DNA of 64,000 nt from Candidatus Krumholzibacteriia bacterium (lineage in GTDB: Bacteria > Krumholzibacteriota > Krumholzibacteriia > LZORAL124-64-63). A model generated the notes under the pieces. The model was not told the DNA's origin and made no database searches. It worked only from the letters and a program-made list of their open reading frames with translations. The DNA is taken from NCBI GenBank assembly GCA_035447065.1, contig DAOTGJ010000006.1:5668-69667 (forward strand). Direction: 5' to 3'. The number at the start of each line of letters is the position of its first letter. The stretch's first letter is position 1. The translations under genes were made by a program, and so were the position numbers. Below are positions 1-64,000 of this stretch, one piece after another.

Positions 1-924
1 AGCAACTACGACGGCCTGATCAATCCGCGGGCGAGCATCAGCTTCGGCAACCAGATGGACCTGACCGTCACCGACTTCCTGGAGCACTTCCTGACCGTGC
101 CCGAGGTGGACGTAGTGGCCTGCTACGTGGAGGGGTTCCGCCCCGGCGACGGCGCGCGCTTCCTGGACGCCGCCCGCCGCGCCCGCGCCGCGGGCGTGAG
201 CGTGCTCATGTTCAAGGCAGGCAAGACGCCCCTGGGCGCCAAGGCGGCCGCCAGCCACACCGCGTCGCTGGCGGGCGACTACGACGTGGCCGCGGCCTGC
301 CTCGCGGACGCCGGCGTGACCGTGGCCGAGACCCTGGACGAGTTCGAGGACCTCATCCAGACCTTCACCCTGCTGCACCGGCGCCCGCCGCGCGGCCGCC
401 GCACGGCGGTGGTGAGCAACGCCGGCTTCGAGTGCAGCACGGTCATGGACGTGGTGGGCGGCCTGGAGCTGCCCGGCTTCGATGCGGAGGTGCGCGCCGC
501 CCTGGACGCCGCCCTGCCGGCCTTCGCCCACCGCGACAACCCGGTGGACGCCACCCCCATGGCCCCCACCGAGGCCTACGCCGCCACCGCGCGTGCGGTG
601 CTGGCCAGTCCGGGCGTGGACGCCCTCATCCTGTCCGCCGTGCCCGTGACCCCGGCCCTGGACAACCTGCCCGCCGATCCCGCGCGGCACGGCGAGGACC
701 TGGACGGTCCCGCGTCCCAGGCGAGCCTGTTCCGCGAGATCCTGGGCGCGTCGGACAAGCCCGCGGTGGTGGTGGTGGACTCGGGCCGTCTCTACGACCC
801 CCTGGCCGACGCCCTGCGCACGGCCGGCATCCCCGTGTTCCGCAAGATCGACCGCGCGGGCCGCTGCCTGGCGCGTTACGTCCAGGCCCGTCTGCAGGAC
901 GCGGCCGTGGAGGGAGACCGATGA
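1..924 (+). CDS. ADP-forming acetyl/acyl-CoA synthetase alpha-like protein, 5'-truncated at window edge (CoA-binding/ligase-CoA region)
   Basis: The frame-1 ORF runs in from position 1 without a start. The motif 'AAASHTASLAGDYDVAAACLADAGV' and the 'SNAGFECSTVMD...NPVDATP' region resemble NDP-forming acyl-CoA synthetases and SucD. The stop overlaps the sppA start as ATGA. Confidence 0.65.
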   Translation, partial: SNYDGLINPRASISFGNQMDLTVTDFLEHFLTVPEVDVVACYVEGFRPGDGARFLDAARRARAAGVSVLMFKAGKTPLGAKAAASHTASLAGDYDVAAACLADAGVTVAETLDEFEDLIQTFTLLHRRPPRGRRTAVVSNAGFECSTVMDVVGGLELPGFDAEVRAALDAALPAFAHRDNPVDATPMAPTEAYAATARAVLASPGVDALILSAVPVTPALDNLPADPARHGEDLDGPASQASLFREILGASDKPAVVVVDSGRLYDPLADALRTAGIPVFRKIDRAGRCLARYVQARLQDAAVEGDR

Positions 925-2660
925 AGAAGTTCTGGATCGTGATCCTGGTGCTGATGGTCATGGGCTTCGGAGCCCTGGGCACCGCCTGGTGGTTCCTGCG
1001 TTCGCTGGACACCGACGTGGTGATGGGCGGCGACGGCAACGTGCTCTACTGGGTGGTGGATCACGACTATCCGGAGTCGCGCCGCGAGGGCGCCCTGGCG
1101 CGCCTGATGCAGGGCGAGGGGCCGGTCCAGCACGAGATGGTCCTGGCGCTGCGCCGGGCGGCGGCGGACCGCGGCGTGGACGGCCTCTTCCTGGAGATCC
1201 GCGCCCTGCCCACGAGCTGGGCCCAGGTGCAGGAGCTGCGCGACGCCGTGGCCTTCTTCCGGGCGTCGGGCAAGCCCGTGCACGCCTGGCTGGCCGCAGG
1301 CGGCAACGCCGAATACCAGCTCGCGCTGGCCGCCGACGCCGTCACCCTGGCCCCCGAGGGCATGCTGATGCTCCCGGGCGTCAGCGCCACCCTCACCTAC
1401 GTGGCCGGCAGCCTGGACAAGCTGGGCATGCAGGCCGACTACGTGCACGTGGGGCGCTACAAGTCCGCGCCCGAGACCTACGAGCGCACCGGCCCCAGCG
1501 AGGCCAGCCGCGAGATGCTGGACGCCATCCTGGACGGCACGTACGCGGACCTGGTGGACGCGGCGTCCGCGGCGCGGAGCCTGGATCCGGCCGCCGTGCG
1601 CGCGCTGTTCGACCGCGGCCTCTTCGACGCCGCCTCCGCCCTGGCCGCGGGCCTGGTGGACCGCGTGGACTACCTGCCGGACGCCCTGGACGCCGCCTTC
1701 CCCCAGGGGGAGACCCGCGATCTGGACGACTACGCCTGGCTCGGCGGCCGCAAGCGCGGGCCGGAGGTGACGGTGGTGACGGTGGCGGGCACCATCGTGG
1801 ACGGGGAGTCCAGCGACGGCGGCTGGAGCGGAGGTCCCAACGCCGGCAGCATCACCGTGGTGGACCAGCTGCAGGACTGCTACGACGACGAGCACGTGGC
1901 CGCGGTGATCCTGCGCGTGGACAGCCCCGGCGGCTCGGCCCTGGCCAGCGACCTCATCTGGAACGAGGTGCGGGCTCTGCGCGAGGTGAAGCCGGTGGTG
2001 GTCTCCATGGGCGGCATGGCCGCCTCGGGCGGCTACTACGTGGCCTGCGCCGCGGATTCGGTCTTCGCCCTGCCGGGCACCCTGACCGGGTCCATCGGCG
2101 TGTTCGCGGGCAAGATGGCGCGGGAGGAGTTCTTCGGGAGGATCGGCGTGACGCGCGAGGCCCTCACCCGCGGCGAGAACGCCCGCCTCTTCGACGACCA
2201 CGCGCCCTTCACCCCCGACCAGCGCCGCCTGCTGCAGGCCCAGCTCGACGCCTTCTACGACCGCTTCGTGGAGAAGGTGGCCACGGGCCGCCGTCTGGAG
2301 AAGGCGCGGGCCGAGGCCGCGGCCCAGGGCCGGGTCTGGACCGGCCGCGACGCCCTGGCCGCGGGCCTGGTGGACGGCCTGGGCGGGCTGCCCCGCGCCA
2401 TGGCTTCCGTGCGCGCCATGCTGGGGCTGCCGCCCGACGCCCCCCTGCACCTGACCACCTTCGAGGACGAGCGCACGCTGCTGGAGAAGGTGGTGCTGCG
2501 CAGCCTGGAATCCCGCGCGCCGGCCGTGACCGCCGGCGCCGTGACCGCGGGCGCCGTGCCGCCGTCCCTGGTTCGGGAGGCTGCCGCGGCCGCGGCGTGG
2601 ACCGAACTGCTGGACGGACGGCCCCTGGCCCTGTCACCGGTCCGGGTCGAGCTCCGTTGA
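921..2660 (+). CDS. sppA: signal peptide peptidase SppA (protease IV, 67K type)
   Basis: The 580-aa product has an N-terminal TM helix and two ClpP/crotonase-like repeats ('VSMGGMAASGGYYVACAADSVFA', 'GSIGVF'). Its ATG overlaps the upstream stop. Confidence 0.9.
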   Translation: MKKFWIVILVLMVMGFGALGTAWWFLRSLDTDVVMGGDGNVLYWVVDHDYPESRREGALARLMQGEGPVQHEMVLALRRAAADRGVDGLFLEIRALPTSWAQVQELRDAVAFFRASGKPVHAWLAAGGNAEYQLALAADAVTLAPEGMLMLPGVSATLTYVAGSLDKLGMQADYVHVGRYKSAPETYERTGPSEASREMLDAILDGTYADLVDAASAARSLDPAAVRALFDRGLFDAASALAAGLVDRVDYLPDALDAAFPQGETRDLDDYAWLGGRKRGPEVTVVTVAGTIVDGESSDGGWSGGPNAGSITVVDQLQDCYDDEHVAAVILRVDSPGGSALASDLIWNEVRALREVKPVVVSMGGMAASGGYYVACAADSVFALPGTLTGSIGVFAGKMAREEFFGRIGVTREALTRGENARLFDDHAPFTPDQRRLLQAQLDAFYDRFVEKVATGRRLEKARAEAAAQGRVWTGRDALAAGLVDGLGGLPRAMASVRAMLGLPPDAPLHLTTFEDERTLLEKVVLRSLESRAPAVTAGAVTAGAVPPSLVREAAAAAAWTELLDGRPLALSPVRVELR

Positions 2661-3617
2661 GCGGCCGTAGAGCCTGAGGTCCAGGCCCTCGGGCAGGGTG
2701 CGCCACAGGCGCAGGGCGGCCACCTCGTCCGGAGAGGGGCCGTCGACCACCGGGCCGGACTCCCAGAGCAGGTGGATGCGGTCCCGGGAGTGCCCCCAGA
2801 GCTGGAGGGCGTGGGCGAGCTCGTGGGCCAGGCCGCGCACGGCGTAGCGCTCCAGATCCGGGCGGTCGTAGTTGTCGCCGGCCACGATGGTGATCAGCAG
2901 GGGGCGGCCCGCCGGGTCGCGGCGCAGCAGCCGCGCCCACATGGGCGGATGCAGGATCTCCCCGTCGCGGTGGACCAGGCGGATGCCCTCGGCGAAGACG
3001 GCGTCGGCGCCGAACAGGGGCGCTCCCCAGGCCGCTTCCCAACGGGCCGCCGCCACGGCCAGGCAGGCCGTCAGATCCACGGGGCCGTCGCCGGGCTCCC
3101 CGGGCGCGAGGGGGATGGGGTCGTGGGCCCAGCGGCGGACCACGCCCTCGTGCAGTCCGCGGGTCAGTTCGAGCAGCAGATGAAGAAGATCGGCGTAGTA
3201 CGCCGACCGCAAGGGGATGCGCGGCAGGGGCAGGAGCTGCGGCGTGCCGGTCGTGCGGGTGGGGATCCGCTGCTCGTGCCAGGCGTCCGGCGCCGCCGGG
3301 ACGAGGACCAGCGTGTCGGGGAGGGCCCAGCCCGGGCGTCCCCGCAGGCGCCAGGCGGCGCCGGCGGCGTTCCAGGCCAGGCGCGCCGGACCTCCCGTCG
3401 CGGGATCCGCGGCATCCGACCAGCGCCAGCGCGCGGAGCCGACGGGACCCGACAGGCGGCGCAGGACATCCGCCTGGGCGTCCGGCAGCTCCAGGCGGGC
3501 CTCGGTGGCGGCCGCGGGCGCCAGGGGCCGCTCGCCGCAGCCGGGCAGGGGCAGCAGCGCCGCGAGGACCGCGGCGACGGCGATGGGAATCGGAGCGCGG
3601 AATCGGTGTTGGGTCAT
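2634..3617 (-). CDS. putative zinc metallopeptidase lipoprotein (HExxH)
   Basis: The N-terminus 'MTQHRFRAPIPIAVAAVLAALLPLPGCGE' is a lipoprotein signal with a lipobox Cys, and there is a zincin motif 'HELAHALQLWGH'. It is the genuine 3' part of a spurious 998-aa antisense ORF, and its end overlaps the sppA stop region convergently. Confidence 0.6.
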   Translation of the reverse strand: MTQHRFRAPIPIAVAAVLAALLPLPGCGERPLAPAAATEARLELPDAQADVLRRLSGPVGSARWRWSDAADPATGGPARLAWNAAGAAWRLRGRPGWALPDTLVLVPAAPDAWHEQRIPTRTTGTPQLLPLPRIPLRSAYYADLLHLLLELTRGLHEGVVRRWAHDPIPLAPGEPGDGPVDLTACLAVAAARWEAAWGAPLFGADAVFAEGIRLVHRDGEILHPPMWARLLRRDPAGRPLLITIVAGDNYDRPDLERYAVRGLAHELAHALQLWGHSRDRIHLLWESGPVVDGPSPDEVAALRLWRTLPEGLDLRLYGRSTELDPDR

Positions 3618-3770
3618 GCCCGCGGTCAAGCCAGTCCCGTGCCCGCCGAAGAGGACGGGCTGCCGGGGCCCGGCCGCGGGCCGACGACGCCGCGCGGGGA
3701 CGGCCGCGGGCCGAATCGTCGCCGCGCGGAGCCATGAATCGTTGCCTCCGCAGGGGTGTTCGGATAGCCT

Positions 3771-5423
3771 ATGCGGATTCTCGCGCCATCGGACCAACGG
3801 AAACGGGAGCTCATGGACGATTTTCTGGACGACGAGCAGCAGGGCGGATCTCCGTTCAATCCCATGGACATCCTGCGCCTCTTCCTGCGGCGCAAGTGGC
3901 TCTTCGTGGTGCCCTTCGTGCTCTGCCTGGGCATGGCGTACGTGGCCATCCGCACCATGCAGCCCATCTACCAGTCCAGCGGCGAGATCCGGGTGGTGCG
4001 CAACGAATCCGCCTCGCGCACCATCCAGGAGGGCGTGCCCCGCTACACCCGCTCGCGCTACGCGGAGCGGGAGACCGAGACGCTGATCCGCACCACCATC
4101 GTCAGTCCCAAGTTCCTGCAGGGCGTGGTGCGGGACCTGGACCTGCACCACCATCCGTCGCTCATGACGGAGGGGGCCGTGCCGGCGGTGCTGTCGCCGG
4201 ACAAGGAGAAGGCCCACGTGGCCGCCACGGCGCGCCAGATCGAGAAGATGATCCACGTGCGCTCGGTGGACGCCTTCATCTACCGCGTGAGCGTGCGCCA
4301 CACGGATCCGGAGCTGGTCTACACCCTGGTGGACGAGGTGGTGCACCGCTTCCTGGCGGAGGAGCAGGCCTCGCGGCTGGAGCAGGGGGAGTCGGAGCGC
4401 GACTTCCTCTCGGACCAGCGCGAGATCTACGAGCAGAACCTGCGCGAGGCCCAGAACCGGCTGTCCGAGTTCCAGCGGACCATGGTCAACTCGTCCCTGG
4501 GCGGCAATCCGGTGAACGAGGCCAACCTGGCCCGCGCGGCGGACGTGCTGACGCGGCTGCGCACCCAGATCCAGTCCGACCGCCAGAACAAGATGGGCCC
4601 CCAGCGCACCGAGGCCGTGGCCGTGCTGCCCACGGTGGACCGCTTCCTGGTGGACCTCAAGGGCGAGCCCAGCGTGAGCGACCTGATGGACGAGCTCACG
4701 GAGATGGAGACCGACTTCGCGGTGGCGCAGTTCACGGACAGCGGCCGCGGCCGCGACCAGACCCTGCTGGGCACCTCGCGCGTGGCGCTGGACGATCTCA
4801 TCGGCCGCCGTACGGAGGAGGAGTACGGGCAGATGAGCATCATGTCCCGTACCGCCGTGTCGCGCTACCTGTACGACGCCCTCTACCTGGACATCCTGCA
4901 GGGCGTGGTCCAGTCCCTGGACGACAACATCGCCGCCTACCGCCGCTTCATGACGCGGCAGCCGGAGCAGTCGGCCACCCTGAGCCGCCTGCTGCGCGAG
5001 GTGCAGAGCGCCCAGGACATGCTGGGCACGCTGGACTCGGACATCCGGCGGCAGAACCTGAGCCTGGCGGCCAACATGTCCGCCATCGGCTACCAGATGG
5101 AGATCTACGACGAGCCGCGTCCGCCGCTGTATCCGGTGGAGCCCGACAAGAAGAAGCTGGGCGTCATGGGCGGCGCGCTGGCCCTGGCCATCGGCGTGGG
5201 CCTGGTGCTGCTGGCGGAGATGCTGGACCGCTCCTTCAAGTCCGTGCGACAGATCGAGAAGACCCTGGGCGTGACCGTGATCGGCACGCTGCCCCAGATC
5301 AAGGACGGCCCCTTCGAGGCCTACCGGCGCCGGCGCATCCTGCGCTGGGTGCTGATGATCGTGGCGGTGCTGGTGCTGGCGGCCGTGGGCTTCCTGTGGC
5401 TCTACCCCAAGCTGACGGCCTGA
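3771..5423 (+). CDS. polysaccharide chain-length determinant (Wzz/GumC/PCP family) membrane protein
   Basis: The product has two TM helices flanking a long coiled-coil periplasmic domain and is followed immediately by a BY-kinase ATPase gene. Alternative start at ATG 3813 with a GGGAG RBS. Confidence 0.8.
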   Translation: MRILAPSDQRKRELMDDFLDDEQQGGSPFNPMDILRLFLRRKWLFVVPFVLCLGMAYVAIRTMQPIYQSSGEIRVVRNESASRTIQEGVPRYTRSRYAERETETLIRTTIVSPKFLQGVVRDLDLHHHPSLMTEGAVPAVLSPDKEKAHVAATARQIEKMIHVRSVDAFIYRVSVRHTDPELVYTLVDEVVHRFLAEEQASRLEQGESERDFLSDQREIYEQNLREAQNRLSEFQRTMVNSSLGGNPVNEANLARAADVLTRLRTQIQSDRQNKMGPQRTEAVAVLPTVDRFLVDLKGEPSVSDLMDELTEMETDFAVAQFTDSGRGRDQTLLGTSRVALDDLIGRRTEEEYGQMSIMSRTAVSRYLYDALYLDILQGVVQSLDDNIAAYRRFMTRQPEQSATLSRLLREVQSAQDMLGTLDSDIRRQNLSLAANMSAIGYQMEIYDEPRPPLYPVEPDKKKLGVMGGALALAIGVGLVLLAEMLDRSFKSVRQIEKTLGVTVIGTLPQIKDGPFEAYRRRRILRWVLMIVAVLVLAAVGFLWLYPKLTA

Positions 5424-5436
5424 CCGGGAGGACCGC

Positions 5437-6144
5437 GTGGCAGCTGCCAAGAAGAAGGAACGTCCGGCGTTCGACATCGAATCGCCCATGGCCATCGAGC
5501 TGCGGCGGATCATGATCCGCCTCAACCGCACGCTGGACCTGGACCGCAAGCGCATGATCATGGTGACCAGCAGCGAGCGGGGGGAGGGCAAGAGCCTCTT
5601 CTCCCTGCATTTCTCGCAGGTGCTGGCCAATCACCTGCGCAAGAAGGTGCTGCTGGTGGACGGCGACATGCGCCGGCCGGTGCAGCACACGGTCTTCAAC
5701 GTCCACAAGTCGCCCGGCCTGGCCGAGCTGCTGGCCGGAGCCAAGGAGCCCGTCTACCCCCGCGCCACGCACCTGGACAACCTCTGGTTCCTGCCCGCCG
5801 GCACCCCCGGCGACGAGCCCAGCGTGCTGCTGGAGGAGGGCCGCATCCGCCAGGTGATGCTGCGCCTGAAGTCCGAGTACGACATCGTGCTGCTGGACTG
5901 CCCGCCCGTGGTGCCGGTGAGCGATCCGGTGCAGTTCGTGGAGGAGGCCGACGGCGTGCTCTACCTGGTCATGGCCGGCCAGACGCCGCGCGAGCTCGCC
6001 GAACGCGGCATCGGCATCCTCAAGGGCGTGGGCGCCAACATCGTGGGCGTGGTGGCCAACAACCTGGGCGAGGTGCTGCCCTACTACCACGACCACAAGT
6101 ACTACGGCTACGGCTCCAACGACCGGCGCGAGGCCGAGCGCTAG
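5437..6144 (+). CDS. capsular/exopolysaccharide tyrosine-protein kinase (BY-kinase ATPase subunit, CpsD/Wzc C-terminal-like)
   Basis: It has a Walker A 'SSERGEGKS', the motifs 'LLVDGDMRRP' and 'IVLLDCPPV', and a C-terminal Tyr cluster 'YYHDHKYYGYG'. Confidence 0.85.
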   Translation: MAAAKKKERPAFDIESPMAIELRRIMIRLNRTLDLDRKRMIMVTSSERGEGKSLFSLHFSQVLANHLRKKVLLVDGDMRRPVQHTVFNVHKSPGLAELLAGAKEPVYPRATHLDNLWFLPAGTPGDEPSVLLEEGRIRQVMLRLKSEYDIVLLDCPPVVPVSDPVQFVEEADGVLYLVMAGQTPRELAERGIGILKGVGANIVGVVANNLGEVLPYYHDHKYYGYGSNDRREAER

Positions 6145-6167
6145 ACGGCCGCCTCCGCTGCATGCAC

Positions 6168-6198
6168 GAGGGCGCCTCCCCGGCGGGAAGGCGCCCTC
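6168..6198. terminator. GC-rich hairpin between convergent genes (bidirectional terminator candidate)
   Basis: A perfect 9-bp stem gagggcgcc/ggcgccctc with a 13-nt loop lies between the BY-kinase stop and the MFS stop. There is no U-tract. Confidence 0.4.
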
Positions 6199-6222
6199 GC
6201 TGCGTTCCGGCGGCGCTGCGGA

Positions 6223-7776
6223 TCAGGCCTTGGTCTTGAAGCCGCGTCCCACCCAGCCCTTGGCCACGATGAGCATGACCGTGCTGCTCATGGCGATCAC
6301 CGCGAAGATCAGCCACATGGCCTCGGGGTTCCGCGGACCCTCGCTGGGCACGTACTTCTGCAGCATCACGCCCGAGTACAGGGGAACCAGCATCTTGGTC
6401 AGGAACCAGGGGAACTGGGCCACGCCCATGTAGGCGCCGGTGCGGCCCTCCGGCGCGATCTCCGCCGCGTACTGCAGGAAGCGCGGCTGCCACATGGCCT
6501 CGCCGATGGTCATGATGAAGAGGTAGCCCAGCAGGGTGACCACGCTGGTGTCCGCCGCCAGCAGGAAGGCCGGCGCGGCCATGACCATGGTGCCCACGAT
6601 CATCATGCCGTACACGTCGCGCTTCTGGGTGATGGCGGCGATCATGGGCACGGCCACGAAGATCAGGATGGGGTTCAGGTTGGCGAAGAACTCGAAGTTG
6701 TTGCCCACGAACCCGCCCTCGAACGCGCGCTCCAGGTACTGGGGCAGGATGAGCCAGTTGTAGGTGAACAGGGTCTGCACCGGGATCAGGGCGAAGATGA
6801 AGAAGAAGAACTTCAGGTCGCCCAGGGGGTGGTTGGCCAGCCAGCGGTAGGCCGGTCCCAGGGCGTCCGGCGCCAGCAGGAAGATGGCCGCCAGCGCCAC
6901 GAAGGCGGCGCCGGCCCAGTGGAAGGGGGCCGGGATGAGGAACCAGCACGCGGCGGCCACGCCCAGCAGCACGCCGTACATGTGCGGAGCCAGGCGGGTC
7001 TTGATCGCGGCCGCGGCGGCGGCGGTCTTGGCTGCGTCGTCCTGAGCCTGGTCCTTGGCCTCCATGGCCGCCGACTCCGCCTTGGCCTGGGCGATGGCGT
7101 CGCGCTCCACCCGCGGCGTGAGGATCAGGTAGGTCAGCGTCAGCGCGATGGCCGTGATGACCGTGTAGACCCAGAAGGCGCCCGTGATGCCGATGGCGTT
7201 GCGCACCACCGAGAAGCCGGCGGGCAGGAAGCCGCCCAGGTTCATCAGGGCGTAGAGCATGGCGTAGCCCATGGCCGCGGTCTTGGGGCTGGTGAACTGC
7301 CGCACGCCAGCGTAGGCCGCGGGCTGGTACATGCCGTAGCCGATGACCACCAGCAGGATGCCCGCCATGGTCATCAGGTGCATGTTGCTCCACAGGCCCG
7401 TCTCCGGGAACACGAAGGGCGCCGCCGACCAGATGATGCGCCCCGCCAGCAGGAAGCCGAAGGCCGCCAGCAGCGCGTTGCGCACGCCCCACTTGTCGGC
7501 CACCGAGCCCAGGAAGAACATGGAGATGGTGATGCCCGCCGTGAGCACCATGACCATGTGGTGGGAGTTCACGTCCGGGTCCGGCACGCCCTGGAAGACG
7601 AAGTCCGAGAAGTGCATGGCCAGGTAGCCCAGCATGCCGAAGTAGACCCAGCCCTCCAGGAAGTACGCCAGGTTGATGCCCCAGAGGGCGCGCGGCGCGT
7701 GGACGAGGTCGATGAACGGCTGGGTGATCTGCTGGAGCGGACTCTGCTGCTGGTCCGAGGGCGCGGGTGCGGCCAT
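6223..7776 (-). CDS. MFS-type transporter
   Basis: The 517-aa product has about 12-14 predicted TM helices with a central hydrophilic loop. A GGAG RBS lies upstream of ATG 7776. The track ORF extends 26 codons further upstream. Confidence 0.75.
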   Translation of the reverse strand: MAAPAPSDQQQSPLQQITQPFIDLVHAPRALWGINLAYFLEGWVYFGMLGYLAMHFSDFVFQGVPDPDVNSHHMVMVLTAGITISMFFLGSVADKWGVRNALLAAFGFLLAGRIIWSAAPFVFPETGLWSNMHLMTMAGILLVVIGYGMYQPAAYAGVRQFTSPKTAAMGYAMLYALMNLGGFLPAGFSVVRNAIGITGAFWVYTVITAIALTLTYLILTPRVERDAIAQAKAESAAMEAKDQAQDDAAKTAAAAAAIKTRLAPHMYGVLLGVAAACWFLIPAPFHWAGAAFVALAAIFLLAPDALGPAYRWLANHPLGDLKFFFFIFALIPVQTLFTYNWLILPQYLERAFEGGFVGNNFEFFANLNPILIFVAVPMIAAITQKRDVYGMMIVGTMVMAAPAFLLAADTSVVTLLGYLFIMTIGEAMWQPRFLQYAAEIAPEGRTGAYMGVAQFPWFLTKMLVPLYSGVMLQKYVPSEGPRNPEAMWLIFAVIAMSSTVMLIVAKGWVGRGFKTKA

Positions 7777-7847
7777 GGGGGCTCCTTGTCGCTGGAGGGG
7801 ATGCGGGGGCCGGAACGTCCCGTGAACTCTAGGGAGGCGCCGACGGC

Positions 7848-7876
7848 TGGTCAACTCGCGATTCCTGCGCTAGAAT
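7848..7876 (+). promoter_or_regulatory. sigma70-like promoter candidate TGGTCA-N17-TAGAAT upstream of the secreted-protein pair
   Basis: The -10 TAGAAT lies about 30 nt upstream of GTG 7906, with a GGGAG RBS between them. Confidence 0.25.
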
Positions 7877-7905
7877 CAGGGGACACCTCAACCGGGAGAT
7901 GCCCC

Positions 7906-8565
7906 GTGACCCTGCGCACCCTCGCCGTCCTCGCGTTCCTGCTGCCGGCCGCCGCCGCCCCCGCCGCCACGCTGTGGACCGGCGGCGACGTGTCCCTGAG
8001 CTACCAGCAGTTCACCTTCGGCCCCGTCTCTGGCAGCTTCGCCGCCGCCGGAGACCTCTGGCCCGACGGCCCGGGTACGCCGGCCGAGACCGGCGTGGGC
8101 GGCCTGACCGGCGTGATGGACGGGGAGTGGCTGGTGGCCGCCGCCGGCGTGACCGCCACCGGCACGCCCGGCGTGGTGGACGTGGCCGTGGTCGCCGTGC
8201 ACGGCGAGGGCGACGCCCTGCCCGGTCCCGGGGTGTGGACCATCAGTCCGGCCACGCTGGATGCCGCGTTCGTGCTGGTGCTGGGCGCCTCGGCGTCGGA
8301 CATCCCCGACGAGCTCTCGGTGGAGGCCTTGACCGCCCTGCTGGAATCGGTGGCGGCGGACCACGTGCTGGTCTCCGTGGGTGGCGCCATCGAGCTGACC
8401 ACGCTGGACGCGGGCGGCGTGGCCGGCGTCTTCAGCGGCACCCTGCTGGACCGGGACGATCCGCTGATCGCCGTGAGCGTGGGCGACGGCGTCTTCAGCC
8501 TGGGCGACGGCGTGACCGGCCGCGAGTCCCTGAGCCTGGGAGAGGTGAAGCGGCGCTGGCGTTGA
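7906..8565 (+). CDS. secreted hypothetical protein (paralog 1, C-terminal KRxWR motif)
   Basis: It starts at GTG with a GGGAG RBS and a signal peptide 'VTLRTLAVLAFLLPAAAAPAA'. The Gly/Asp/Val-rich product ends 'GVFSG...GEVKRRWR'. Confidence 0.5.
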   Translation: MTLRTLAVLAFLLPAAAAPAATLWTGGDVSLSYQQFTFGPVSGSFAAAGDLWPDGPGTPAETGVGGLTGVMDGEWLVAAAGVTATGTPGVVDVAVVAVHGEGDALPGPGVWTISPATLDAAFVLVLGASASDIPDELSVEALTALLESVAADHVLVSVGGAIELTTLDAGGVAGVFSGTLLDRDDPLIAVSVGDGVFSLGDGVTGRESLSLGEVKRRWR

Positions 8566-8615
8566 GATCCCCGACCCGAGCTCCATGACCGTATCCATGA
8601 GCGATCGGAGCAGCC

Positions 8616-9275
8616 ATGTCACGAACCGCATTCCTCGCAAGGACCCTCGGCGTCCTGCTGTTGCTCTCCGCCGCAGTCCATGCCCAGACCATGATCTACG
8701 GCCAGGGCGCCCTCGAGGTGGCCGTCCTCGACATCACCGACGAAGCGCACCCCGACACCCTGCAGCATCACGCCGTGACGGGTCCGCTGGACGATGTCCT
8801 GGCCCCCAGCGCCGCCGCGCGCGGCTTCGCGGCCCGGGTGGGCGACGCCGCCGGCGACGGTTCCCTCTTCCTGGCGCTGGGCGTGGCCGACCATCCCGGC
8901 GCCGCCACCACCGACGTTTTCGTGTTCTGGATCCCGGACGATGCGCGACCGTTCCCGGCGCAACCCTACGACTGGTGGCTGGGCTATGACGCGCGCTTCG
9001 TCATGCTGCAGGACGTGGCCCCCGGGGCGATCTCCCTGGCGGCGGACGCCGCGCTGATCCAGGCCTGGATCGACGGCGCGGCGGCGGACCTGGTGGTGGC
9101 GTCCGGCCAGGGCCACCTGATCTTCGACGCCTTCGGCGACGACGGCGTGGAGGCCCGGTTCTGGGGCTTCTACGGCGACGGCCCGGAGGTCTTCAGCGGG
9201 GTGTTCCAGCTCGAGGACACGGTCACGGCGGGCGAGACGGTCGGTTTCGGGCAGCTCAAGCGCGCCTGGCGCTGA
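8616..9275 (+). CDS. secreted hypothetical protein (paralog 2, C-terminal KRxWR motif)
   Basis: It starts at ATG with a GGAG RBS and a signal peptide 'MSRTAFLARTLGVLLLLSAAVHAQ'. The product ends 'EVFSG...GQLKRAWR', similar to the upstream paralog. Confidence 0.6.
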   Translation: MSRTAFLARTLGVLLLLSAAVHAQTMIYGQGALEVAVLDITDEAHPDTLQHHAVTGPLDDVLAPSAAARGFAARVGDAAGDGSLFLALGVADHPGAATTDVFVFWIPDDARPFPAQPYDWWLGYDARFVMLQDVAPGAISLAADAALIQAWIDGAAADLVVASGQGHLIFDAFGDDGVEARFWGFYGDGPEVFSGVFQLEDTVTAGETVGFGQLKRAWR

Positions 9276-9295
9276 GAGACGCGCCGCGCCCATGC

Positions 9296-9329
9296 TGAAA
9301 AAAGGGGCGCTCCCTGAGGGGCGCCCCTT
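9296..9329 (-). terminator. rho-independent terminator (bidirectional) between secreted protein gene and ftcD
   Basis: A 9-bp stem aaggggcgc/gcgcccctt with an 8-nt loop is preceded by aaaaaa, which reads as a U-tract after the hairpin on the minus strand. Confidence 0.5.
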
Positions 9330-9353
9330 CATCGTTCCTCGGCAGACGGCCGC

Positions 9354-11075
<1,722 letters not shown>

Positions 11076-11233
11076 GGTCCTCCGGAGCCTGGGGAAGGGG
11101 CCGCGGCCCTGGGCGGGGCGCGGCGATGGTCATGGCACATCCGTCCGCGAAACTTAGGATCCGGACCCGGAACCCGCCAGCGCGGACCCGGATCGGAATG
11201 ACGAAAACATGACGGGTTTTCAGTTGGGCGGGC

Positions 11234-11262
11234 TTGCTCGGGTTCCTGGGGTCGTCTATCTT
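11234..11262 (+). promoter_or_regulatory. sigma70-like promoter candidate TTGCTC-N17-TATCTT
   Basis: It lies in the divergent intergenic region about 100 nt upstream of the NYN gene ATG. Confidence 0.2.
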
Positions 11263-11365
11263 GGCGACTCGCCCGATGCCCCGGAAGCCCTCTCCGGGGT
11301 CCCCTGCCCCGCGCCGCCGCCATATCCCCCCGCGGCGACGCGATCATGAACGAAAGGTCGATTCC

Positions 11366-11992
11366 ATGTACAACCACAACCCCAACGAGCGCGTCGGCAT
11401 CTTCATCGACGGCGAGAACATCCATTACAGCGCCAAGCACATGGGCGTGCGCCTGGACTACCTGAAGATGTGCAAGATGCTGGCCGACGGCCGCCGCCTG
11501 ATCCGGGCCCACTTCTACACGGCCATCTCCCACGAGTCCGCGGGCAAGATCGACTTCGTCAATTTCCTGAAGCTGAACGGCTTCACCGTGATCACGAAGG
11601 AGATCAAGATCGGCCCGGACGGGGAGATCCCCCAGCGGCTGACCAAGGGCAACCTGGACATGGAGATGGCCATCGACGTCTTCGAGATGCTCGAGGGCAT
11701 GGACACGGTCATCATCTGCACCGGCGACGGCGACTACGTGCCCCTGGTGGAGGCCGTGGCGCGCCGCGGCAAGCACGTGGAGGTCTGCGCCCTGCGCGAG
11801 ATGACCAGCACGGACCTGATCGCCGCGTCGGACGAGTACTACGATCTCTCGGAGATCAAGAACCGCATCGCCCTGGAGAACGCGCCGCCCCCGCGCCAGT
11901 ACGACCGGCCCGAGCGCGATGAGCACGCGCCGCCGCCGAACGTGCGGAACGACCGCGATCAACCCCTGGACTACAACTCCATCGAGTACTAG
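11366..11992 (+). CDS. NYN (LabA-like) domain protein, predicted RNase
   Basis: The motifs 'MYNHNPNERVGIFIDGENIHYSAK' and 'ICTGDGDYVPLVEAV' match NYN/LabA. The track ORF has a 44-codon N-terminal extension that I reject. Confidence 0.8.
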   Translation: MYNHNPNERVGIFIDGENIHYSAKHMGVRLDYLKMCKMLADGRRLIRAHFYTAISHESAGKIDFVNFLKLNGFTVITKEIKIGPDGEIPQRLTKGNLDMEMAIDVFEMLEGMDTVIICTGDGDYVPLVEAVARRGKHVEVCALREMTSTDLIAASDEYYDLSEIKNRIALENAPPPRQYDRPERDEHAPPPNVRNDRDQPLDYNSIEY

Positions 11993-12081
11993 GGGCCGGG
12001 GAACCGATACCGTAGTGTCACCCGTCTCCAGACGCGGCTGGAGGAACCGAGATCAGGGTTGCGGAACGCCGCCGGCTTCGG

Positions 12082-12999
12082 CTACGGCTCGTTACCGGGC
12101 CTCGATTCCGGTCCCTCCGGCCGCGTTTCGCGTTCCAGCCCGGCGCGCACGTGGGCCCGGTAGGCCTCCTGCACCTTGCGCGTGACCGGACCGGGGCGGC
12201 CGCCGCCGGCCGGCCGGCCGTCCACGGCCGTGACCGGGACCACCTCCTTGACCGAACCGCAGAGGAAGGCCTCGTCGGCCGCGGCCAGCTCCGCGGGGCC
12301 GAAGGCCTCCTCGCGCACCTCCAGGCCCAGGGCGGCGGCGCCGTCCAGGACCAGGGCGCGGGTGCGTCCGGCCAGCAGACCCAGCTCCAGGGGCGGGGTG
12401 ACCAGGGCCCGGCCGCGGACCAGGAAGACGTTGCTGGTGGCGGCCTCCAGCACGCGGCCCTCGGCGTCCACCAGGAGGGCCTCGTCGCAGCCGGCGGCCC
12501 GGGCGCGGCGCAGGGCGGTGACGGTGGGCAGGGAGTTCAGCGTCTTCAGGTGCGGGAAGTTGCCGCGCGCGTAGGCCGCGGGCATGGAGAGCAGGGCGAT
12601 GCCGTCGCGCTGCCAGCCGTCCTCGCGTCCGCCCAGGGCGCGGACCACCAGGGAGACCGTGGGGGAGAGGTCCGGGTGGCCGCTCAGGGGCATGGGGTCG
12701 TCGGGATCCGCCCCACGGCTGACGGTGAGGCGGGCGCGGGCGTCCGCGCGCTCCCAGCCGTTGGCCTTCAGCACCTGGGAGAGGGCGTCGTGGACGGCGC
12801 CGGCCTCGGGCCGCCAGCGGTACTCCAGGGCCTCCAGGTTGCGGGCCATGCGCGCCAGATGGCCGGCCAGGTCGAAGGGTCGGCCGCCGTAGACCCGGAA
12901 CGTCTCGTAAACGCCGTCGCCGTAGAGATAGCCGCCGTCCAGCAGGGGCACGGCGGCCTCCGCGGCGGGCAGGCAGGTTCCGTTCAGCCAGACGATCAT
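12082..12999 (-). CDS. aminotransferase class IV (branched-chain amino acid aminotransferase / aminodeoxychorismate lyase family)
   Basis: The product begins 'MIVWLNGTCLPAAEAAVPLLDGGYLYGDGVYETFRVYGG' and carries the 'TSNVFLV' motif. Confidence 0.85.
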   Translation of the reverse strand: MIVWLNGTCLPAAEAAVPLLDGGYLYGDGVYETFRVYGGRPFDLAGHLARMARNLEALEYRWRPEAGAVHDALSQVLKANGWERADARARLTVSRGADPDDPMPLSGHPDLSPTVSLVVRALGGREDGWQRDGIALLSMPAAYARGNFPHLKTLNSLPTVTALRRARAAGCDEALLVDAEGRVLEAATSNVFLVRGRALVTPPLELGLLAGRTRALVLDGAAALGLEVREEAFGPAELAAADEAFLCGSVKEVVPVTAVDGRPAGGGRPGPVTRKVQEAYRAHVRAGLERETRPEGPESRPGNEP

Positions 13000-13050
13000 C
13001 GCCCCTCCGACCTCCTCCGCGCCCCGCGCAGCCCGTTCCCAACAGCGAAG

Positions 13051-13085
13051 TTGACAGGTTTCGAATGTATGTTAGCTTTGGCCCT
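13051..13085 (+). promoter_or_regulatory. promoter candidate upstream of nuo operon (perfect -35 TTGACA, ambiguous -10 TATGTT/TAGCTT)
   Basis: This locally AT-rich island lies about 90-120 nt upstream of nuoA. Confidence 0.25.
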
Positions 13086-13172
13086 CGGGATGTGAAATCC
13101 TCAACAAGAATCGTCGCGATCTCCTGGTTTTTCAAGGGTTTTCGCGCGGAAACCGCTTCGCTGGAGCCTGCC

Positions 13173-13544
13173 ATGGCCGAACAGTCGCTCCCCCTGCTGA
13201 TCGTCGTGGGCCTGGCCGCCGTGATGGCCGGCCTCTTCCTCTACCTGAGCTACGCGCTCGGTCCCAAGAAGCCCACGGACCTCAAGGCCACGGTCTACGA
13301 GTGCGGCATCCCGGCCCGCGGCTCGGTGCAGATCCGCTTCTTCGTGCGCTTCTTCCTGGTGGCCCTGCTGTTCCTGCTGTTCGATCTGGAGGCCGTGTTC
13401 CTCTACCCCTGGGCCATCCTCTACCGGCAGTACGTGGAGAACGGGCAGGCCCTGTTCGCCCTGGGGGAGATGGGCGTGTTCCTGAGCATCCTGGTCGTCG
13501 GCTTCGTCTACGTCTGGAAGAAAGGGGGGCTGGAATGGCAGTAG
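13173..13544 (+). CDS. nuoA: NADH-quinone oxidoreductase subunit A
   Basis: The 123-aa product has 3 TM helices and the motifs 'YECGI' and 'FDLE'. A GGAG RBS precedes the start. Confidence 0.9.
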   Translation: MAEQSLPLLIVVGLAAVMAGLFLYLSYALGPKKPTDLKATVYECGIPARGSVQIRFFVRFFLVALLFLLFDLEAVFLYPWAILYRQYVENGQALFALGEMGVFLSILVVGFVYVWKKGGLEWQ

Positions 13545-14041
13545 CCCTGGACCAGCCCGGCAACGTTCTCTCCACGCGCCTGCGCCAGGCCGTGAACTGG
13601 GGGCGCAAGTACAGCCTCTGGCCGCTGCCCTTCGGCACCGCCTGCTGCGCCATCGAGTTCATGAGCACCGTGTCGTCGTACAACGACATCAGCCGCTTCG
13701 GCGCCGAGGCCGTGCGCTTCTCGCCGCGCCAGTCGGACCTGCTCATCGTGGCGGGGACCGTGAGCTACAAGCAGGTGCCCATCCTCAAGACCATCTACGC
13801 CCAGATGTGCGAGCCCAAGTGGGTCATCAGCATGGGCGTGTGCGCCTGCAGCGGGGGCTTCTACAACAACTACTCCACGCTGCAGGGCATCGACAAGGTG
13901 ATCCCCGTGGACTACTACGTGGCCGGCTGCCCGCCCACGCCCGAGAACCTGCTGCACGGACTGGTGGCGCTGCAGAAGAAGGTGGAGCAGGAGGGGCTGG
14001 TCCCCTCCGCCGAACGCCACGGCCGCAAGGCCGCCTCGTGA
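13535..14041 (+). CDS. nuoB: NADH-quinone oxidoreductase subunit B
   Basis: The motifs 'GTACCAIEFM', 'GVCACSGG' and 'VAGCPP' are the N2 cluster ligands. It overlaps the nuoA stop. Confidence 0.95.
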   Translation: MAVALDQPGNVLSTRLRQAVNWGRKYSLWPLPFGTACCAIEFMSTVSSYNDISRFGAEAVRFSPRQSDLLIVAGTVSYKQVPILKTIYAQMCEPKWVISMGVCACSGGFYNNYSTLQGIDKVIPVDYYVAGCPPTPENLLHGLVALQKKVEQEGLVPSAERHGRKAAS

Positions 14042-14054
14042 GCGGGAGGGACGC

Positions 14055-15779
14055 ATGAGCCGTAAGCTGGTCGAGAACCTCAAGGGTGCGCTGGGCGACG
14101 CCGTGCGCGGCCAGGGGCAGAACCACGGCGACGAGTGGGTGCTGGTGGACCGCGAGGACCTGCCGCGGGTGGCGCGCCACCTGCGCGACCGCGAGGGCTG
14201 CGAGCTGCTGCTGGACGTGGTGGGCGTGGACCTCAGCGAGCACCCCGACCACCGCGACGCCCCCGAGCGCTTCGAGGTCAACTACCTGTTCCGCTCCATC
14301 GCCAACAAGGGCCGCGTGAACGTGAAGGTGCGCGCGGAGGAGGGGCAGGACGTCCCCACGGTGAGCGACGTGTACAGCTCCGCCAACTGGGCCGAGCGCG
14401 AGGTGTGGGACCTCTACGGCGTGCCCTTCCGCGGGCACCCGGACCTGCGCCGCATCCTGACGCACCACGAGTTCGAGGGGCACGCCCTGCGCAAGGACTA
14501 TCCCATCGAGCGGGGGCAGTTCCTGGGCGAGCCGGAGAAGCTCATCGACGACGCCCACGTGGCCCAGGCCGTGGCCCGCGCCGACGCCGCCAGCGGCATC
14601 ACCCACCCCTCGGACCTGCTCACGGTCAACATGGGACCCAGCCATCCGGCCACCCACGGCTGCCTGCGCATCGAGCTGCTGCTGGACGGCGAGACGGTGG
14701 TGGACGCCAAGTCCGAGATCGGCTATCTGCACCGCTGCTTCGAGAAGGAGGCCGAGGACCACACCTGGTCCCAGGTCATGCCCTACACGGACCGGCTGAA
14801 CTACGTGTCCGCATCGCTGAACAACGTGATCTACAGCCAGGCCGTGGAGAAGATGCTGGGCGTGGAGGCGCCGCCCCGGGCGCGCATGGTGCGCATCATC
14901 ACCAACGAGCTGGCGCGCATCATCGACCACCTGGTCTGCGTGTGCACCAACCTCGTGGACATCGGCGCCCTGACCAACTACTGGTACTTCTACAACGTGC
15001 GCGAGGGCATCTACTACGACGTGCTGGAGCCCCTCTGCGGCTCGCGCCTCACGGTGAACTTCTCGCGCATCGGCGGCCTGGGCTACGACGTCTTCGACGG
15101 CTTCGAGGCCGCCGTGGAGACCAACCTGCTCAAGCTGGACACGGCCATCGCGGAGGTGGTGGGCCTGGTGGCCCGCAACCGCATCTTCCAGGACCGCACC
15201 CGCGGCGTGGGCGTGATGACCACGCGGCAGGCCCTGGACTGGGGCTTCACCGGTCCCTGCCTGCGCGCCACCGGCCTGGCCTACGACCTGCGCAAGCACG
15301 CGCCCATGGGCGGCTATGAGGACTTCGACTTCGACGTGCCCGTGGGGGAGAACGGCGACACCTTCGACCGCGTGATGTGCCGCATCGAGGAGATGCGCCA
15401 GAGCGCCCGCATCATCCGCCAGGCCCTGCAGCGCGGCCTGCCCGGCGGCCCCATCCTGGTGGACGACCCCGCGGTGGCCATGCCTCCCAAGGAGGAGGTG
15501 TACGGCAGCATCGAGGGCGTGATGAACCAGTTCAAGCTGATCATGGAGGGCATCAAGGTTCCCGCCGGCGAGGCCTACGGCTTCGGCGAGGGCGGCAACG
15601 GCGAGCTGGGCTTCTACTGCGTGAGCGACGGCTCGGGCCGCCCGTACCGCGTGAAGGTGCGGCCTCCCTGCTTCTCCATCTTCTCGGCCTACAGCGAGAT
15701 GATCAAGGGCCTGATGATCCCCGACGCCGTGGCGATCCTGGGCAGCATCAACATCATCGCCGGCGAACTGGACCGCTAA
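14055..15779 (+). CDS. nuoCD: NADH-quinone oxidoreductase fused subunit C/D
   Basis: A single 574-aa product has an N-terminal NuoC 30-kDa domain and a C-terminal NuoD 49-kDa domain. Confidence 0.95.
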   Translation: MSRKLVENLKGALGDAVRGQGQNHGDEWVLVDREDLPRVARHLRDREGCELLLDVVGVDLSEHPDHRDAPERFEVNYLFRSIANKGRVNVKVRAEEGQDVPTVSDVYSSANWAEREVWDLYGVPFRGHPDLRRILTHHEFEGHALRKDYPIERGQFLGEPEKLIDDAHVAQAVARADAASGITHPSDLLTVNMGPSHPATHGCLRIELLLDGETVVDAKSEIGYLHRCFEKEAEDHTWSQVMPYTDRLNYVSASLNNVIYSQAVEKMLGVEAPPRARMVRIITNELARIIDHLVCVCTNLVDIGALTNYWYFYNVREGIYYDVLEPLCGSRLTVNFSRIGGLGYDVFDGFEAAVETNLLKLDTAIAEVVGLVARNRIFQDRTRGVGVMTTRQALDWGFTGPCLRATGLAYDLRKHAPMGGYEDFDFDVPVGENGDTFDRVMCRIEEMRQSARIIRQALQRGLPGGPILVDDPAVAMPPKEEVYGSIEGVMNQFKLIMEGIKVPAGEAYGFGEGGNGELGFYCVSDGSGRPYRVKVRPPCFSIFSAYSEMIKGLMIPDAVAILGSINIIAGELDR

Positions 15780-15797
15780 GGAAAGGACCCCGCTGTC

Positions 15798-16340
15798 ATG
15801 AGCACTCCGCTGAACGACGGCAAGACATTCGCGCTGGAGGGGGAGGACCGCACGCGCTTCGACGCGCTGCTGGCCCAGTACCCCACCAAGCGCAGCGCGG
15901 TGATGCCGGCGCTTTGGATCATCCAGGACCGCCACGGCCACGTGAGCGACGCCGCGGTGACCTGGCTCGCCGGCGAGCTGGAGCTCAGCGAGGCCAAGAT
16001 CCGCGAGGTGCTGAGCTTCTACTTCATGTACCGCGAGACGCCCCAGGCCGAGCACGTGCTGCAGGTCTGCCACAACATCAGCTGCCACATCATGGGCGCG
16101 CGCACGGTGCTGACCCACCTGGAGAAGAAGCTGGGCGTGCGGCTGGGCGAGACCACCGCCGACGGCAAGTTCGCCCTGGAGGGCGTGGAGTGCCTGGGGG
16201 CCTGCGGCATGGGGCCCTGCATGCAGGTGGGCAAGCACCTGTACGAGCACCTCACCCCGGAGAAGTGCGACGCCGTCCTGGAGAGCATGCGCAAGGGCGA
16301 ACCCCTGCGCCCGGACACCGACCGGGAGCTGGAGGCCTAG
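15798..16340 (+). CDS. nuoE: NADH-quinone oxidoreductase subunit E (24 kDa, 2Fe-2S)
   Basis: It has the thioredoxin-like 2Fe-2S motifs 'CHNISCHIMG' and 'CLGACGMGP'. Confidence 0.95.
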   Translation: MSTPLNDGKTFALEGEDRTRFDALLAQYPTKRSAVMPALWIIQDRHGHVSDAAVTWLAGELELSEAKIREVLSFYFMYRETPQAEHVLQVCHNISCHIMGARTVLTHLEKKLGVRLGETTADGKFALEGVECLGACGMGPCMQVGKHLYEHLTPEKCDAVLESMRKGEPLRPDTDRELEA

Positions 16341-16341
16341 G

Positions 16342-17643
16342 ATGAGCCACGAGCAGTACAAGATCCTCTCCAAGCGCTTCGGACGCCGCGACGCCCACAA
16401 GCTGGCCGTGTACGAGGCCGAGGGCGGCTACGCGGCCCTGCGCAAGGCCCTGCAGCAGGGGCGCGAGAAGGTCATCGAGGAGGTCAAGGAGGCGGGCCTG
16501 CGCGGCCGCGGCGGCGCCGGCTTCCCCACGGGCGTGAAGTGGGGCTTCGTGCCCAAGGACGCCGAGACCGTGTACTTCATGGTCAACGCCGACGAGTCCG
16601 AGCCCGGCACCTTCAAGGACCGCTTCCTCATGGACTACGACCCGCACCTGGTGCTGGAGGGGAGCATCATCTCCAGCTACGCCGTGCGTGCGAGCCTCTG
16701 CGTGATCTACATCCGCGGCGAGTTCGGCTGGCTCATCGACCGCATGCAGGCCGCCGTGGACGAGGCCTACGCAAAGGGCTACCTGGGCAAGGACATCCTG
16801 GGCAGCGGCTACGACCTGCAGGTCATCGTGCACAAGGGAGCCGGCGCCTACATCTGCGGCGAGGAGACCGGGCTGATCAACTCGGTGACCGGCCGCAAGG
16901 GCCAGCCCAGCATCAAGCCGCCGTTTCCCGCCGTGCAGGGCTTCCTGGACAAGCCCACGGTGGTCAACAACGTGGAGTCGGTGGCGGCGGTGCCGCACAT
17001 CGTGACCAACGGCGCCGCGGAGTACCGCAAGTTCGGCACGGAGAAGTCCGCGGGCACCAAGCTGTTCAGCGTGAGCGGCCCGGTGCGCAACCCCGGCGTG
17101 CACGAGATCCCGCTGGGCCTGCCGTTCAAGGAGTTCTTCCACGACTGGCTGGGCGGCATGGCCGACGGCGAGAAGCTCAAGGCCGTGATCGTGGGCGGCA
17201 GCTCGGTGCCCGTGCTGACCGCCGACGAGGCCATGGGCATCGACCTGGACTACGAGTCCTGCGGCGCGGCCGGCACCATGCTGGGCTCCGGCGGCATGAT
17301 CATCATCCCCGAGCGCTGCGACATGGTGGAGCTGATCCAGGTGCTCATGCACTTCTACTGGGACGAGTCCTGCGGCCAGTGCACGCCCTGCCGCGAGGGC
17401 ACGGGCTGGCTGCACAAGCTGGTGCGCAAGCTGCGCCGCGGCGAGGGCACGGCCGAGGACCTGGCGCTGATCGAGAAGGTGTGCGAGGGCATGGCCGGGC
17501 TGACCATCTGCCCCCTGTCCGACGCCGCGGTGATGCCCATGCGGTCCTTCCTGCAGAAGTTCCGATCCGAGTTCGAGGCCCTGGTGGCGGGGGAGGACCA
17601 GGACGGTCCCCAGACCCGCTGGGCGCGGGAATACAGGAGCTGA
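16342..17643 (+). CDS. nuoF: NADH-quinone oxidoreductase subunit F (51 kDa, FMN/NADH/4Fe-4S)
   Basis: It has 'GRGGAGFPTG', 'GAGAYICGEETGL' and 'ESCGQCTPCREG'. Confidence 0.95.
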   Translation: MSHEQYKILSKRFGRRDAHKLAVYEAEGGYAALRKALQQGREKVIEEVKEAGLRGRGGAGFPTGVKWGFVPKDAETVYFMVNADESEPGTFKDRFLMDYDPHLVLEGSIISSYAVRASLCVIYIRGEFGWLIDRMQAAVDEAYAKGYLGKDILGSGYDLQVIVHKGAGAYICGEETGLINSVTGRKGQPSIKPPFPAVQGFLDKPTVVNNVESVAAVPHIVTNGAAEYRKFGTEKSAGTKLFSVSGPVRNPGVHEIPLGLPFKEFFHDWLGGMADGEKLKAVIVGGSSVPVLTADEAMGIDLDYESCGAAGTMLGSGGMIIIPERCDMVELIQVLMHFYWDESCGQCTPCREGTGWLHKLVRKLRRGEGTAEDLALIEKVCEGMAGLTICPLSDAAVMPMRSFLQKFRSEFEALVAGEDQDGPQTRWAREYRS

Positions 17644-17645
17644 CG

Positions 17646-19223
17646 ATGGCCCAGGAGCAGACGATGGTCACAGTCAAGATCGACGGGCAGGAGCTGCAGT
17701 TCCCCGCGGGAACGCTGCTCTTCGACGCCTGCCGCGAGGCCCGCGGCGAGGCCCTGCCGCACTTCTGCTACCACCCGGACCTGCCGGTTGCCGGCGTCTG
17801 CCGCCTCTGCCAGGTGGAGGTGGAGGGCATGCCCAAGCTCACCATCGCGTGCAACACCACGGTGCGCGACGGCATGGTGGTGCACACGCGCAGCGAGCGG
17901 GTGCGGAAGGCGTCCCAGCAGATCCTGGAGATGCACCTGATCAACCACCCGGTGGACTGCCCCATCTGCGACCAGGCCGGCGAGTGCGGCCTGCAGGACC
18001 AGTACATGAACTACGGCCTGTACGAGTCCGAGGTGGAGAAGCGGGACAAGGTGCACAAGGCCAAGGCCCAGGTCATCGGACCCCACGTGATCCTGGACAA
18101 GGAACGCTGCGTGCTCTGCAGCCGCTGCGTGCGCTTCTGCGACACGGTGACCGGCACCTCGGAGCTGGGCATCTTCCAGCGCGGCGACCGCGCGGAGATC
18201 GGCATCGCCCCGGGCAAGGAGCTGAGCAACGCCTACAGCCTCAACACGGTGGACATCTGCCCCGTGGGGGCCCTGACCAGCCGCGACTTCCGCTTCAAGA
18301 AGCGCGTGTGGCTGCTCAAGAGCACCCGCACGGTCTGCCACGGCTGCGCCACCGGCTGCAGCGTGCGCGTGGACCACGAGGGCGACCGCATCTATCGCCT
18401 GAAGCCCGAGCTGAACCGCGAGGTCAACGGGCCCTGGATGTGCGACCAGGGCCGGCTCACCTACCGCTCCGTGCACTCGGAGAAGCGCCTGGCCGCGCCC
18501 CTGCTGCGCCGCGACGGCGGTCAGGTGGAGGTTCCCTGGGCCGAGGCCCTGGCGGCGGTGAAGGAGGCCGGCGCTCCGGGCGCCTGGATCGCCTCGCCGC
18601 AGCAGACCCTGGAGGAGCTGGCGCTCTTCGCGGCCCTGGCCGGCGACGCCCCCCGCAGCGGCGGCGTGAGCACGGCGGGGCGGGGCGAGGGCGACGCCAT
18701 CCTCATCGACGCGGACAAGACCCCCAACCGCGCGGCCCTGGACTGGACCGGCCTGCCCCAGCACGACGCCGGCGCCCTGATCGGCCTGATCAAGGGGACC
18801 AAGGGCGCGGTGCTGGTCTACGGCGGCGATCCCGCCGCCGAGGCCGAGGGCTTCCTGGCCGCCGTGGGCGGCCGGCCGCTGATCTACCTGGGCACCCACC
18901 GCAACGCCACCAGCGAGGCGGCGGCCGTGGTGCTGCCCGTGAGCGCCTGGGCCGAGCGCGACGGCCTGCTGGTCAACCGCCAGGGCCGCGTGCAGGCGTC
19001 CCGCCGCGCCGTGGCCAGGCCCGAGCAGGCCCGCGAGGACTGGCGCCTGCTGGCCGACTGGCTGCGCGAGTCCGGCGCCGAGGACGCGCCCGCCGGCCTG
19101 CCGGCCCTGCGCCGCTGGGTGGCCGAACGCGTGCCCGCCGTGTCCGGACTGGACCTCAACGCCCTGCCCGCCGCGGGCGCCGTCCCCGCCGGGGCGGCCA
19201 GCGGCGCCGGAGGTGAACGATGA
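17646..19223 (+). CDS. nuoG: NADH-quinone oxidoreductase subunit G (75 kDa, short form)
   Basis: It has an N-terminal 2Fe-2S ferredoxin fold, the His-ligated cluster 'HPVDCPICDQAGECGLQ', and 'CVLCSRCVRFC'. At 525 aa it is much shorter than the E. coli NuoG. I reject the track's extended ORF starting at 16539. Confidence 0.9.
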   Translation: MAQEQTMVTVKIDGQELQFPAGTLLFDACREARGEALPHFCYHPDLPVAGVCRLCQVEVEGMPKLTIACNTTVRDGMVVHTRSERVRKASQQILEMHLINHPVDCPICDQAGECGLQDQYMNYGLYESEVEKRDKVHKAKAQVIGPHVILDKERCVLCSRCVRFCDTVTGTSELGIFQRGDRAEIGIAPGKELSNAYSLNTVDICPVGALTSRDFRFKKRVWLLKSTRTVCHGCATGCSVRVDHEGDRIYRLKPELNREVNGPWMCDQGRLTYRSVHSEKRLAAPLLRRDGGQVEVPWAEALAAVKEAGAPGAWIASPQQTLEELALFAALAGDAPRSGGVSTAGRGEGDAILIDADKTPNRAALDWTGLPQHDAGALIGLIKGTKGAVLVYGGDPAAEAEGFLAAVGGRPLIYLGTHRNATSEAAAVVLPVSAWAERDGLLVNRQGRVQASRRAVARPEQAREDWRLLADWLRESGAEDAPAGLPALRRWVAERVPAVSGLDLNALPAAGAVPAGAASGAGGER

Positions 19224-20494
19224 TCGAACTGGCGGCCGCCACCCTGGCCAAGATCGCCTTCCTGCTCGCGGTGATCCTGGGCCTGGTCCCGGTGCTGATC
19301 TGGGCGGAGCGCAAGGGCTCGGCCTTCATCCAGGACCGCACCGGCCCCAACCGCGCCAGCGTGGCGGGCATCCGCCTGGGCGGCCTGGTGCATCCCATCG
19401 CCGACGTGCTCAAGCTCCTGTTCAAGGAGGACGTGCGGCCGGCCCAGGTGCACGGCGGGCTGTACGCCCTGGCGCCGTTCCTGGTGTTCTTCGTGTCGCT
19501 GCTGACCTATGCGGTGCTGCCCTTCGGCGACTACCTGCAGGTGGGGGACCAGCGCTTCCCGCTGGTGGTGGCGGATCTGGACGTGGGCATCCTCTACATC
19601 CTGGCCATCGCCAGCCTGGGCACCTACGGCGTGGTCATGGGCGGCTGGGCTTCCAACAACAAGTACACGTTCCTGGGCGCGCTGCGCTCGTCGTCGCAGA
19701 TGATCAGCTACGAGATCAGCATGGGCCTGGCCATCATGGGCCTGATCCTGATCTCGGGCAGCCTGCGCCTGACGGAGATCGTGGCGGATCAGGGACGTCT
19801 GCTCTGGGGCTTCCTGCCCGCCTGGGGCGTGGTGGTGCAGCCGCTGGGCGCGGTGCTCTTCATCACCGCCGTCTTCGCCGAGACCAACCGCAACCCCTTC
19901 GACCTGCCCGAGGGCGAGTCGGAGCTGGTCTCGGGCTACCACCTGGAGTACAGCTCCATGAAGTTCGCCCTGTTCTTCATGGCCGAGTACACCAACATGG
20001 TCATCGCCTCGGCCATGATCACCACGCTGTTCTTCGGGGGCTGGAACATCCCCTGGCTGTCGCGCGAGGTCATCGAGGCCAACGCCGGCGTGGTGGTGCC
20101 CGCGGTGATGGTGCTCAAGATCGCGGTGCTGGGCGCGGCCTCGCTGCTGCTGCTGCGCCGCGCCGCCCGCGAGAAGGGCAAGTTCGGCGACGCCCGCGAC
20201 CGCGAGCCCGGACTGCTGGGCGTGATCTTCGGCGTGCTGGCCCTGCTGGTGGCCGCCGGCTTCGCCCTGAAGCCCTGGGCCATCGGGCCACAGGCCGCGT
20301 CGGTGGCCGCCACGCTGCTGCAGGTGGGCGCCTTCGTGGGCAAGGTGGTCTTCTTCTGCTGGTTCTTCATCTGGGTGCGCTGGACGCTGCCGCGCTTCCG
20401 CTACGACCAGCTGATGGGCCTGGGCTGGAAGGTCATGCTGCCGCTGGCGCTGGTGAACCTGGTGATCACGGCCGTGTGGCTGGCCGTCTTCTAG
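19220..20494 (+). CDS. nuoH: NADH-quinone oxidoreductase subunit H (extended, ~88-aa insertion with two extra TM helices)
   Basis: It has 'YHLEYSSMKFALFFMAEY' and 'PRFRYDQLM'. The 424-aa product has an insertion at residues 281-368. Confidence 0.95.
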   Translation: MIELAAATLAKIAFLLAVILGLVPVLIWAERKGSAFIQDRTGPNRASVAGIRLGGLVHPIADVLKLLFKEDVRPAQVHGGLYALAPFLVFFVSLLTYAVLPFGDYLQVGDQRFPLVVADLDVGILYILAIASLGTYGVVMGGWASNNKYTFLGALRSSSQMISYEISMGLAIMGLILISGSLRLTEIVADQGRLLWGFLPAWGVVVQPLGAVLFITAVFAETNRNPFDLPEGESELVSGYHLEYSSMKFALFFMAEYTNMVIASAMITTLFFGGWNIPWLSREVIEANAGVVVPAVMVLKIAVLGAASLLLLRRAAREKGKFGDARDREPGLLGVIFGVLALLVAAGFALKPWAIGPQAASVAATLLQVGAFVGKVVFFCWFFIWVRWTLPRFRYDQLMGLGWKVMLPLALVNLVITAVWLAVF

Positions 20495-20526
20495 ATCGGA
20501 ACGACCCCACCCGGGGGGAGAGGTCG

Positions 20527-21030
20527 ATGCAGACATACAGGAAAGTCCACTCCTACGGCGGGAAGCTGACCCTGGCCGAGCGGATGTATCTCCCCGAGAT
20601 CTTCCGCGGCCTGGGCATCACCATCCGCCACGTGGTGCGCAACCTCCTGCACATGGGCGAGATGCCCACCATGCAGTACCCGGAGGAGCACCGCGAGTAC
20701 AGCGGCCGCTTCCGCGGCCGGCACCGCCTCATGCAGCGGGACGACGGCTCGCCCCGCTGCGTGGCCTGCATGATGTGCAGCACGGCGTGTCCCGCCGACT
20801 GCATCCACATCGTGGCGGGGGAGCACCCGGATTCCAGCATCGAGAAGTTCCCGCAGAGCTTCGACATCGATCTGCTGCGCTGCGTGTACTGCGGCCTCTG
20901 CGAGGAGGCCTGCCCGTGCGACGCCATCCGCATGGACACGGGCATCTACGAGATCGGCGCCGACAACCGGGCGGCGTTCTTCGTGGACAAGGAGTTCCTG
21001 CTCAACAATACGACGGACGGCACCAAGTAG
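20527..21030 (+). CDS. nuoI: NADH-quinone oxidoreductase subunit I (2x4Fe-4S)
   Basis: It has 'CVACMMCSTACP' and 'CVYCGLCEEACP'. Confidence 0.95.
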   Translation: MQTYRKVHSYGGKLTLAERMYLPEIFRGLGITIRHVVRNLLHMGEMPTMQYPEEHREYSGRFRGRHRLMQRDDGSPRCVACMMCSTACPADCIHIVAGEHPDSSIEKFPQSFDIDLLRCVYCGLCEEACPCDAIRMDTGIYEIGADNRAAFFVDKEFLLNNTTDGTK

Positions 21031-21050
21031 CCGCGACGGGGAGGCCCAAG

Positions 21051-21563
21051 GTGGAATCGGCCCTGTTCTATGTCTTCGGAGCGCTGATGCTGGCGGGCGC
21101 GGTGCTGACCGTGACCAGCCGCAGCGCGGTCAACGCCGCGGTGTGGCTGGTGTTCAGCTTCGTGTGCGCGTCGGGCATCTTCGCCCTGCTCTCCGCGCCG
21201 TTCCTGGCGATCCTGCAGATCCTGATCTACGCGGGCGCCATCATGGTGCTGTTCCTCTTCGTGATCATGATGCTGCAGGGGCCGGAGCTGAAGGACGAGC
21301 GCGCGCGGCGGTCGCCCCTGACGCTGGCGGTGCAGGTGCTGCCCGCGGGCGCCCTGGCCGTCACCCTGCTGGCCTGGCTGGCGCGGGGCGGCGGCGCGGG
21401 CTTCGGCGGCGCGGCGGCGGTCACGGGCACGGCGGAGGCGGTGGCCTCGCTGCTGCTGAACCGCTACCTGCTGGCCTTCGAGGTGATCTCGCTGGTGCTG
21501 CTGGTGGCGATCATCGGCGCCCTGTCCCTGGGCCGCAAGGAGGAGGACAAGCCGTGGCGGTAG
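21051..21563 (+). CDS. nuoJ: NADH-quinone oxidoreductase subunit J
   Basis: It starts at GTG with a GGGAGG RBS and has the motif 'LQILIYAGAIMVLFLFVIMML'. Confidence 0.85.
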   Translation: MESALFYVFGALMLAGAVLTVTSRSAVNAAVWLVFSFVCASGIFALLSAPFLAILQILIYAGAIMVLFLFVIMMLQGPELKDERARRSPLTLAVQVLPAGALAVTLLAWLARGGGAGFGGAAAVTGTAEAVASLLLNRYLLAFEVISLVLLVAIIGALSLGRKEEDKPWR

Positions 21564-21859
21564 GACTGACCCATTACCTGGTGCTGGCCGGCGCCCTGTT
21601 CCTGACCGGGACGGCGGGCGTCCTCCTGCGCCGCAACACCCTGATCATGTTCATGAGCATCGAGATCATGCTCTCGGCCGTGAACATCGTCTTCGCCGCG
21701 TACAGCCGCGCCCTGGGCGACCTGTCCGGCCACGTGTTCGTGCTGATGAACTTCGCCGTGGCCGCCGCGGAGGCGGCCATCGGGCTGGCGATCCTGGTGG
21801 AGATCTATCGGCTGCGCCGCTCGGTGGACGTCGATGGTCTCAAGACCCTGATGGAGTGA
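21554..21859 (+). CDS. nuoK: NADH-quinone oxidoreductase subunit K
   Basis: It starts at GTG overlapping the nuoJ stop. The 101-aa product begins 'THYLVLAGALFLTG' and contains 'MFMSIEIMLSAVNI'. Confidence 0.9.
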   Translation: MAVGLTHYLVLAGALFLTGTAGVLLRRNTLIMFMSIEIMLSAVNIVFAAYSRALGDLSGHVFVLMNFAVAAAEAAIGLAILVEIYRLRRSVDVDGLKTLME

Positions 21860-21863
21860 TGCC

Positions 21864-23906
<2,043 letters not shown>

Positions 23907-23916
23907 GGGAGGGACC

Positions 23917-25491
23917 GTGACCTACGTGACCGATCACATCCTGTCCTGGGTGACCTTCGTGCCGCTGGCCGGCGCGCTGCTGGTCTGGCTGCTGGGCCGG
24001 CGCGACGCCTGGGCCCGGGTCATGGCCCTGGGCGTGGCGCTCGTGGACTTCGTGCTGAGCCTGCACCTGGTCTGGCACTTCCAGACCGGCGTGGCCGCGG
24101 ACCAGTTCGTGGAGAAGGCGGCCTGGCTGGGCGACGGCAAGATCAACTACGCCCTCGGGCTGGACGGCGTGTCCCTGTGGCTGGTGCTGCTCACCACGTT
24201 CCTGGGGCCGCTGGTCATCCTCAGCACCTGGAAGGCCATCACGTCGCGGGTGCGGGAGGCCATGGGCTTCCTGCTGTTCCTGCAGGCGGCCATGATCGGC
24301 ACCTTCCTCGCGCGGGACATGCTGCTGTTCTACATCTTCTGGGAAGCCATGCTGATCCCCATGTACTTCATCATCGGCATCTGGGGCGGCGACCGCCGCA
24401 TCTACGCCTCGGTGAAGTTCTTCATCTACACCATGGTGGGATCGGTCTTCATGCTGGTGGCCATCCTGTACTGCTACCGCCTGGCCGGCAGCATGGCCCT
24501 GGAGGATTTTCTGGCCCTGAGCCTGAGCCACGGCGAGCAGGCCTGGCTGTTCGTGGCCTTCGCGCTGGCCTTCGCCATCAAGGTGCCCCTGTTCCCGTTC
24601 CACACCTGGCTTCCCGACGCCCACGTGGAGGCGCCCACGGCCGGCTCGGTGATCCTGGCGGGCATCCTGCTGAAGATGGGCACCTACGGCCTGCTGCGCT
24701 TCGCCATCCCGCTGTTCCCGCACGCGGCGCTGACGCTGGGGCCGTGGCTGGCCTGGCTGGCGGTCATCGGCATCATCTACGGGGCCCTGGTGGCCCTGGT
24801 GCAGAAGGACGTGAAGAAGCTGGTGGCGTACTCCTCGGTGAGCCACCTGGGCTTCGTGGTGCTGGGCCTGTTCAGCCTCACCGCCACCGGCGTGGCGGGC
24901 GGCGTGTACCAGATGCTGGCCCACGGCCTGAGCACCGGCGCGCTCTTCCTCCTGGTGGGCGTGATCTACGAGCGGCGGCACACGCGCCAGATCGCCGACT
25001 TCGGCGGCCTGGCCCACCAGATGCCGGCGTACGCGGCGGTCTTCATGTTCGTGACCCTGGCCAGCGTGGGCCTGCCCGGCCTCTGCGGCTTCACGGGCGA
25101 GTTCATGATCCTCTTCGGCAGCTTCGGCAGCACGCTGCTGCCCCACGCCAAGCTGCTGGTGGTGCTGGCGGCCACGGGCGTGGTGCTGGGCGCCATCTAC
25201 ATGCTCTGGATGTACCAGCGCGTGTTCCTGGGCAAGCTGGTGCACGAAGAGAACAAGGGCCTGCCGGACCTCAGCCTGCGCGAGTGGGTGGTGCTGGTGC
25301 CCATCCTGGTCTTCATCCTGGTGCTGGGCGTGAAGCCCGCGCCGCTGGTCGACCGCATGCTGCCGTCGGTCGAAGCCCTCATGCAGCCGGTGGTCGAGGA
25401 GGCCGCCCGCGTCCAGGCGGTCCACGCGGCCGCGGACGCGATCCGCACGGCGCCGCCGGCGACCGTCGCGGCCACGGAGGTGGAACGATGA
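23917..25491 (+). CDS. nuoM: NADH-quinone oxidoreductase subunit M
   Basis: It starts at GTG. The 524-aa antiporter-like subunit has 'WLPDAHVEAPTAGSVILAGILLK'. Confidence 0.95.
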   Translation: MTYVTDHILSWVTFVPLAGALLVWLLGRRDAWARVMALGVALVDFVLSLHLVWHFQTGVAADQFVEKAAWLGDGKINYALGLDGVSLWLVLLTTFLGPLVILSTWKAITSRVREAMGFLLFLQAAMIGTFLARDMLLFYIFWEAMLIPMYFIIGIWGGDRRIYASVKFFIYTMVGSVFMLVAILYCYRLAGSMALEDFLALSLSHGEQAWLFVAFALAFAIKVPLFPFHTWLPDAHVEAPTAGSVILAGILLKMGTYGLLRFAIPLFPHAALTLGPWLAWLAVIGIIYGALVALVQKDVKKLVAYSSVSHLGFVVLGLFSLTATGVAGGVYQMLAHGLSTGALFLLVGVIYERRHTRQIADFGGLAHQMPAYAAVFMFVTLASVGLPGLCGFTGEFMILFGSFGSTLLPHAKLLVVLAATGVVLGAIYMLWMYQRVFLGKLVHEENKGLPDLSLREWVVLVPILVFILVLGVKPAPLVDRMLPSVEALMQPVVEEAARVQAVHAAADAIRTAPPATVAATEVER

Positions 25492-27005
25492 CGCACGTCT
25501 CGGCGGCGCCGCTGGCGTCCCAGCTGTCCCAGCTGCTGCCCTACCTGATCCTGGCGGGCGGCGCTCTGCTGGTGATGCTGGTGGACTCCTTCGTGAAGAG
25601 CCTGCGCAAGGAGCACCTGAGCATGCTCACGCTGCTGGTGCTGCTGGGCGTGGCCGTGGCCCACGTGGCGGGCGGCGACCGCATCGGCGAGGCCGGGCTG
25701 CTCCACGGCATGCTGGCCGGCGATCAGTTCGCCTGGTACTTCAACCTGCTCTTCGTCTCCATCGCCCTGCTGACCACCACCTTCGCCAGCGGGCTCTACG
25801 ACCGCGACGGCCGCTACCGCAGCGAGTTCTACCCGCTGGTGCTGCTGTCCACCCTGGGCATGATGCTGCTCACGGCCGCCACGGACCTCATGAGCGTGTT
25901 CCTGGCCATCGAGACCATGAGCCTGGCGGTGTACGTGCTGGTGGCGGGCAACCGCGGGTCGTTGCGCAGCAGCGAGGCCGGCTTCAAGTACCTGATCCTG
26001 GGCGCCTTCTCCTCGGCCTTCCTGCTCATGGGCATGGCCCTGCTCTACGGCCAGACCGGCGGCACGAGCTACGCGGAGATCGGCCGCGCCCTGGCCCGCG
26101 CCGGCGACGTGCCCCTGCTGCTGAAGACGGCCACGGGCCTGATCCTGGTGGGCTTCGGCTTCAAGGTGGCCATGGTGCCCTTCCACATGTGGACGCCGGA
26201 CGTGTACGAGGGCGCCCCCGCCTACGTCACCGGCTTCATGGCCACGGGCGTGAAGGCCGCCGCCACCGCCGCGCTGCTGCGCTTCGCCTGGCTGGCCCTG
26301 CCGGTGCTGGCCGACGTGTGGTTCCCCCTGCTGGCCGTGCTCACGGTGCTGACCATGACCCTGGGCAACGTGGTGGCCCTGAGCCAGAACTCCATCAAGC
26401 GCATGCTGGCCTACTCCAGCATCGCCCACGCCGGCTACCTGCTGCTGGGCGTGCTGGCCCTGCTGCAGACCGCGCGCACGGGTTTCGACACGGTGATGGG
26501 CCAGAGCGTGGGCGAGGCCGCGGGCGGCGCGGTGCTCTTCTACCTGGTGGCCTACGCCCTGATGAACCTGGGGGCCTTCGGCCTGGTGACCTACCTCTCG
26601 CGCTCGCGGATGGAGGAGGCCGACACCATCGCCGGCTACGCCGGGCTCGCGCGGCGCCGACCGGTGGCCGCGGCCGCCATGGCGGTCTTCATGTTCTCGC
26701 TGGCGGGCATCCCGCCCGCGGCGGGCTTCGTGGGGAAGTTCTACATCTTCGACGCCGTGGTGAAGGCCGGCCTGATCCCCCTGGCCATCTGGGGCGTGAT
26801 CAACTCGCTGATCTCGGTCTTCTACTACCTGCGGGTGATCATGACCATGTACATGAAGCCGGCGGACGAGGAGGCCTACGAGGGCGGGAGCTGGGAGTCG
26901 GTCTTCGCCGCCGCGGTGCTGGCCGTCATGATCCTGGCCCTGGGCGTGCTGCCCGGCAGCCTGCACGGCCTCGCGGTGGGCACGTTCCGCTCGCTGGGCT
27001 TCTAG
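25488..27005 (+). CDS. nuoN: NADH-quinone oxidoreductase subunit N
   Basis: Its ATG overlaps the nuoM stop as ATGA. The product is a 505-aa antiporter-like subunit. Confidence 0.95.
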   Translation: MTHVSAAPLASQLSQLLPYLILAGGALLVMLVDSFVKSLRKEHLSMLTLLVLLGVAVAHVAGGDRIGEAGLLHGMLAGDQFAWYFNLLFVSIALLTTTFASGLYDRDGRYRSEFYPLVLLSTLGMMLLTAATDLMSVFLAIETMSLAVYVLVAGNRGSLRSSEAGFKYLILGAFSSAFLLMGMALLYGQTGGTSYAEIGRALARAGDVPLLLKTATGLILVGFGFKVAMVPFHMWTPDVYEGAPAYVTGFMATGVKAAATAALLRFAWLALPVLADVWFPLLAVLTVLTMTLGNVVALSQNSIKRMLAYSSIAHAGYLLLGVLALLQTARTGFDTVMGQSVGEAAGGAVLFYLVAYALMNLGAFGLVTYLSRSRMEEADTIAGYAGLARRRPVAAAAMAVFMFSLAGIPPAAGFVGKFYIFDAVVKAGLIPLAIWGVINSLISVFYYLRVIMTMYMKPADEEAYEGGSWESVFAAAVLAVMILALGVLPGSLHGLAVGTFRSLGF

Positions 27006-27023
27006 CCCGCACGAACTCGACGA

Positions 27024-27061
27024 AGAACGAGGGCGGCCTCCCCGAAGGCCGCCCTCGTTCT
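27024..27061. terminator. strong bidirectional terminator hairpin between nuoN and gcdH
   Basis: A perfect 15-bp stem agaacgagggcggcc/ggccgccctcgttct with an 8-nt loop is followed by ATTT. Confidence 0.6.
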
Positions 27062-27063
27062 AT

Positions 27064-28314
27064 TTAGCGGTAGGCGGGGATGCCGGTGAGATCGGCGCCC
27101 AGGATCAGCGTGTGGATGTCGTGGGTCCCCTCGTAGGTGTAGACCGACTCCAGGTTGGCCATGTGGCGGCCCACCGGATGCTCGTCGGTGATGCCGGCGG
27201 CTCCCAGCAGCGTGCGGGCCGTACGGGCCACATCCAGGGCCATGGCCACGTTGTTGCGCTTGGCCAGGGAGGTCAGCGGCACCTCGTCCACGCCCTGGTC
27301 CTTGAGGCGGCCCAGGCGGTGGACCAGGAGCTGGGCCTTGAGGATCTCCGTGTGCATGGCCACCAGCTTCTCCTGCACCAGCTGGAAGCCGGCCAGGGGG
27401 CGGTCGAACTGCTCGCGGCCCTGCACGTAGGCCAGGGCGCAGTCGAAGCAGTCCTGGGCCGCGCCCACGGCGCCCCAGGCGATGCCGTAGCGGGCCTGGT
27501 TGAGGCAGGAGAGGGGCGCCACCAGGCCCTGGGCGTGGGGCAGGCGCGCGGCATCGGGCAGGCGCACGCCGTCCAGGACCAGCTCGCCGGTGTCGCTGGC
27601 GCGCAGGCTCCACTTGCCGCGGATGGACTGGGCCGAGAAGCCCGGCGTGCCCTTCTCCACCAGGAAGCCCAGCACGCGCTCGGGGCCGCGGGCCCAGACC
27701 ACGGCAACGTCGGCCTGGGTGGCGTTGGTGATCCACATCTTGTTGCCCTGGAGGATCCAGCCCTCGCCGTCGCGCACGGCGGTGGTCTCCATGCCGCCGG
27801 GGTCGCTGCCGTGGGCGGGCTCGGTCAGGCCGAAGCAGCCGATGGCGCGGCCCGCCGCCAGCTCCGGCAGCCAGCGCCGCTTCTGCTCCTCGCTGCCGTA
27901 GGTGGCGATGGGCCACATGACCAGGCTGCCCTGCACCGAGGCGAAGCTGCGCAGGCCGCTGTCGCCCCGTTCCAGCTCCTGGCAGATCAGACCGTAGACG
28001 GTGGGCGAGAGGCCGGCGCAGCCCGGGCCCTTGACCGAGGGGCCCAGCAGCCCCAGGGAGCCCATCTCCAGGCCCAGCTCGCGGGGCAGCACTCCGTCGC
28101 GCACGTAGTCGCGGATGTTGGGCAGGAAGGCGCGGTCCACGAAGGTCCGCACGGAATCGCGGACGGCGCGCTCCTCGTCGCTGAGGGTGGCGTCCAGGCG
28201 GTAGTAGTCGTCGGGCCGAGAGACGGGCACGGCGTCCTCCAGGGGTGATGACAGGGGGGGCGTTCCTTGACCGGTATCCGCGCCCATGATTATCATGACG
28301 CCCTCGAGCGTCAA
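27064..28314 (-). CDS. gcdH: glutaryl-CoA dehydrogenase
   Basis: It has 'GCFGLTEPAHGSDPGGMETTA', 'KMWITNATQADVAVVWAR', 'RLKDQ', 'LAKRNN' and 'YEGTHDIHTLILG', which closely match the GCDH family. The start is ambiguous among several N-terminal Met codons. Confidence 0.9.
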   Translation of the reverse strand: MTLEGVMIIMGADTGQGTPPLSSPLEDAVPVSRPDDYYRLDATLSDEERAVRDSVRTFVDRAFLPNIRDYVRDGVLPRELGLEMGSLGLLGPSVKGPGCAGLSPTVYGLICQELERGDSGLRSFASVQGSLVMWPIATYGSEEQKRRWLPELAAGRAIGCFGLTEPAHGSDPGGMETTAVRDGEGWILQGNKMWITNATQADVAVVWARGPERVLGFLVEKGTPGFSAQSIRGKWSLRASDTGELVLDGVRLPDAARLPHAQGLVAPLSCLNQARYGIAWGAVGAAQDCFDCALAYVQGREQFDRPLAGFQLVQEKLVAMHTEILKAQLLVHRLGRLKDQGVDEVPLTSLAKRNNVAMALDVARTARTLLGAAGITDEHPVGRHMANLESVYTYEGTHDIHTLILGADLTGIPAYR

Positions 28315-28331
28315 CCCCGAGGAGCAGGTGC

Positions 28332-30263
28332 ATGCGGTGGGTCCGGAGCTGGTTGGGAGCGGTGCTGTGGGCCTTCGGCGCCGCCGGAACGGTGGGCCTG
28401 CTGGAGGCCCTGTCCCAGTGGGCGCGCTTCGGTCCGCCCGACGCCTGGCCCGACGGAGGCGTGTCCACCACCCTGCTGCCCGCCATGGCCCTCTATGGCT
28501 GGACGGGCCTGCTGGTGGCCGGCCTGGCCTTCCTGCTGGTGGCGCCCGCCGTCCGCTTCTTCGTGCGGCCGCGGCTGCTGGCCTTCTCCCTGGCGGTGGG
28601 GGCGGCGCTGGCGTTCATCGGGACCATCTATTTCGGCTATCTGATCCAGGACTCGGCCTTCGATCGCTGGTGGACCGCCCACCTGGGGCCCCTGCTGCTG
28701 ACCAAGGCGGCGGTGGGCCTGCTGTTGTGGTGGCCCTGCGCCTGGCTGGTGCGGCGGCTGGCCCTGGCCTTCGGCCCGCGGCCCGGACAGTGGGTCTTCG
28801 TGCCCGTGGTGCTGCTGGTGGTGACGTCGGCCCAGTGGCCGAGCTGGCGTGAGCAGCGCATGGCCGCGCCCATCTCCACCCTCACGCGGCTGACCGAGGA
28901 CGTGCCGCCGGCCGGCAGCCCCAACGTGCTGATCCTCTCCATCGATGCCCTGCGCGCGGACCACGTGGGCTGCCTGGATCCGTCCGCGCCGCCCACCCCG
29001 CACCTGGACGCCCTGGCCGCCGCAGGCCGGCGCTATCCCGAGGCCTGGGGCGTGGCCAGCTGGACCCTGCCCAACGTGGGCACCTTTCTCACGGGCCAGC
29101 CCCCGCGCGTGCTGGACGTGGATCGGGGCCGCGGCCTGCCCGAGTCGGTTCCCACCCTGGCCGAGGTGGCCTGGCGCCACGGCTGGCGCACCGGCGCCGT
29201 GGTGACCAATCCGTTCCTGGGCGCCGAGTTCGGCTTCCGGCGCGGCTTCCAGTTCTTCGACCACGCCATCGTGCTGGAGTCCCTCTCGCCCGCGGACCGC
29301 TCCGTGCTGGCGCGGGAGGCCACGCGCTACTGGGTGAGCAACACGGAGCCGGAGGATGCCGGCGCGGTCATGCCCAAGGCCCTGGCCTGGCTGGACGCCG
29401 ATCCGCGCGACCGCCCGTTCTTCCTCTGGATCCACATCATCGAGCCCCATCTGCCGTACCGCTGGCACGCGTTTCCGGACGATGCGCCCGGCGCGGGGCC
29501 GCCGGTGCATCCCCTGGTGATCGACGGCCGCTTCGAGGCCCTGCAGGAGGCGCGCGACCTGGGCGCCGACGTGCCGCCGGACCTGGCCGCGGCCATCCGC
29601 GAGCTCTACCGACGCGAGGTGCGCCAGGCCGACCTGATGACGGGCGCCCTGCTGGACGGGCTGCGCGAGCGCGGCCTGCTGGACGACACCCTGGTGGTGG
29701 TGCTGGCGGACCACGGGGAGGAGCTCTTCGACCACGGGGGCTTCGAGCACGGCCACAGCCTCCTGCCCGAGGTCACCCGCGTGCCGTTGATCGTCAAGCT
29801 GCCCGGCGGCCGCGACGCCGGCGTGCTGGCGGCGGAACCGGCGAGCATCCTGGACCTGGTGCCCAGCATCTGCAGCGAGGCGGGCTGGACGCCGCCGGAG
29901 GGATTGCCCGGCCGCCCCGCCCTCTGGCCCGCGCCCGGCGGCGCCGCGGCTCCGCGGTCCACGCCGCTGGTCCTGGAGAACATGCTCTACGGTCCGGAGC
30001 AGCAGGCCTGGTGGGCCTGGCCGTGGTTGAAGGTGGAGGCCCCCGAGGCCCGTCGCGTGGACTGGTACGACCTGGCCGCCGACCGCCTGGCCCTGGCGCC
30101 CCTGGCCGCGCCGCCGCCGGCCGCGGACAGCCTCAAGGAGAGCCTGCGCGACCTGCTCGACGGCTGGGACGCCGCCGCCGAGGCGGTCAACGCCCACCGC
30201 GGCGACGCGGGCGCCGCCATCAGCGATCAGACGCGGCGGCAGCTGGAGAGCCTGGGCTACTGA
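28332..30263 (+). CDS. sulfatase-family membrane protein (phosphoethanolamine/phosphoglycerol transferase-like)
   Basis: There are about 5 N-terminal TM helices followed by an alkaline-phosphatase-superfamily domain ('NVLILSIDALRADHVGC', 'VLADHGEELFDHGGFEHGHS'). Confidence 0.75.
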   Translation: MRWVRSWLGAVLWAFGAAGTVGLLEALSQWARFGPPDAWPDGGVSTTLLPAMALYGWTGLLVAGLAFLLVAPAVRFFVRPRLLAFSLAVGAALAFIGTIYFGYLIQDSAFDRWWTAHLGPLLLTKAAVGLLLWWPCAWLVRRLALAFGPRPGQWVFVPVVLLVVTSAQWPSWREQRMAAPISTLTRLTEDVPPAGSPNVLILSIDALRADHVGCLDPSAPPTPHLDALAAAGRRYPEAWGVASWTLPNVGTFLTGQPPRVLDVDRGRGLPESVPTLAEVAWRHGWRTGAVVTNPFLGAEFGFRRGFQFFDHAIVLESLSPADRSVLAREATRYWVSNTEPEDAGAVMPKALAWLDADPRDRPFFLWIHIIEPHLPYRWHAFPDDAPGAGPPVHPLVIDGRFEALQEARDLGADVPPDLAAAIRELYRREVRQADLMTGALLDGLRERGLLDDTLVVVLADHGEELFDHGGFEHGHSLLPEVTRVPLIVKLPGGRDAGVLAAEPASILDLVPSICSEAGWTPPEGLPGRPALWPAPGGAAAPRSTPLVLENMLYGPEQQAWWAWPWLKVEAPEARRVDWYDLAADRLALAPLAAPPPAADSLKESLRDLLDGWDAAAEAVNAHRGDAGAAISDQTRRQLESLGY

Positions 30264-30336
30264 GGGGGGAAGACGCGGACGACCGCCGCCCTGGGGGCCG
30301 GCGGTCGCCTGTTCCGGAGGGGCCGGTGCCGCGCGG

Positions 30337-30558
30337 TCAGAGCTGCTCGACGGCCTTCACCTCGGGGATGGCGTCGCGCAGGCGCGCCTCGATGCCGTGC
30401 TTCAACGTCATCATGGACATGGGGCAGCTGCCGCAGGCTCCCTTGAGCCGCACCGTGACGATGCCCTCGTGGTAGTCGATGTACTCCACGTCGCCGCCGT
30501 CGGCCTGCAGGGCCGGACGCACGCTCTCGAGCACTTCCTTGATCCGCTCTTCCATCAT
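30337..30558 (-). CDS. NifU-like (Nfu-type) Fe-S cluster assembly domain protein
   Basis: The 73-aa product has 'VRLKGACGSCPMS'. Confidence 0.8.
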   Translation of the reverse strand: MMEERIKEVLESVRPALQADGGDVEYIDYHEGIVTVRLKGACGSCPMSMMTLKHGIEARLRDAIPEVKAVEQL

Positions 30559-30719
30559 GCAACCTCTCGCGGGTTCGCGGGCCTGGATCGATGTTCTCCG
30601 GTCACTCTAACCCAACCTCCGGCGGTGTCAACCAGCCCGTGGTTGTCGGGCGCGCCCGCAGCTCCTATGATGCGCGGCAGCCGTGCCGAGTCCCCGCCGC
30701 CGCGAGTCCGAGGAGCGCC

Positions 30720-31556
30720 ATGCCCAGCCCAGTCCCGTCCCATGAACTCGTGGAGCAGCTCGCCGCCGTGCGCGAGGTGGCCCTGGGCGCCGGCCGTCTG
30801 CAGACCGAGGGCCGCCAAGCCATGGGCGCCATCGACTACAAGGGCGCCACGGACATGGTCACGGACGTGGACCGCCGCGTGGAGGCCTACCTCCTGCGCG
30901 AGCTGACCCGCCTGTTTCCGGACGACGGCGTGCGCGGCGAGGAGGGGACCGCCCAGCCCGGCCGCAGCGGCCGCACCTGGATCGTGGACCCCTTGGACGG
31001 CACCACCAACTACGTGCACGGCCACCCCTTCCACTGCGTGTCCATCGCCTGCGCCGACGTCGACGGCCCGCTGCTGGGCGCCGTGCACGCCCCGGCCCTG
31101 GACGAGATGTTCCTGGCGGTGCGCGACGGCGGCGCCCGCCTGGAGCGCCCGCGCGACGGCGAAGCGCGGGATCTCCGTCTGGGCGACGGCCCGCCCCTGC
31201 AGCGCGCCCTGCTCGCCACCGGCTTCTCCTACCTCCGCGACGACGTCTGCGCCCTCAACTGCGACGCCATGAAGGCCTTCCTGCTGGCCGGCTGCCACGG
31301 CGTGCGCCGCGCGGGCAGCGCCGCCCTGGACCTCTGCCACGTGGGGCTGGGTCGTCTGGACGGCTACTGGGAGCTGCGCCTCAACCCCTGGGACTGCGCC
31401 GCCGGCGGCCTGGTGGCCCGCGAGGCCGGCGCCCTGGTCACGGACCTTCACGGCGGCGACGACTGGTTGGAATGGGGCTGGCTCCTGGCCGCCGCCCCCG
31501 CCCTCCACGCGCCCATGCTCCAGGTGATCCGGGAGGTGCTCGGCGATGCCCTCTGA
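30720..31556 (+). CDS. suhB: inositol monophosphatase family protein
   Basis: It has 'WIVDPLDGTTNYVHG' and 'WDCAAG'. A GAGGAG RBS precedes the start. The track ORF has an N-terminal extension that I reject. Confidence 0.85.
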   Translation: MPSPVPSHELVEQLAAVREVALGAGRLQTEGRQAMGAIDYKGATDMVTDVDRRVEAYLLRELTRLFPDDGVRGEEGTAQPGRSGRTWIVDPLDGTTNYVHGHPFHCVSIACADVDGPLLGAVHAPALDEMFLAVRDGGARLERPRDGEARDLRLGDGPPLQRALLATGFSYLRDDVCALNCDAMKAFLLAGCHGVRRAGSAALDLCHVGLGRLDGYWELRLNPWDCAAGGLVAREAGALVTDLHGGDDWLEWGWLLAAAPALHAPMLQVIREVLGDAL

Positions 31557-33141
31557 TCCCGGGACCACCGCCGGCTGGCTGTCCGTCCTGCCGCCGCTGA
31601 TCGCCATCGGCCTGGCCCTGGCCACGCGGCAGGTCATCCTCTCGCTGCTGCTGGGCGTGTGGGTGGGCCTGACCATCCTGGCCGGCGGCAACCCGCTGAC
31701 GGCGTTCCTGACCCTGGCCGACACCACCCTGGTGGACGCCGTGGCGGACCGCTCCCACGCGGCCATCCTGCTCTTCTCCCTCTGCCTGGGCGGCATGGTG
31801 GGCGTGCTGGCCCGCTGCGGCGCCGCCGACGGCGTGGCGCGCCTGCTGGCCTCCCGCCTGCGCGACCGCCGCGGCGCCCAGACCGCCACCGCCGGCCTGG
31901 GCCTGGCCATCTTCTTCGACGATTACGCCAACACCCTGCTGGTGGGCAACACCATGCGGCCGCTCACGGACCGCCTGCGCGTGTCGCGCGAGAAGCTGGC
32001 CTGGCTGGTGGACAGCACCGCGGCGCCGGTGGCCACCCTGGCGGTCATCTCCACCTGGATCGGCTTCGAGGTGGGCCTCATCCAGGACGCCCTGACGCGC
32101 CTGGGCCAGGAGGGCTCCGGCTACCTGTTCTTCCTGCGCGCGCTGCCCTACAACTTCTACCCGGCGCTGACGCTGGTCTTCGTGTTCCTGATCACCGGCA
32201 CGGGCCGCGACTTCGGCCCCATGGCGCGGGCCGAGAAGCGGGCCTGGTCCACCGGGCAGCTCGTGGAGCCCGGCGCCCAGCCGGCCAGCGCCGCGGAGCA
32301 GCTCATGGACGCCGACACGCCGCCCGCCTCGCCCTGGCTCGCGGCCGTGCCCATCCTGGCGGTCATCCTGGTCACGGTGGGCGGGCTGTGGTGGAACGGC
32401 CGCGCCGCCCTGCTGGCCGACGGCGCCGCGGGCTTCGGCCTGCGCGAGATCTTCAACGCGGCCGACAGCCTGGCCGTGCTCATGTGGGCGTCGGTGGGCG
32501 GCTCGCTGCTGGCGGGCGCGCTGGCCGCCGCCGCCACGCCGCTGAGCGTGACGGACACGGCCGCGGCCTGGGTGGACGGCGTGCGGGCCATGGCCATCGC
32601 CATGGTCATCCTGGTGCTGGCCTGGTCCCTGGGCGGCACCTGCGAGGCCCTGGGCACGGGCCCCTGGCTGGTGGACGCGGTGCGGGACCTGCTCTCGGCG
32701 CGGCTGCTGCCGGTGATCGTGTTCCTGCTGGCGTCGCTGGTGAGCTTCGCCACCGGAACGTCCTGGGGCACCATGGCCATCCTGATCCCCATCGTGATCC
32801 CCCTGGGGCACGCGCTGCCGGAAGGGGCGGGATTGGCGCCGGAGCTGGCCGAGTCCATCCTGCTGGCGTCGGTGAGCGCCGTGCTGGCGGGAGCCGTCTT
32901 CGGCGACCACTGCTCGCCCATCTCGGACACCACCATCATGAGCAGCATGGCGGCGGGCTCGGACCACGTGGACCACGTGCGCACGCAGATGCCCTATGCG
33001 GCCGTGGTGGGCGGCGTGGCCGTGGCCGTGGGCTACGTGCCGGTGGGCTGGGGGATGAACCCGTGGCTGGCCCTGCTGCTGGGCGCGGCGGTCCTGGCCG
33101 CGGTGGTCCGCCTGCTGGGTCGGCCCGTGGAGGCGCCGTGA
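31546..33141 (+). CDS. nhaC: Na+/H+ antiporter NhaC family
   Basis: The 531-aa polytopic membrane protein has 'IFFDDYANTLLVGNTMRP' and 'GDHCSPISDTTIMSS'. Confidence 0.85.
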   Translation: MPSDPGTTAGWLSVLPPLIAIGLALATRQVILSLLLGVWVGLTILAGGNPLTAFLTLADTTLVDAVADRSHAAILLFSLCLGGMVGVLARCGAADGVARLLASRLRDRRGAQTATAGLGLAIFFDDYANTLLVGNTMRPLTDRLRVSREKLAWLVDSTAAPVATLAVISTWIGFEVGLIQDALTRLGQEGSGYLFFLRALPYNFYPALTLVFVFLITGTGRDFGPMARAEKRAWSTGQLVEPGAQPASAAEQLMDADTPPASPWLAAVPILAVILVTVGGLWWNGRAALLADGAAGFGLREIFNAADSLAVLMWASVGGSLLAGALAAAATPLSVTDTAAAWVDGVRAMAIAMVILVLAWSLGGTCEALGTGPWLVDAVRDLLSARLLPVIVFLLASLVSFATGTSWGTMAILIPIVIPLGHALPEGAGLAPELAESILLASVSAVLAGAVFGDHCSPISDTTIMSSMAAGSDHVDHVRTQMPYAAVVGGVAVAVGYVPVGWGMNPWLALLLGAAVLAAVVRLLGRPVEAP

Positions 33142-33917
33142 CCGCGCCGGTGGTGCTGCTCACGGACTTCGGTCTGGACGACGTGTACGTGGGCGAGCTC
33201 AAGGCCGCCCTGCTGGCCCAGTGGGAGCGCTGGCCGCGGGAGCGCGGGCGCCCGGCGGTGGTGGACCTGAGCCACGGCGTTCCCGCCGGCGACGTGGCCG
33301 CGGGTGCCTGGCTCCTGGAACGGGCGGCGCCGCGCTTCCCGGCCGGGAGCGTCTTCGTGGCCGTGGTGGACCCCGGCGTGGGCACCGCCCGGCCCGCCGT
33401 GGCCGTCCGCGCCCACGGCCGCATCTCCGTGGCGCCGGGCAACGGCCTGCTGGCTCACCTGGCCGATGCGCCGGACCTGGAGGCGGTGACGCTGGACCCG
33501 GGCTTCGCGGCCCGCGCCACCGGCGCCGCGCCCAGCGCCACCTTCCACGGGCGCGACCTCTTCGCCGTGGCCGCGGCCCACCTGGCCATGGGGGCGCCCC
33601 TGCGTCTGGTGGGGGAGCCGGCCCGGGCCGACGTCCTGGGCGCGCCGCCGCGGCCGGCGCCGGGCCGCGTGGTCTGGATCGACCGCTTCGGCAACGCCGT
33701 CTCCGACGTGCCGGCCCCGACGCAGCCCACGGCGCGCGTGCTCCTGGACGGGCGGCCGGTGGCGGGGCCGTACCGCACCTTCGGCGAAGCGCCGGCCGAC
33801 GTCCCGTTCTGGTACGCGGGCAGCGGCGGCTGCGTGGAGTTCGCCGTGCGCGACGCCCACGGCGCCGAGCGCCACGGCTGGCGGTCCGGTCTGGCCGTCG
33901 CGGTGGAGATTCCGTAG
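33138..33917 (+). CDS. SAM hydroxide adenosyltransferase (DUF62) family protein
   Basis: It starts at GTG overlapping the nhaC stop. The N-terminus 'VVLLTDFGLDDVYVGELKA' is typical of the family. Confidence 0.8.
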   Translation: MTAPVVLLTDFGLDDVYVGELKAALLAQWERWPRERGRPAVVDLSHGVPAGDVAAGAWLLERAAPRFPAGSVFVAVVDPGVGTARPAVAVRAHGRISVAPGNGLLAHLADAPDLEAVTLDPGFAARATGAAPSATFHGRDLFAVAAAHLAMGAPLRLVGEPARADVLGAPPRPAPGRVVWIDRFGNAVSDVPAPTQPTARVLLDGRPVAGPYRTFGEAPADVPFWYAGSGGCVEFAVRDAHGAERHGWRSGLAVAVEIP

Positions 33918-33957
33918 CTTCAAGGCTCGGGCGGCGCGGTGCCGCCGAGGAGGTCCC

Positions 33958-34692
33958 ATGCGCGTTCCCAAGTCCGTCATCGTGCTGGCCGGGCTGATGG
34001 CCCTGGTTCTGCTGAACGGCTGCAGCCGGCCGCCCATCGAGTTCCCCTACGCCGACGAGCGCTACACCTATCCCGACGCCGCCCTGGGCGCGGCCCGCGT
34101 CCACCTGGGCCAGGTGCGCGACGTGCGCCCGCCGGAGCAGCGCCAGGGGGAGGGCCGCTTCCTGGGCATCACCTACCCGGCGGACCGCCGCTGGGCGGCG
34201 CCGGTGGCCCAGCTCTATCGCGAGGCCCTCACGCGGGACCTGGTGCAGACCAGCCTCTGCGAGCTCACGGCCCTGCCGGCCCAGGCGGACTACGTGCTGG
34301 AGGCGGAGATCGAATCCTTCCACGTGCGCATGACCCGCAGCGCCATGAGCTACCTGCTGCCGCCCGCGGCCGGCCTGGTGGGCGGCTTCGCCCTGGGCGA
34401 CGACACGGGCAGCAGCCTGCGCCGCGCCGCCGTGCTTTCCGTGGTGGCCTTCGGCGCCCTGCCCATGCCCGCGGACCAGCACGCCGAGGTGCAGGTGCGT
34501 CTGCTGCTGCGCGACCGCGCCGGCGAGGTGGTCTGGGAGCAGACCTGCCTGGGCGAGGTGGACGACCGCGTGGGCGAGGCCGTGACCGCCCGCCGCGACA
34601 AGCTCTTCGCCGAGCGCTACCTGCCCCAGGCCGTGAAGCGGGCCAACGCCTGCCTGCTGGGCCAGCTCCGCCAGTACCTGGTCTCCAACTGA
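33958..34692 (+). CDS. hypothetical lipoprotein
   Basis: The signal 'MRVPKSVIVLAGLMALVLLNGCS' has a lipobox. I recognised no other domain. Confidence 0.55.
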   Translation: MRVPKSVIVLAGLMALVLLNGCSRPPIEFPYADERYTYPDAALGAARVHLGQVRDVRPPEQRQGEGRFLGITYPADRRWAAPVAQLYREALTRDLVQTSLCELTALPAQADYVLEAEIESFHVRMTRSAMSYLLPPAAGLVGGFALGDDTGSSLRRAAVLSVVAFGALPMPADQHAEVQVRLLLRDRAGEVVWEQTCLGEVDDRVGEAVTARRDKLFAERYLPQAVKRANACLLGQLRQYLVSN

Positions 34693-34707
34693 CGACGCGC
34701 ACCCCCC

Positions 34708-34750
34708 GACGCACGAACCCCGGTCCTCGCGGGCCGGGGTTCGCTGCGTC
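34708..34750. terminator. long GC hairpin between convergent lipoprotein and phoH-like genes
   Basis: A 16-bp stem with one bulge pairs gacgcacgaaccccgg with ccggggttcgctgcgtc. Confidence 0.5.
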
Positions 34751-34768
34751 AGGCGGGGGAGTCGGACC

Positions 34769-36112
34769 TCAGAGCAGGGCCGCCGCCAGGTTCGCCAGCT
34801 CGCTGCGCTCGGTCTTGGCCAGGGTCACGTGCCCGAAGATCGGCTGGCCCTTGAACCGCTCCACCACGTAGGTCAGGCCGTTGCTGGCCGCGTCCAGGTA
34901 GGGGTTGTCGATCTGGTGGGCGTCGCCCGTGAGGATCACCTTGGTGTCCTTGCCCGCGCGGCTGACCACCGTCTTCACCTCGTGGGGCGTGAGGTTCTGC
35001 GCCTCGTCCACGATGATGAACAGCCGCGGCAGGCTGCGCCCGCGGATGTAGGTCACGGCCTCCACCTCGATCATGCCCGTCTCGAAGAGGTAGTCCACCT
35101 TCTCGCTGCTCTGCTCCAGCTGGGGATCCACCAGGTACTGGAGGTTGTCGAAGATGGGCTCCATCCAGCTCTCCAGCTTCTCCTCCTTGGTGCCGGGCAG
35201 GTAGCCGATGTCCTTGCCCAGGGGCATGATGGGCCGCGAGACCATGATGCGCCGGTAGACCTTCTCGTCGGCCACCTTGTGCAGGCCGGCGGCCAGGGCC
35301 ATGAGCGTCTTGCCGGTGCCGGCCTGGCCCAGCATGGTCACCAGGCGGATGTCGTCGCGCAGGAGCAGCTCCAGGGCGAAGCGCTGCTGCAGGTTCAGGG
35401 GCTGCAGGCCCCAGGGGCGCGTGTCCTCGTGGACCAGGCGCTCGATGCGGCCGGAGTCCTTGCGCCAGATGCCGGGCGCGGTCTGCTTGGGGTTGGCCGT
35501 GCTGCGCAGCAGGATGCCTTCGTTGGGGTGGAACGCGCCTTCCACGTGCACGGGCTCGTCGGCGTAGAAGGCGTTGATCACGTCGGGAGCCACGTCCACC
35601 TCGGACCAGCCGCTGTACAGCTTGTCCATGTCCACGGTGCTGCGGGTGAGGTCCTCGGAGCGGATGCCCAGGGCGTCGCCCTTGACCCGGGCGTTGATGT
35701 CCTTGGTGACGAAGACCACCTCGATGCCCTGGGACGCCAGGTAGACCGCCGTGGCCAGGATGCGGTTGTCGGGGATCTTGCGGTCCATGCCCTGGGGGAG
35801 GAACTCGCCGTAGTCGTCCACCATCACGAAGAGGCGGCCGCCGCCGGCGGGACGGGGCACCCCCTCGCGCAGGTTGCCGCGCCGCCGCAGCTCGTCCACG
35901 GTGCGGATCACGTGGCGGGCGTTGCGGCCGCGCAGGTCGTTCTCGCGCTTGAAGCGGTCCAGCTCCTCCAGCACGTCCACCGTCAGCACGATGTGGTGCT
36001 CGTCGAAGGCTTCGAGCACCGTGGCGTCGTGGAGCAGCACGTTGGTGTCCAGCAGGTAGCAGCGGCCGTCCATGGCCGCGAGCTTCACGCCGTTGAGCTT
36101 GGTCTGGCCCAT
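34769..36112 (-). CDS. PhoH-like ATPase with N-terminal PIN domain (YlaK-like)
   Basis: It has an N-terminal PIN ('YLLDTNVLLHD'), a Walker A 'GQAGTGKT' and 'IIVDEAQNLTPHEVKTVVSRAG'. A GGAGGG RBS lies upstream of ATG 36112. Confidence 0.85.
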   Translation of the reverse strand: MGQTKLNGVKLAAMDGRCYLLDTNVLLHDATVLEAFDEHHIVLTVDVLEELDRFKRENDLRGRNARHVIRTVDELRRRGNLREGVPRPAGGGRLFVMVDDYGEFLPQGMDRKIPDNRILATAVYLASQGIEVVFVTKDINARVKGDALGIRSEDLTRSTVDMDKLYSGWSEVDVAPDVINAFYADEPVHVEGAFHPNEGILLRSTANPKQTAPGIWRKDSGRIERLVHEDTRPWGLQPLNLQQRFALELLLRDDIRLVTMLGQAGTGKTLMALAAGLHKVADEKVYRRIMVSRPIMPLGKDIGYLPGTKEEKLESWMEPIFDNLQYLVDPQLEQSSEKVDYLFETGMIEVEAVTYIRGRSLPRLFIIVDEAQNLTPHEVKTVVSRAGKDTKVILTGDAHQIDNPYLDAASNGLTYVVERFKGQPIFGHVTLAKTERSELANLAAALL

Positions 36113-36369
36113 GGGTCCCTCCGGGAATGCGGGGCTGACGGGTGCGGGGCGACGGGATCCGGCGCGTTCGGGGCCGGATCCGGCCGATCCTAGCGCGATT
36201 CGGGGCATCCTGCAGCAGGAGAATCAGATTGCGTGGCGACTTGCGAAACATGCATGAACAGCAAAAAATATCCTGCGCAAATGCTCAGGACAGGCTATCA
36301 TTGAATGGCCGTCAGGAAAATATCGCCCGAGTGGCGAAAAAGAGCCGTCAGCCCCCTCAAGGAGAGGCC

Positions 36370-37764
36370 ATGAGCAAGTCCCAGCGGATGTCCAAGCTGT
36401 CCTTCGCGAAAGGCGTGATCGCCCCGGAAGCCGAGCGCCAGGCCCTCCTGCAGCGCATGAAGGAGGACCAGGTGCGCTTCCTGCGCCTCATGTTCTCCGA
36501 CATCCAGGGCCACAGCAAGAACGTGGAGGTGCCGGAGGGCCAGTTCGAGAAGGCCCTGCGCGGCGAGATCATGTTCGACGGCTCCAGCATCGAGGGCTTC
36601 ACCCGCATCGAGGAGTCCGACATGCTCCTGGTGCCGGACCTGGCCAGCTACGTGGTGTTCCCCTTCGACGGGATCCAGGGCAAGGAGGCGCGCCTGATCT
36701 GCGACGTCTACAACGCCGACTACACCCCCTTCGACGGCTGCCCCCGCCTGACCCTCAAGCGCGTCATCGCCAAGCTGAACGCCCTGGGCTACCACCCGGT
36801 GACGGGCCCGGAGGTGGAGTTCTTCCTCTTCGAGCGCGATGAGAACGGCGTGCCCACCACCCGCACCCACGACGCCGGCGGCTACTTCGACCTGCTGCCC
36901 GTGGATCGGGGCGAGGAGTGCCGCCGCGACATCGTGAACGCCCTGGAGGCCATGGGCTTCGAGATCGAGGCCGCCCATCACGAGGTGGCCCCCGGCCAGC
37001 ACGAGATCGACTTCAAGTACGCCGACGCCCTGACCTCGGCGGACTACGTGATGACCTTCAAGATGATCGTGAAGATGATCGCCCTGGACTACGGCCTGCA
37101 CGCCACCTTCATGCCCAAGCCCATCTTCGGGGAGAACGGCAGCGGCATGCACGTGCACCAGTCGCTGCTGAAGGAGAAGGGCGGCAAGCTGGTCAACGCC
37201 TTCTACGATCCCGACGCGGACTACGAGATGAGCTCGGTCATGACCAGCTACATCGCCGGCATCCTCAAGCACGCGCGGTCCTTCGTGGGCGTGACCAACC
37301 CCACGGTGAACTCCTACAAGCGCCTGGTGCCCGGCTACGAGGCCCCCATCAACGTGGCCTGGTCCGAGCACAACCGCTCGCCCCTGGCCCGCGTGCCGGC
37401 CCGCCGCGGCGAGGGCACCCGCGTGGAGGTGCGCGTGCCGGACCCGAGCTGCAACCCCTACCTGGCCTTCGCGGCCATGCTCACCGCCGGCCTGGACGGC
37501 GTGCGCAACAACCTGGAGCTGGGCGAGCCGGTGAACAAGAACATCTTCACCATGAGCCAGCGCGAGAAGAGCCGCCTGAAGATCACCCAGCTTCCCGCCA
37601 ACCTGGGCGAGGCCACGCAGCTGCTGGCCAAGTCCAAGCTCATGCGCGAGGCCCTGGGCGAGCACATCTTCACCCAGTTCGTGGCGCACCGGGAGCAGAC
37701 CTGGGGCGAGTACATCAGCCAGGTCCACGCCTGGGAGCTGGACCGCTACCTGAACGTGCACTGA
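36370..37764 (+). CDS. glnA: glutamine synthetase type I
   Basis: It has 'FDGSSIEGF', 'GPEVEFFLF', 'APGQHEIDFKYADAL', 'KPIFGENGSGMHVHQS' and 'NPTVNSYKRLVPGYEAP'. Confidence 0.95.
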   Translation: MSKSQRMSKLSFAKGVIAPEAERQALLQRMKEDQVRFLRLMFSDIQGHSKNVEVPEGQFEKALRGEIMFDGSSIEGFTRIEESDMLLVPDLASYVVFPFDGIQGKEARLICDVYNADYTPFDGCPRLTLKRVIAKLNALGYHPVTGPEVEFFLFERDENGVPTTRTHDAGGYFDLLPVDRGEECRRDIVNALEAMGFEIEAAHHEVAPGQHEIDFKYADALTSADYVMTFKMIVKMIALDYGLHATFMPKPIFGENGSGMHVHQSLLKEKGGKLVNAFYDPDADYEMSSVMTSYIAGILKHARSFVGVTNPTVNSYKRLVPGYEAPINVAWSEHNRSPLARVPARRGEGTRVEVRVPDPSCNPYLAFAAMLTAGLDGVRNNLELGEPVNKNIFTMSQREKSRLKITQLPANLGEATQLLAKSKLMREALGEHIFTQFVAHREQTWGEYISQVHAWELDRYLNVH

Positions 37765-37770
37765 CCGCGC

Positions 37771-37803
37771 GGGGGGCGGGCCGATTTCTCTGGCCCGCCC
37801 CCG
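37771..37803 (+). terminator. GC hairpin terminator after glnA
   Basis: A perfect 11-bp stem gggggcgggcc/ggcccgccccc with a 9-nt U-rich loop gauuucucu starts 7 nt after the stop. Confidence 0.5.
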
Positions 37804-37817
37804 TCCTCCACGCTAGG

Positions 37818-38282
37818 ATGCGGCCCATGAACGCCCGCATCCTCCTGCTGATCAGCCTGACGCTCCTGCCCGCCGCCGCCGGCGCCGCCGACCTCCGCGT
37901 GGAGGTGCGGTCCGCGGACGTGCGCCAGGAAACCCTGGCCGACGGGCGCGTTGTGCGCACCTGGAGCTGGGGCGTGCTGACCACCGCCGCGGAGCTGCCC
38001 GTGACCGACGCCGCCGACGCCCTGGCCCTGCCCCTGCAGGGCGACGTGACCGTGCACGGTCCCCGCGACGCCGAGGGCATGGCGCCGTTGCTCCTGCTGG
38101 CCGACGGCCTGGTCCTGGCCGTGGACGGCGACGTGTCCGTGGACACCCGCGACGACGCCACGGTGATCGGGCCGCCGGACGCCCCCGTGCATCCCGGCGC
38201 CGCCATCGCCCTCTTCCTGGCCATCCTCATCCTCACGGCGCTCATGCTGCGCCAGACCCGCCGCAGCCTCGCCGCCCGATGA
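37818..38282 (+). CDS. small exported protein with C-terminal TM helix + basic tail
   Basis: It has a signal peptide 'MNARILLLISLTLLPAAAGAA' and the C-terminus 'PGAAIALFLAILILTALMLRQTRRSLAAR'. Its stop overlaps the downstream ligase start as ATGA. Confidence 0.45.
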   Translation: MRPMNARILLLISLTLLPAAAGAADLRVEVRSADVRQETLADGRVVRTWSWGVLTTAAELPVTDAADALALPLQGDVTVHGPRDAEGMAPLLLLADGLVLAVDGDVSVDTRDDATVIGPPDAPVHPGAAIALFLAILILTALMLRQTRRSLAAR

Positions 38283-39634
38283 GCGCCGTCGCCGGCATCC
38301 GACGCCTGGGGGAGGCCGCCTTCCTCGTCGGCACCGCCGGCCTGGGCTGGATCGGCGTGGGGCTGATCCACCTGCTGACCGGCCGCGACGTGGGGGCCGG
38401 CCTGCAGCCGTCGTACGTGGCCTTCGCGGTGGCCGGGATCTGCGCCTTCGCGGCCGAGCCGGAGTTCCGCCGCCGCCTCACCGACGGCCGCTTCCTGGCG
38501 CCGCTCTGGTGGCTTGCCCTGGCGGCCCTCCTGCTGTCGGCGCTGGGTCTGCGCGCGGCGCCCTCCGGCGTTCCCATGGCGGAGGCCCTGGCCCGCTGGG
38601 GCCGGCAGGTGGTCCAATGGGCCGTGATGGCCGCCGTGGCCCTGATCACCGCCCACCGGCTGGACCAACCCGCCGCCCGTCGTCCCTTCGCCCTGGCCCT
38701 GGCCGCGGGGGTGCTGCTGCAGGGCGTCTACGCAGCGCTCCAGACGTGGCAGTTCGCCGATCCGCGGCCCTGGTTCCTGGCCCTGGAGCGCGTGGCCACC
38801 AGCAATCCGGCCATCCTCTCCGGTTCGGAGGAGCTGTATCTGGGCCATGCCTTCACGGGCATCCCGCGGGTGCGAGGCACGGCCTGCGAACCGCTCTATC
38901 TGGGGAACCTGCTCCTGATGTCGCTGCCGTTCCTGATGCTGCCCGGCACGGGACGGCGGCTGGCATGGGGGGCGGCGGCGACGGGCCTGGTCCTGCTGCT
39001 GGCCACCTGGTCCCGTGGCGCCTGGCTCGGGGGCGTGGCGGCCGCGGTCACGGCGGGGGGGCTGGCCTGGAGCGCCGGGCATCGGCCGGGACGGCGGCTG
39101 CTGGGCGCCGTGGGCGCCGCCCTGGTCCTGGCTGCGGCGGGCCTGGCCCTGCTGGCCGGTCCCCAGGCCCTGACCCTCCTGGTCGACCGCCTGCGCCAAT
39201 CCCTGGTCATGGAGGACTGGTCCAATCTCACCCGGCTCTACTCCATGCATGCCGCCTGGAAGGCCTTCCTGCTCAGCCCCTGGGTCGGGATCGGCTGGGG
39301 GCAGTTCGGCTATCATTTCCCGCTGCTGACGACGCCCGAGGGCCTGCAGAGCCAGTTCGATTGGCCGGTGGTCAACAACTACCCCCTGCAGGTCCTGGCC
39401 GAGACCGGGCTGGCGGGCTTCCTGGTCCTGGCGGCGGGGGCGGGGGCGGCGGCGCGGCGTCTGCTGCGGGCGTGCCGGACGGATGCGGATCCCTGGCGCG
39501 TGGCCGCCGCGGCCGCGGCCGTGGGCGTGGGCGTGCAGCTCCTGTCCTTTTCCCAGTACAACCTGCCCCATATCTGGGTCGCCGTGGGCGCCCTGCTGGC
39601 CGCCGCGGCGCCGCGCCATGGGGAGGCGACGTGA
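38279..39634 (+). CDS. O-antigen ligase family protein (Wzy_C domain; WaaL/PglL-like)
   Basis: The 451-aa polytopic membrane protein has 'ATWSRGAWLGG', the RGxW motif of the Wzy_C family. Confidence 0.75.
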   Translation: MSAVAGIRRLGEAAFLVGTAGLGWIGVGLIHLLTGRDVGAGLQPSYVAFAVAGICAFAAEPEFRRRLTDGRFLAPLWWLALAALLLSALGLRAAPSGVPMAEALARWGRQVVQWAVMAAVALITAHRLDQPAARRPFALALAAGVLLQGVYAALQTWQFADPRPWFLALERVATSNPAILSGSEELYLGHAFTGIPRVRGTACEPLYLGNLLLMSLPFLMLPGTGRRLAWGAAATGLVLLLATWSRGAWLGGVAAAVTAGGLAWSAGHRPGRRLLGAVGAALVLAAAGLALLAGPQALTLLVDRLRQSLVMEDWSNLTRLYSMHAAWKAFLLSPWVGIGWGQFGYHFPLLTTPEGLQSQFDWPVVNNYPLQVLAETGLAGFLVLAAGAGAAARRLLRACRTDADPWRVAAAAAAVGVGVQLLSFSQYNLPHIWVAVGALLAAAAPRHGEAT

Positions 39635-40743
39635 CGCGCCGGCACGTGGTGCTGGACGCCACGGCGGCGCGGCCGCCCTTGACCGGCGTGGGCTGGTCCA
39701 TGGTGGAGGTGGCGCGGGCCCTGGCGGAGACGGCCCCCGCAGACCTGCGCTTCACCCTGCTGTGCGAGGATCCCGAGCCGTTCGCGGCGGCGGCTGCGGC
39801 GGGCTGGCCGCTCCGCGTGCTGGAGCTGGGCCACGGCCGCGGAGCCCGCATCCTCCGGGCCCAGACCCGCGTGGGGGCGGCGGCGCAGGAGCTGCGGGCC
39901 GACCTGCTGCACTGCCTGACCATGCCCGGAGTCCTGCGTCCGCCATGCCCCCTGGCGGTCACCGTGCATGACCTGGCGTATCTCCATGTTCCGGGCACCA
40001 TCGAAGGACCGCGGCGCCTCTGGTACCGCATGGCGGTGCCGCGGGGGCTGGCGCGGGCCGACCGGATCCTGACCAATTCCCGGCACACCGCCCAGGAGGT
40101 GGCCGCGGCCTTCCCCGGCGCCCGCGACCGCATCCGGGTGACTCCCTTCGGCACGCCCAGCTGGACGGCGGGGGCGCCCCGAGCTCCCGAGGAACCGGCG
40201 GCCGATGCGCCGTTCCTCTTCGTGGGCGCCCTGGAACCGCGCAAGAACCTGGGCCGCATCCTGGACGCCCTGGAGCTCCTGCACGCCCGTCGCGCGGAGG
40301 CGCCGGCGCTCCACGTGGTGGGGGCGCCGGGCTGGCGCAACACGGACCTCCTGGCCCGCCTGGATCGGCTGCAGGAGGCGGGGCTGGTCCGCTGGGAGGG
40401 GCACCTGCGGCACGCGGATTTGCAGCAGAGGCTCGTTTCGGCCCGAGCCTTGCTATTGCCGTCCTTGCACGAGGGCTTCGGATTCCCGATCCTCGAGGGG
40501 ATGGCCCTCGGCATCCCGGTCATCACGTCGGATCGCGGCGCCATGCGGGAGGTGGGGGGCGAGGACGCCCTCCTGGTGGATCCCGAGGCGCCCGAGGCCA
40601 TCGCGGCGGCCATGGAGACCGTCCTGGACCACCGCGGGCTCATGACGGACCTCGTGCGCCGCGGTCGGGAACGGGCCGCGGCCCGGACATGGAGCGTCGC
40701 GGCCGAAGCCACCTTGGCGGCGTATCGCGAGGTCCTGGCCTGA
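39631..40743 (+). CDS. glycosyltransferase family 4
   Basis: It starts at GTG overlapping the upstream stop and has 'LLPSLHEGFGFPILEGMALGIPVITSDRGAMREV'. Confidence 0.85.
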   Translation: MTRRHVVLDATAARPPLTGVGWSMVEVARALAETAPADLRFTLLCEDPEPFAAAAAAGWPLRVLELGHGRGARILRAQTRVGAAAQELRADLLHCLTMPGVLRPPCPLAVTVHDLAYLHVPGTIEGPRRLWYRMAVPRGLARADRILTNSRHTAQEVAAAFPGARDRIRVTPFGTPSWTAGAPRAPEEPAADAPFLFVGALEPRKNLGRILDALELLHARRAEAPALHVVGAPGWRNTDLLARLDRLQEAGLVRWEGHLRHADLQQRLVSARALLLPSLHEGFGFPILEGMALGIPVITSDRGAMREVGGEDALLVDPEAPEAIAAAMETVLDHRGLMTDLVRRGRERAAARTWSVAAEATLAAYREVLA

Positions 40744-40849
40744 GGCTCCGGCCGGTCAGCTTTTTCATTGTCAGCGGAACCCGCTTGACCTACCGTATCC
40801 TGTTGGCGTTCGGGACGGAGCCGACGCCCGGGGACCGGGAGAAACCAAT

Positions 40850-42133
40850 TTGGGCATGGACACCACCATCGTGCTGGCCGCCATCACCGCCACGGTGATC
40901 TCCTGGCTGGTGCAACCGCACTTCCGGAGTCTGGGATTCCTCACGGGGATCGTGGATCATCCCGGCTATCGCCGCACCCATCGGGAACCCGTGCCGCGCA
41001 CGGGCGGCATGGCCATCTTCATCTCCTTCTTCGTCACCCTGTTCATCCTGGACAAGCTGGTCCTGATCGATCCCCTGCCCTGGACCTGGCTGGGCGCCCT
41101 GGGCGGCGCCGGCCTGGCCATCATGGCCCTGGGCGTGGGGGACGACCGCTTCCACATCCATGCGGAGAAGAAGCTCTACGGCCAGCTCCTGGTGATCCTG
41201 GGCCTGATGATCGTGGGGGAGCGGCTGGAGACGGTCACGCTGCCCTTCGCCGGCGCGGTGCACCTGGGCGGCTGGTCCTGGCCCATCACGCTGCTGTGGT
41301 ACCTGGGCTTCGTGAACAGCATGAACCTGATCGACGGCCTGGACGGCCTGGCCAGCGGGCTGGGCCTGGTGGTGGCCGCCACCATCGCCGTCATCGCGGG
41401 CGCCCTGGGCGACCGCTTCTCCCTGCTCGTGGCCGCCACCCTGAGCGGCGCCATCGTCTCCTTCCTGTACTGGAACGTGAGCCGGCGGAAGATCTTCCTG
41501 GGCGATTCCGGCAGCATGTGGCTGGGCCTGGCCCTGGGCGGCCTGCTCATGCATCTGGCCCAGCGGCCGGGCGTGCCCCTGCTGCTGCTGATGGCTCCCA
41601 TGCTGGTCCCCATCTGGGATACCGGCACCACCATCATCCGCCGCTACCGCAAGCGCACGTCGATCTTCGAGGCCGACGACTTCCACCTCCATCACCGCCT
41701 GGTGCGGCTGGGCTTCCGTCCGTCCACCACCGTGGCCCTGCTCATGCTGGTGACGGTGGGCGCGGTGCTCTTCGCCCTCTCGGACTTCCTGCACCTGGCC
41801 TGGTTGGGCCTGCCCGCCCTGGGCTGCTGGCTCTGGCCCCTGCGCATGTGGGCCAACCGGCGGCGTCAGGATCTGGGCGCCGGCCAGCTGGACTTCTTCA
41901 CCGAGCTGCTCTTCGTGGCCGGTCTGGACGATCCGGCCGAACGCGAGGGCGCCAGGGAGACGCGGCAGGTGGCCGAGATCATCGACATCCAGGCCGAGCG
42001 CGAGCGCGTGGCCGGGATCGTGGCCGCCGCCTCGGGCCAGGACGACACCGCCACGCCCGACGTGGTTCCCGAGCCCAAACGCGGCGGATCCTCCCATGTC
42101 GTTCTCACCTCTGCCAAAGACCCTGATCGCTGA
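40850..42133 (+). CDS. wecA: undecaprenyl-phosphate sugar-1-phosphate transferase (WecA/MraY family)
   Basis: It has 'NLIDGLDGLASG', 'FLGDSGSMWLG', and multiple TM helices. The C-terminal ~80 aa are an acidic soluble tail. Confidence 0.8.
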   Translation: MGMDTTIVLAAITATVISWLVQPHFRSLGFLTGIVDHPGYRRTHREPVPRTGGMAIFISFFVTLFILDKLVLIDPLPWTWLGALGGAGLAIMALGVGDDRFHIHAEKKLYGQLLVILGLMIVGERLETVTLPFAGAVHLGGWSWPITLLWYLGFVNSMNLIDGLDGLASGLGLVVAATIAVIAGALGDRFSLLVAATLSGAIVSFLYWNVSRRKIFLGDSGSMWLGLALGGLLMHLAQRPGVPLLLLMAPMLVPIWDTGTTIIRRYRKRTSIFEADDFHLHHRLVRLGFRPSTTVALLMLVTVGAVLFALSDFLHLAWLGLPALGCWLWPLRMWANRRRQDLGAGQLDFFTELLFVAGLDDPAEREGARETRQVAEIIDIQAERERVAGIVAAASGQDDTATPDVVPEPKRGGSSHVVLTSAKDPDR

Positions 42134-42746
42134 CCTGGCCCGCCCCGGGTCCGGCCCCGTGGTGGACCTGGGCTGCGGCGACGGCCGCTTCGGAGACCGG
42201 CTGCGGGAGCATCATCCGGCCGGGATCTACGGCCTGGACCGCTCCCGCGGACCGCATGTGCGGGCCGCGGCGATCGCGGACGTGGATCGGCCGCCGCTGC
42301 GGGACGGGGGCTGCGGGCTCCTCGTGGCCGCCAACCTCCTGCGCCACCTGCCGCACCCCGCGGCGGCCGTCGCGGCCTGGCGTCGGGCCTTGCGCCCGGA
42401 CGGCGTGCTGTGGATCCTGGAGGACGAGCCCGCCGCCGCCGCGGGACCCGGCGGCCTCTACCGTGACCTTCAGGGCTGGCTGGTGCGGCACGGTCCGCCC
42501 GGACGGGGCGCGCTGCTGCCGCAGCGGCGGGCCCGGGAGCTGCTGGACGACGGGCCGGGGTGGCGCTGGGGCGGCTTCGTGAACCAGGAGGCCCTGCGGG
42601 ATCCCGCGGCCCTGCTCGCGGGATTGCGGGCCGCGGCGGCCGGGGGAGACGCGGCGGCGGCCGTCCTGGCCGACCGCCTGGAGCGGGAATCCTTCGCGTA
42701 CGGCGAGGCCTGGTGGGCCCGCTGGCAACAGGAGGCGGTGGCGTGA
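42096..42746 (+). CDS. class I SAM-dependent methyltransferase
   Basis: It has the SAM motif I 'VVDLGCGDGRFG'. It overlaps the wecA-like gene by 38 nt, so the start is uncertain. Confidence 0.6.
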   Translation: MSFSPLPKTLIADLARPGSGPVVDLGCGDGRFGDRLREHHPAGIYGLDRSRGPHVRAAAIADVDRPPLRDGGCGLLVAANLLRHLPHPAAAVAAWRRALRPDGVLWILEDEPAAAAGPGGLYRDLQGWLVRHGPPGRGALLPQRRARELLDDGPGWRWGGFVNQEALRDPAALLAGLRAAAAGGDAAAAVLADRLERESFAYGEAWWARWQQEAVA

Positions 42747-44023
42747 GGACCAGGCTGGCATGGCTGCTGGCGGCGTCGGCGGTGCTCGGAAGCCTGGTCG
42801 CTGGCTTCGTGGACCATCGTCCCCGTGCGCTGGTGGATTGGCGGAGCCTGCGTGCGGTGGCGCTGGAGAGCGATGACTGGGGCCTGCCGGGCTACGTGCC
42901 CGATGCCCACGCCTTGGACGGCGTGGACCGGGCCGCCCTGGGCGGGACCCACTTCCCGGACGTGTACTGGAACTCCACCCTCGAATCCGCGGCCGATCTG
43001 GATGCCATGGTGGCGCTCATGCGCCGTCATCATGCCCGCGACGGCCTGCCGGCCGTGTTCCAGCCCAACATGATCCTGAAGCCGCAACTCCCTGGCCTGG
43101 ACTCACCTTACCATAGGCCGGGGCTCGCGGAGGCCGAGCGCCGGGCCGTGGCTTCCGGCACCTGGCAGCCGGAGATCCACGGGGCCGATCACATCGATCC
43201 GGCGCGGCGGGACGAGGCCCTGACGGATCCTGATCCGGTTCTGGCCCAGGCGGCCTCCCGCGGCGTCCTGGTGTTCCCGCGCAGCCACACGGCCTTCGAG
43301 CTGGGCCCCCAGCGGCCCCTGGCCGACGTCCGCCGCAGCTGGGAACCCCTGCCGCGCCGTTTCGAGGATCGTTTCGGCCAGCCGGCCACGGCGGTCATCG
43401 CGCCGGACTACGTCTGGGACGGCCGCCACGAGGGGCTCTTCCGGGATCTGGGCCTGCGCATCGTCCAGGCCAAGGACCACCAGCGCCAGCTGGGCCTGGT
43501 CGGGCCGCAGCACTGGCGGGACGTGCGGCGGCTCGCCCTGCGCCTCTGGGACCGCTGGCGGGTGCGGGATCTGGTCTACCTGGATCGGAACGCCTTCTTC
43601 GAGACCGCCCACGCGGAAGACCCGCGGGCCCTGGTGCGCTCCTGCGCGGATCAGGTGCGAGGGGCCTGGCGGCGCGGGGAGCCGGCCATCGTGGAGACCC
43701 ATCGCGTGGGTTTCGTGCAGGTGGAGCCCGGCGCGGGGGCGGAGGGGCGCGCCCTGCTGGACAGCCTGCTGACGGATCTGGACGCCTCCGCGCCCCTGTA
43801 CGTGTCGGACGCCGAGCTGGCCGGTCTGGCGCGGCGCGGGATCTCCGCGGTGCGGCGGGGCCCCGTCTGGGTCCTCCGCAACCCGGGCCCGGCCCATCGC
43901 CTGGCCATTCTGCCGACGGATGGGCCTCGGGCCTCGCCGGCCCGGATCGGCGTGCCCGCCCGCACCACCCTGGTCCTGGATCGGACCTCGCTGGCCGTAC
44001 TGCAGCGGCTGCCCCTCCGTTGA
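42743..44023 (+). CDS. hypothetical membrane-anchored protein (polysaccharide-locus associated)
   Basis: It starts at GTG overlapping the upstream stop and has an N-terminal TM anchor 'LAWLLAASAVLGSLVAGF'. The 426-aa product has no recognised motif. Confidence 0.5.
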   Translation: MRTRLAWLLAASAVLGSLVAGFVDHRPRALVDWRSLRAVALESDDWGLPGYVPDAHALDGVDRAALGGTHFPDVYWNSTLESAADLDAMVALMRRHHARDGLPAVFQPNMILKPQLPGLDSPYHRPGLAEAERRAVASGTWQPEIHGADHIDPARRDEALTDPDPVLAQAASRGVLVFPRSHTAFELGPQRPLADVRRSWEPLPRRFEDRFGQPATAVIAPDYVWDGRHEGLFRDLGLRIVQAKDHQRQLGLVGPQHWRDVRRLALRLWDRWRVRDLVYLDRNAFFETAHAEDPRALVRSCADQVRGAWRRGEPAIVETHRVGFVQVEPGAGAEGRALLDSLLTDLDASAPLYVSDAELAGLARRGISAVRRGPVWVLRNPGPAHRLAILPTDGPRASPARIGVPARTTLVLDRTSLAVLQRLPLR

Positions 44024-44048
44024 CACTCTCCTCTGATTTGTAGTACCA
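44019..44048 (+). promoter_or_regulatory. sigma70-like promoter candidate TTGACA-N18-TACCAT for peptidase gene 1
   Basis: A perfect -35 overlaps the upstream stop codon. The leader downstream is homologous to that of peptidase gene 2. Confidence 0.35.
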
Positions 44049-44191
44049 TCATATGCGTTGAGGATAAGGGGGAGGACTCCCGCCTCACGCACTCAATCTG
44101 CGCGCACCTCGTGGTGACCTCGCCACCGGCCTCGGCCGGACACCTCAGAACGCAGAGGATTTCATTGCAGCGCACCGTCTCGCCCCGGTCC

Positions 44192-47100
44192 ATGCGACTC
44201 GTCCCCGTCGCCAAGAGCGGAGTCATCAAGTCCGGCATCGGCGCCTGGCTGATCGTGCTCCTCTGCGCGAGCGTCCTGCCGGCCGCGGCCGCCGACCATA
44301 CCGTCACCCTGGACCAGGCCCCGATCTGGAGCCGGGAGCTCGCCGGCACCGTGGTGCGCTGGCCCGGCCTGCCGCTCCTCGACGATCCCGACGCGCCGGC
44401 CCTGCCGTACCACGACGTGACCATCCTGCTGCCGCCGGGAGAGAGCCTGAGCGAGGTCCGGGTCCAGCCGGCGGAGGTGGCCGTGCGCCCCCTCGACGCG
44501 CCCATGGCTCCGGGGCGGCCTCCGCTCAGCGATCAGGGGGACACGGCGGCGGGCCGTACCGTTCCGGACGGAGGCGCGCCGCAGGCCTGGGGCGAGGTCC
44601 TGGGCACCAGCACCTGGCACGGCTATCAGCTGGGCCACGTGCGCATCCATCCCGTCCGTCTGCGCGAGACGGCGGACGGCCCCGTGGCCGAACACGCGCG
44701 CACGTTCCGGCTGACCACCTCCACCCGCCCCTCCACGCGGGCCAGCGTGTTGCGCCAGCGCGCCGTGCCCGGCGAGGAGCTCCGCCTGCGTTCCGTCCTG
44801 GGCCGTCACGTGCTGGGAGCCGAGCTCGCCGCCGCCTACCCGCAGGCCGCCGCCTCCGCCGCCGCCAAGACCCTGGAGGGCTACCGGCCCACCGACGCCC
44901 CGAGCCTGGACGGCTCGGACGTGCGCTTCGTGATCGTGACCACCGAAGCCCTGCGCCCGGCCTTCGAGCCGCTGGCCGAGTACCGCTGCGCCCAGGGCGT
45001 GCCCACGGTGGTGCGCACCCTGGAGTGGATCCTGGCCAACACCCTGCCCGAGGCCGACCCCCAGGCCACCCTGCGCTCGTTCCTGGCCGACGCCTACACG
45101 CGCTGGGGCGTGCGCTACGCCCTTCTGGGCGGCGACGTGGGCGTGATCCCCACGCGGATGATCTTCAACACCTACTACCCGTCCCAGAAGGGGTCGGACA
45201 TCCCGGTGGACCTGTACTACGGGGGGCTGGACGGCGACTGGAACGCCGACCGCGACGAGAACCTGGGCGAGCCCTACCTCAACGGCTTCGATCAGGGCGA
45301 CGACGCCGATCTGGTGCCGGAGATCCACGTGGGCCGCGCGCCGGTCACGAGCCTGGCCCAGGCCCAGACCTTCGTGGGCAAGATCCTGGCCTACGAGCGC
45401 GACCACGCCGGCGCGTACCAGGGCCGCGCCCTCTTCCTCAGCGAGGTCCTGTTCCCCAGCGACTACTCGCCGGGCGACGAGATCTACGACGACGGCGCCG
45501 CCTACAGCGAGGCCATCATCGCCGACGCCCTCGCCGGCCGCGACTTCGCCTACGACCGCCACTACGAGACCAGCCCCCTCTGGCCCGGCTCCGTGCCCGA
45601 GACGCGCAGCGGCGTCATCGGCGCCCTGAACAGCGGCCAGTACGGCATCGTGAACCACATCGGTCACGGCTACTTCTACAACATGTCCGTGGGGGCCGAG
45701 ACCCTGAACACGAAGGACGCGGAGGCCCTCCACAACGGCGACCAGCTCTTCGTGCTGAACAACCTGAACTGCGCCTCGGCGGCCATCGACTACAACTCCA
45801 TCATGGAGCGCTTCGTGACCAACGCCGACGGCGGCGCCGTGGCCGCCGTGGGCTCGAGCCGCGCCGCGTTCCCCTCCACCGCCTCGGGCTACCAGGCCAA
45901 CTTCTTCGACGGGATCTTCGTGCAGGGGCTGCGCACCCTGGGCGAGGCCGTGAACGCCATGCGCACGCCGTACGACGGCCAGACCTTCCAGAACACCGTG
46001 CAACGGTGGACCCACATGACGCTGGTGCTGGTGGGCGATCCCACGCTGCGCCTCTACGGCGCCGCGCCGACGGACCTGGCCGTGGCCGCGCCGGCCGCCC
46101 TCTCGCCGGGCCGGCAGGACGTGACCGTGGACGTGACCCGCGGCGGCGCGCCAGTGGCCGGCGCCGCCGTCTGCTTCTGGAAGGACGGCGACGACTACCG
46201 CACCGCGCTGACCGACGCCGCCGGCCGCGTCGTGGCCCCGGTGCACCTGCGCGGCGCCGGCACGCTGCGCATCACGGCCACCGCCGCCGACAGCCCGCCC
46301 CTGGAGATCGTCGTGCCCGTGGACGCGGGCCTGACGGCGTATCCCGCGCTGGCGGGCCTGACGGTGGTGGACGACGGCAGCCTGGGCACCCTGGGCAACG
46401 GCGACGGCGTGCCGGGCGCGGGCGAGACCGTGGCCCTGCTCACCGACTGGACCAACGCCGGCGGCGCCGACGCGGCCGCCGCGGGCACGCTCGCCCTGAG
46501 CTGCGACGATCCCCTCGTGAACGTCCTGACCGCCGGCGTGGATCTGCCGGCGCTGGCCGCGGGCGCCACCGGCGCGGCCGCGGCGCCCGTCCTGCTCCAG
46601 CTCGCCGCCACCATCCCCGACCGTTCCGAGTTCAGGCTCGACTTCACGGCGGCGTGGCAGAGCGGTCCCGTGGCGCAGCCCAGCATGCTCGAGGTCGTGG
46701 CTCCGCGCATGGAGCCGGGCCAGATGGCTTTCAACGACTACCCGCACGGCGACGGCGACGGCCTCATGGAGCCGGGCGAGCTGGTGCGACTCAAGCTCAG
46801 CCTCCTGAACACCGGCTGGGGCCTGGCCACCGGGCTGGTGGGCTGGATCGATCCGTCGGACCCCAACATCACCGTGGTCCAGGGCATCGGCACGTGGCCC
46901 CAGGCCGGGCGCAACCAGGAGGTGGAGCAGGAGCAGGAGTTCCTCCTCTCCATGGCCGCGGTGAACGGCACCGTGGAAGCCGTGCTGCACCTGGCGGATT
47001 CGCTGGGCCAGACCTGGGAGCACCGCTTCTCGCTGAACCGGCCGGCCACCCCGGTGATCTCCGAGGTGGAGTCCAGCAGCGTGGGGGAGATCCTGCTGGT

Positions 47101-48982
47101 GTGGGATCCCAACGCCGAGGCCGACCTGCTGGGCTACCACGTGCAGCGCGCGGCGTCGTCCAGCGGCCCGTACGAGCGGCTGACCCTGCGCCCCATCACC
47201 GGCGGCGCCTTCTTCCGCGACATCGGGCTGGATCCCCTGACGCGCTACTTCTACAAGGTCGCGGCCGTGGACTCGTCGCGGTTCGTGTCGGCCTACTCGC
47301 TCCCCATCTCCGTGAGCACGCCGCCCGCGGAGCAGACCGGCTTCCCCATCACCATGCCGGTGGAGACCTCCAGCCACATCGCCGTGGGCGACGTGAACGG
47401 CGACGGCGCCCTGGAGGTGGTCACCGCGGCGGAGGCCATCTACGTGTGGACGGCCGACGGCAACGAGCTGCTGGACGGCGACAACGATCCCACCACCCTG
47501 GGCCCCTTCGTGGACAACGGGGAGACCTGGACGCCCGCGGGCATCGTGCTGGCGGACATCACCGACGATCCCGGCCTGGAGATCGTGGCCTCGTGCCGCT
47601 CCACCAACGCCATCTACGTGTTCGAGTCCGACGGCGCGGTGGCGCCGGGCTGGCCGCGCACCATGAACAACTGGAACTGGGCCACGCCCTGCGCCGGGGA
47701 CATCGACGGCGACGGCCTGGCGGAGGTGGTGGTGAACACCATCCGCAACCGCACCTACGCCTGGAACCACGACGGCACGGAGGTGCTCGACGGCGACGGC
47801 GACCCCGCCACCGACGGCGTGTTCCACGAGCGCGTGAACGAGTGGTACTCCTTCGCCACGCCGTCGCTGGCGGACCTGGACGGCGACGGCGCGGCGGAGG
47901 TCATCTTCGGCACGCGCAGCAGCGACACGGCCCCGGACGAGCTGCTGGCCCTGCGCGCCGACGGCACCCAGCCCGCCGGCTGGCCGGTGCTGCTGGGGAT
48001 CTACGGCGAGGCCATGGATTCGCCGGCGGTGGGCGACTGGGACCGCGACGGCGACGTGGAGATCGTGCTCATCACGGAGGACGACAAGCTCCACGTCCTG
48101 GACCGCACCGGCGCCCACGAGCCCGGGTTCCCCATCGCGTTCATCGCCGACAACAACGGCGTGGGCCAGAGCTGCCCCTCGCCGGCCCTGGGCGACATGG
48201 ACGGCGACGGTCTGCTGGAGATCGTGGCCGTGGCCGTGGACGACGCCACCCATGCCATGATCCACGTCATCGGCCGCGACGGCCTGGACCTGCCCGGCTG
48301 GCCCAAGGCCGTGGGCGGCAGCTCGGAGAGCTCGCCCATCCTGGGCGACGTGACCGGCGACGGCCTGCCCGACGTGATCTACGGCATCGGCGGCGCCAGC
48401 GACTCCCAGGAGAACCTCCTCTACGCCTTCCGCAACGACGGCGCCACGATCCCGGGCTTCCCGCTCTCGCTGTCGGGACCCGTGCGCGCCACGCCCACCC
48501 TGACGGACCTGAACGGCGACGGCGACGTGGACCTGGTCTACGCCGGCTGGGACCTCGCGGTGCACGTCTGGGATTTCCCGGCCCCGTGGAACGAGGCCGC
48601 CGCGGCCTGGCCCACCTTCCACGGCGACGTGCAGCGCCGCGGCGTGACGGCGGACCTGACGATCTCCGCGGTGGCGGAGCCGTCGCCGCTGCTGCCGCAG
48701 GCGCTCGTGCTCGAGCCCTGCGCGCCCAACCCCTTCAATCCGGCCACGACGATCCGCTTCGCGCTGCCGGCCGACGTGCGCGGCCGCACGCGCCTGCGCG
48801 TGTTCGATCTCCAGGGCCGCCTGGTGCGCACGCTGGTGGACGGAGTGCTGCCCGCGGGCTTCCACGAGGTGGCGTGGCGGGGCCGCGACGACCGGGACCG
48901 CGCCGTGGGCAGCGGCGTGTACCTCTATCGCCTCGAGGCCGGCGGCGTGGCCGCCCAGGGGCGCATGACCCTGGTCAAGTAG
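44192..48982 (+). CDS. secreted multidomain C25 (gingipain-like) cysteine peptidase with FN3/Ig domains, FG-GAP repeats and T9SS-type C-terminal sorting domain (paralog 1)
   Basis: The signal peptide is 'MRLVPVAKSGVIKSGIGAWLIVLLCASVLPAAAA'. It has 'VRFVIVTTEALRPAFEPLAEYR', the dyad 'HIGHGYF' plus 'NNLNCASAAID', repeated 'GDVNGDGALEVV', 'DIDGDGLAEVV' and 'DLNGDGDVDLVYAG', and a C-terminus 'NPFNPATTIRFALP...SGVYLYRLEAG...RMTLVK'. Confidence 0.85.
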   Translation: MRLVPVAKSGVIKSGIGAWLIVLLCASVLPAAAADHTVTLDQAPIWSRELAGTVVRWPGLPLLDDPDAPALPYHDVTILLPPGESLSEVRVQPAEVAVRPLDAPMAPGRPPLSDQGDTAAGRTVPDGGAPQAWGEVLGTSTWHGYQLGHVRIHPVRLRETADGPVAEHARTFRLTTSTRPSTRASVLRQRAVPGEELRLRSVLGRHVLGAELAAAYPQAAASAAAKTLEGYRPTDAPSLDGSDVRFVIVTTEALRPAFEPLAEYRCAQGVPTVVRTLEWILANTLPEADPQATLRSFLADAYTRWGVRYALLGGDVGVIPTRMIFNTYYPSQKGSDIPVDLYYGGLDGDWNADRDENLGEPYLNGFDQGDDADLVPEIHVGRAPVTSLAQAQTFVGKILAYERDHAGAYQGRALFLSEVLFPSDYSPGDEIYDDGAAYSEAIIADALAGRDFAYDRHYETSPLWPGSVPETRSGVIGALNSGQYGIVNHIGHGYFYNMSVGAETLNTKDAEALHNGDQLFVLNNLNCASAAIDYNSIMERFVTNADGGAVAAVGSSRAAFPSTASGYQANFFDGIFVQGLRTLGEAVNAMRTPYDGQTFQNTVQRWTHMTLVLVGDPTLRLYGAAPTDLAVAAPAALSPGRQDVTVDVTRGGAPVAGAAVCFWKDGDDYRTALTDAAGRVVAPVHLRGAGTLRITATAADSPPLEIVVPVDAGLTAYPALAGLTVVDDGSLGTLGNGDGVPGAGETVALLTDWTNAGGADAAAAGTLALSCDDPLVNVLTAGVDLPALAAGATGAAAAPVLLQLAATIPDRSEFRLDFTAAWQSGPVAQPSMLEVVAPRMEPGQMAFNDYPHGDGDGLMEPGELVRLKLSLLNTGWGLATGLVGWIDPSDPNITVVQGIGTWPQAGRNQEVEQEQEFLLSMAAVNGTVEAVLHLADSLGQTWEHRFSLNRPATPVISEVESSSVGEILLVWDPNAEADLLGYHVQRAASSSGPYERLTLRPITGGAFFRDIGLDPLTRYFYKVAAVDSSRFVSAYSLPISVSTPPAEQTGFPITMPVETSSHIAVGDVNGDGALEVVTAAEAIYVWTADGNELLDGDNDPTTLGPFVDNGETWTPAGIVLADITDDPGLEIVASCRSTNAIYVFESDGAVAPGWPRTMNNWNWATPCAGDIDGDGLAEVVVNTIRNRTYAWNHDGTEVLDGDGDPATDGVFHERVNEWYSFATPSLADLDGDGAAEVIFGTRSSDTAPDELLALRADGTQPAGWPVLLGIYGEAMDSPAVGDWDRDGDVEIVLITEDDKLHVLDRTGAHEPGFPIAFIADNNGVGQSCPSPALGDMDGDGLLEIVAVAVDDATHAMIHVIGRDGLDLPGWPKAVGGSSESSPILGDVTGDGLPDVIYGIGGASDSQENLLYAFRNDGATIPGFPLSLSGPVRATPTLTDLNGDGDVDLVYAGWDLAVHVWDFPAPWNEAAAAWPTFHGDVQRRGVTADLTISAVAEPSPLLPQALVLEPCAPNPFNPATTIRFALPADVRGRTRLRVFDLQGRLVRTLVDGVLPAGFHEVAWRGRDDRDRAVGSGVYLYRLEAGGVAAQGRMTLVK

Positions 48983-48998
48983 GGGAGTTCCACCCCCC

Positions 48999-49027
48999 TT
49001 GCAACGGGCCGGCGGTTCTGGTATCAT
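48999..49027 (+). promoter_or_regulatory. sigma70-like promoter TTGCAA-N17-TATCAT for peptidase gene 2
   Basis: It has good -35 and -10 elements with 17-bp spacing, 16 nt after the gene 1 stop. A leader of about 240 nt follows. Confidence 0.4.
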
Positions 49028-49271
49028 GCTGATTCGCCCTGGAGGGAGGGCGGCCCGCCTCAGAGTCTCACCGCGTTTTCACTTGCCGGAAGGAGCGGCC
49101 GGGAAGCAGGTTAAAGCGTCTGACGGGACCGCGAAGCGGCCCCTGATTCCAGCTAGCGTACCCGGTTCGACGCCCTTGGTTCGCACGCGAACCGATCCGA
49201 GTCCGAAACGACCACGATAGACACCATTCCGCCAGGCCCGGCCGTCCGGGCCGATGACACGGGAGTGACCT

Positions 49272-52200
49272 ATGGTCCGCGATCGTCTCCGTTCGAAGCC
49301 TCGGGCGCGGCTGGCCGCGCTCGCCTGCATTGCGATCACCCTCCTCCTCGCCGCCGGCGTCGCCGCCGCGGCCGAGCGCGTCCTGCACCACGGCGTACTG
49401 GACGCCGACAAGCTCGTCTGGGAGTCCACCGCGGCCGGCAGCGTGCCGCGCTTCGGCGATGCTCCCATCTACCTGCAGGACGGGGTGCCCCAGGTGCCCA
49501 GCCTGTCGGTGACCGTGCTTGTGCCCGCCGACGCCGCCCTGGGCGACGTGACGGTGGTGCCCCTGCGCACCCGCCTCGTGGACGCGCCGTCGGCCCTGGC
49601 CTACGGCCGGCCGCTGATCAGCAGCGAGGGGGTGGCCGCCACCCAGGATCTCGTGTCCGCGTCCCGCGACCGCTTCCCCGACGCCTGGGGCCTGGACGGC
49701 GGCGATTCCTACCGCCGCGGCTACCGCCTCCAGAGCGTCACCGTGTTCCCCGTGCGCGCCGTCCGCGGCGCCGACGGGGTCTGGTCCGGCGTCGAGGTGC
49801 TGGAGGAGTTCGAGATCCGCACCGCCGGCACCGAGCCCGCGCCGCGGCCGGAGGACCGGGCGGTGCGCCGCCTGCTGGTGCCCGGCGAGCGCGAGCGCCT
49901 GGAGAGGGAGCTGGCGTCCGCGGTAGTCAACCCCGGCGCCCTCGGCGGCTACGCCCGCGAGGACGGCGTCCCCGCCGCGGATCTGCCCGGCGACAAGACC
50001 ATGAACCTGGGCGATTCCCCCTACGCCTACCTGATCATCACCTCCGAGGCCCTGGCGCCGGCGTTCGAGCCCCTGGCCGCGCACCGCACCGCCGGCGGCC
50101 TGCGCGCCACCGTCAAGACGCTGGAGTGGATCGAGGCCAACTACCGCCACGGCGCGGATCTCCAGGAGACCGTCCGCGGCTTCATCCGCGAGGCCTACGA
50201 GCGCTGGGGCGTGGAGTACGTGCTGCTGGGCGGCGACACCGACGTCATCCCGGCCCGCTACGCCCTGAGCAACTTCTACCCGCCCACGCAGACCACGGAC
50301 ATCCCCGCGGACATCTACTACGCGTGCCTGGACGGCAACTGGAACGCGGACGGCGACCCGTACTTCGGCGAGGCCGGCAGCTCCACGATCCCCGCCGACG
50401 ACGCCGACATGGCCGCGGAGGTCTTCCTGGGCCGCGCGCCGGTCAGCACGCCGGCGGAGGCCCAGAACTTCGTGACCAAGGTGGTGGACTACGAGCTCGG
50501 CACGGGCGGCGTCCACTACCCCAACAAGCTGCTGCTCGCCGCGGAGGTGCTCTTCCGCTCCGAGGCCGGCGACATCACGCTGGACGGGGCGTCCTTCGCC
50601 GAGGAGATCTACCTGGAGCTCGTGCAGCCCAACACCACCATGGACGTGGTGCGCATGTACGAGTCGTACAACGAGACCGACGAGTTCGGCGCGCCCCTGT
50701 ACCCCGGCTCCGTGCGCGAGACGCGGGCCGCGGTCATCGACACGCTGGACACCGGCACCTTCGGGATCTTCGTGCAGATCGGCCACGGCTTCTTCTTCAA
50801 CATGTCCATGGCCGATGCCGACATGACCGTGGGCGACGCCGACGGCCTGGTCAACGCGGACCGTCCGTTCCTGCTCTACGGGCTGAACTGCGCCAGCTGC
50901 GCCTTCGACTACAGCTGCCTCATGGAGCGGTTCGTGCAGAACCCCACCGGCGGCGCCATCGCGTCCATCGGCGCCTCCCGCGCGGCGTTCCCGTACACGT
51001 CCAACGACTTCCAGTACGAGTTCTTCCGCCTCTACTACGAGGAGGACGTGACGCGCCTGGGCGATCTCATCGACCGCAGCAAGCTGCCCTGGCTGTCGCT
51101 GGCGTACTCCAACAGCTTCACGCGCTGGACCTTCCTCAACTACACCCTGCTGGGCGACCCCGGCATGGCCCTGTGGCGCAACCGGCCCGCGGCCGTGACC
51201 CTGGGCACCCCGGGCAGCGTGGGCGGCGGCGACCAGACCGTGAACGTGACCGTCAGCAGCGCCGGCTCGCCGGTGCAGGACGCCATCGTGACCGTGCAGG
51301 GCGGGGGCACCTACGCCACCGCGGCCACCAACGCCTCCGGCCTCGCGGCCGTGCCGGTCACCGTGAACGCCGCGGGCCCGCTGAGCGTGGACGTGCACGG
51401 GCAGGACCTGGTCTGGACCAGCCGCGACGTTCCGGTGGTCTTCGGCGGCGCCTTCGTGGGGCTCGAGGACATGACGGTGCTGGACGACGGCACCCTGGGC
51501 ACCGTCGGCAACGGCAACGGCCGCGCCGAGGCGGGGGAGACCGTGGGCTTCTGGCCCACCTTCGCCGGCGTGGGCAGCAGCGGCAGCGGCGCCGCCACCG
51601 CCACGCTCGTCACCGCCGAGACCGGCGTGACCGTGGTGGACGGCAGCGTGGGCGTGCCGGCCCTGGCCGTGGGCGCCCAGGCCCAGAGCGACGCGCCCTT
51701 CCTGGTGGCCCTGGCCGCCGACGTGGCCGACGGCCGCCGCCTGGACTTCGACCTGGCGGTGAACGACGGCGCCAAGGCCCTCTACGCCAACGCCTGGTCC
51801 ACGCTGGCCACGGCGCCCGAGGTCGAGGCCGTGGCCCTGGACTGGTACGACACCTTCTTCGGCGACGGCGACGGCGTCGTGGACGACGGCGAGCGCATCT
51901 CCGTGCGCATGACCCTGAAGAACTACGGCGGCGGCGCGGCCGACGTGGTCACGGGACGCCTGCGCACCAACTCGGCCAACGTGAACGTCATCGACTCGGT
52001 GGCCACCTACGGCCCCCTGGACCTGCTGGACTCCTCGCAGGGGAGCGGCCTGTTCAGCTTCTCGCTGACCAGCGCCGTGGCGGCCTACGACGTGCGCGTG
52101 GAGTTCACCGACAACCGCGGCCGCACGTTCAGCCATCCGTTCGCCCTGAGCGATCCCACCACCCCCCTCAACCTGGTGGCCACCGGCTCGCTGGGCCCGG

Positions 52201-54113
52201 ACATCATCGGCCTCTCCTGGACGCCGGTGACGGATCCCAAGCTGCGCGGCTACCACGTCTACCGCAGCCAGAACGAGGGCGGTCCCTTCACGCGGGTCTC
52301 CGACGACCTGATCGAGGACATCTCGTACTTCCGCGACAAGGGCCTGGGCCTCCTCACGCGCTACTACTACCAGGTGTCCAGCGTGGACTCCAACCTGGTG
52401 GAGAGCCCCGTGTCGGCGGCCATCGCCCAGAGCACGGCGCCGCCGGAGATCACCAACTTCCCGCTGCCGTTCAACGGCGAGTCCAGCGGCCACTTCGCCG
52501 TGGGCGACGTGACCGGCGACGGTCATCTGGACATCGTCTTCGGCGCCAGCGAGATCTACGTCTGGCAGCGCGACGGCTCCGAGCTCTTCGACGGCGACGG
52601 GGACTCCCAGACCCTGGGCCCCATCACCGACGTGGACGGCACCTTCGGCCCCATGGGCATCGCCCTGGCGGAGCTCAACGGCCTGCCGGGCCTGGAGATC
52701 ATCTGCCAGGACCGCGACGCCAGGCTCCTGCACGTCTACGACGCCAAGACGGGTCAGGACCTTCCCGGCTGGCCTCAGCCCACGGGCCTGAACTGGGCCT
52801 GGGCCACGCCCGCCGTGGGGGATCTGGACAACGACGGCGATCTCGAGATCGTCATGAACAACCAGGCCGGCCAGACGCTGGTCTGGCACCACGACGGCAC
52901 GGAGCTGCTCGACGGCGACGCCAACCCCGCCACCAACGGCGTGTTCTTCGTCCGGCCCGAGGGCCGCTGGGCCTACGACCTGAGCTCGCCGGCCCTGTTC
53001 GACCTGGACGGCGACGGCAACCTGGAGATCATCTTCGGCACCAAGTACGCCTGGAACGCCGAGAACAAGCTCCACGCCCTGCGCATCGACGGCACCGAGG
53101 CCGCCGGCTTCCCCTACGTGACCGGCCTGGGCGCCAGCATCACCAGCAGCCCCACCATCGCGGACCTGAACGGCGACGGCGTGTGGGAGATCATCTTCCT
53201 GCACGAGCTGGAGAAGCTGCTGGTCGTGGAGCAGGACGGGACGGACTACCCCGGCTTCCCGATGACGCTGACGTCGAACAACGGCAACACGGCCTGCCCG
53301 AGCCCCGCCGTGGGCGACTTCGACGGCGACGGCCAGCTGGAGATCGCCTGCATCTCCACCGTGAGCGTGGTCAGCGCCTTCGTCACGGTGGTGGACACGG
53401 ATCCGGCCGGCGGCAGCGGCACCGTGCTGCCCGGCTGGCCCCAGGAGATCCCCGGCAACTCCGAGTCCAGCCCCGTGGTGGGCGACATCAACGGCGACGG
53501 GTTCCCCGACATCGTCCACGGCATCGGCGGCGGGGACGAGGAGACCCTCAACGAGATCTTCGCCTTCGACCATCAGGGCAACCCGGTGGAAGGCTTCCCC
53601 ATCACCCTGGGCGGTCCCATCCGCCCGGCGCTGGTCATCACGGACCTGGACGACGACCACGACGTGGACATCGTCTACGGCGGCTGGGACGGCGCCATGC
53701 ACGTGTGGGACATGCCCTTCCCGGCGGACGGCACCCAGATCCCCTGGGGCACCTTCCGCGGCCATTACCACCGCGACGGCGTGTACCGCAACTACAGCCC
53801 CACGGGCGTGGAGGAGGCCCCGGCCCCGGTGGACCTGACCCTGGGTTCCATCCGGCCCAACCCCTTCAACCCGAGCACCACGGTGCGCCTCTACGTGCCC
53901 GCCATGGGCCGCGAGGGGCTGGAGGTGGACGTCTTCGACGTGCAGGGCCGCCGCGTGCGCCGCCTGCACGAGGGCGCCCTGGAGGCGGGCTGGCACGACT
54001 TCGTCTGGAACGGCCGCGACGACGCCGGCAAGGCCCAGGCCAGCGGCCTGTACCTGCTGCGCGCCAAGGGCGGCGACACCTCGGTCAGCGCCAAGATGGC
54101 CCTGATCCGTTGA
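49272..54113 (+). CDS. secreted multidomain C25 (gingipain-like) cysteine peptidase with FN3/Ig domains, FG-GAP repeats and T9SS-type C-terminal sorting domain (paralog 2)
   Basis: The signal peptide is 'MVRDRLRSKPRARLAALACIAITLLLAAGVAAAA'. It has 'YAYLIITSEALAPAFEPLAAHR', 'QIGHGFFFNM' plus 'YGLNCASCAFD', 'GDVTGDGHLDIVFG' and 'DLNGDGVWEIIF', and a C-terminus 'NPFNPSTTVRLYVP...SGLYLLRAKGG...KMALIR'. Confidence 0.85.
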   Translation: MVRDRLRSKPRARLAALACIAITLLLAAGVAAAAERVLHHGVLDADKLVWESTAAGSVPRFGDAPIYLQDGVPQVPSLSVTVLVPADAALGDVTVVPLRTRLVDAPSALAYGRPLISSEGVAATQDLVSASRDRFPDAWGLDGGDSYRRGYRLQSVTVFPVRAVRGADGVWSGVEVLEEFEIRTAGTEPAPRPEDRAVRRLLVPGERERLERELASAVVNPGALGGYAREDGVPAADLPGDKTMNLGDSPYAYLIITSEALAPAFEPLAAHRTAGGLRATVKTLEWIEANYRHGADLQETVRGFIREAYERWGVEYVLLGGDTDVIPARYALSNFYPPTQTTDIPADIYYACLDGNWNADGDPYFGEAGSSTIPADDADMAAEVFLGRAPVSTPAEAQNFVTKVVDYELGTGGVHYPNKLLLAAEVLFRSEAGDITLDGASFAEEIYLELVQPNTTMDVVRMYESYNETDEFGAPLYPGSVRETRAAVIDTLDTGTFGIFVQIGHGFFFNMSMADADMTVGDADGLVNADRPFLLYGLNCASCAFDYSCLMERFVQNPTGGAIASIGASRAAFPYTSNDFQYEFFRLYYEEDVTRLGDLIDRSKLPWLSLAYSNSFTRWTFLNYTLLGDPGMALWRNRPAAVTLGTPGSVGGGDQTVNVTVSSAGSPVQDAIVTVQGGGTYATAATNASGLAAVPVTVNAAGPLSVDVHGQDLVWTSRDVPVVFGGAFVGLEDMTVLDDGTLGTVGNGNGRAEAGETVGFWPTFAGVGSSGSGAATATLVTAETGVTVVDGSVGVPALAVGAQAQSDAPFLVALAADVADGRRLDFDLAVNDGAKALYANAWSTLATAPEVEAVALDWYDTFFGDGDGVVDDGERISVRMTLKNYGGGAADVVTGRLRTNSANVNVIDSVATYGPLDLLDSSQGSGLFSFSLTSAVAAYDVRVEFTDNRGRTFSHPFALSDPTTPLNLVATGSLGPDIIGLSWTPVTDPKLRGYHVYRSQNEGGPFTRVSDDLIEDISYFRDKGLGLLTRYYYQVSSVDSNLVESPVSAAIAQSTAPPEITNFPLPFNGESSGHFAVGDVTGDGHLDIVFGASEIYVWQRDGSELFDGDGDSQTLGPITDVDGTFGPMGIALAELNGLPGLEIICQDRDARLLHVYDAKTGQDLPGWPQPTGLNWAWATPAVGDLDNDGDLEIVMNNQAGQTLVWHHDGTELLDGDANPATNGVFFVRPEGRWAYDLSSPALFDLDGDGNLEIIFGTKYAWNAENKLHALRIDGTEAAGFPYVTGLGASITSSPTIADLNGDGVWEIIFLHELEKLLVVEQDGTDYPGFPMTLTSNNGNTACPSPAVGDFDGDGQLEIACISTVSVVSAFVTVVDTDPAGGSGTVLPGWPQEIPGNSESSPVVGDINGDGFPDIVHGIGGGDEETLNEIFAFDHQGNPVEGFPITLGGPIRPALVITDLDDDHDVDIVYGGWDGAMHVWDMPFPADGTQIPWGTFRGHYHRDGVYRNYSPTGVEEAPAPVDLTLGSIRPNPFNPSTTVRLYVPAMGREGLEVDVFDVQGRRVRRLHEGALEAGWHDFVWNGRDDAGKAQASGLYLLRAKGGDTSVSAKMALIR

Positions 54114-54117
54114 CGTG

Positions 54118-54147
54118 AGGCCGGCCGACGGTTGACCCGCGGCCGGC
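54118..54147 (+). terminator. GC hairpin after peptidase gene 2 (plus second hairpin 54172-54206)
   Basis: The first hairpin is a 9-bp stem ggccggccg/cggccggcc with a 12-nt loop. The second is a 10-bp stem gggcgcggcc/ggccgcgccc. Confidence 0.35.
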
Positions 54148-54230
54148 CCACGCGCTACGTTGGATGTCGGTCGGGCGCGGCCCCTCCACCCGGAGGCGGC
54201 CGCGCCCTGCGTCTCGGAAGGACTCGCTGG

Positions 54231-55871
54231 GTGAAGATCGTCCGCCATCCGCCCTGGCCGCTGCTGCTCGCCTGCCTCCTGCTCATGGGGTGCGGGGGCG
54301 GCGACGCGCCCGACGGCGGCGGCCCCTCGGCTCCGGCCGACGCCCCCTCCCGCGGCGGCACCGCCGTGATCGCCTTCCCGGCCGAGCCCGACGTCCTCAA
54401 CCCCCTGCTCTACGCCTCGGCCTACAGCGGCATGGTCATGGTGCTGCTGAACGACTCGCTGGTGGAGATGGGGGAGGACTTCCTCTACGCGCCGCAGATC
54501 GCAGCCTCGGTCACACGGGATCCCGACGGCCTGGGCCTCACGGCGGCCCTCCGCCCCTGGCGCTGGAGCGACGGCTCGCCCCTGACGGCCGCCGACGTGG
54601 CGGCGTCCTTCCAGCTCATCCGCGATCCGGCCGTGGCCTCGCCGCGCTACGGCGCCGTGGCGCGTACGATCGTCTCGGTGACGGCGGTGGCCCCGGACAC
54701 GGTGCGCTACCGGTTCGCGGAGGCCCGCGCCGACCAGGACGCGGCCCTGGGCCACGTGCTCCTGCCCGCGCGCCTGACCGCGGATCTGGATCCGGCCGCG
54801 GTGCGCTCCTGGCCCCTCAACGAGTCGCCGCCCAGCTGCGGCATGTTCCGCCTGGAGCGCTGGGAGCACGACCGCAACCTCATCCTGGCTCGCAACGAGC
54901 AGTACGCCGGACAGGCGCCCCTTCTGGACCGCCTCCTGCTGCGCATCATCCCCGACGAGACCGCGCGCTTCCTGGAGCTGGAAACCGGCGGCGTGGACAT
55001 GATGACCGACATCCCGCCCCACCTTGCCAAGCGCCTGGAGGGCGACCCGCGCTTCGCGGTGGCGCGCACGCGCGGCCGTCTCATCGGCATGGTCTACTGG
55101 AACCATGAGGATCCGCTGTTCCAGGACGTCCGCGTGCGCAAGGCCCTCTCGCTGGCCATGGACCGCCAGGCCATCGTGGACGGGCTGCTCGGGGGCTACG
55201 GCCAGGCGGCGGCGGGGCCCATCCCGCCGGTTGTGTGGGCCCATGATCCGGCCGTCGCGCCGGATCCCCTGGATCCCGAGCGCGCGCGCGCCCTGCTGGA
55301 CGCCGCGGGCTGGCGCGACCGCGACGGCGACGGGGTGCGCGAACGCGGCGGCCGCCCCCTGCGCTTCGAGATCATCACGCGCAAGGGCGACCCCGTGCGC
55401 GAGAACGCCGTGGTGCAGCTCCGCGAGAACCTGGCGGCGGTGGGGGTGGACGCGCGGCCGCTGGTGCTGGAGTTCGCCACCGCCATCGACCGCGTGCAGG
55501 CCGGCGACTTCGCCGCCTACCTGGGGGTGTTCTCGGCCCGCCTGTCCGTGGATCCCTCCGGCCTGCTGGGCAGCGACGGCTTCGACCGCTGGAACTACGG
55601 CCGCTACGGCGACGCGCGCGCCGACAGCCTCATGCGCCTGGGCGTGGCGCTGGAGGACCGCGAGGCCGCTCGGCCGGTCTGGTCCGCCTTCCAGCAGCTC
55701 ATGGCCGAGGAGCAGCCCATGGCCTTCCTCTACCATCCCGACATGCTCGTGGCCTACGACCGTCGTCTGCGCGACGTGCGCCCGCACGTGCTCTCGCCGT
55801 TCAACAACGTGCGCGAATGGTGGATCGCGCCGGCGGACCGCCGCTATCCCGCCGCCGAAACTTCCCGGTAA
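54231..55871 (+). CDS. ABC transporter substrate-binding lipoprotein, family 5 (peptide/nickel, OppA/DppA-like)
   Basis: It starts at GTG. The lipoprotein signal is 'WPLLLACLLLMGCGGG', and the family-5 SBP architecture includes 'LVEMGEDFLYAPQIA' and 'RKGDPVRENAVVQL'. I found no permease or ATPase genes adjacent. Confidence 0.8.
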   Translation: MKIVRHPPWPLLLACLLLMGCGGGDAPDGGGPSAPADAPSRGGTAVIAFPAEPDVLNPLLYASAYSGMVMVLLNDSLVEMGEDFLYAPQIAASVTRDPDGLGLTAALRPWRWSDGSPLTAADVAASFQLIRDPAVASPRYGAVARTIVSVTAVAPDTVRYRFAEARADQDAALGHVLLPARLTADLDPAAVRSWPLNESPPSCGMFRLERWEHDRNLILARNEQYAGQAPLLDRLLLRIIPDETARFLELETGGVDMMTDIPPHLAKRLEGDPRFAVARTRGRLIGMVYWNHEDPLFQDVRVRKALSLAMDRQAIVDGLLGGYGQAAAGPIPPVVWAHDPAVAPDPLDPERARALLDAAGWRDRDGDGVRERGGRPLRFEIITRKGDPVRENAVVQLRENLAAVGVDARPLVLEFATAIDRVQAGDFAAYLGVFSARLSVDPSGLLGSDGFDRWNYGRYGDARADSLMRLGVALEDREAARPVWSAFQQLMAEEQPMAFLYHPDMLVAYDRRLRDVRPHVLSPFNNVREWWIAPADRRYPAAETSR

Positions 55872-55906
55872 TATTGTTGACACCTCCCCGGGGCCGGTGC
55901 TTTCCT

Positions 55907-55924
55907 GGCGGTAATATTACCGCC
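55907..55924. promoter_or_regulatory. 18-bp perfect AT-cored palindrome GGCGGTAATATTACCGCC (operator candidate) with upstream half-site CGGTAATATT and TTGACA
   Basis: The palindrome lies 29 nt upstream of the ATG of the HARE-HTH/H1-like gene. A partial copy at 55866-55875 is followed by TTGACA at 55877-55882. Confidence 0.35.
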
Positions 55925-55952
55925 CGCCCTCGTGTCCTCAGGAGGATTCTCC

Positions 55953-56801
55953 ATGGCATCCCGACTGACCCGACTGGCCGATGAACTCTCGCTGGACGAC
56001 CTCAAGCGCCTGCTGCAGGTGAAGGAGAAGATGACCGTGCTGGAGGCGCGGCGCGCCAAGCTGGCCTCCGAGCTCCAGGACGTCGACTCCGAGCTGGCCC
56101 AGCTCCGCCAGGGCATGACGGGCGGGCGCGGTCGTCCCGCCAAGACCAGGACGCGCGTGAAGACGGCCCGCGCCCCGCGCGCCCGCAAGGGCGACACGGT
56201 GGCCGGCGTGGTGGAGGAGCTCATCCGCGCCACCGGCCGGGCCATGACCTTCAAGGAGATCCACGACGCCGTGACGGAGGGCAAGCTCGTCACCACGCGC
56301 TCCAAGGATTTCGCCAACGTGCTGCGGCGCACCCTGTCCACCAGCGACGCCTTCGTGCGCGTGGGCCGCGGCGTGTACGGCGTATCCGGCGTGACCAAGG
56401 CGCCGGCCGCGGCGCCGGCCGCCAAGGCGACCGCCGGGAAGAAGACGGCGAAGAAGGCGGCCAAGAAGAAGACCGCGAAGAAGAAGGCCGCCGGCAAGAA
56501 GGTCGCCAAGAAGGCCGTCGCCAAGAAGGCGGGGCGGAAGGCCGCGGCGAAGAAGGTCGTCAAGAAGACCGCCGCCAAGCGCGGCGGTCGCCGGGCCGCG
56601 GGCGGCACCCTGGAGGACGTGGTGGTCGCGCTGCTGCGCAAGGCAGGCAAGCCGCTGGGCTTCCAGGACCTGCTGAAGACCATCGTGGACGGCAAGCTGT
56701 TCAAGAGCAAGGCCAAGGACTTCAGCAACGTGCTGCGCCGCACGCTGTCCACGAGCAAGAAGGTCCAGCGGCAGGGCCGCGGCGTCTACGGGCTGGCCTA
56801 G
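55953..56801 (+). CDS. DNA-binding protein with two HARE-HTH-like winged-helix domains separated by a histone H1-like Lys/Ala-rich linker
   Basis: An AGGAGG RBS precedes the start. An N-terminal coiled coil is followed by two repeats 'F(K/Q)(E/D)I...GKL...SKDF(A/S)NVLRRTLSTS...V.R.GRGVYG(V/L)' flanking 'AKKAAKKKTAKKKAAGKKVAKKAVAKKAGRKAAAKKVVKK'. Confidence 0.6.
   Translation: MASRLTRLADELSLDDLKRLLQVKEKMTVLEARRAKLASELQDVDSELAQLRQGMTGGRGRPAKTRTRVKTARAPRARKGDTVAGVVEELIRATGRAMTFKEIHDAVTEGKLVTTRSKDFANVLRRTLSTSDAFVRVGRGVYGVSGVTKAPAAAPAAKATAGKKTAKKAAKKKTAKKKAAGKKVAKKAVAKKAGRKAAAKKVVKKTAAKRGGRRAAGGTLEDVVVALLRKAGKPLGFQDLLKTIVDGKLFKSKAKDFSNVLRRTLSTSKKVQRQGRGVYGLA
56400..56598 (+). repeat. low-complexity Lys/Ala codon repeat (AAGAAGGCC-type) encoding the H1-like linker
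   Basis: I observed a run of GCC/AAG/AAGAAG repeats in the sequence. It is a protein-level KA repeat. Confidence 0.5.
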
Positions 56802-56831
56802 CAGGTCGCGGAGCCTGGCCGTTCGCGGAAC

Positions 56832-57176
56832 CTAGCCCGGCGGCCAGCTCATGGCGCGGCCGCCCAGCACGTGCAGGTGCAGGTGCGGCACGCTCTGGCA
56901 GCCGTCCTCGCCGCAGTTGATCACGAAGCGGTAGCCGCCGTCGTCCAGGCCCAGGCGGCGCGCCGTCGCGACACCCATGAGGGCCAGGCGGCCCATCAAG
57001 CCCTCGTCGCCGTCCTGGAGATCGGTCAGGGCGGCGACGTGGCGTCTGGGGATCACCAGCACGTGCGCGGGGGCCTGGGGGTTGATGTCGCGGAAGGCCA
57101 GGAACTCGTCGTCCTGGAGCACGGGATCGCAGGGGATGATCCCCGCGGCGATCTGGCAGAAGAGGCAGTCGGACAT
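56832..57176 (-). CDS. HIT family (histidine triad) protein
   Basis: It has 'CLFCQIAAG', 'AFRDINPQAPAHVLVIP' and 'HLHLHVLGG'. It is the genuine 3' portion of a spurious 678-aa antisense ORF. An alternative start lies 7 codons upstream. Confidence 0.85.
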   Translation of the reverse strand: MSDCLFCQIAAGIIPCDPVLQDDEFLAFRDINPQAPAHVLVIPRRHVAALTDLQDGDEGLMGRLALMGVATARRLGLDDGGYRFVINCGEDGCQSVPHLHLHVLGGRAMSWPPG

Positions 57177-57272
57177 GGAGCATCGTTCCTCGGTCATGGG
57201 TTCCGGCGCACGCGCGCCGCTGAGGTGCGGCCACGCTACCACGCGCGGCGGGCGCGGACAACCGGAGGCGTC

Positions 57273-58229
57273 GTGCGCGCCCTGGTGATCGGCTACCACG
57301 CCTGGGACGTGCTGGTGCCGTGCGCGGAGCTGCCGCCCCCGGACGCCAAGCGCGAGTGCCCGGGCATGCTGGCGGCAGGCGGCGGTCCGGCCGCCACGGC
57401 CGCGGTGGCCCTGGCGCGTCTGGGCGTGGACGTGCGCTACGTGGGCCTGCTGCCCGACGACGGCCCCGGACGGCTGCAGGCCGCGGAGCTGATGTCCGCG
57501 GGGGTGGACCTCTCCCTGGCGGTGCCGGCCCCGGGCGCCCGCTCGCCCCTGGCCGTGAGCCTGGTGGATCCGGCCACCGGCGCCCGCCGCATCCTCTGGG
57601 ACCGCGGCGATCTGCGCGCCCTGCGCGCCGACGAGGCGGATCCAGCCTGGCTCGACGACGCGGACCTCCTGCTGGCCGACACCCACGAGCCCGCCGCGGC
57701 CCTGGTCCTGGCCCGGGCCGCCGCCGCGCGCGGGCTGCCTTCGGTGCTGGATGCCGGCACGCCCCGCCCCGGCGCCCGGGAGCTGGCCGCGGCCTGCAGC
57801 GACGTCATCGCCGCCTCGGGGTTCGCCCGCGCGGTGACCGGAGAAGCCGAGCCGCGCCGCGCCCTGGCGGAGCTCCGGCGGCTGGGACCGGACCGCACGG
57901 CCACCACCTGCGGAATCCACGGCGCCCTGGGCCTGGACCGAGATGGTTTCCGCCACGCGCCGGCCTACGCGGTGCGGGCCGTGGACACCACCGGCGCCGG
58001 CGACGCCTTCCACGCGGGCTACGCCTGGGGCCTGCTGCGGGGGGAGGACTTCCCGGGAGCCCTGGACTGCGGCGCCGCCGTGGCGGCCCTGGCCGTGGGC
58101 GCCCTGGGAGGACGCGTTGCCCTGCCTGCGCCGGAGGCCGTCCTGCGCCTGCGCGCCGAGGGGGACAGGCTTCCGGTCCAGGATCCGGCCCATCCCGCTT
58201 TCCCGTGCGACCGCGACCCCTCGGGTTGA
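57273..58229 (+). CDS. PfkB-family carbohydrate kinase
   Basis: It starts at GTG with a GGAGG RBS. It has 'DTTGAGDAFHAGYAWGLL' and 'AAGGGPAATAAVALARLG'. Confidence 0.85.
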   Translation: MRALVIGYHAWDVLVPCAELPPPDAKRECPGMLAAGGGPAATAAVALARLGVDVRYVGLLPDDGPGRLQAAELMSAGVDLSLAVPAPGARSPLAVSLVDPATGARRILWDRGDLRALRADEADPAWLDDADLLLADTHEPAAALVLARAAAARGLPSVLDAGTPRPGARELAAACSDVIAASGFARAVTGEAEPRRALAELRRLGPDRTATTCGIHGALGLDRDGFRHAPAYAVRAVDTTGAGDAFHAGYAWGLLRGEDFPGALDCGAAVAALAVGALGGRVALPAPEAVLRLRAEGDRLPVQDPAHPAFPCDRDPSG

Positions 58230-58255
58230 CGCTTCCCCGCGGCGGTGGCTACCAT
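58226..58255 (+). promoter_or_regulatory. promoter candidate TTGACG-N18-TACCAT upstream of hsp20-lon
   Basis: It overlaps the pfkB-like stop. The -10 TACCAT is the same hexamer proposed for peptidase gene 1. Confidence 0.2.
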
Positions 58256-58307
58256 GCAGCGATGCCCGCGCCGACCCCGACCGGCGGCGCGGCGGAGGGA
58301 GACGACG

Positions 58308-58760
58308 ATGATCACCCGCGACGAGGCTCGCGGCGGCAGCGGCCGCCCGGGCGGCGACTTCTTCGAGATCCTGGTGACCCGCTACCGGGGCGGCCCGTCC
58401 GCCGGTTCCGGCGACGACCTGAACTGGCAGCCGGCCACCGACGTGTACGAGACCGAGGACGCCTTCGTGGTGCAGATGGACCTGGCGGGCATGGACCCGT
58501 CCAGCATCGAGGTGCTCGCCGACGCGGAGCTGATGCTGGTGCGCGGCACGCGCCGCGACATCGCGCCGCCGGGCAAGAAGCACTACTTCACCATGGAGAT
58601 CAGCGTGGGGCCCTTCGCCCGGCGCGTGGCCTTCCCCGTGCCGGTGCGGCCGGAGACGGCGGAGGCCCGCTACCGCGACGGCTTCCTCTTCGTGAGCTTC
58701 CGGCGCGGCGACGGCCCCGCCGACACCGACCGCCGCCGCATCGAAGTGGGCGGCTCCTGA
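58308..58760 (+). CDS. Hsp20/alpha-crystallin family small heat shock protein
   Basis: It has 'WQPATDVYETEDAFVVQMDLAGMDPSSIEV' and 'GFLFVSF'. A GGAGGGA RBS precedes the start. The track ORF has an N-terminal extension that I reject. Confidence 0.85.
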   Translation: MITRDEARGGSGRPGGDFFEILVTRYRGGPSAGSGDDLNWQPATDVYETEDAFVVQMDLAGMDPSSIEVLADAELMLVRGTRRDIAPPGKKHYFTMEISVGPFARRVAFPVPVRPETAEARYRDGFLFVSFRRGDGPADTDRRRIEVGGS

Positions 58761-58794
58761 CCATCGGCCCCGAGCAACCACGGAAGGACCTGGG

Positions 58795-61164
<2,370 letters not shown>

Positions 61165-61183
61165 AGGGCGGGGCGACGCGCGC

Positions 61184-62242
61184 ATGGGCGTGATGGCCGG
61201 ACTGGTGGGCAGGTTCCTGGGCGGCGGCGAGCCGGCCGCCTTCCGCCTGCCCGGCACCCTGGGCGACGCCGCCGAGATCCTGGCCGTGGACACGGGCGAC
61301 CTGGCGGACCTGCTCTTCTACGCGCCCCTGCTGCGGGCCATCCGCCAGCGCCATCCGCGGGCGCGCATCGACATGCTGCTGCCCGAGCGGCACGTCAGCG
61401 TGGTGCAGCCTTCGGGCCTGGTGCGGGACTGCCTGGTCTACAACGCCAAGCAGCTGCGCACCTGGACGCCCGGCTACCTGAACCTGGCCCGCGGCGTGGG
61501 CAAGCGCACCTACGACCTCTCGGTGGTCATGTCCTTCGAGGCGGCGCCGGCCCTGGAGGGCGTGGCCCTGGCCACGGGCGCGCCGCTGCGCCTGGGCCCG
61601 TCCCATGCCAAGGCGTACCCAGGCGTGAACTTCGAGCTGCGCGCGCGCGAGGACGACCGGCGCTACCGCGGCGCCCGCCTGGGCGCCATGGCGCCCTTCC
61701 TGGGGCTGCCGCCCTTCGAGGACCTGCGGGCCTGGCCCCTGCCCGACGAGCACCGCCGCCGCACGGCCCAGCGCGTGCGTCTGAACAAGCCCCGCCGCGA
61801 CGAGCTCCTGGTGGGCGTGGACCCTTCCCTGGGGCACGGCGGCAACGGGCTGGCCCTGCAGGCCCTGCAGTTCCTCTGGCGCCAGCTCGCCAGCCAGATG
61901 GCCTGCCGCGCCCTGCCCCTGACCCTGCACGAGGATGGGGAGCGTCTGAAGCGCTTCGAGGAGGGTCTGGACCAGACGCCCCTGGACCTGCCCCGCGACA
62001 CCCTCTTCGACACCCTGCTGCTGGCCGCCGAGTGCGACCTGCTGGTGGCCGGCAACACGGACCTCTTCCACTTCGCCGTGAGCCTGGGCGTGCCTTGCCT
62101 GGGCCTCTTCACCGCCGAGGACGCTCCCTGCTGGGAGCCCCGCGATCTGCCTCACGTCCGCGTGCTGCGCGTGACCGAGGGCCGGCGCATGGAGGTGGAC
62201 GTGCTCATGGCGGCCGTGACGGCGGTGCGGAGCGGCCGATGA
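61184..62242 (+). CDS. glycosyltransferase family 9 (LPS heptosyltransferase)
   Basis: The N-terminus 'ILAVDTGDLADLLFYAPLLRAIRQRHPRARIDML' resembles GT9 proteins, and there is 'LLVAGNTDLFHFAVSLGVPCLGLF'. Confidence 0.75.
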   Translation: MGVMAGLVGRFLGGGEPAAFRLPGTLGDAAEILAVDTGDLADLLFYAPLLRAIRQRHPRARIDMLLPERHVSVVQPSGLVRDCLVYNAKQLRTWTPGYLNLARGVGKRTYDLSVVMSFEAAPALEGVALATGAPLRLGPSHAKAYPGVNFELRAREDDRRYRGARLGAMAPFLGLPPFEDLRAWPLPDEHRRRTAQRVRLNKPRRDELLVGVDPSLGHGGNGLALQALQFLWRQLASQMACRALPLTLHEDGERLKRFEEGLDQTPLDLPRDTLFDTLLLAAECDLLVAGNTDLFHFAVSLGVPCLGLFTAEDAPCWEPRDLPHVRVLRVTEGRRMEVDVLMAAVTAVRSGR

Positions 62243-63276
62243 CGCGACCCCGCGTGCTCATCCTCGCGCCCAACTGGCTGGGTGATCTGGTCATGGCCAC
62301 CACGCTGCTGGGCCGCTGCGATGAGGCCGGCGTGAGCCCCGTGGTCCTGGTGCGCCGACGCTGGGCGTCGCTGCTTCGGGACGACCCCCGCGTGGGCGGC
62401 CTGCTCCACTACGAACGCACGGGCCTGCACGCGGGCTGGCGCGGGCTGCCGCGGCAGGCGGCCCGTCTGCGCGAGGCGGGGCCGGTGGAGGCGGTCTTCG
62501 TGCTGCCGCCTTCCCTGCGCGCGGCGGCCGCGGCGCGGCTGGCGGGGCAGGGCCCGCGCCTGGGCTTCGGCGGCGAGGGCCGCGCACCGCTGCTGGACGT
62601 CTGCCTCACGCGCCCGCCGCGGGGCAGCCTGCACTACTGCGAGGAGACGGACCTGCTCTGGCGCGCGTATCGGCCCGCCGCCGCCGGGCCGGCCCCGGAG
62701 CCGGCGCTCCCCGGCCTGCGCACGGCCGCCCCGGCCGCCGCCGCGGCGCACGGACGCGTCTGGATCCTGGCCGTGGGCGCCACCTACGGGTCGGCCAAGG
62801 CCTGGCCGGCGCCCATCGCCGCCGGCTTCGCCGCCGCCGCCGCGGATCTGGGCGTGCGCCTGCTGCTGCTGGGCGACGCCGCCGCCGCCGGCCACGTGCA
62901 GGCCATGGCCGCGGCCCGTCACCTGCCTTGGCGAGGGGCGGAGGAGCCCGGCGATGGGGTGGTGGACCTGACCGGACGCACGGACCTGAGCGAGGCGGCG
63001 GGCCTGCTGCGTTCGGCCTCGGTCTTCGTGGGGAACGACAGCGGCCTCATGCACCTGGCCGCCGCCCTGGGCGCGCCCACCCTGGGCCTGTTCGGCTCCA
63101 GCAACCCGGCCTGGACGGCGCCGCGCGGTCCGCGCGCCCGCGCCCTGGCGGTGGAAGGCTTCGCCTGCCATCCCTGCCATCGCCGCACCTGCGACCAGCC
63201 GCGCTTCTGCATGGAGACCCTGACCGCCGACGCCGTGCTCGTCGCGGCCCTGGAGCTGGAGGAGGCGCGCCCGTGA
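62239..63276 (+). CDS. glycosyltransferase family 9 (WaaF/RfaF-like heptosyltransferase)
   Basis: It has 'RVLILAPNWLGDLVMATTLL' and 'VFVGNDSGLMHLAAALGAPTLGLFG'. Its start overlaps the upstream stop. Confidence 0.8.
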   Translation: MTRPRVLILAPNWLGDLVMATTLLGRCDEAGVSPVVLVRRRWASLLRDDPRVGGLLHYERTGLHAGWRGLPRQAARLREAGPVEAVFVLPPSLRAAAAARLAGQGPRLGFGGEGRAPLLDVCLTRPPRGSLHYCEETDLLWRAYRPAAAGPAPEPALPGLRTAAPAAAAAHGRVWILAVGATYGSAKAWPAPIAAGFAAAAADLGVRLLLLGDAAAAGHVQAMAAARHLPWRGAEEPGDGVVDLTGRTDLSEAAGLLRSASVFVGNDSGLMHLAAALGAPTLGLFGSSNPAWTAPRGPRARALAVEGFACHPCHRRTCDQPRFCMETLTADAVLVAALELEEARP

Positions 63277-63860
63277 AGCCCGTGATCTGGTCCCGGCCCG
63301 GCCCCGATACGCCCGCCCACGGCCCCCTGCTGCTGGTGGACCGCGACGGCGTGATCATCGAGGACGGGGACTACCTGGACGACCCGGCCCGCGTCCGCCC
63401 CCTGCCGGGGGCTCTCGCGGCCCTGGCGCGCCTGAAGGCCGCCGGGTGGCGCCTGGTGGGGGTCTCCAACCAGTCGGGACTCGGGCGGGGACGCATCGCG
63501 CCGACGGCCTTCGCCGCCGTGCAGAGGCAGGTGGACGCGGAGCTGGCCGCCGCCGGCGCGTCCCTGGACGCCATGCTCTACTGTCCCCACGCGCCGGACG
63601 CCGACTGCGCCTGCCGCAAGCCGGCCCTCGGCATGGTGGAGGCGGCCCACGACCTGCTGGAGTGGTCGCCGGACCGGGCCGCCATGGTGGGGGACAAGCG
63701 CTCCGACGCGGAGCTGGGGCTGGCGGCGGGCGTGCGCACCTTCCTGGTGCGGACCGGACAGGGGAGCCGGATGGATGCGGCGGACCTTCCGCCCGGCGTG
63801 GAGGTGGCCGCCGACCTGGCCGCCGTGGCGGCGCTCCTGCTCGCGGAGACGCGGCCGTGA
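63273..63860 (+). CDS. gmhB: D-glycero-D-manno-heptose 1,7-bisphosphate phosphatase (HAD IIIA)
   Basis: It has the HAD motif I 'LLLVDRDGVI', then 'GVSNQSG' and 'CPHAPDADCACRKP' (a Zn-binding Cys cluster). It starts at GTG overlapping the upstream stop. Confidence 0.8.
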   Translation: MKPVIWSRPGPDTPAHGPLLLVDRDGVIIEDGDYLDDPARVRPLPGALAALARLKAAGWRLVGVSNQSGLGRGRIAPTAFAAVQRQVDAELAAAGASLDAMLYCPHAPDADCACRKPALGMVEAAHDLLEWSPDRAAMVGDKRSDAELGLAAGVRTFLVRTGQGSRMDAADLPPGVEVAADLAAVAALLLAETRP

Positions 63861-64000
63861 CGAGGACGGAGGCGACGCTCGGGCCGCGACCGGACCAGGT
63901 CCGACGTCTGCTCGTCATCCGCCGCCGCGGCCTGGGCGACGCCCTGGTCTCGCTGCCCGCGGTGGCCGCCCTGGCGGACCTCTATCCGCGGGCGGAGGTG
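63857..64000 (+). CDS. glycosyltransferase family 9, 3'-truncated at window edge
   Basis: It starts at GTG overlapping the gmhB stop. 'RRLLVIRRRGLGDALVSLPAVAAL' is a typical GT9 N-terminus. Confidence 0.6.
   Translation, partial: MTRTEATLGPRPDQVRRLLVIRRRGLGDALVSLPAVAALADLYPRAEV

What the first reader, a model, noticed from the sequence alone, without database searches (positions are those of the whole stretch)
55864..55924. AT-cored 18-bp perfect palindrome and repeated CGGTAATATT half-sites upstream of the HARE-HTH/H1-like gene
GGCGGTAATATTACCGCC (55907-55924) is a perfect 18-bp inverted repeat with an AT core in a ~70% GC genome. A second CGGTAATATT copy sits 43 bp upstream, abutting a perfect TTGACA, with no good -10 at 17 bp. 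This geometry fits a dimeric repressor or activator operator over the promoter of the downstream DNA-binding protein gene and may reflect autoregulation. The hairpin could alternatively terminate the upstream SBP gene.
Basis: seen in the sequence. Interest (0 to 1): 0.5.

Follow-up and report, generated by a model that had tools for sequence, protein, structure and literature searches.

The report
Conserved promoter box of histone-like gene
The AT-rich palindrome is real and is the most conserved non-coding sequence at this locus across an uncultured bacterial phylum: it sits on the predicted transcription start of a histone-H1-like DNA-binding protein gene and most likely acts as a protein-binding control site, a familiar kind of element whose binding protein is still unknown.

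Summary
GGCGGTAATATTACCGCC (55907-55924) is a perfect palindrome, a second CGGTAATATT lies 43 bp upstream, and TTGACA follows it. GGTAATATT occurs nowhere else in the 64-kb window.

The organism is a Candidatus Krumholzibacteria bacterium. Across roughly 30 orthologous loci, with protein identity down to about 40%, the intergenic sequence has diverged. Three things stay fixed:
- a -35 TTGAC(A/G/T);
- a TAnnnT -10 hexamer 17-18 nt later (TGcTTTCCT in the window);
- GTAATATT exactly 4 nt after that hexamer, on the predicted start site.

Of 52 GTAATATT occurrences in 291 kb, 48 lie within 150 nt upstream of this gene.

The conserved unit is an oriented 8-mer. The 10-bp palindrome is kept in all two-domain orthologues. 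The outer GGCG/CCGC arms are neither conserved nor statistically unusual.

No terminator, Rfam family or conserved RNA fold fits.

My best reading (about 0.5) is an operator pair bracketing a sigma-70-type promoter, possibly bound by the gene's own winged-helix product as autorepression. The main rival (about 0.27) is an element read by RNA polymerase itself: a second -10, a sigma-dependent pause site, or an UP element.

This is a new member of a known kind, of moderate interest.

The parts
54132..55871 (+). Upstream gene: family-5 extracellular solute-binding protein (SBP_bac_5). Its TAA stop codon (55869-55871) lies inside the upstream box. The start codon is uncertain.
   Evidence: ORF list; Pfam PF00496, E=1.3e-76; syntenic in orthologous loci.
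55866..55875 (+). Upstream box CGGTAATATT (core GTAATATT, 55868-55875), at about -45..-38 relative to the predicted start. Candidate auxiliary operator, or a proximal UP-like element.
   Evidence: Sequence. GTAATATTG directly before TTGACA is conserved in window, L001, L003 and L005 while the flanks diverge. Degenerate TAATAY boxes occupy the same place in other lineages. L020 has a full second copy, CGGTAATATTACTG, 8 nt before its -35.
55877..55882 (+). -35 hexamer TTGACA.
   Evidence: Invariant TTGAC in all orthologous promoters. TTGACA-N16-19-TANNNT occurs 3 times elsewhere in the window against 0.04 expected.
55898..55906 (+). TGcTTTCCT: the -10-position hexamer TTTCCT (55901-55906), 18 nt after the -35, with a TG extended-10-like dinucleotide. 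It is weak because it lacks the A at -11.
   Evidence: Aligns with TAGGTT, TAGGGT, TACGGT, TACCGT and TATGGT in orthologues. The T corresponding to 55906 is kept in every class-I promoter except L017, whose whole upstream part is offset by one base in that gap-free display.
55907..55924 (.). 18-bp perfect palindrome GGCGGTAATATTACCGCC. The conserved core GTAATATTAC is 55911-55920, starting 4 nt after the -10 hexamer. The predicted transcription start is the A at about 55913, so the palindrome spans about -6..+12.
   Evidence: GTAATATT is invariant in 18 of 19 distinct class-I promoters; L017 has GTAACATT. Symmetry holds out to positions +/-7 only. The start site is inferred from the -10 position and has not been mapped.
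55931..55932 (+). Conserved CG in the 5' leader (part of a CCCG(A) motif in most orthologues). Function unknown.
   Evidence: Invariant columns C99 and G100 of alignment A1.
55940..55945 (+). Shine-Dalgarno sequence AGGAGG.
   Evidence: Sequence; GGAG conserved in orthologues.
55953..56801 (+). Regulated gene, 282 aa. Order of parts: N-terminal long helix, RGRP basic linker, winged-helix (HARE-HTH) domain 1, Lys/Ala-rich linker, winged-helix domain 2.
   Evidence: Pfam PF05066, E=1e-11, two stretches. 100% identical to a Candidatus Krumholzibacteria protein. AlphaFold2 model domain layout. Both predicted recognition helices carry NVLRRTLSTS.

Best explanation
The palindrome is the downstream member of a pair of GTAATATT boxes. 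The pair brackets a sigma-70-type promoter (TTGACA, 18 nt, TGcTTTCCT) that drives the HARE-HTH/H1-like nucleoid protein gene.

The downstream box covers the predicted transcription start, at about -2..+8 for the core and -6..+12 for the 18-bp palindrome. The upstream box touches the -35, at about -45..-38.

The most likely mechanism is a protein operator. A sequence-specific DNA-binding protein occupies the start-site box, with the upstream box as an auxiliary site. Binding blocks RNA polymerase or open-complex formation and so sets the level of this presumably abundant chromatin protein.

The most economical candidate for the binder is the gene's own product, giving negative autoregulation. 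It has a probable N-terminal coiled coil and two winged-helix domains with identical recognition helices. That would supply two equivalent reading heads for the two GTAAT half-sites.

Shown:
- the sequence and its uniqueness in the window;
- the promoter architecture;
- extreme and gene-specific conservation;
- fixed register with the -10.

Inferred:
- the start site;
- that a protein other than RNA polymerase reads the boxes;
- its identity;
- the sign of regulation.

Sub-probabilities: conserved cis-regulatory DNA element at the promoter, about 0.9; transcription-factor operator, about 0.5; binder is the gene's own product, about 0.3.
For: 1. Conservation. In 8 two-domain orthologous loci (53-89% protein identity, 62-74% G+C), only TTGACA, the T..T of the -10, GTAATATTAC, a CG in the leader, part of the SD and the ATG are invariant. 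In 19 distinct promoters with the same architecture, GTAATATT is invariant in 18 and always starts 4 nt after the -10 hexamer, while the 17-18-nt spacer is unconserved.

2. Specificity. Of 52 GTAATATT occurrences (both strands) in 291.5 kb of window plus loci, 48 lie within 150 nt upstream of this gene. The window has no other copy.

3. Separate from the -10. In L020 and L032 the box sits 10 and 12 nt after a good TAnnnT at the proper 17-nt spacing.

4. Two-site architecture. The window has two identical 10-mers 43 bp apart. L020 has two identical 14-mers, CGGTAATATTACTG, flanking its promoter 57 bp apart.

5. Partial dyad symmetry beyond the core. Positions +/-6 pair in 15 of 18 sequences and +/-7 in 13 of 18, using several pair types.

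6. Non-syntenic paralogues L014 and L015 also carry GTAATATT in their 5' regions.

7. The product has two winged-helix domains with the same NVLRRTLSTS helix, a long N-terminal helix and an RGRP motif. Its weak structural neighbours are forkhead domains, which read oriented AT-rich sites such as GTAAACA and can pair on palindromes (best E 0.02, so this shows fold class only).

8. All 8 two-domain lineages keep the perfect 10-bp palindrome, against 3 of 15 single-domain lineages that have the box.

9. No transcription-factor gene lies in the conserved neighbourhood: C25 peptidase, SBP, this gene, HIT, PfkB, Hsp20, Lon.
Against: - No binding data and no mapped start site exist.
- The strictly conserved unit is an oriented 8-mer. 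The right-hand 'AC' is lost in many lineages, which fits a dimeric palindromic operator less well than a monomeric or polymerase-read site.
- TAATAT and AATATT are good -10-like hexamers. In L014, L015 and L024 a box-like GATATTAC sits at the real -10 position, 17 nt after TTGACG.
- The spacing between the two boxes varies (42-43 bp against 57 bp) and is not always a whole number of helical turns.
- More distant family members from lower-GC organisms lack the box. The motif therefore tracks a clade and locus rather than the whole protein family.
- The link between two-domain proteins and full palindromes may reflect a single evolutionary event.
- HARE-HTH domains have not been shown to be sequence-specific.
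Confidence: 0.5

Rival explanations
1. The boxes are read by RNA polymerase itself, not by a regulator. The downstream GTAATATT would be one of three things: a second, -35-independent -10 element (tandem promoter P2, starting about 55924-55926); a -10-like element in the initially transcribed region that causes sigma-70-dependent promoter-proximal pausing, as at lambda PR' (from my own knowledge); or simply an easily melted start region. The upstream AT-rich box, at -45..-38, would be a proximal UP element contacted by the alpha C-terminal domain.
For: - TAATAT and AATATT fit TAnnnT-type -10 hexamers.
- The box keeps one orientation and a fixed 4-nt register with the promoter -10. That places a -10-like hexamer at about -1..+6.
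- In L014, L015 and L024 a related GATATTAC is the -10 at the correct spacing from TTGACG.
- The window clade's own -10 (TTTCCT) is weak, so another element may be needed.
- Degenerate TAATAY boxes lie just upstream of the -35 in many lineages, where UP elements sit.
- The right half of the palindrome is dispensable in many lineages.
Against: - Invariance covers 8-10 bases, including the G before and the T(AC) after the hexamer. Orthologous -10 hexamers at the same promoters conserve only T, A and the last T.
- The identical 14-mers on both sides of the L020 promoter and the identical 10-mers in the window are not expected for an UP element plus a -10.
- Symmetry extends to +/-7.
- Related variants such as GGTAATAAACC and GGTAATAACC (L022, L025) lose the critical last T of a -10.
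- The motif is absent from the other promoter-like sites in the window.
Confidence: 0.27
2. The boxes are operators for a different transcription factor encoded elsewhere in the genome, for example a growth-phase or stress regulator. The HARE-HTH gene would then be one, possibly the main, member of that factor's regulon.
For: The conservation, specificity and geometry are the same as for the best explanation. GT...AC dyads with AT-rich centres are typical of several bacterial repressor families, such as GntR-type operators (from my own knowledge, not tested). Distant family members lack the box, so the box is not an obligatory partner of the protein family.
Against: No regulator gene is linked to the locus in any of roughly 40 genomes. 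No second target was seen in 291 kb, although that sample is mostly the same locus from different genomes. Paralogues in other genomic contexts (L014, L015) also carry the box.
Confidence: 0.18
3. The palindrome acts as an RNA or DNA hairpin: an intrinsic terminator or 3' stabiliser for the SBP mRNA, or a structured element in the 5' leader.
For: The 18-bp palindrome can fold as a 7-bp stem with a 4-nt loop in RNA, and it lies 36 nt after the SBP stop codon.
Against: - There is no U-tract, and the terminator scan does not flag it.
- The region's folding z-score is -0.9.
- There is no Rfam match.
- The leader alignment gives no consensus structure, 0 predicted pairs.
- The sequence is invariant while the outer arms are not maintained: 68% of cells paired against 64.5% in shuffles.
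- The -10 hexamer ends 4 nt before the core, so transcripts from this promoter cannot contain the whole hairpin.
- The right arm is lost in many lineages.
Confidence: 0.03
4. A chance palindrome with no function.
For: Perfect 18-bp palindromes occur at about the chance rate in this GC-rich window: 2 seen, 0.83 expected.
Against: The AT core is unique in the window. It is invariant across roughly 30 lineages whose surrounding intergenic DNA has diverged completely.
Confidence: 0.01

Closest known systems
Autoregulatory sites at promoters of nucleoid-associated protein genes, such as fis, hns and lsr2-type AT-rich high-affinity sites (from my own knowledge)
   Same: A DNA-structuring protein gene has a strong promoter carrying unusually AT-rich, conserved sites that overlap the core promoter and start site. 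There are two sites flanking the promoter. The expected logic is homeostatic repression.
   Different: The protein here is a HARE-HTH winged helix with a Lys-rich, H1-like linker, unrelated to Fis, H-NS or Lsr2. The site is a sharply defined 8-10-mer rather than a loose AT-rich tract. Binding has not been tested.
Classical palindromic operators overlapping the transcription start, such as lacO1, tetO and LexA boxes (from my own knowledge)
   Same: Dyad symmetry of 10-14 bp, a position from about -6 to +12, an auxiliary second site upstream, and invariance among orthologues.
   Different: Only the left 8 bases are universally conserved. No cognate repressor gene is linked apart from the regulated gene itself. 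The motif GTAATATTAC was not found as an operator in the searchable literature.
Sigma-70-dependent promoter-proximal pause elements and tandem -10 elements, as at lambda PR' (from my own knowledge)
   Same: A near-consensus -10-like hexamer (TAATAT or AATATT) on the non-template strand, placed 11-12 nt downstream of the promoter -10 in a fixed register and orientation.
   Different: Conservation extends beyond the hexamer. A second identical copy lies upstream of the -35. Part of the element is palindromic. No pause has been demonstrated.
Forkhead and linker-histone winged-helix DNA recognition (FOXO1 on palindromic DNA, PDB 6lbi; HNF-3/histone H5, PDB 1vtn)
   Same: The predicted domains are winged helices whose nearest solved neighbours are forkhead domains. 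Forkhead sites are oriented AT-rich 7-8-mers beginning GTAA. A winged-helix domain plus a Lys-rich tail is the linker-histone plan.
   Different: The structural matches are weak (best E 0.02, none at or below 0.001). Pfam Forkhead scores below its threshold (18.8 against 27 bits). There is no evidence of common descent or of the same base contacts.
Fur-type boxes, GATAATGATAATCATTATC (from my own knowledge)
   Same: An AT-rich inverted repeat containing TAAT/ATTA, overlapping a promoter in a GC-rich genome.
   Different: The half-site is GGTAAT, not GATAAT. There is no central spacer base (6-0-6 rather than 7-1-7). The regulated gene is unrelated to metal homeostasis. It does not fit the consensus.

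Membership tests
Sigma-70-type promoter | -35 hexamer close to TTGACA | tested here: met
   Perfect TTGACA at 55877-55882. TTGAC is invariant in orthologues.
Sigma-70-type promoter | -10 hexamer TAnnnT, 16-18 nt downstream of the -35 | tested here: inconclusive
   The window has TTTCCT at 18 nt, preceded by TG but lacking the A at -11. Orthologues have TAGGTT, TAGGGT, TACGGT or TATGGT at the same position. The consensus scanner finds no promoter in the window region.
Sigma-70-type promoter | Experimentally mapped transcription start | not testable with these tools
   No transcript data are available. A start at about 55913 is inferred from the -10 position.
Palindromic transcription-factor operator | Dyad-symmetric sequence | tested here: met
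   Perfect 18-bp dyad in the window. A 10-bp dyad is present in 11 lineages. Across lineages symmetry is supported out to +/-7 only, and it is lost on the right side in about 12 single-domain lineages.
Palindromic transcription-factor operator | Conserved among orthologous promoters and positioned to interfere with RNA polymerase | tested here: met
   GTAATATT is invariant in 18 of 19 distinct class-I promoters, 4 nt after the -10. 48 of 52 occurrences lie upstream of this gene.
Palindromic transcription-factor operator | Bound by a specific regulator | not testable with these tools
   Requires EMSA, footprinting or DAP-seq.
Intrinsic (Rho-independent) terminator | GC-rich stem-loop | tested here: met
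   A 7-bp stem with a 4-nt loop is predicted.
Intrinsic (Rho-independent) terminator | U-rich tract immediately after the stem | tested here: not met
   The stem is followed by CGCCCTCGTG. The terminator scan does not report it.
Known structured RNA family (Rfam) | Match to a covariance model, or a conserved covarying structure | tested here: not met
   No Rfam hit at E<=1. RNAalifold predicts 0 pairs in 17 leaders.
Fur box | 7-1-7 inverted repeat TGATAAT-N-ATTATCA, or GATAAT hexamer repeats | tested here: not met
   The sequence is GGTAAT/ATTACC with no central base and G rather than A at hexamer position 2. The consensus is from my own knowledge.
Sigma-54 promoter | TGGCAC-N5-TTGC with conserved GG and GC | tested here: not met
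   The window's TGGCGGTAATATTAC has TTAC in place of TTGC, and the TGGC is not conserved in L001, L003 or L008.
UP element (upstream box only) | A/T-rich tract at about -38 to -59 that stimulates transcription through the alpha C-terminal domain | tested here: inconclusive
   The position (-45..-38) and AT-richness fit. The stimulatory function is not testable here. Exact identity with the downstream box argues for a shared reader.

The most novel reading that the evidence does not exclude
The H1-like HARE-HTH protein of Krumholzibacteria is not a non-specific DNA coater. It is a sequence-reading chromatin protein whose winged-helix heads recognise the oriented box GTAATAT(T). Its two heads, linked by a coiled coil and a Lys-rich linker, clamp the two boxes around its own promoter, giving a defined nucleation and autorepression site. 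Because HARE-HTH domains have been proposed as readers of modified bases (PMC6591016, PMC11037411), binding to the ApT-rich AATATT core could even depend on methylation.
Probability: 0.25. Interest if true: 0.6.

Novelty: new member of a known kind. Interest (0 to 1): 0.4.

Why it matters
Krumholzibacteriota have no cultured, genetically tractable member, and their abundant HARE-HTH/H1-like proteins are uncharacterised.

An invariant 8-10-bp box sits on the start site of this gene, conserved across the group. It gives a concrete DNA probe for the first biochemical test of what this protein family binds. It also gives a defined promoter (TTGACA, 17-18 nt, TAnnnT) for expression work in this lineage.

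If the protein reads its own box, this would be an example of a linker-histone-like bacterial protein with a specific high-affinity site. If RNA polymerase reads it, this would be a phylum-wide conserved promoter-proximal -10-like element. Either way the element is an ordinary kind of thing, a promoter control site, so the result refines annotation rather than changing concepts.

Tried and rejected
- Intrinsic terminator for the SBP gene: rejected. No U-tract, not flagged, and the sequence rather than the pairing is conserved.
- Known RNA family or structured leader: rejected.
- TAATAT as the -10 partner of TTGACA: rejected. The 28-29-nt spacing is too long, a TAnnnT sits at 17-18 nt in orthologues, and the box shifts by 6-8 nt in L020 and L032 while that -10 stays put.
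- Sigma-54 promoter, and the Bacteroidetes-type -33/-7 promoter (TTTG / TAnnTTTG): both read against the sequence and rejected. The organism shows TTGACA/TAnnnT promoters.
- Fur box: does not fit.
- General promoter or repeat element (REP or MITE-like): rejected. It is unique in the window and tied to one gene across genomes.
- A linked regulator gene: none found. The extra gene inserted between SBP and this gene in some lineages is a lipoprotein-like ORF.
- Literature search for GTAATATTAC returned only primers and guide RNAs. 'HARE-HTH' plus 'nucleoid' returned nothing.
- Sequence search of PDB with the family profile found nothing significant. NCBIfam gave only low-complexity or below-threshold hits.
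- A collection-wide search for the bare motif was not attempted. The core has fewer than the 14 specified bases required, and a 14-mer would give thousands of chance hits in AT-neutral metagenomes.
Full report
**1. The observation**

Reading 55500-56400 confirms every coordinate.
- GGCGGTAATATTACCGCC occupies 55907-55924 and is a perfect 18-bp inverted repeat.
- CGGTAATATT recurs at 55866-55875, 43 bp upstream.
- After one base comes a perfect TTGACA at 55877-55882.
- The TAA stop of the upstream solute-binding-protein gene (54132-55871; Pfam SBP_bac_5) lies inside the upstream copy.
- The downstream gene starts at ATG 55953, behind AGGAGG at 55940-55945.

The window is 71.6% G+C.

The 18-mer, allowing 3 mismatches, is unique in the window, against 0.02 expected. 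GGTAATATT, allowing 1 mismatch, occurs only at these sites, against 0.22 expected. The 12-mer with 3 mismatches finds nothing else outside coding DNA. The two boxes are 2 of only 11 AT-rich islands in 64 kb.

One correction applies to the impression of rarity. Perfect 18-bp palindromes as such are not unusual in DNA this GC-rich: 2 are present and 0.83 are expected. The other, GGCGGATCATGATCCGCC at 5504-5521, lies in a coding region. The outer GGCG/CGCC arms therefore carry no weight. The AT core and its duplication do.

**2. The organism and the gene**

The downstream protein is 282 aa and has two HARE-HTH matches (PF05066, E=1e-11). It is 100% identical to a hypothetical protein of a Candidatus Krumholzibacteria MAG.

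An AlphaFold2 model (mean pLDDT 70.6) gives this layout:
- a long N-terminal helix (residues 14-56);
- a disordered basic segment containing RGRP (58-78);
- a winged helix (83-144);
- a disordered Lys/Ala-rich linker (152-217);
- a second winged helix (220-281).

Both predicted recognition helices carry NVLRRTLSTS.

Foldseek against the PDB gives only weak matches, best E 0.02 and none at or below 0.001. Forkhead DNA-binding domains and the RNA polymerase delta subunit head the list. Profile searches of the PDB and NCBIfam give nothing significant. The protein is an uncharacterised, linker-histone-like DNA-binding protein.

**3. Comparative evidence**

I fetched loci for the closest two-domain orthologues. 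I then took unbiased, protein-anchored samples from species-representative genomes (34 loci) and from metagenomes (40 loci).

Most loci share the window's neighbourhood: C25 peptidase, SBP, this gene, HIT on the opposite strand, PfkB, Hsp20, Lon.

In the eight two-domain lineages (53-89% protein identity, 62-74% G+C) the SBP-to-gene spacer has diverged almost completely. The invariant columns are TTGACA, two Ts of a hexamer 17-18 nt later, GTAATATTAC, a CG in the leader, part of the Shine-Dalgarno sequence, and the ATG.

Anchoring 34 promoters on their -35 shows that essentially all family members have TTGAC(A/G/T), then 17-18 nt, then TAnnnT (TAGGTT, TAGGGT, TACGGT, TACCGT or TATGGT). The same pattern occurs three more times in the window, against 0.04 expected. 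This organism therefore uses sigma-70-type promoters with a TAnnnT -10.

The window's hexamer at that position is TTTCCT (55901-55906). It is preceded by TG but lacks the A at -11, so it is a weak -10. It is shared with L001 and L003.

**4. Position of the box**

In 19 distinct promoters the box begins exactly 4 nt after the -10 hexamer. GTAATATT is invariant in 18 of them; L017 has GTAACATT. With a start 7 nt after the hexamer, +1 is the first A of GTAAT, at about 55913. That puts the core at -2..+8 and the 18-bp palindrome at -6..+12.

In L020 and L032 the box lies 10 and 12 nt after a well-placed TAnnnT. In L014 and L015 it lies 27 nt after. The box is therefore a separate element from the -10 that partners TTGACA. 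This rules out a TTGACA-29 nt-TAATAT promoter.

**5. Specificity**

GTAATATT occurs 52 times, counting both strands, in 291.5 kb of window plus loci. Of these, 48 lie within 150 nt upstream of this gene. The box is not a general promoter feature or a dispersed repeat.

**6. What exactly is conserved**

The universally conserved unit is the oriented 8-mer GTAATATT. The 10-bp dyad GTAATATTAC is kept in all 8 two-domain lineages but in only 3 of 15 single-domain lineages that have the box. The others end in AA, AT, CA, CT or CG.

A formal pair count on 18 sites shows:
- position +/-6 pairs in 15 of 18 sequences, using GC, GU, UA and UG;
- position +/-7 pairs in 13 of 18;
- there is little pairing beyond that;
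- overall, 68% of cells are paired against 64.5% in shuffles, with modest covariation (9-40 of 500 shuffles reach the observed values).

The functional dyad is thus at most about 14 bp (C-N-GTAATATTAC-N-G). The window's 18 bp is a lineage-specific extension.

**7. The upstream copy**

GTAATATTG abutting TTGACA is conserved in window, L001, L003 and L005 while its flanks diverge.

L020 has two identical 14-mers, CGGTAATATTACTG. One lies 8 nt before its -35 and the other 10 nt after its -10, 57 bp apart.

Other lineages have related boxes near the -35:
- GGTAATATCC or GGTAATGA, 0-16 nt before the -35;
- degenerate TAATAY boxes, 4-5 nt before it;
- an ATCTTAC(C) motif.

A two-box arrangement around the core promoter is therefore widespread, with variable spacing.

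**8. RNA-level explanations fail**

- There is no Rfam hit at E<=1.
- The palindrome is not called as a terminator and has no U-tract.
- The region's folding energy is unremarkable, z = -0.9.
- Seventeen leaders give no consensus structure, 0 predicted pairs.
- Transcripts from the conserved promoter cannot include the left arm.

**9. Mechanism**

The best-supported reading is a protein operator pair bracketing a sigma-70-type promoter. The start-site box would be the main site and the upstream box auxiliary.

Four points favour a dedicated DNA-binding protein over RNA polymerase:
- invariance extends over 8-10 bases, beyond what orthologous -10 hexamers show;
- the element is duplicated exactly, as 10-mers in the window and as 14-mers in L020;
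- the dyad extends partly beyond the core;
- the box is tied to a single gene.

The gene's own product is the most economical binder. It is the only DNA-binding protein in the conserved neighbourhood. It has two identical reading heads and a probable dimerising helix. Paralogues elsewhere in the genome (L014, L015) carry the box. Full dyads coincide with two-domain proteins.

All of these points are circumstantial. I put the probabilities at about 0.9 for a conserved promoter-level cis-element, about 0.5 for an operator, and about 0.3 for autoregulation by the product. Repression is inferred from position only. In the window clade the weak -10, together with a box centred near -41, leaves activation possible.

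**10. Main rival**

RNA polymerase itself may read the boxes. TAATAT and AATATT are good -10-like hexamers held in a fixed register and orientation, 11-12 nt downstream of the promoter -10. From my own knowledge, that is the geometry of sigma-70-dependent promoter-proximal pause elements such as lambda PR'.

Three further points support this rival:
- in L014, L015 and L024 a related GATATTAC is the true -10;
- the right half of the dyad is dispensable in many lineages;
- the upstream box sits where a proximal UP element would.

I give this about 0.27. An unlinked regulator gets about 0.18, which overlaps the operator reading. The hairpin or terminator reading gets about 0.03 and chance about 0.01.

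**11. Comparison with what is known**

The element works like start-site operators and like autoregulatory sites of nucleoid-protein genes. It is not a Fur box, a sigma-54 promoter, a terminator or a known RNA family. The motif does not appear as a regulatory site in the searchable literature, and no paper links HARE-HTH to nucleoid proteins. HARE-HTH domains have been proposed as readers of modified DNA (PMC6591016, PMC11037411), which gives the most adventurous reading: methylation-sensitive binding to the ApT-rich core.

**12. Verdict**

This is a new member of a known kind. Interest is 0.4.

Noticed in passing
window 55953-56801, and loci L001-L063: The downstream protein has a linker-histone-like plan: a long N-terminal helix, an RGRP AT-hook-like motif, then one or two winged-helix HARE-HTH domains with the same NVLRRTLSTS helix, joined by a KKxAKK-rich linker. 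It sits as an orthologue between the SBP and HIT genes in most Krumholzibacteria-like genomes sampled. It has two domains in one clade and one domain elsewhere.
   Followed up: partly
window 55931-55932; alignment A1 columns for C99 and G100: A CG, part of CCCG(A) in most orthologues, lies about 10 nt downstream of the box in the 5' leader. It is invariant in the eight two-domain orthologues. No function has been assigned.
   Followed up: no
L006/L011, L010/L012, L017, L039-L041, 7-20 nt upstream of the -35: A recurrent ATCTTAC(C) motif lies upstream of the -35 in lineages that lack the GTAATATTG upstream box. It resembles the right half of the palindrome (ATATTACC) and may be the equivalent upstream site.
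   Followed up: partly
window 5504-5521: A second perfect 18-bp palindrome, GGCGGATCATGATCCGCC, has the same outer arms as the finding but lies inside a coding region (gene 5416-6144, + strand). It is probably chance, and it serves as a control for how common GC-armed palindromes are here.
   Followed up: partly
window 28286-28298: An AT-rich near-palindrome, ATGATTATCATGA (5-1-5), lies about 20 nt after a TTGACC, at the start of the ORF beginning near 28299 on the + strand. It contains TGATTATCA, which resembles half of a Fur-type box.
   Followed up: no
window 13051-13078 (+), 30604-30631 (-), 44020-44049 (+): Three further TTGACA-N16-19-TAnnnT promoter-like sites, against 0.04 expected by chance. 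They suggest a canonical sigma-70-type promoter consensus in this FCB-group lineage.
   Followed up: partly
window 55869-55871; also L001, L003, L005, L032: The TAA stop codon of the SBP gene lies inside the upstream GTAATATT box. The end of one gene and the control region of the next therefore overlap, and the box constrains the choice of stop codon. L006 uses TGA and lacks the box.
   Followed up: partly
L019, L021, L022, L023, L026, L027, L044 (about 650-2470 in each): In several lineages a gene of about 1.7 kb is inserted between the SBP and the HARE-HTH gene. It is lipoprotein-like, with only a weak LptM_cons match. These lineages lack the start-site box but often keep a GGTAAT box near the -35.
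   Followed up: partly
window 49272-54113: A protein of about 1,613 aa with Peptidase_C25, FG-GAP repeats and a C-terminal FlgD_ig-like domain lies immediately upstream of the SBP gene. Its position is conserved across the orthologous loci.
   Followed up: no

What the first reader, a model, noticed from the sequence alone, without database searches (positions are those of the whole stretch)
55953..56801. Unusual protein: coiled coil + HARE-HTH-like domain + histone H1-like KA-repeat linker + second HARE-HTH-like domain
Two internal repeats of about 65 aa ('TFKEIHDAVTEGKLVTTRSKDFANVLRRTLSTSDAFVRVGRGVYGV' and 'GFQDLLKTIVDGKLFKSKAKDFSNVLRRTLSTSKKVQRQGRGVYGLA') carry the HARE-HTH hallmark, a winged helix ending in an 'R.GRG.Y.L' hairpin like the RpoE-delta N-terminus. 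They flank a ~60-aa Lys/Ala-rich tract typical of eukaryotic H1 tails and bacterial AlgP/Hc1-like nucleoid proteins. A dimer-like dual winged-helix reader joined by a polycationic DNA-compacting linker is, to my knowledge, not a described architecture. It could be a nucleoid-associated protein or a global regulator.
Basis: partly seen in the sequence, partly recalled or inferred. Interest (0 to 1): 0.7.

Follow-up and report, generated by a model that had tools for sequence, protein, structure and literature searches.

The report
Bacterial coiled-coil, twin winged-helix, lysine-rich DNA binder
This is a real, conserved gene of an uncultivated bacterium (Krumholzibacteria) for a very basic protein with a coiled coil, two forkhead/HARE-type winged helices and a histone-H1-like lysine/alanine linker; it is most likely a chromosome-organising DNA-binding protein from an undescribed family.

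Summary
Window 55953-56801 (+) encodes a 282-aa protein (pI 11.3). It has an N-terminal heptad helix, a winged helix (WH1), a 68-aa linker that is 70% Lys+Ala, and a second winged helix (WH2). Pfam HARE-HTH scores above its cut-off on both copies, and AlphaFold2 folds both as winged helices (pLDDT >90).

It is not an isolated oddity. It is a twin-domain variant of a family of small basic proteins (coiled coil, K/A linker, one WH). That family is found in Krumholzibacteria, and a related one in Phycisphaerae/Planctomycetes. Single-WH orthologues occupy the same chromosomal slot. The duplication is old in this clade, and twin-WH forms arose repeatedly.

The recognition helix (F-x-N-V-L-R-R-T-L-S) aligns with the forkhead helix H3, including its DNA-contact residues. 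The wing (R-G-x-Y) aligns with that of Rok.

A 12-bp AT-rich palindrome, GGTAATATTACC, and a second GGTAATATT copy lie upstream. They occur only there in 64 kb and are conserved upstream of family genes in other species.

Best reading: a nucleoid-associated or architectural DNA binder analogous to Rok/H-NS and linker histone, probably autoregulated. Function is inferred, not shown. Novelty: a new variant of a known kind.

The parts
55953..56801 (+). Coding sequence, 282 aa plus stop. Basic protein: pI 11.3, 72 K+R against 23 D+E.
55940..55945 (+). AGGAGG ribosome-binding site, 7 nt before the ATG
   Evidence: read directly
55953..56120 (+). Residues 1-56: short helix plus long heptad helix. 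Putative coiled-coil dimerisation/oligomerisation module.
   Evidence: AF2 helices 2-11 and 14-56. Conserved hydrophobic positions with 3-4 spacing. Nearly invariant L12, L20, L21, L30, L37, L41, L48, L51.
56121..56186 (+). Residues 57-78: short disordered Arg/Lys-rich segment, net charge +9
   Evidence: pLDDT <50 for residues 59-77; charge
56187..56393 (+). Residues 79-147: winged helix 1 (HARE-HTH type). Recognition helix FANVLRRTLST, wing VGRGVY.
56394..56597 (+). Residues 148-215: disordered Lys/Ala-rich linker (35% K, 35% A, net +28), H1-tail-like in composition
   Evidence: weak compositional hits
56598..56798 (+). Residues 216-282: winged helix 2 (HARE-HTH type). Recognition helix FSNVLRRTLST, wing QGRGVY.
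55910..55921 (.). Perfect 12-bp AT-rich palindrome GGTAATATTACC, 32 nt upstream of the ATG. Candidate operator or promoter element.
   Evidence: Conserved upstream of family genes in other species.
55867..55875 (+). Second copy, GGTAATATT. It overlaps the stop codon of the upstream gene and abuts TTGACA.
55877..55882 (+). TTGACA hexamer between the two motif copies. It is conserved in five orthologous loci. No matching -10 hexamer lies at 16-18 nt.

Best explanation
The gene encodes a chromosomal DNA-binding architectural (nucleoid-associated) protein. In the proposed model, the N-terminal heptad helix pairs protomers into dimers or higher oligomers. Each winged helix docks on DNA through its invariant recognition helix (N-x-x-R-R-x-x-S) and its wing (R-x-x-R-G-x-Y). 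The disordered Lys/Ala linker binds DNA non-specifically and neutralises charge, as the tail of linker histone H1 does. A dimer would carry four DNA-binding heads and could bridge or condense DNA. This is analogous to the three-part Rok/H-NS/MvaT/Lsr2 design of oligomerisation domain, linker and DNA-binding domain. The conserved AT-rich palindrome GGTAATATTACC and the second GGTAATATT copy in its own promoter region are proposed high-affinity sites for autoregulation. Shown here: domain identities, predicted folds, family distribution, synteny, duplication history and motif conservation. Inferred: DNA binding, oligomerisation, bridging or condensation, and autoregulation.
For: Both repeats are HARE-HTH above the Pfam cut-off. 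AF2 gives two confident winged helices, a long N-terminal helix and two disordered basic tracts.

The invariant residues across 120 relatives are F, N, V, R, R, S on helix alpha3 and R, G, Y in the beta-hairpin wing. These are the classical DNA-contact elements.

hhalign places F-x-N-V-L-R-R-T-L-S on the FOXA2 and FOXO1 helix H3 sequence W-x-N-S-I-R-H-x-L-S (E=0.0056 and 0.024). The forkhead sequences were verified against PDB. In FOXO1, Asn211, His215 and Ser218 of that helix contact DNA in the major groove (PMC8034652).

58 of 120 relatives hit the Rok winged-helix model PF23159, best E=2.9e-7. The wing R-G-x-Y aligns with Rok R174-G-x-Y, and a near-invariant Arg aligns with Rok K171. The roles of those Rok residues are given in PMC6212790.

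The layout matches the defining layout of H-NS-like proteins (PMC6936261). The protein has pI 11.3 and net charge +49.

The gene sits in a conserved housekeeping neighbourhood: C25 peptidase, SBP_bac_5, this gene, HIT, PfkB, Hsp20, Lon. That order holds across orthologues that are 38-55% identical. There are no defence, phage or plasmid links.

Genomes carry paralogues, as known nucleoid proteins often do.

The GGTAATATT motif occurs only upstream of this gene in 64 kb, with 0.22 matches expected by chance. It lies within 200 nt upstream in 26 of 42 family loci, at 3.9 per kb against 0.18 per kb elsewhere.

Against: The best-supported sequence relative with a solved structure is the RNA polymerase delta N-terminal domain. 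That domain binds RNA polymerase, not DNA.

A 10-12 bp palindrome suggests a sequence-specific regulator rather than a general nucleoid protein. No further copies occur in the window, so no regulon is visible.

The motif is absent upstream of the paralogue in L007 and of three Phycisphaerae relatives. The proximal copy could simply be a -10-like promoter element.

Abundance, which is a defining trait of nucleoid proteins, could not be assessed. Coiled-coil oligomerisation rests on heptad pattern and a monomer model only.
Confidence: 0.55

Rival explanations
1. It is a dedicated sequence-specific transcription factor, either an autoregulator or a local regulator. It would bind the GTAATATTAC palindrome as a coiled-coil dimer or through its two winged helices. 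The K/A linker would only raise affinity.
For: The upstream element is a perfect 12-bp palindrome with a second copy, and it is gene-specific and conserved across species. The recognition helix resembles that of forkhead factors, which read GTAAACA-type sites and palindromes such as AAATATTT.
Against: Extreme basicity and a 40-139-aa K/A tract conserved family-wide are atypical for dedicated regulators. There is no conserved partner gene or operon beyond housekeeping synteny. The motif is missing in about 40% of family loci and in the Phycisphaerae relatives. This rival and the nucleoid-protein model are not mutually exclusive, since Rok both shows site preferences and acts genome-wide.
Confidence: 0.2
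2. It is an RNA-polymerase-associated factor that works like the delta subunit (RpoE) of Firmicutes. The HARE-HTH domain would dock on RNA polymerase, and the charged disordered tract would modulate nucleic-acid binding.
Against: The similarity covers only alpha1-alpha2, 28 columns. The family's invariant residues lie in alpha3 and the wing, and these are not shared with delta. The delta tail is polyanionic, whereas here it is polycationic. TIGR04567 scores 19 bits against a cut-off of 42. The N-terminal coiled coil has no counterpart in delta.
Confidence: 0.07
3. It is a reader of modified DNA (for example N6-methyladenine), or part of a restriction or defence system, as proposed for several HARE-HTH and related winged-helix domains.
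For: The HARE-HTH family includes fusions to restriction endonucleases and proposed 6mA sensors (titles and abstracts listed).
Against: There is no PADLOC hit. No nuclease or methylase neighbours appear in any of the loci examined. The neighbourhood is housekeeping and syntenic. No phage or plasmid copies were found.
Confidence: 0.05
4. It is an RNA-binding or ribosome-associated basic protein. The winged helix and K/A tract would bind RNA rather than DNA.
For: Some structural neighbours are RNA- or ribosome-associated winged helices: LYAR on 80S ribosomes, Z-alpha domains and Egalitarian.
Against: These are generic fold matches. The sequence-level links are to the DNA-binding forkhead and Rok domains and to HARE-HTH. 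There is no ribosomal or RNA-processing gene context.
Confidence: 0.05

Closest known systems
Rok (Bacillus subtilis xenogeneic silencer) and the H-NS/MvaT/Lsr2 class of DNA-bridging proteins
   Same: All share the layout of N-terminal helical or coiled-coil oligomerisation module, flexible linker and C-terminal DNA-binding domain (PMC6936261). As in Rok, the DNA-binding domain is a winged helix. 58 of 120 relatives hit the Rok WH Pfam model. The wing R-G-x-Y and the preceding basic residue align with Rok R174 and K171. Paralogues occur within a genome. The candidate target is AT-rich with TpA steps, and Rok prefers such sequences.
   Different: This protein scores below the Rok WH cut-off (13.5 against 27.6 bits). 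The Rok N154/T156 positions are not clearly matched. The linker is a long polycationic K/A tract, whereas Rok has a neutral Q-linker. The window protein carries a second winged helix. The host phyla are Krumholzibacteriota and Planctomycetota rather than Bacillus.
HARE-HTH domain family (PF05066), including the N-terminal domain of RNA polymerase delta subunit RpoE
   Different: alpha3 and the wing carry a family-specific invariant basic motif (NVLRRTLS...R.GRG.Y) that delta lacks. The charged tract is basic rather than acidic. There is an added coiled coil and a tandem domain.
Eukaryotic linker histones H1/H5, especially yeast Hho1p (two globular winged helices flanking a lysine-rich tract)
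   Different: No sequence-level relationship was detected. There is no Pfam Linker_histone hit, and hhalign against GH5 gives E=0.13 (GH5 sequence verified). This protein has a coiled coil. Bacteria have no nucleosomes to bind.
Forkhead (FOX) DNA-binding domains
   Same: They are the top structural hits. There is a sub-threshold Pfam Forkhead hit (E=0.0018). The recognition helix aligns residue for residue: N with N, R with R, R with H, S with S. The conserved upstream palindrome GTAATATTAC resembles head-to-head forkhead half-sites (AAATATTT core, PMC8034652).
   Different: The score is below the Forkhead cut-off (18.8 against 27 bits). The protein lacks the forkhead insertions between H2 and H3 and lacks wing 2. 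It is bacterial and has a coiled coil and a K/A tract.
Bacterial lysine/alanine-repeat 'H1-like' proteins (chlamydial Hc1/Hc2, AlgP, Burkholderia H1-like, K/A tails of mycobacterial HupB)
   Same: The K/A tract has the same composition. 31 relatives hit Pfam HC2. The query weakly hits NF038053.
   Different: Those proteins lack a winged helix and a coiled coil. The hits are compositional and far below cut-off (15.8 against 80 bits).
Sso10a (archaeal chromatin protein: winged helix plus antiparallel coiled coil)
   Same: It combines a winged helix with a coiled-coil dimerisation rod in a chromatin protein (title cited in PMC11894785).
   Different: The domain order differs, there is no K/A tract, and no sequence relationship was tested.

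Membership tests
HARE-HTH (Pfam PF05066) | Profile score above the Pfam gathering threshold | tested here: met
   45.5 bits against 25.9, E=1e-11, two stretches. 48 of 120 relatives hit at E<0.01.
HARE-HTH (Pfam PF05066) | Three-helix winged-helix fold ending in a beta-hairpin | tested here: met
HARE-HTH (Pfam PF05066) | Sequence relationship to a founding member (RNA polymerase delta N-terminal domain) | tested here: met
   hhalign E=5e-6, probability 86%, but only over alpha1-alpha2, 28 columns.
RNA polymerase delta subunit (TIGR04567) | Equivalog score above cut-off, plus an acidic C-terminal tail | tested here: not met
   19 bits against 42. The disordered tract is polycationic.
Rok family (Pfam PF23159 winged helix) | Profile score above the gathering threshold | tested here: not met
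   13.5 bits against 27.6, E=0.079 for this protein. Relatives reach E=2.9e-7.
Rok family (Pfam PF23159 winged helix) | Invariant DNA-contact residues N154, K171 and R174, with T156 highly conserved (PMC6212790) | tested here: inconclusive
   R174-G-x-Y and K171 align with the family's invariant R-G-x-Y and a near-invariant R. N154 aligns with a variable N/D position, and the family's invariant Asn lies 3 residues later (E=0.048).
H-NS-like DNA-bridging proteins (functional class) | N-terminal oligomerisation domain, flexible linker and C-terminal DNA-binding domain | tested here: met
   Predicted anatomy. The class definition is from PMC6936261. The presence of two dimerisation sites was not established.
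H-NS-like DNA-bridging proteins (functional class) | Binds AT-rich DNA, bridges duplexes and silences genes | not testable with these tools
   The only evidence is indirect: conserved AT-rich palindromes upstream of the gene.
Linker histone H1/H5 (Pfam PF00538) | Sequence profile of the globular domain | tested here: not met
   No Linker_histone hit at E<=10, and none among the 25 family-wide hits shown of 32. hhalign against GH5 gives E=0.13.
Linker histone H1/H5 (Pfam PF00538) | Winged-helix globule plus Lys/Ala-rich disordered tail | tested here: met
Forkhead (Pfam PF00250) | Profile score above the gathering threshold | tested here: not met
   18.8 bits against 27, E=0.0018. The recognition helix nevertheless aligns.
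Bacterial H1-like K/A-repeat proteins (NF038053, Pfam HC2) | Model score above cut-off | tested here: not met
   NF038053 scores 15.8 bits against 80. The HC2 hits in 31 relatives are compositional.

The most novel reading that the evidence does not exclude
This family is the principal chromatin protein of Krumholzibacteriota and of some Planctomycetota (Phycisphaerae). It would be a genuine bacterial counterpart of eukaryotic linker histones and forkhead proteins: a forkhead-like recognition helix on an H1/forkhead-like winged helix, joined to an H1-like Lys/Ala tail and oligomerised by a coiled coil. It might share ancestry with the H1/forkhead winged-helix lineage rather than merely converging on it. 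The twin-WH form would be a bacterial parallel to yeast Hho1p.
Probability: 0.12. Interest if true: 0.85.

Novelty: new variant of a known kind. Interest (0 to 1): 0.55.

Why it matters
The nucleoid proteins of uncultivated phyla are almost unknown. This family combines three modules that are each known from chromatin proteins: a coiled-coil oligomeriser, a winged helix and an H1-like polycationic tract. The combination has not been described for bacteria. It gives a concrete candidate for the Rok/H-NS-type or H1-type organiser in Krumholzibacteriota and Phycisphaerae. It also comes with a directly testable binding-site prediction (GTAATATTAC). In addition, there is a natural series of one-, two- and multi-winged-helix variants for studying how valency and linker charge shape DNA bridging or condensation. 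The forkhead-like recognition helix in a bacterial HARE-HTH domain also bears on where the forkhead/H1 winged helices came from.

Tried and rejected
- Sequence searches of PDB with the full protein and with a WH profile gave nothing significant.
- The NCBIfam valine-tRNA ligase hit (E=4.7e-10, 38 bits against a 1783-bit cut-off) is coiled-coil and K/A composition only. It was rejected.
- A defence or mobile-element origin was rejected. PADLOC gave no hit. tblastn of WH2 against phage and plasmid collections found nothing. Only a weak PHROG hit of unknown function remains.
- The sigma-70 promoter scan found no promoter. TTGACA has no -10 partner at 16-18 nt.
- The idea that the palindrome is a LexA box was dropped. 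lexA lies nearby in two orthologous loci, but the only other exact copy in such a locus lies inside lon, not upstream of lexA.
- A test of whether the palindrome travels with the protein family into Phycisphaerae was negative. Only 'GGTAAT'-like remnants occur at similar positions. This leaves a -10-like role open.
- The palindrome is also absent upstream of the paralogue P0100.
- A second database search with an alignment of distant WH domains returned only short unnamed fragments and added little.
- The cluster look-up gave no taxonomy for the distant twin-WH families.
- Rfam and tRNA scans of the window were empty.
- Oligomeric state could not be modelled, because only single-chain prediction is available.

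Full report
**1. The observation**

The ORF at 55953-56801 (+) starts with ATG seven bases after an AGGAGG site and encodes 282 aa. GC3 is 96% in a 72% GC window. Exactly the same protein is called as a hypothetical protein in Candidatus Krumholzibacteria MAGs.

They are 47% identical over 66 residues (E=5e-22). Between them lies a 68-residue tract that is 35% Lys and 35% Ala, with net charge +28. The whole protein has pI 11.3.

AlphaFold2, run with a 120-sequence alignment, gives:
- helices 2-11 and 14-56;
- a disordered basic stretch at 59-77;
- winged helix 1 at 83-144;
- a disordered stretch at about 148-215;
- winged helix 2 at 220-281.

The folded parts have pLDDT >90, and there is no fixed inter-domain geometry (pTM 0.35). 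Hydrophobic positions in the long helix that are conserved across the family follow a 3-4 heptad spacing.

**2. Domain identity**

Pfam HARE-HTH (PF05066) matches both repeats above its gathering score (45.5 against 25.9 bits, E=1e-11). Sub-threshold hits go to other winged helices: MCM4_WHD, GDS1, Forkhead and Rok.

Across 120 relatives, 58 hit the Rok winged-helix model (best E=2.9e-7) and 48 hit HARE-HTH (best E=6e-12).

A profile of the domain (alignment A2) was compared with individual domains:

| Partner | hhalign E | Extent |
|---|---|---|
| RNA polymerase delta N-terminal domain | 5e-6 | alpha1-alpha2 only |
| FOXA2 | 0.0056 | through the recognition helix |
| FOXO1 | 0.024 | through the recognition helix |
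| Rok C-terminal domain | 0.048 | end to end |
| Histone H5 globular domain | 0.13 | not significant |

The delta sequence was confirmed only for residues 14-42, the part aligned.

So the fold is a winged helix of the HARE-HTH/forkhead/H1 neighbourhood. Membership is demonstrated only for HARE-HTH.

**3. What is conserved**

The invariant columns across the family are F, N, V, R, R and S of helix alpha3 (F-x-N-V-L-R-R-T-L-S) and R, G and Y of the hairpin (R-x-G-R-G-x-Y). Both copies in the window protein keep all of them.

In the hhalign alignments these map onto the forkhead H3 sequence W-x-N-S-I-R-H-x-L-S. In FOXO1, the Asn, His and Ser of that helix contact DNA in the major groove (PMC8034652). 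They also map onto the Rok wing, R174-G-x-Y with K171. In Rok those residues contact the minor groove and the backbone (PMC6212790).

That the invariant residues sit on the two canonical DNA-contact elements is the main argument for DNA binding. It is an inference.

**4. The family and the origin of the twin form**

The database search found 305 clusters at E<=1e-3. Of the top 120, 12 are twin-WH proteins of 268-322 aa. The other 108 are 160-260-aa 'singlets'. Singlets have the same N-terminal helix, a K/A/R-rich linker (median 70 aa, range 40-139) and one C-terminal winged helix, with median pI 11.3.

Named members are almost all Krumholzibacteria. A scan of one genome per GTDB species with the peptide NVLRRTLSTS found 59 loci, again nearly all labelled Krumholzibacteria or given MAG placeholder names.

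The twin gene lies in a conserved order: C25 peptidase, SBP_bac_5, this gene, HIT, PfkB, Hsp20, Lon. This holds in orthologues only 53-55% identical. In other Krumholzibacteria a singlet occupies exactly that slot. The twin form is therefore a lineage-specific elaboration of a vertically inherited core gene.

In a neighbour-joining tree of the domains, WH1 of P0001-P0011 forms one clade and WH2 forms another. This indicates a single old duplication followed by divergence (43-58% identity within a protein). P0012 is an independent twin.

Genomes also carry unlinked singlet paralogues:
- P0100 occurs together with P0062.
- L056 lies in the same MAG as the twin-WH gene in L009.

**5. Wider distribution**

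An exhaustive profile search of 1.84 billion cluster representatives with the WH profile found 358 proteins at E<=1e-3 and 99 at E<=1e-10. Beyond the close family there are other 'coiled coil, WH, K/A, WH' proteins: P0200, P0209, P0211, P0215, P0216 and P0218. There are also arrays of 3-7 HARE-type winged helices without K/A tracts.

The P0211 group comprises about 30 twin-WH clusters plus singlets. The few named members come from Phycisphaerae or Planctomycetes. The Krumholzibacteria twins are retrieved by it at E about 1e-10.

The architecture is therefore recurrent, not unique. It remains confined to metagenomic 'hypothetical proteins'. I found no paper on it.

**6. A conserved upstream element**

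Two copies of GGTAATATT precede the gene, at 55867-75 and 55910-18. The second lies within the perfect palindrome GGTAATATTACC. A TTGACA hexamer sits between the two copies.

These are the only matches in the 64-kb window, even allowing one mismatch (0.22 expected). The same holds when two mismatches to GTAATATTAC are allowed.

The same arrangement recurs upstream of orthologues. Over 42 family loci the motif lies within 200 nt upstream in 26, at 3.9 per kb against 0.18 per kb elsewhere. The proximal site is usually 30-48 nt before the ATG.

The motif is absent upstream of the paralogue in L007 and of three Phycisphaerae relatives.

The palindrome resembles two head-to-head forkhead-type half-sites. 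Compare the AAATATTT 'DIV0' core quoted in PMC8034652. That it is the protein's own operator is my preferred reading, but it is not tested. A -10-like promoter element or another factor's site remains possible.

**7. Mechanism proposed**

The coiled coil joins protomers. Each winged helix binds DNA through alpha3 and the wing. The K/A tract binds non-specifically and neutralises charge. A dimer of the twin form would have four heads and about +100 net charge, which suits bridging or condensation.

This parallels the Rok/H-NS/MvaT/Lsr2 design (PMC6936261) and the globule-plus-tail logic of linker histones. The WH, K-rich, WH order equals that of yeast Hho1p (PMC10470511). The palindromes would provide autoregulation.

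Rivals are a dedicated transcription factor, a delta-like RNA polymerase partner, a modified-DNA reader and an RNA binder. They are weighed in the fields above.

**8. Verdict**

Its structural interpretation passes the test it set.

The finding is best described as a new variant of known kinds, in two senses: a HARE-HTH winged helix in an H-NS/Rok-like, H1-flavoured architecture, and a member of an undescribed but sizeable family. Function is inferred only. Interest is moderate (0.55). It would rise sharply if the family proves to be the main chromatin protein of these phyla.

Noticed in passing
window 55867-55875 and 55910-55921; also L004, L005, L006, L008 and 26 of 42 GTDB loci: The AT-rich palindrome GGTAATATTACC and a second GGTAATATT copy flank a TTGACA hexamer upstream of the gene. 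In 64 kb they occur only here. They are conserved upstream of family genes in other species, often preceded by AGGGTG.
   Followed up: partly
window 44111-48982 and 49272-54113 (+): Two tandem paralogous genes of about 1,620 aa, 40% identical over about 1,590 aa. The second, and its orthologues, carry Peptidase_C25, FG-GAP and FlgD_ig domains. They lie directly upstream of the conserved syntenic block.
   Followed up: partly
L056 2078-2575 (same MAG as the twin-WH gene in L009); L007 3105-3623: Genomes that carry the syntenic family gene also encode an unlinked single-WH paralogue. In L007 it lies near an IS-type transposase. This recalls the H-NS/StpA and Rok/sRok pairs.
   Followed up: partly
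L070 1080-5801: In one relative from the P0211 (Phycisphaerae/Planctomycetes-type) family, the twin-WH gene lies immediately downstream of a GyrB-like and topoisomerase-IV-like gene pair. This is a chromosome-topology neighbourhood.
   Followed up: no
proteins P0196, P0198, P0206, P0224, P0226, P0207: Distant relatives carry 3-7 tandem HARE-type winged helices without K/A linkers. One is from the green alga Chloropicon primus, where it is annotated as an HTH HARE-type domain protein. P0204 has three copies followed by an additional, unidentified C-terminal region.
   Followed up: no
window protein residues 167-279 (window 56451-56789): There is a weak match to phrog_12313 (E=1.8e-6), a phage protein family of unknown function. 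The match covers the K/A tract and WH2. However, tblastn of WH2 found nothing in 50,697 phage records.
   Followed up: partly
window 49068-55883 (-) and other long antisense ORFs: Very long spurious ORFs run on the opposite strand of real genes. One is a 2,271-aa ORF antisense to the C25 peptidase and SBP genes, and a 304-aa ORF is antisense to the gene studied. Both are artefacts of the 72% GC content.
   Followed up: no
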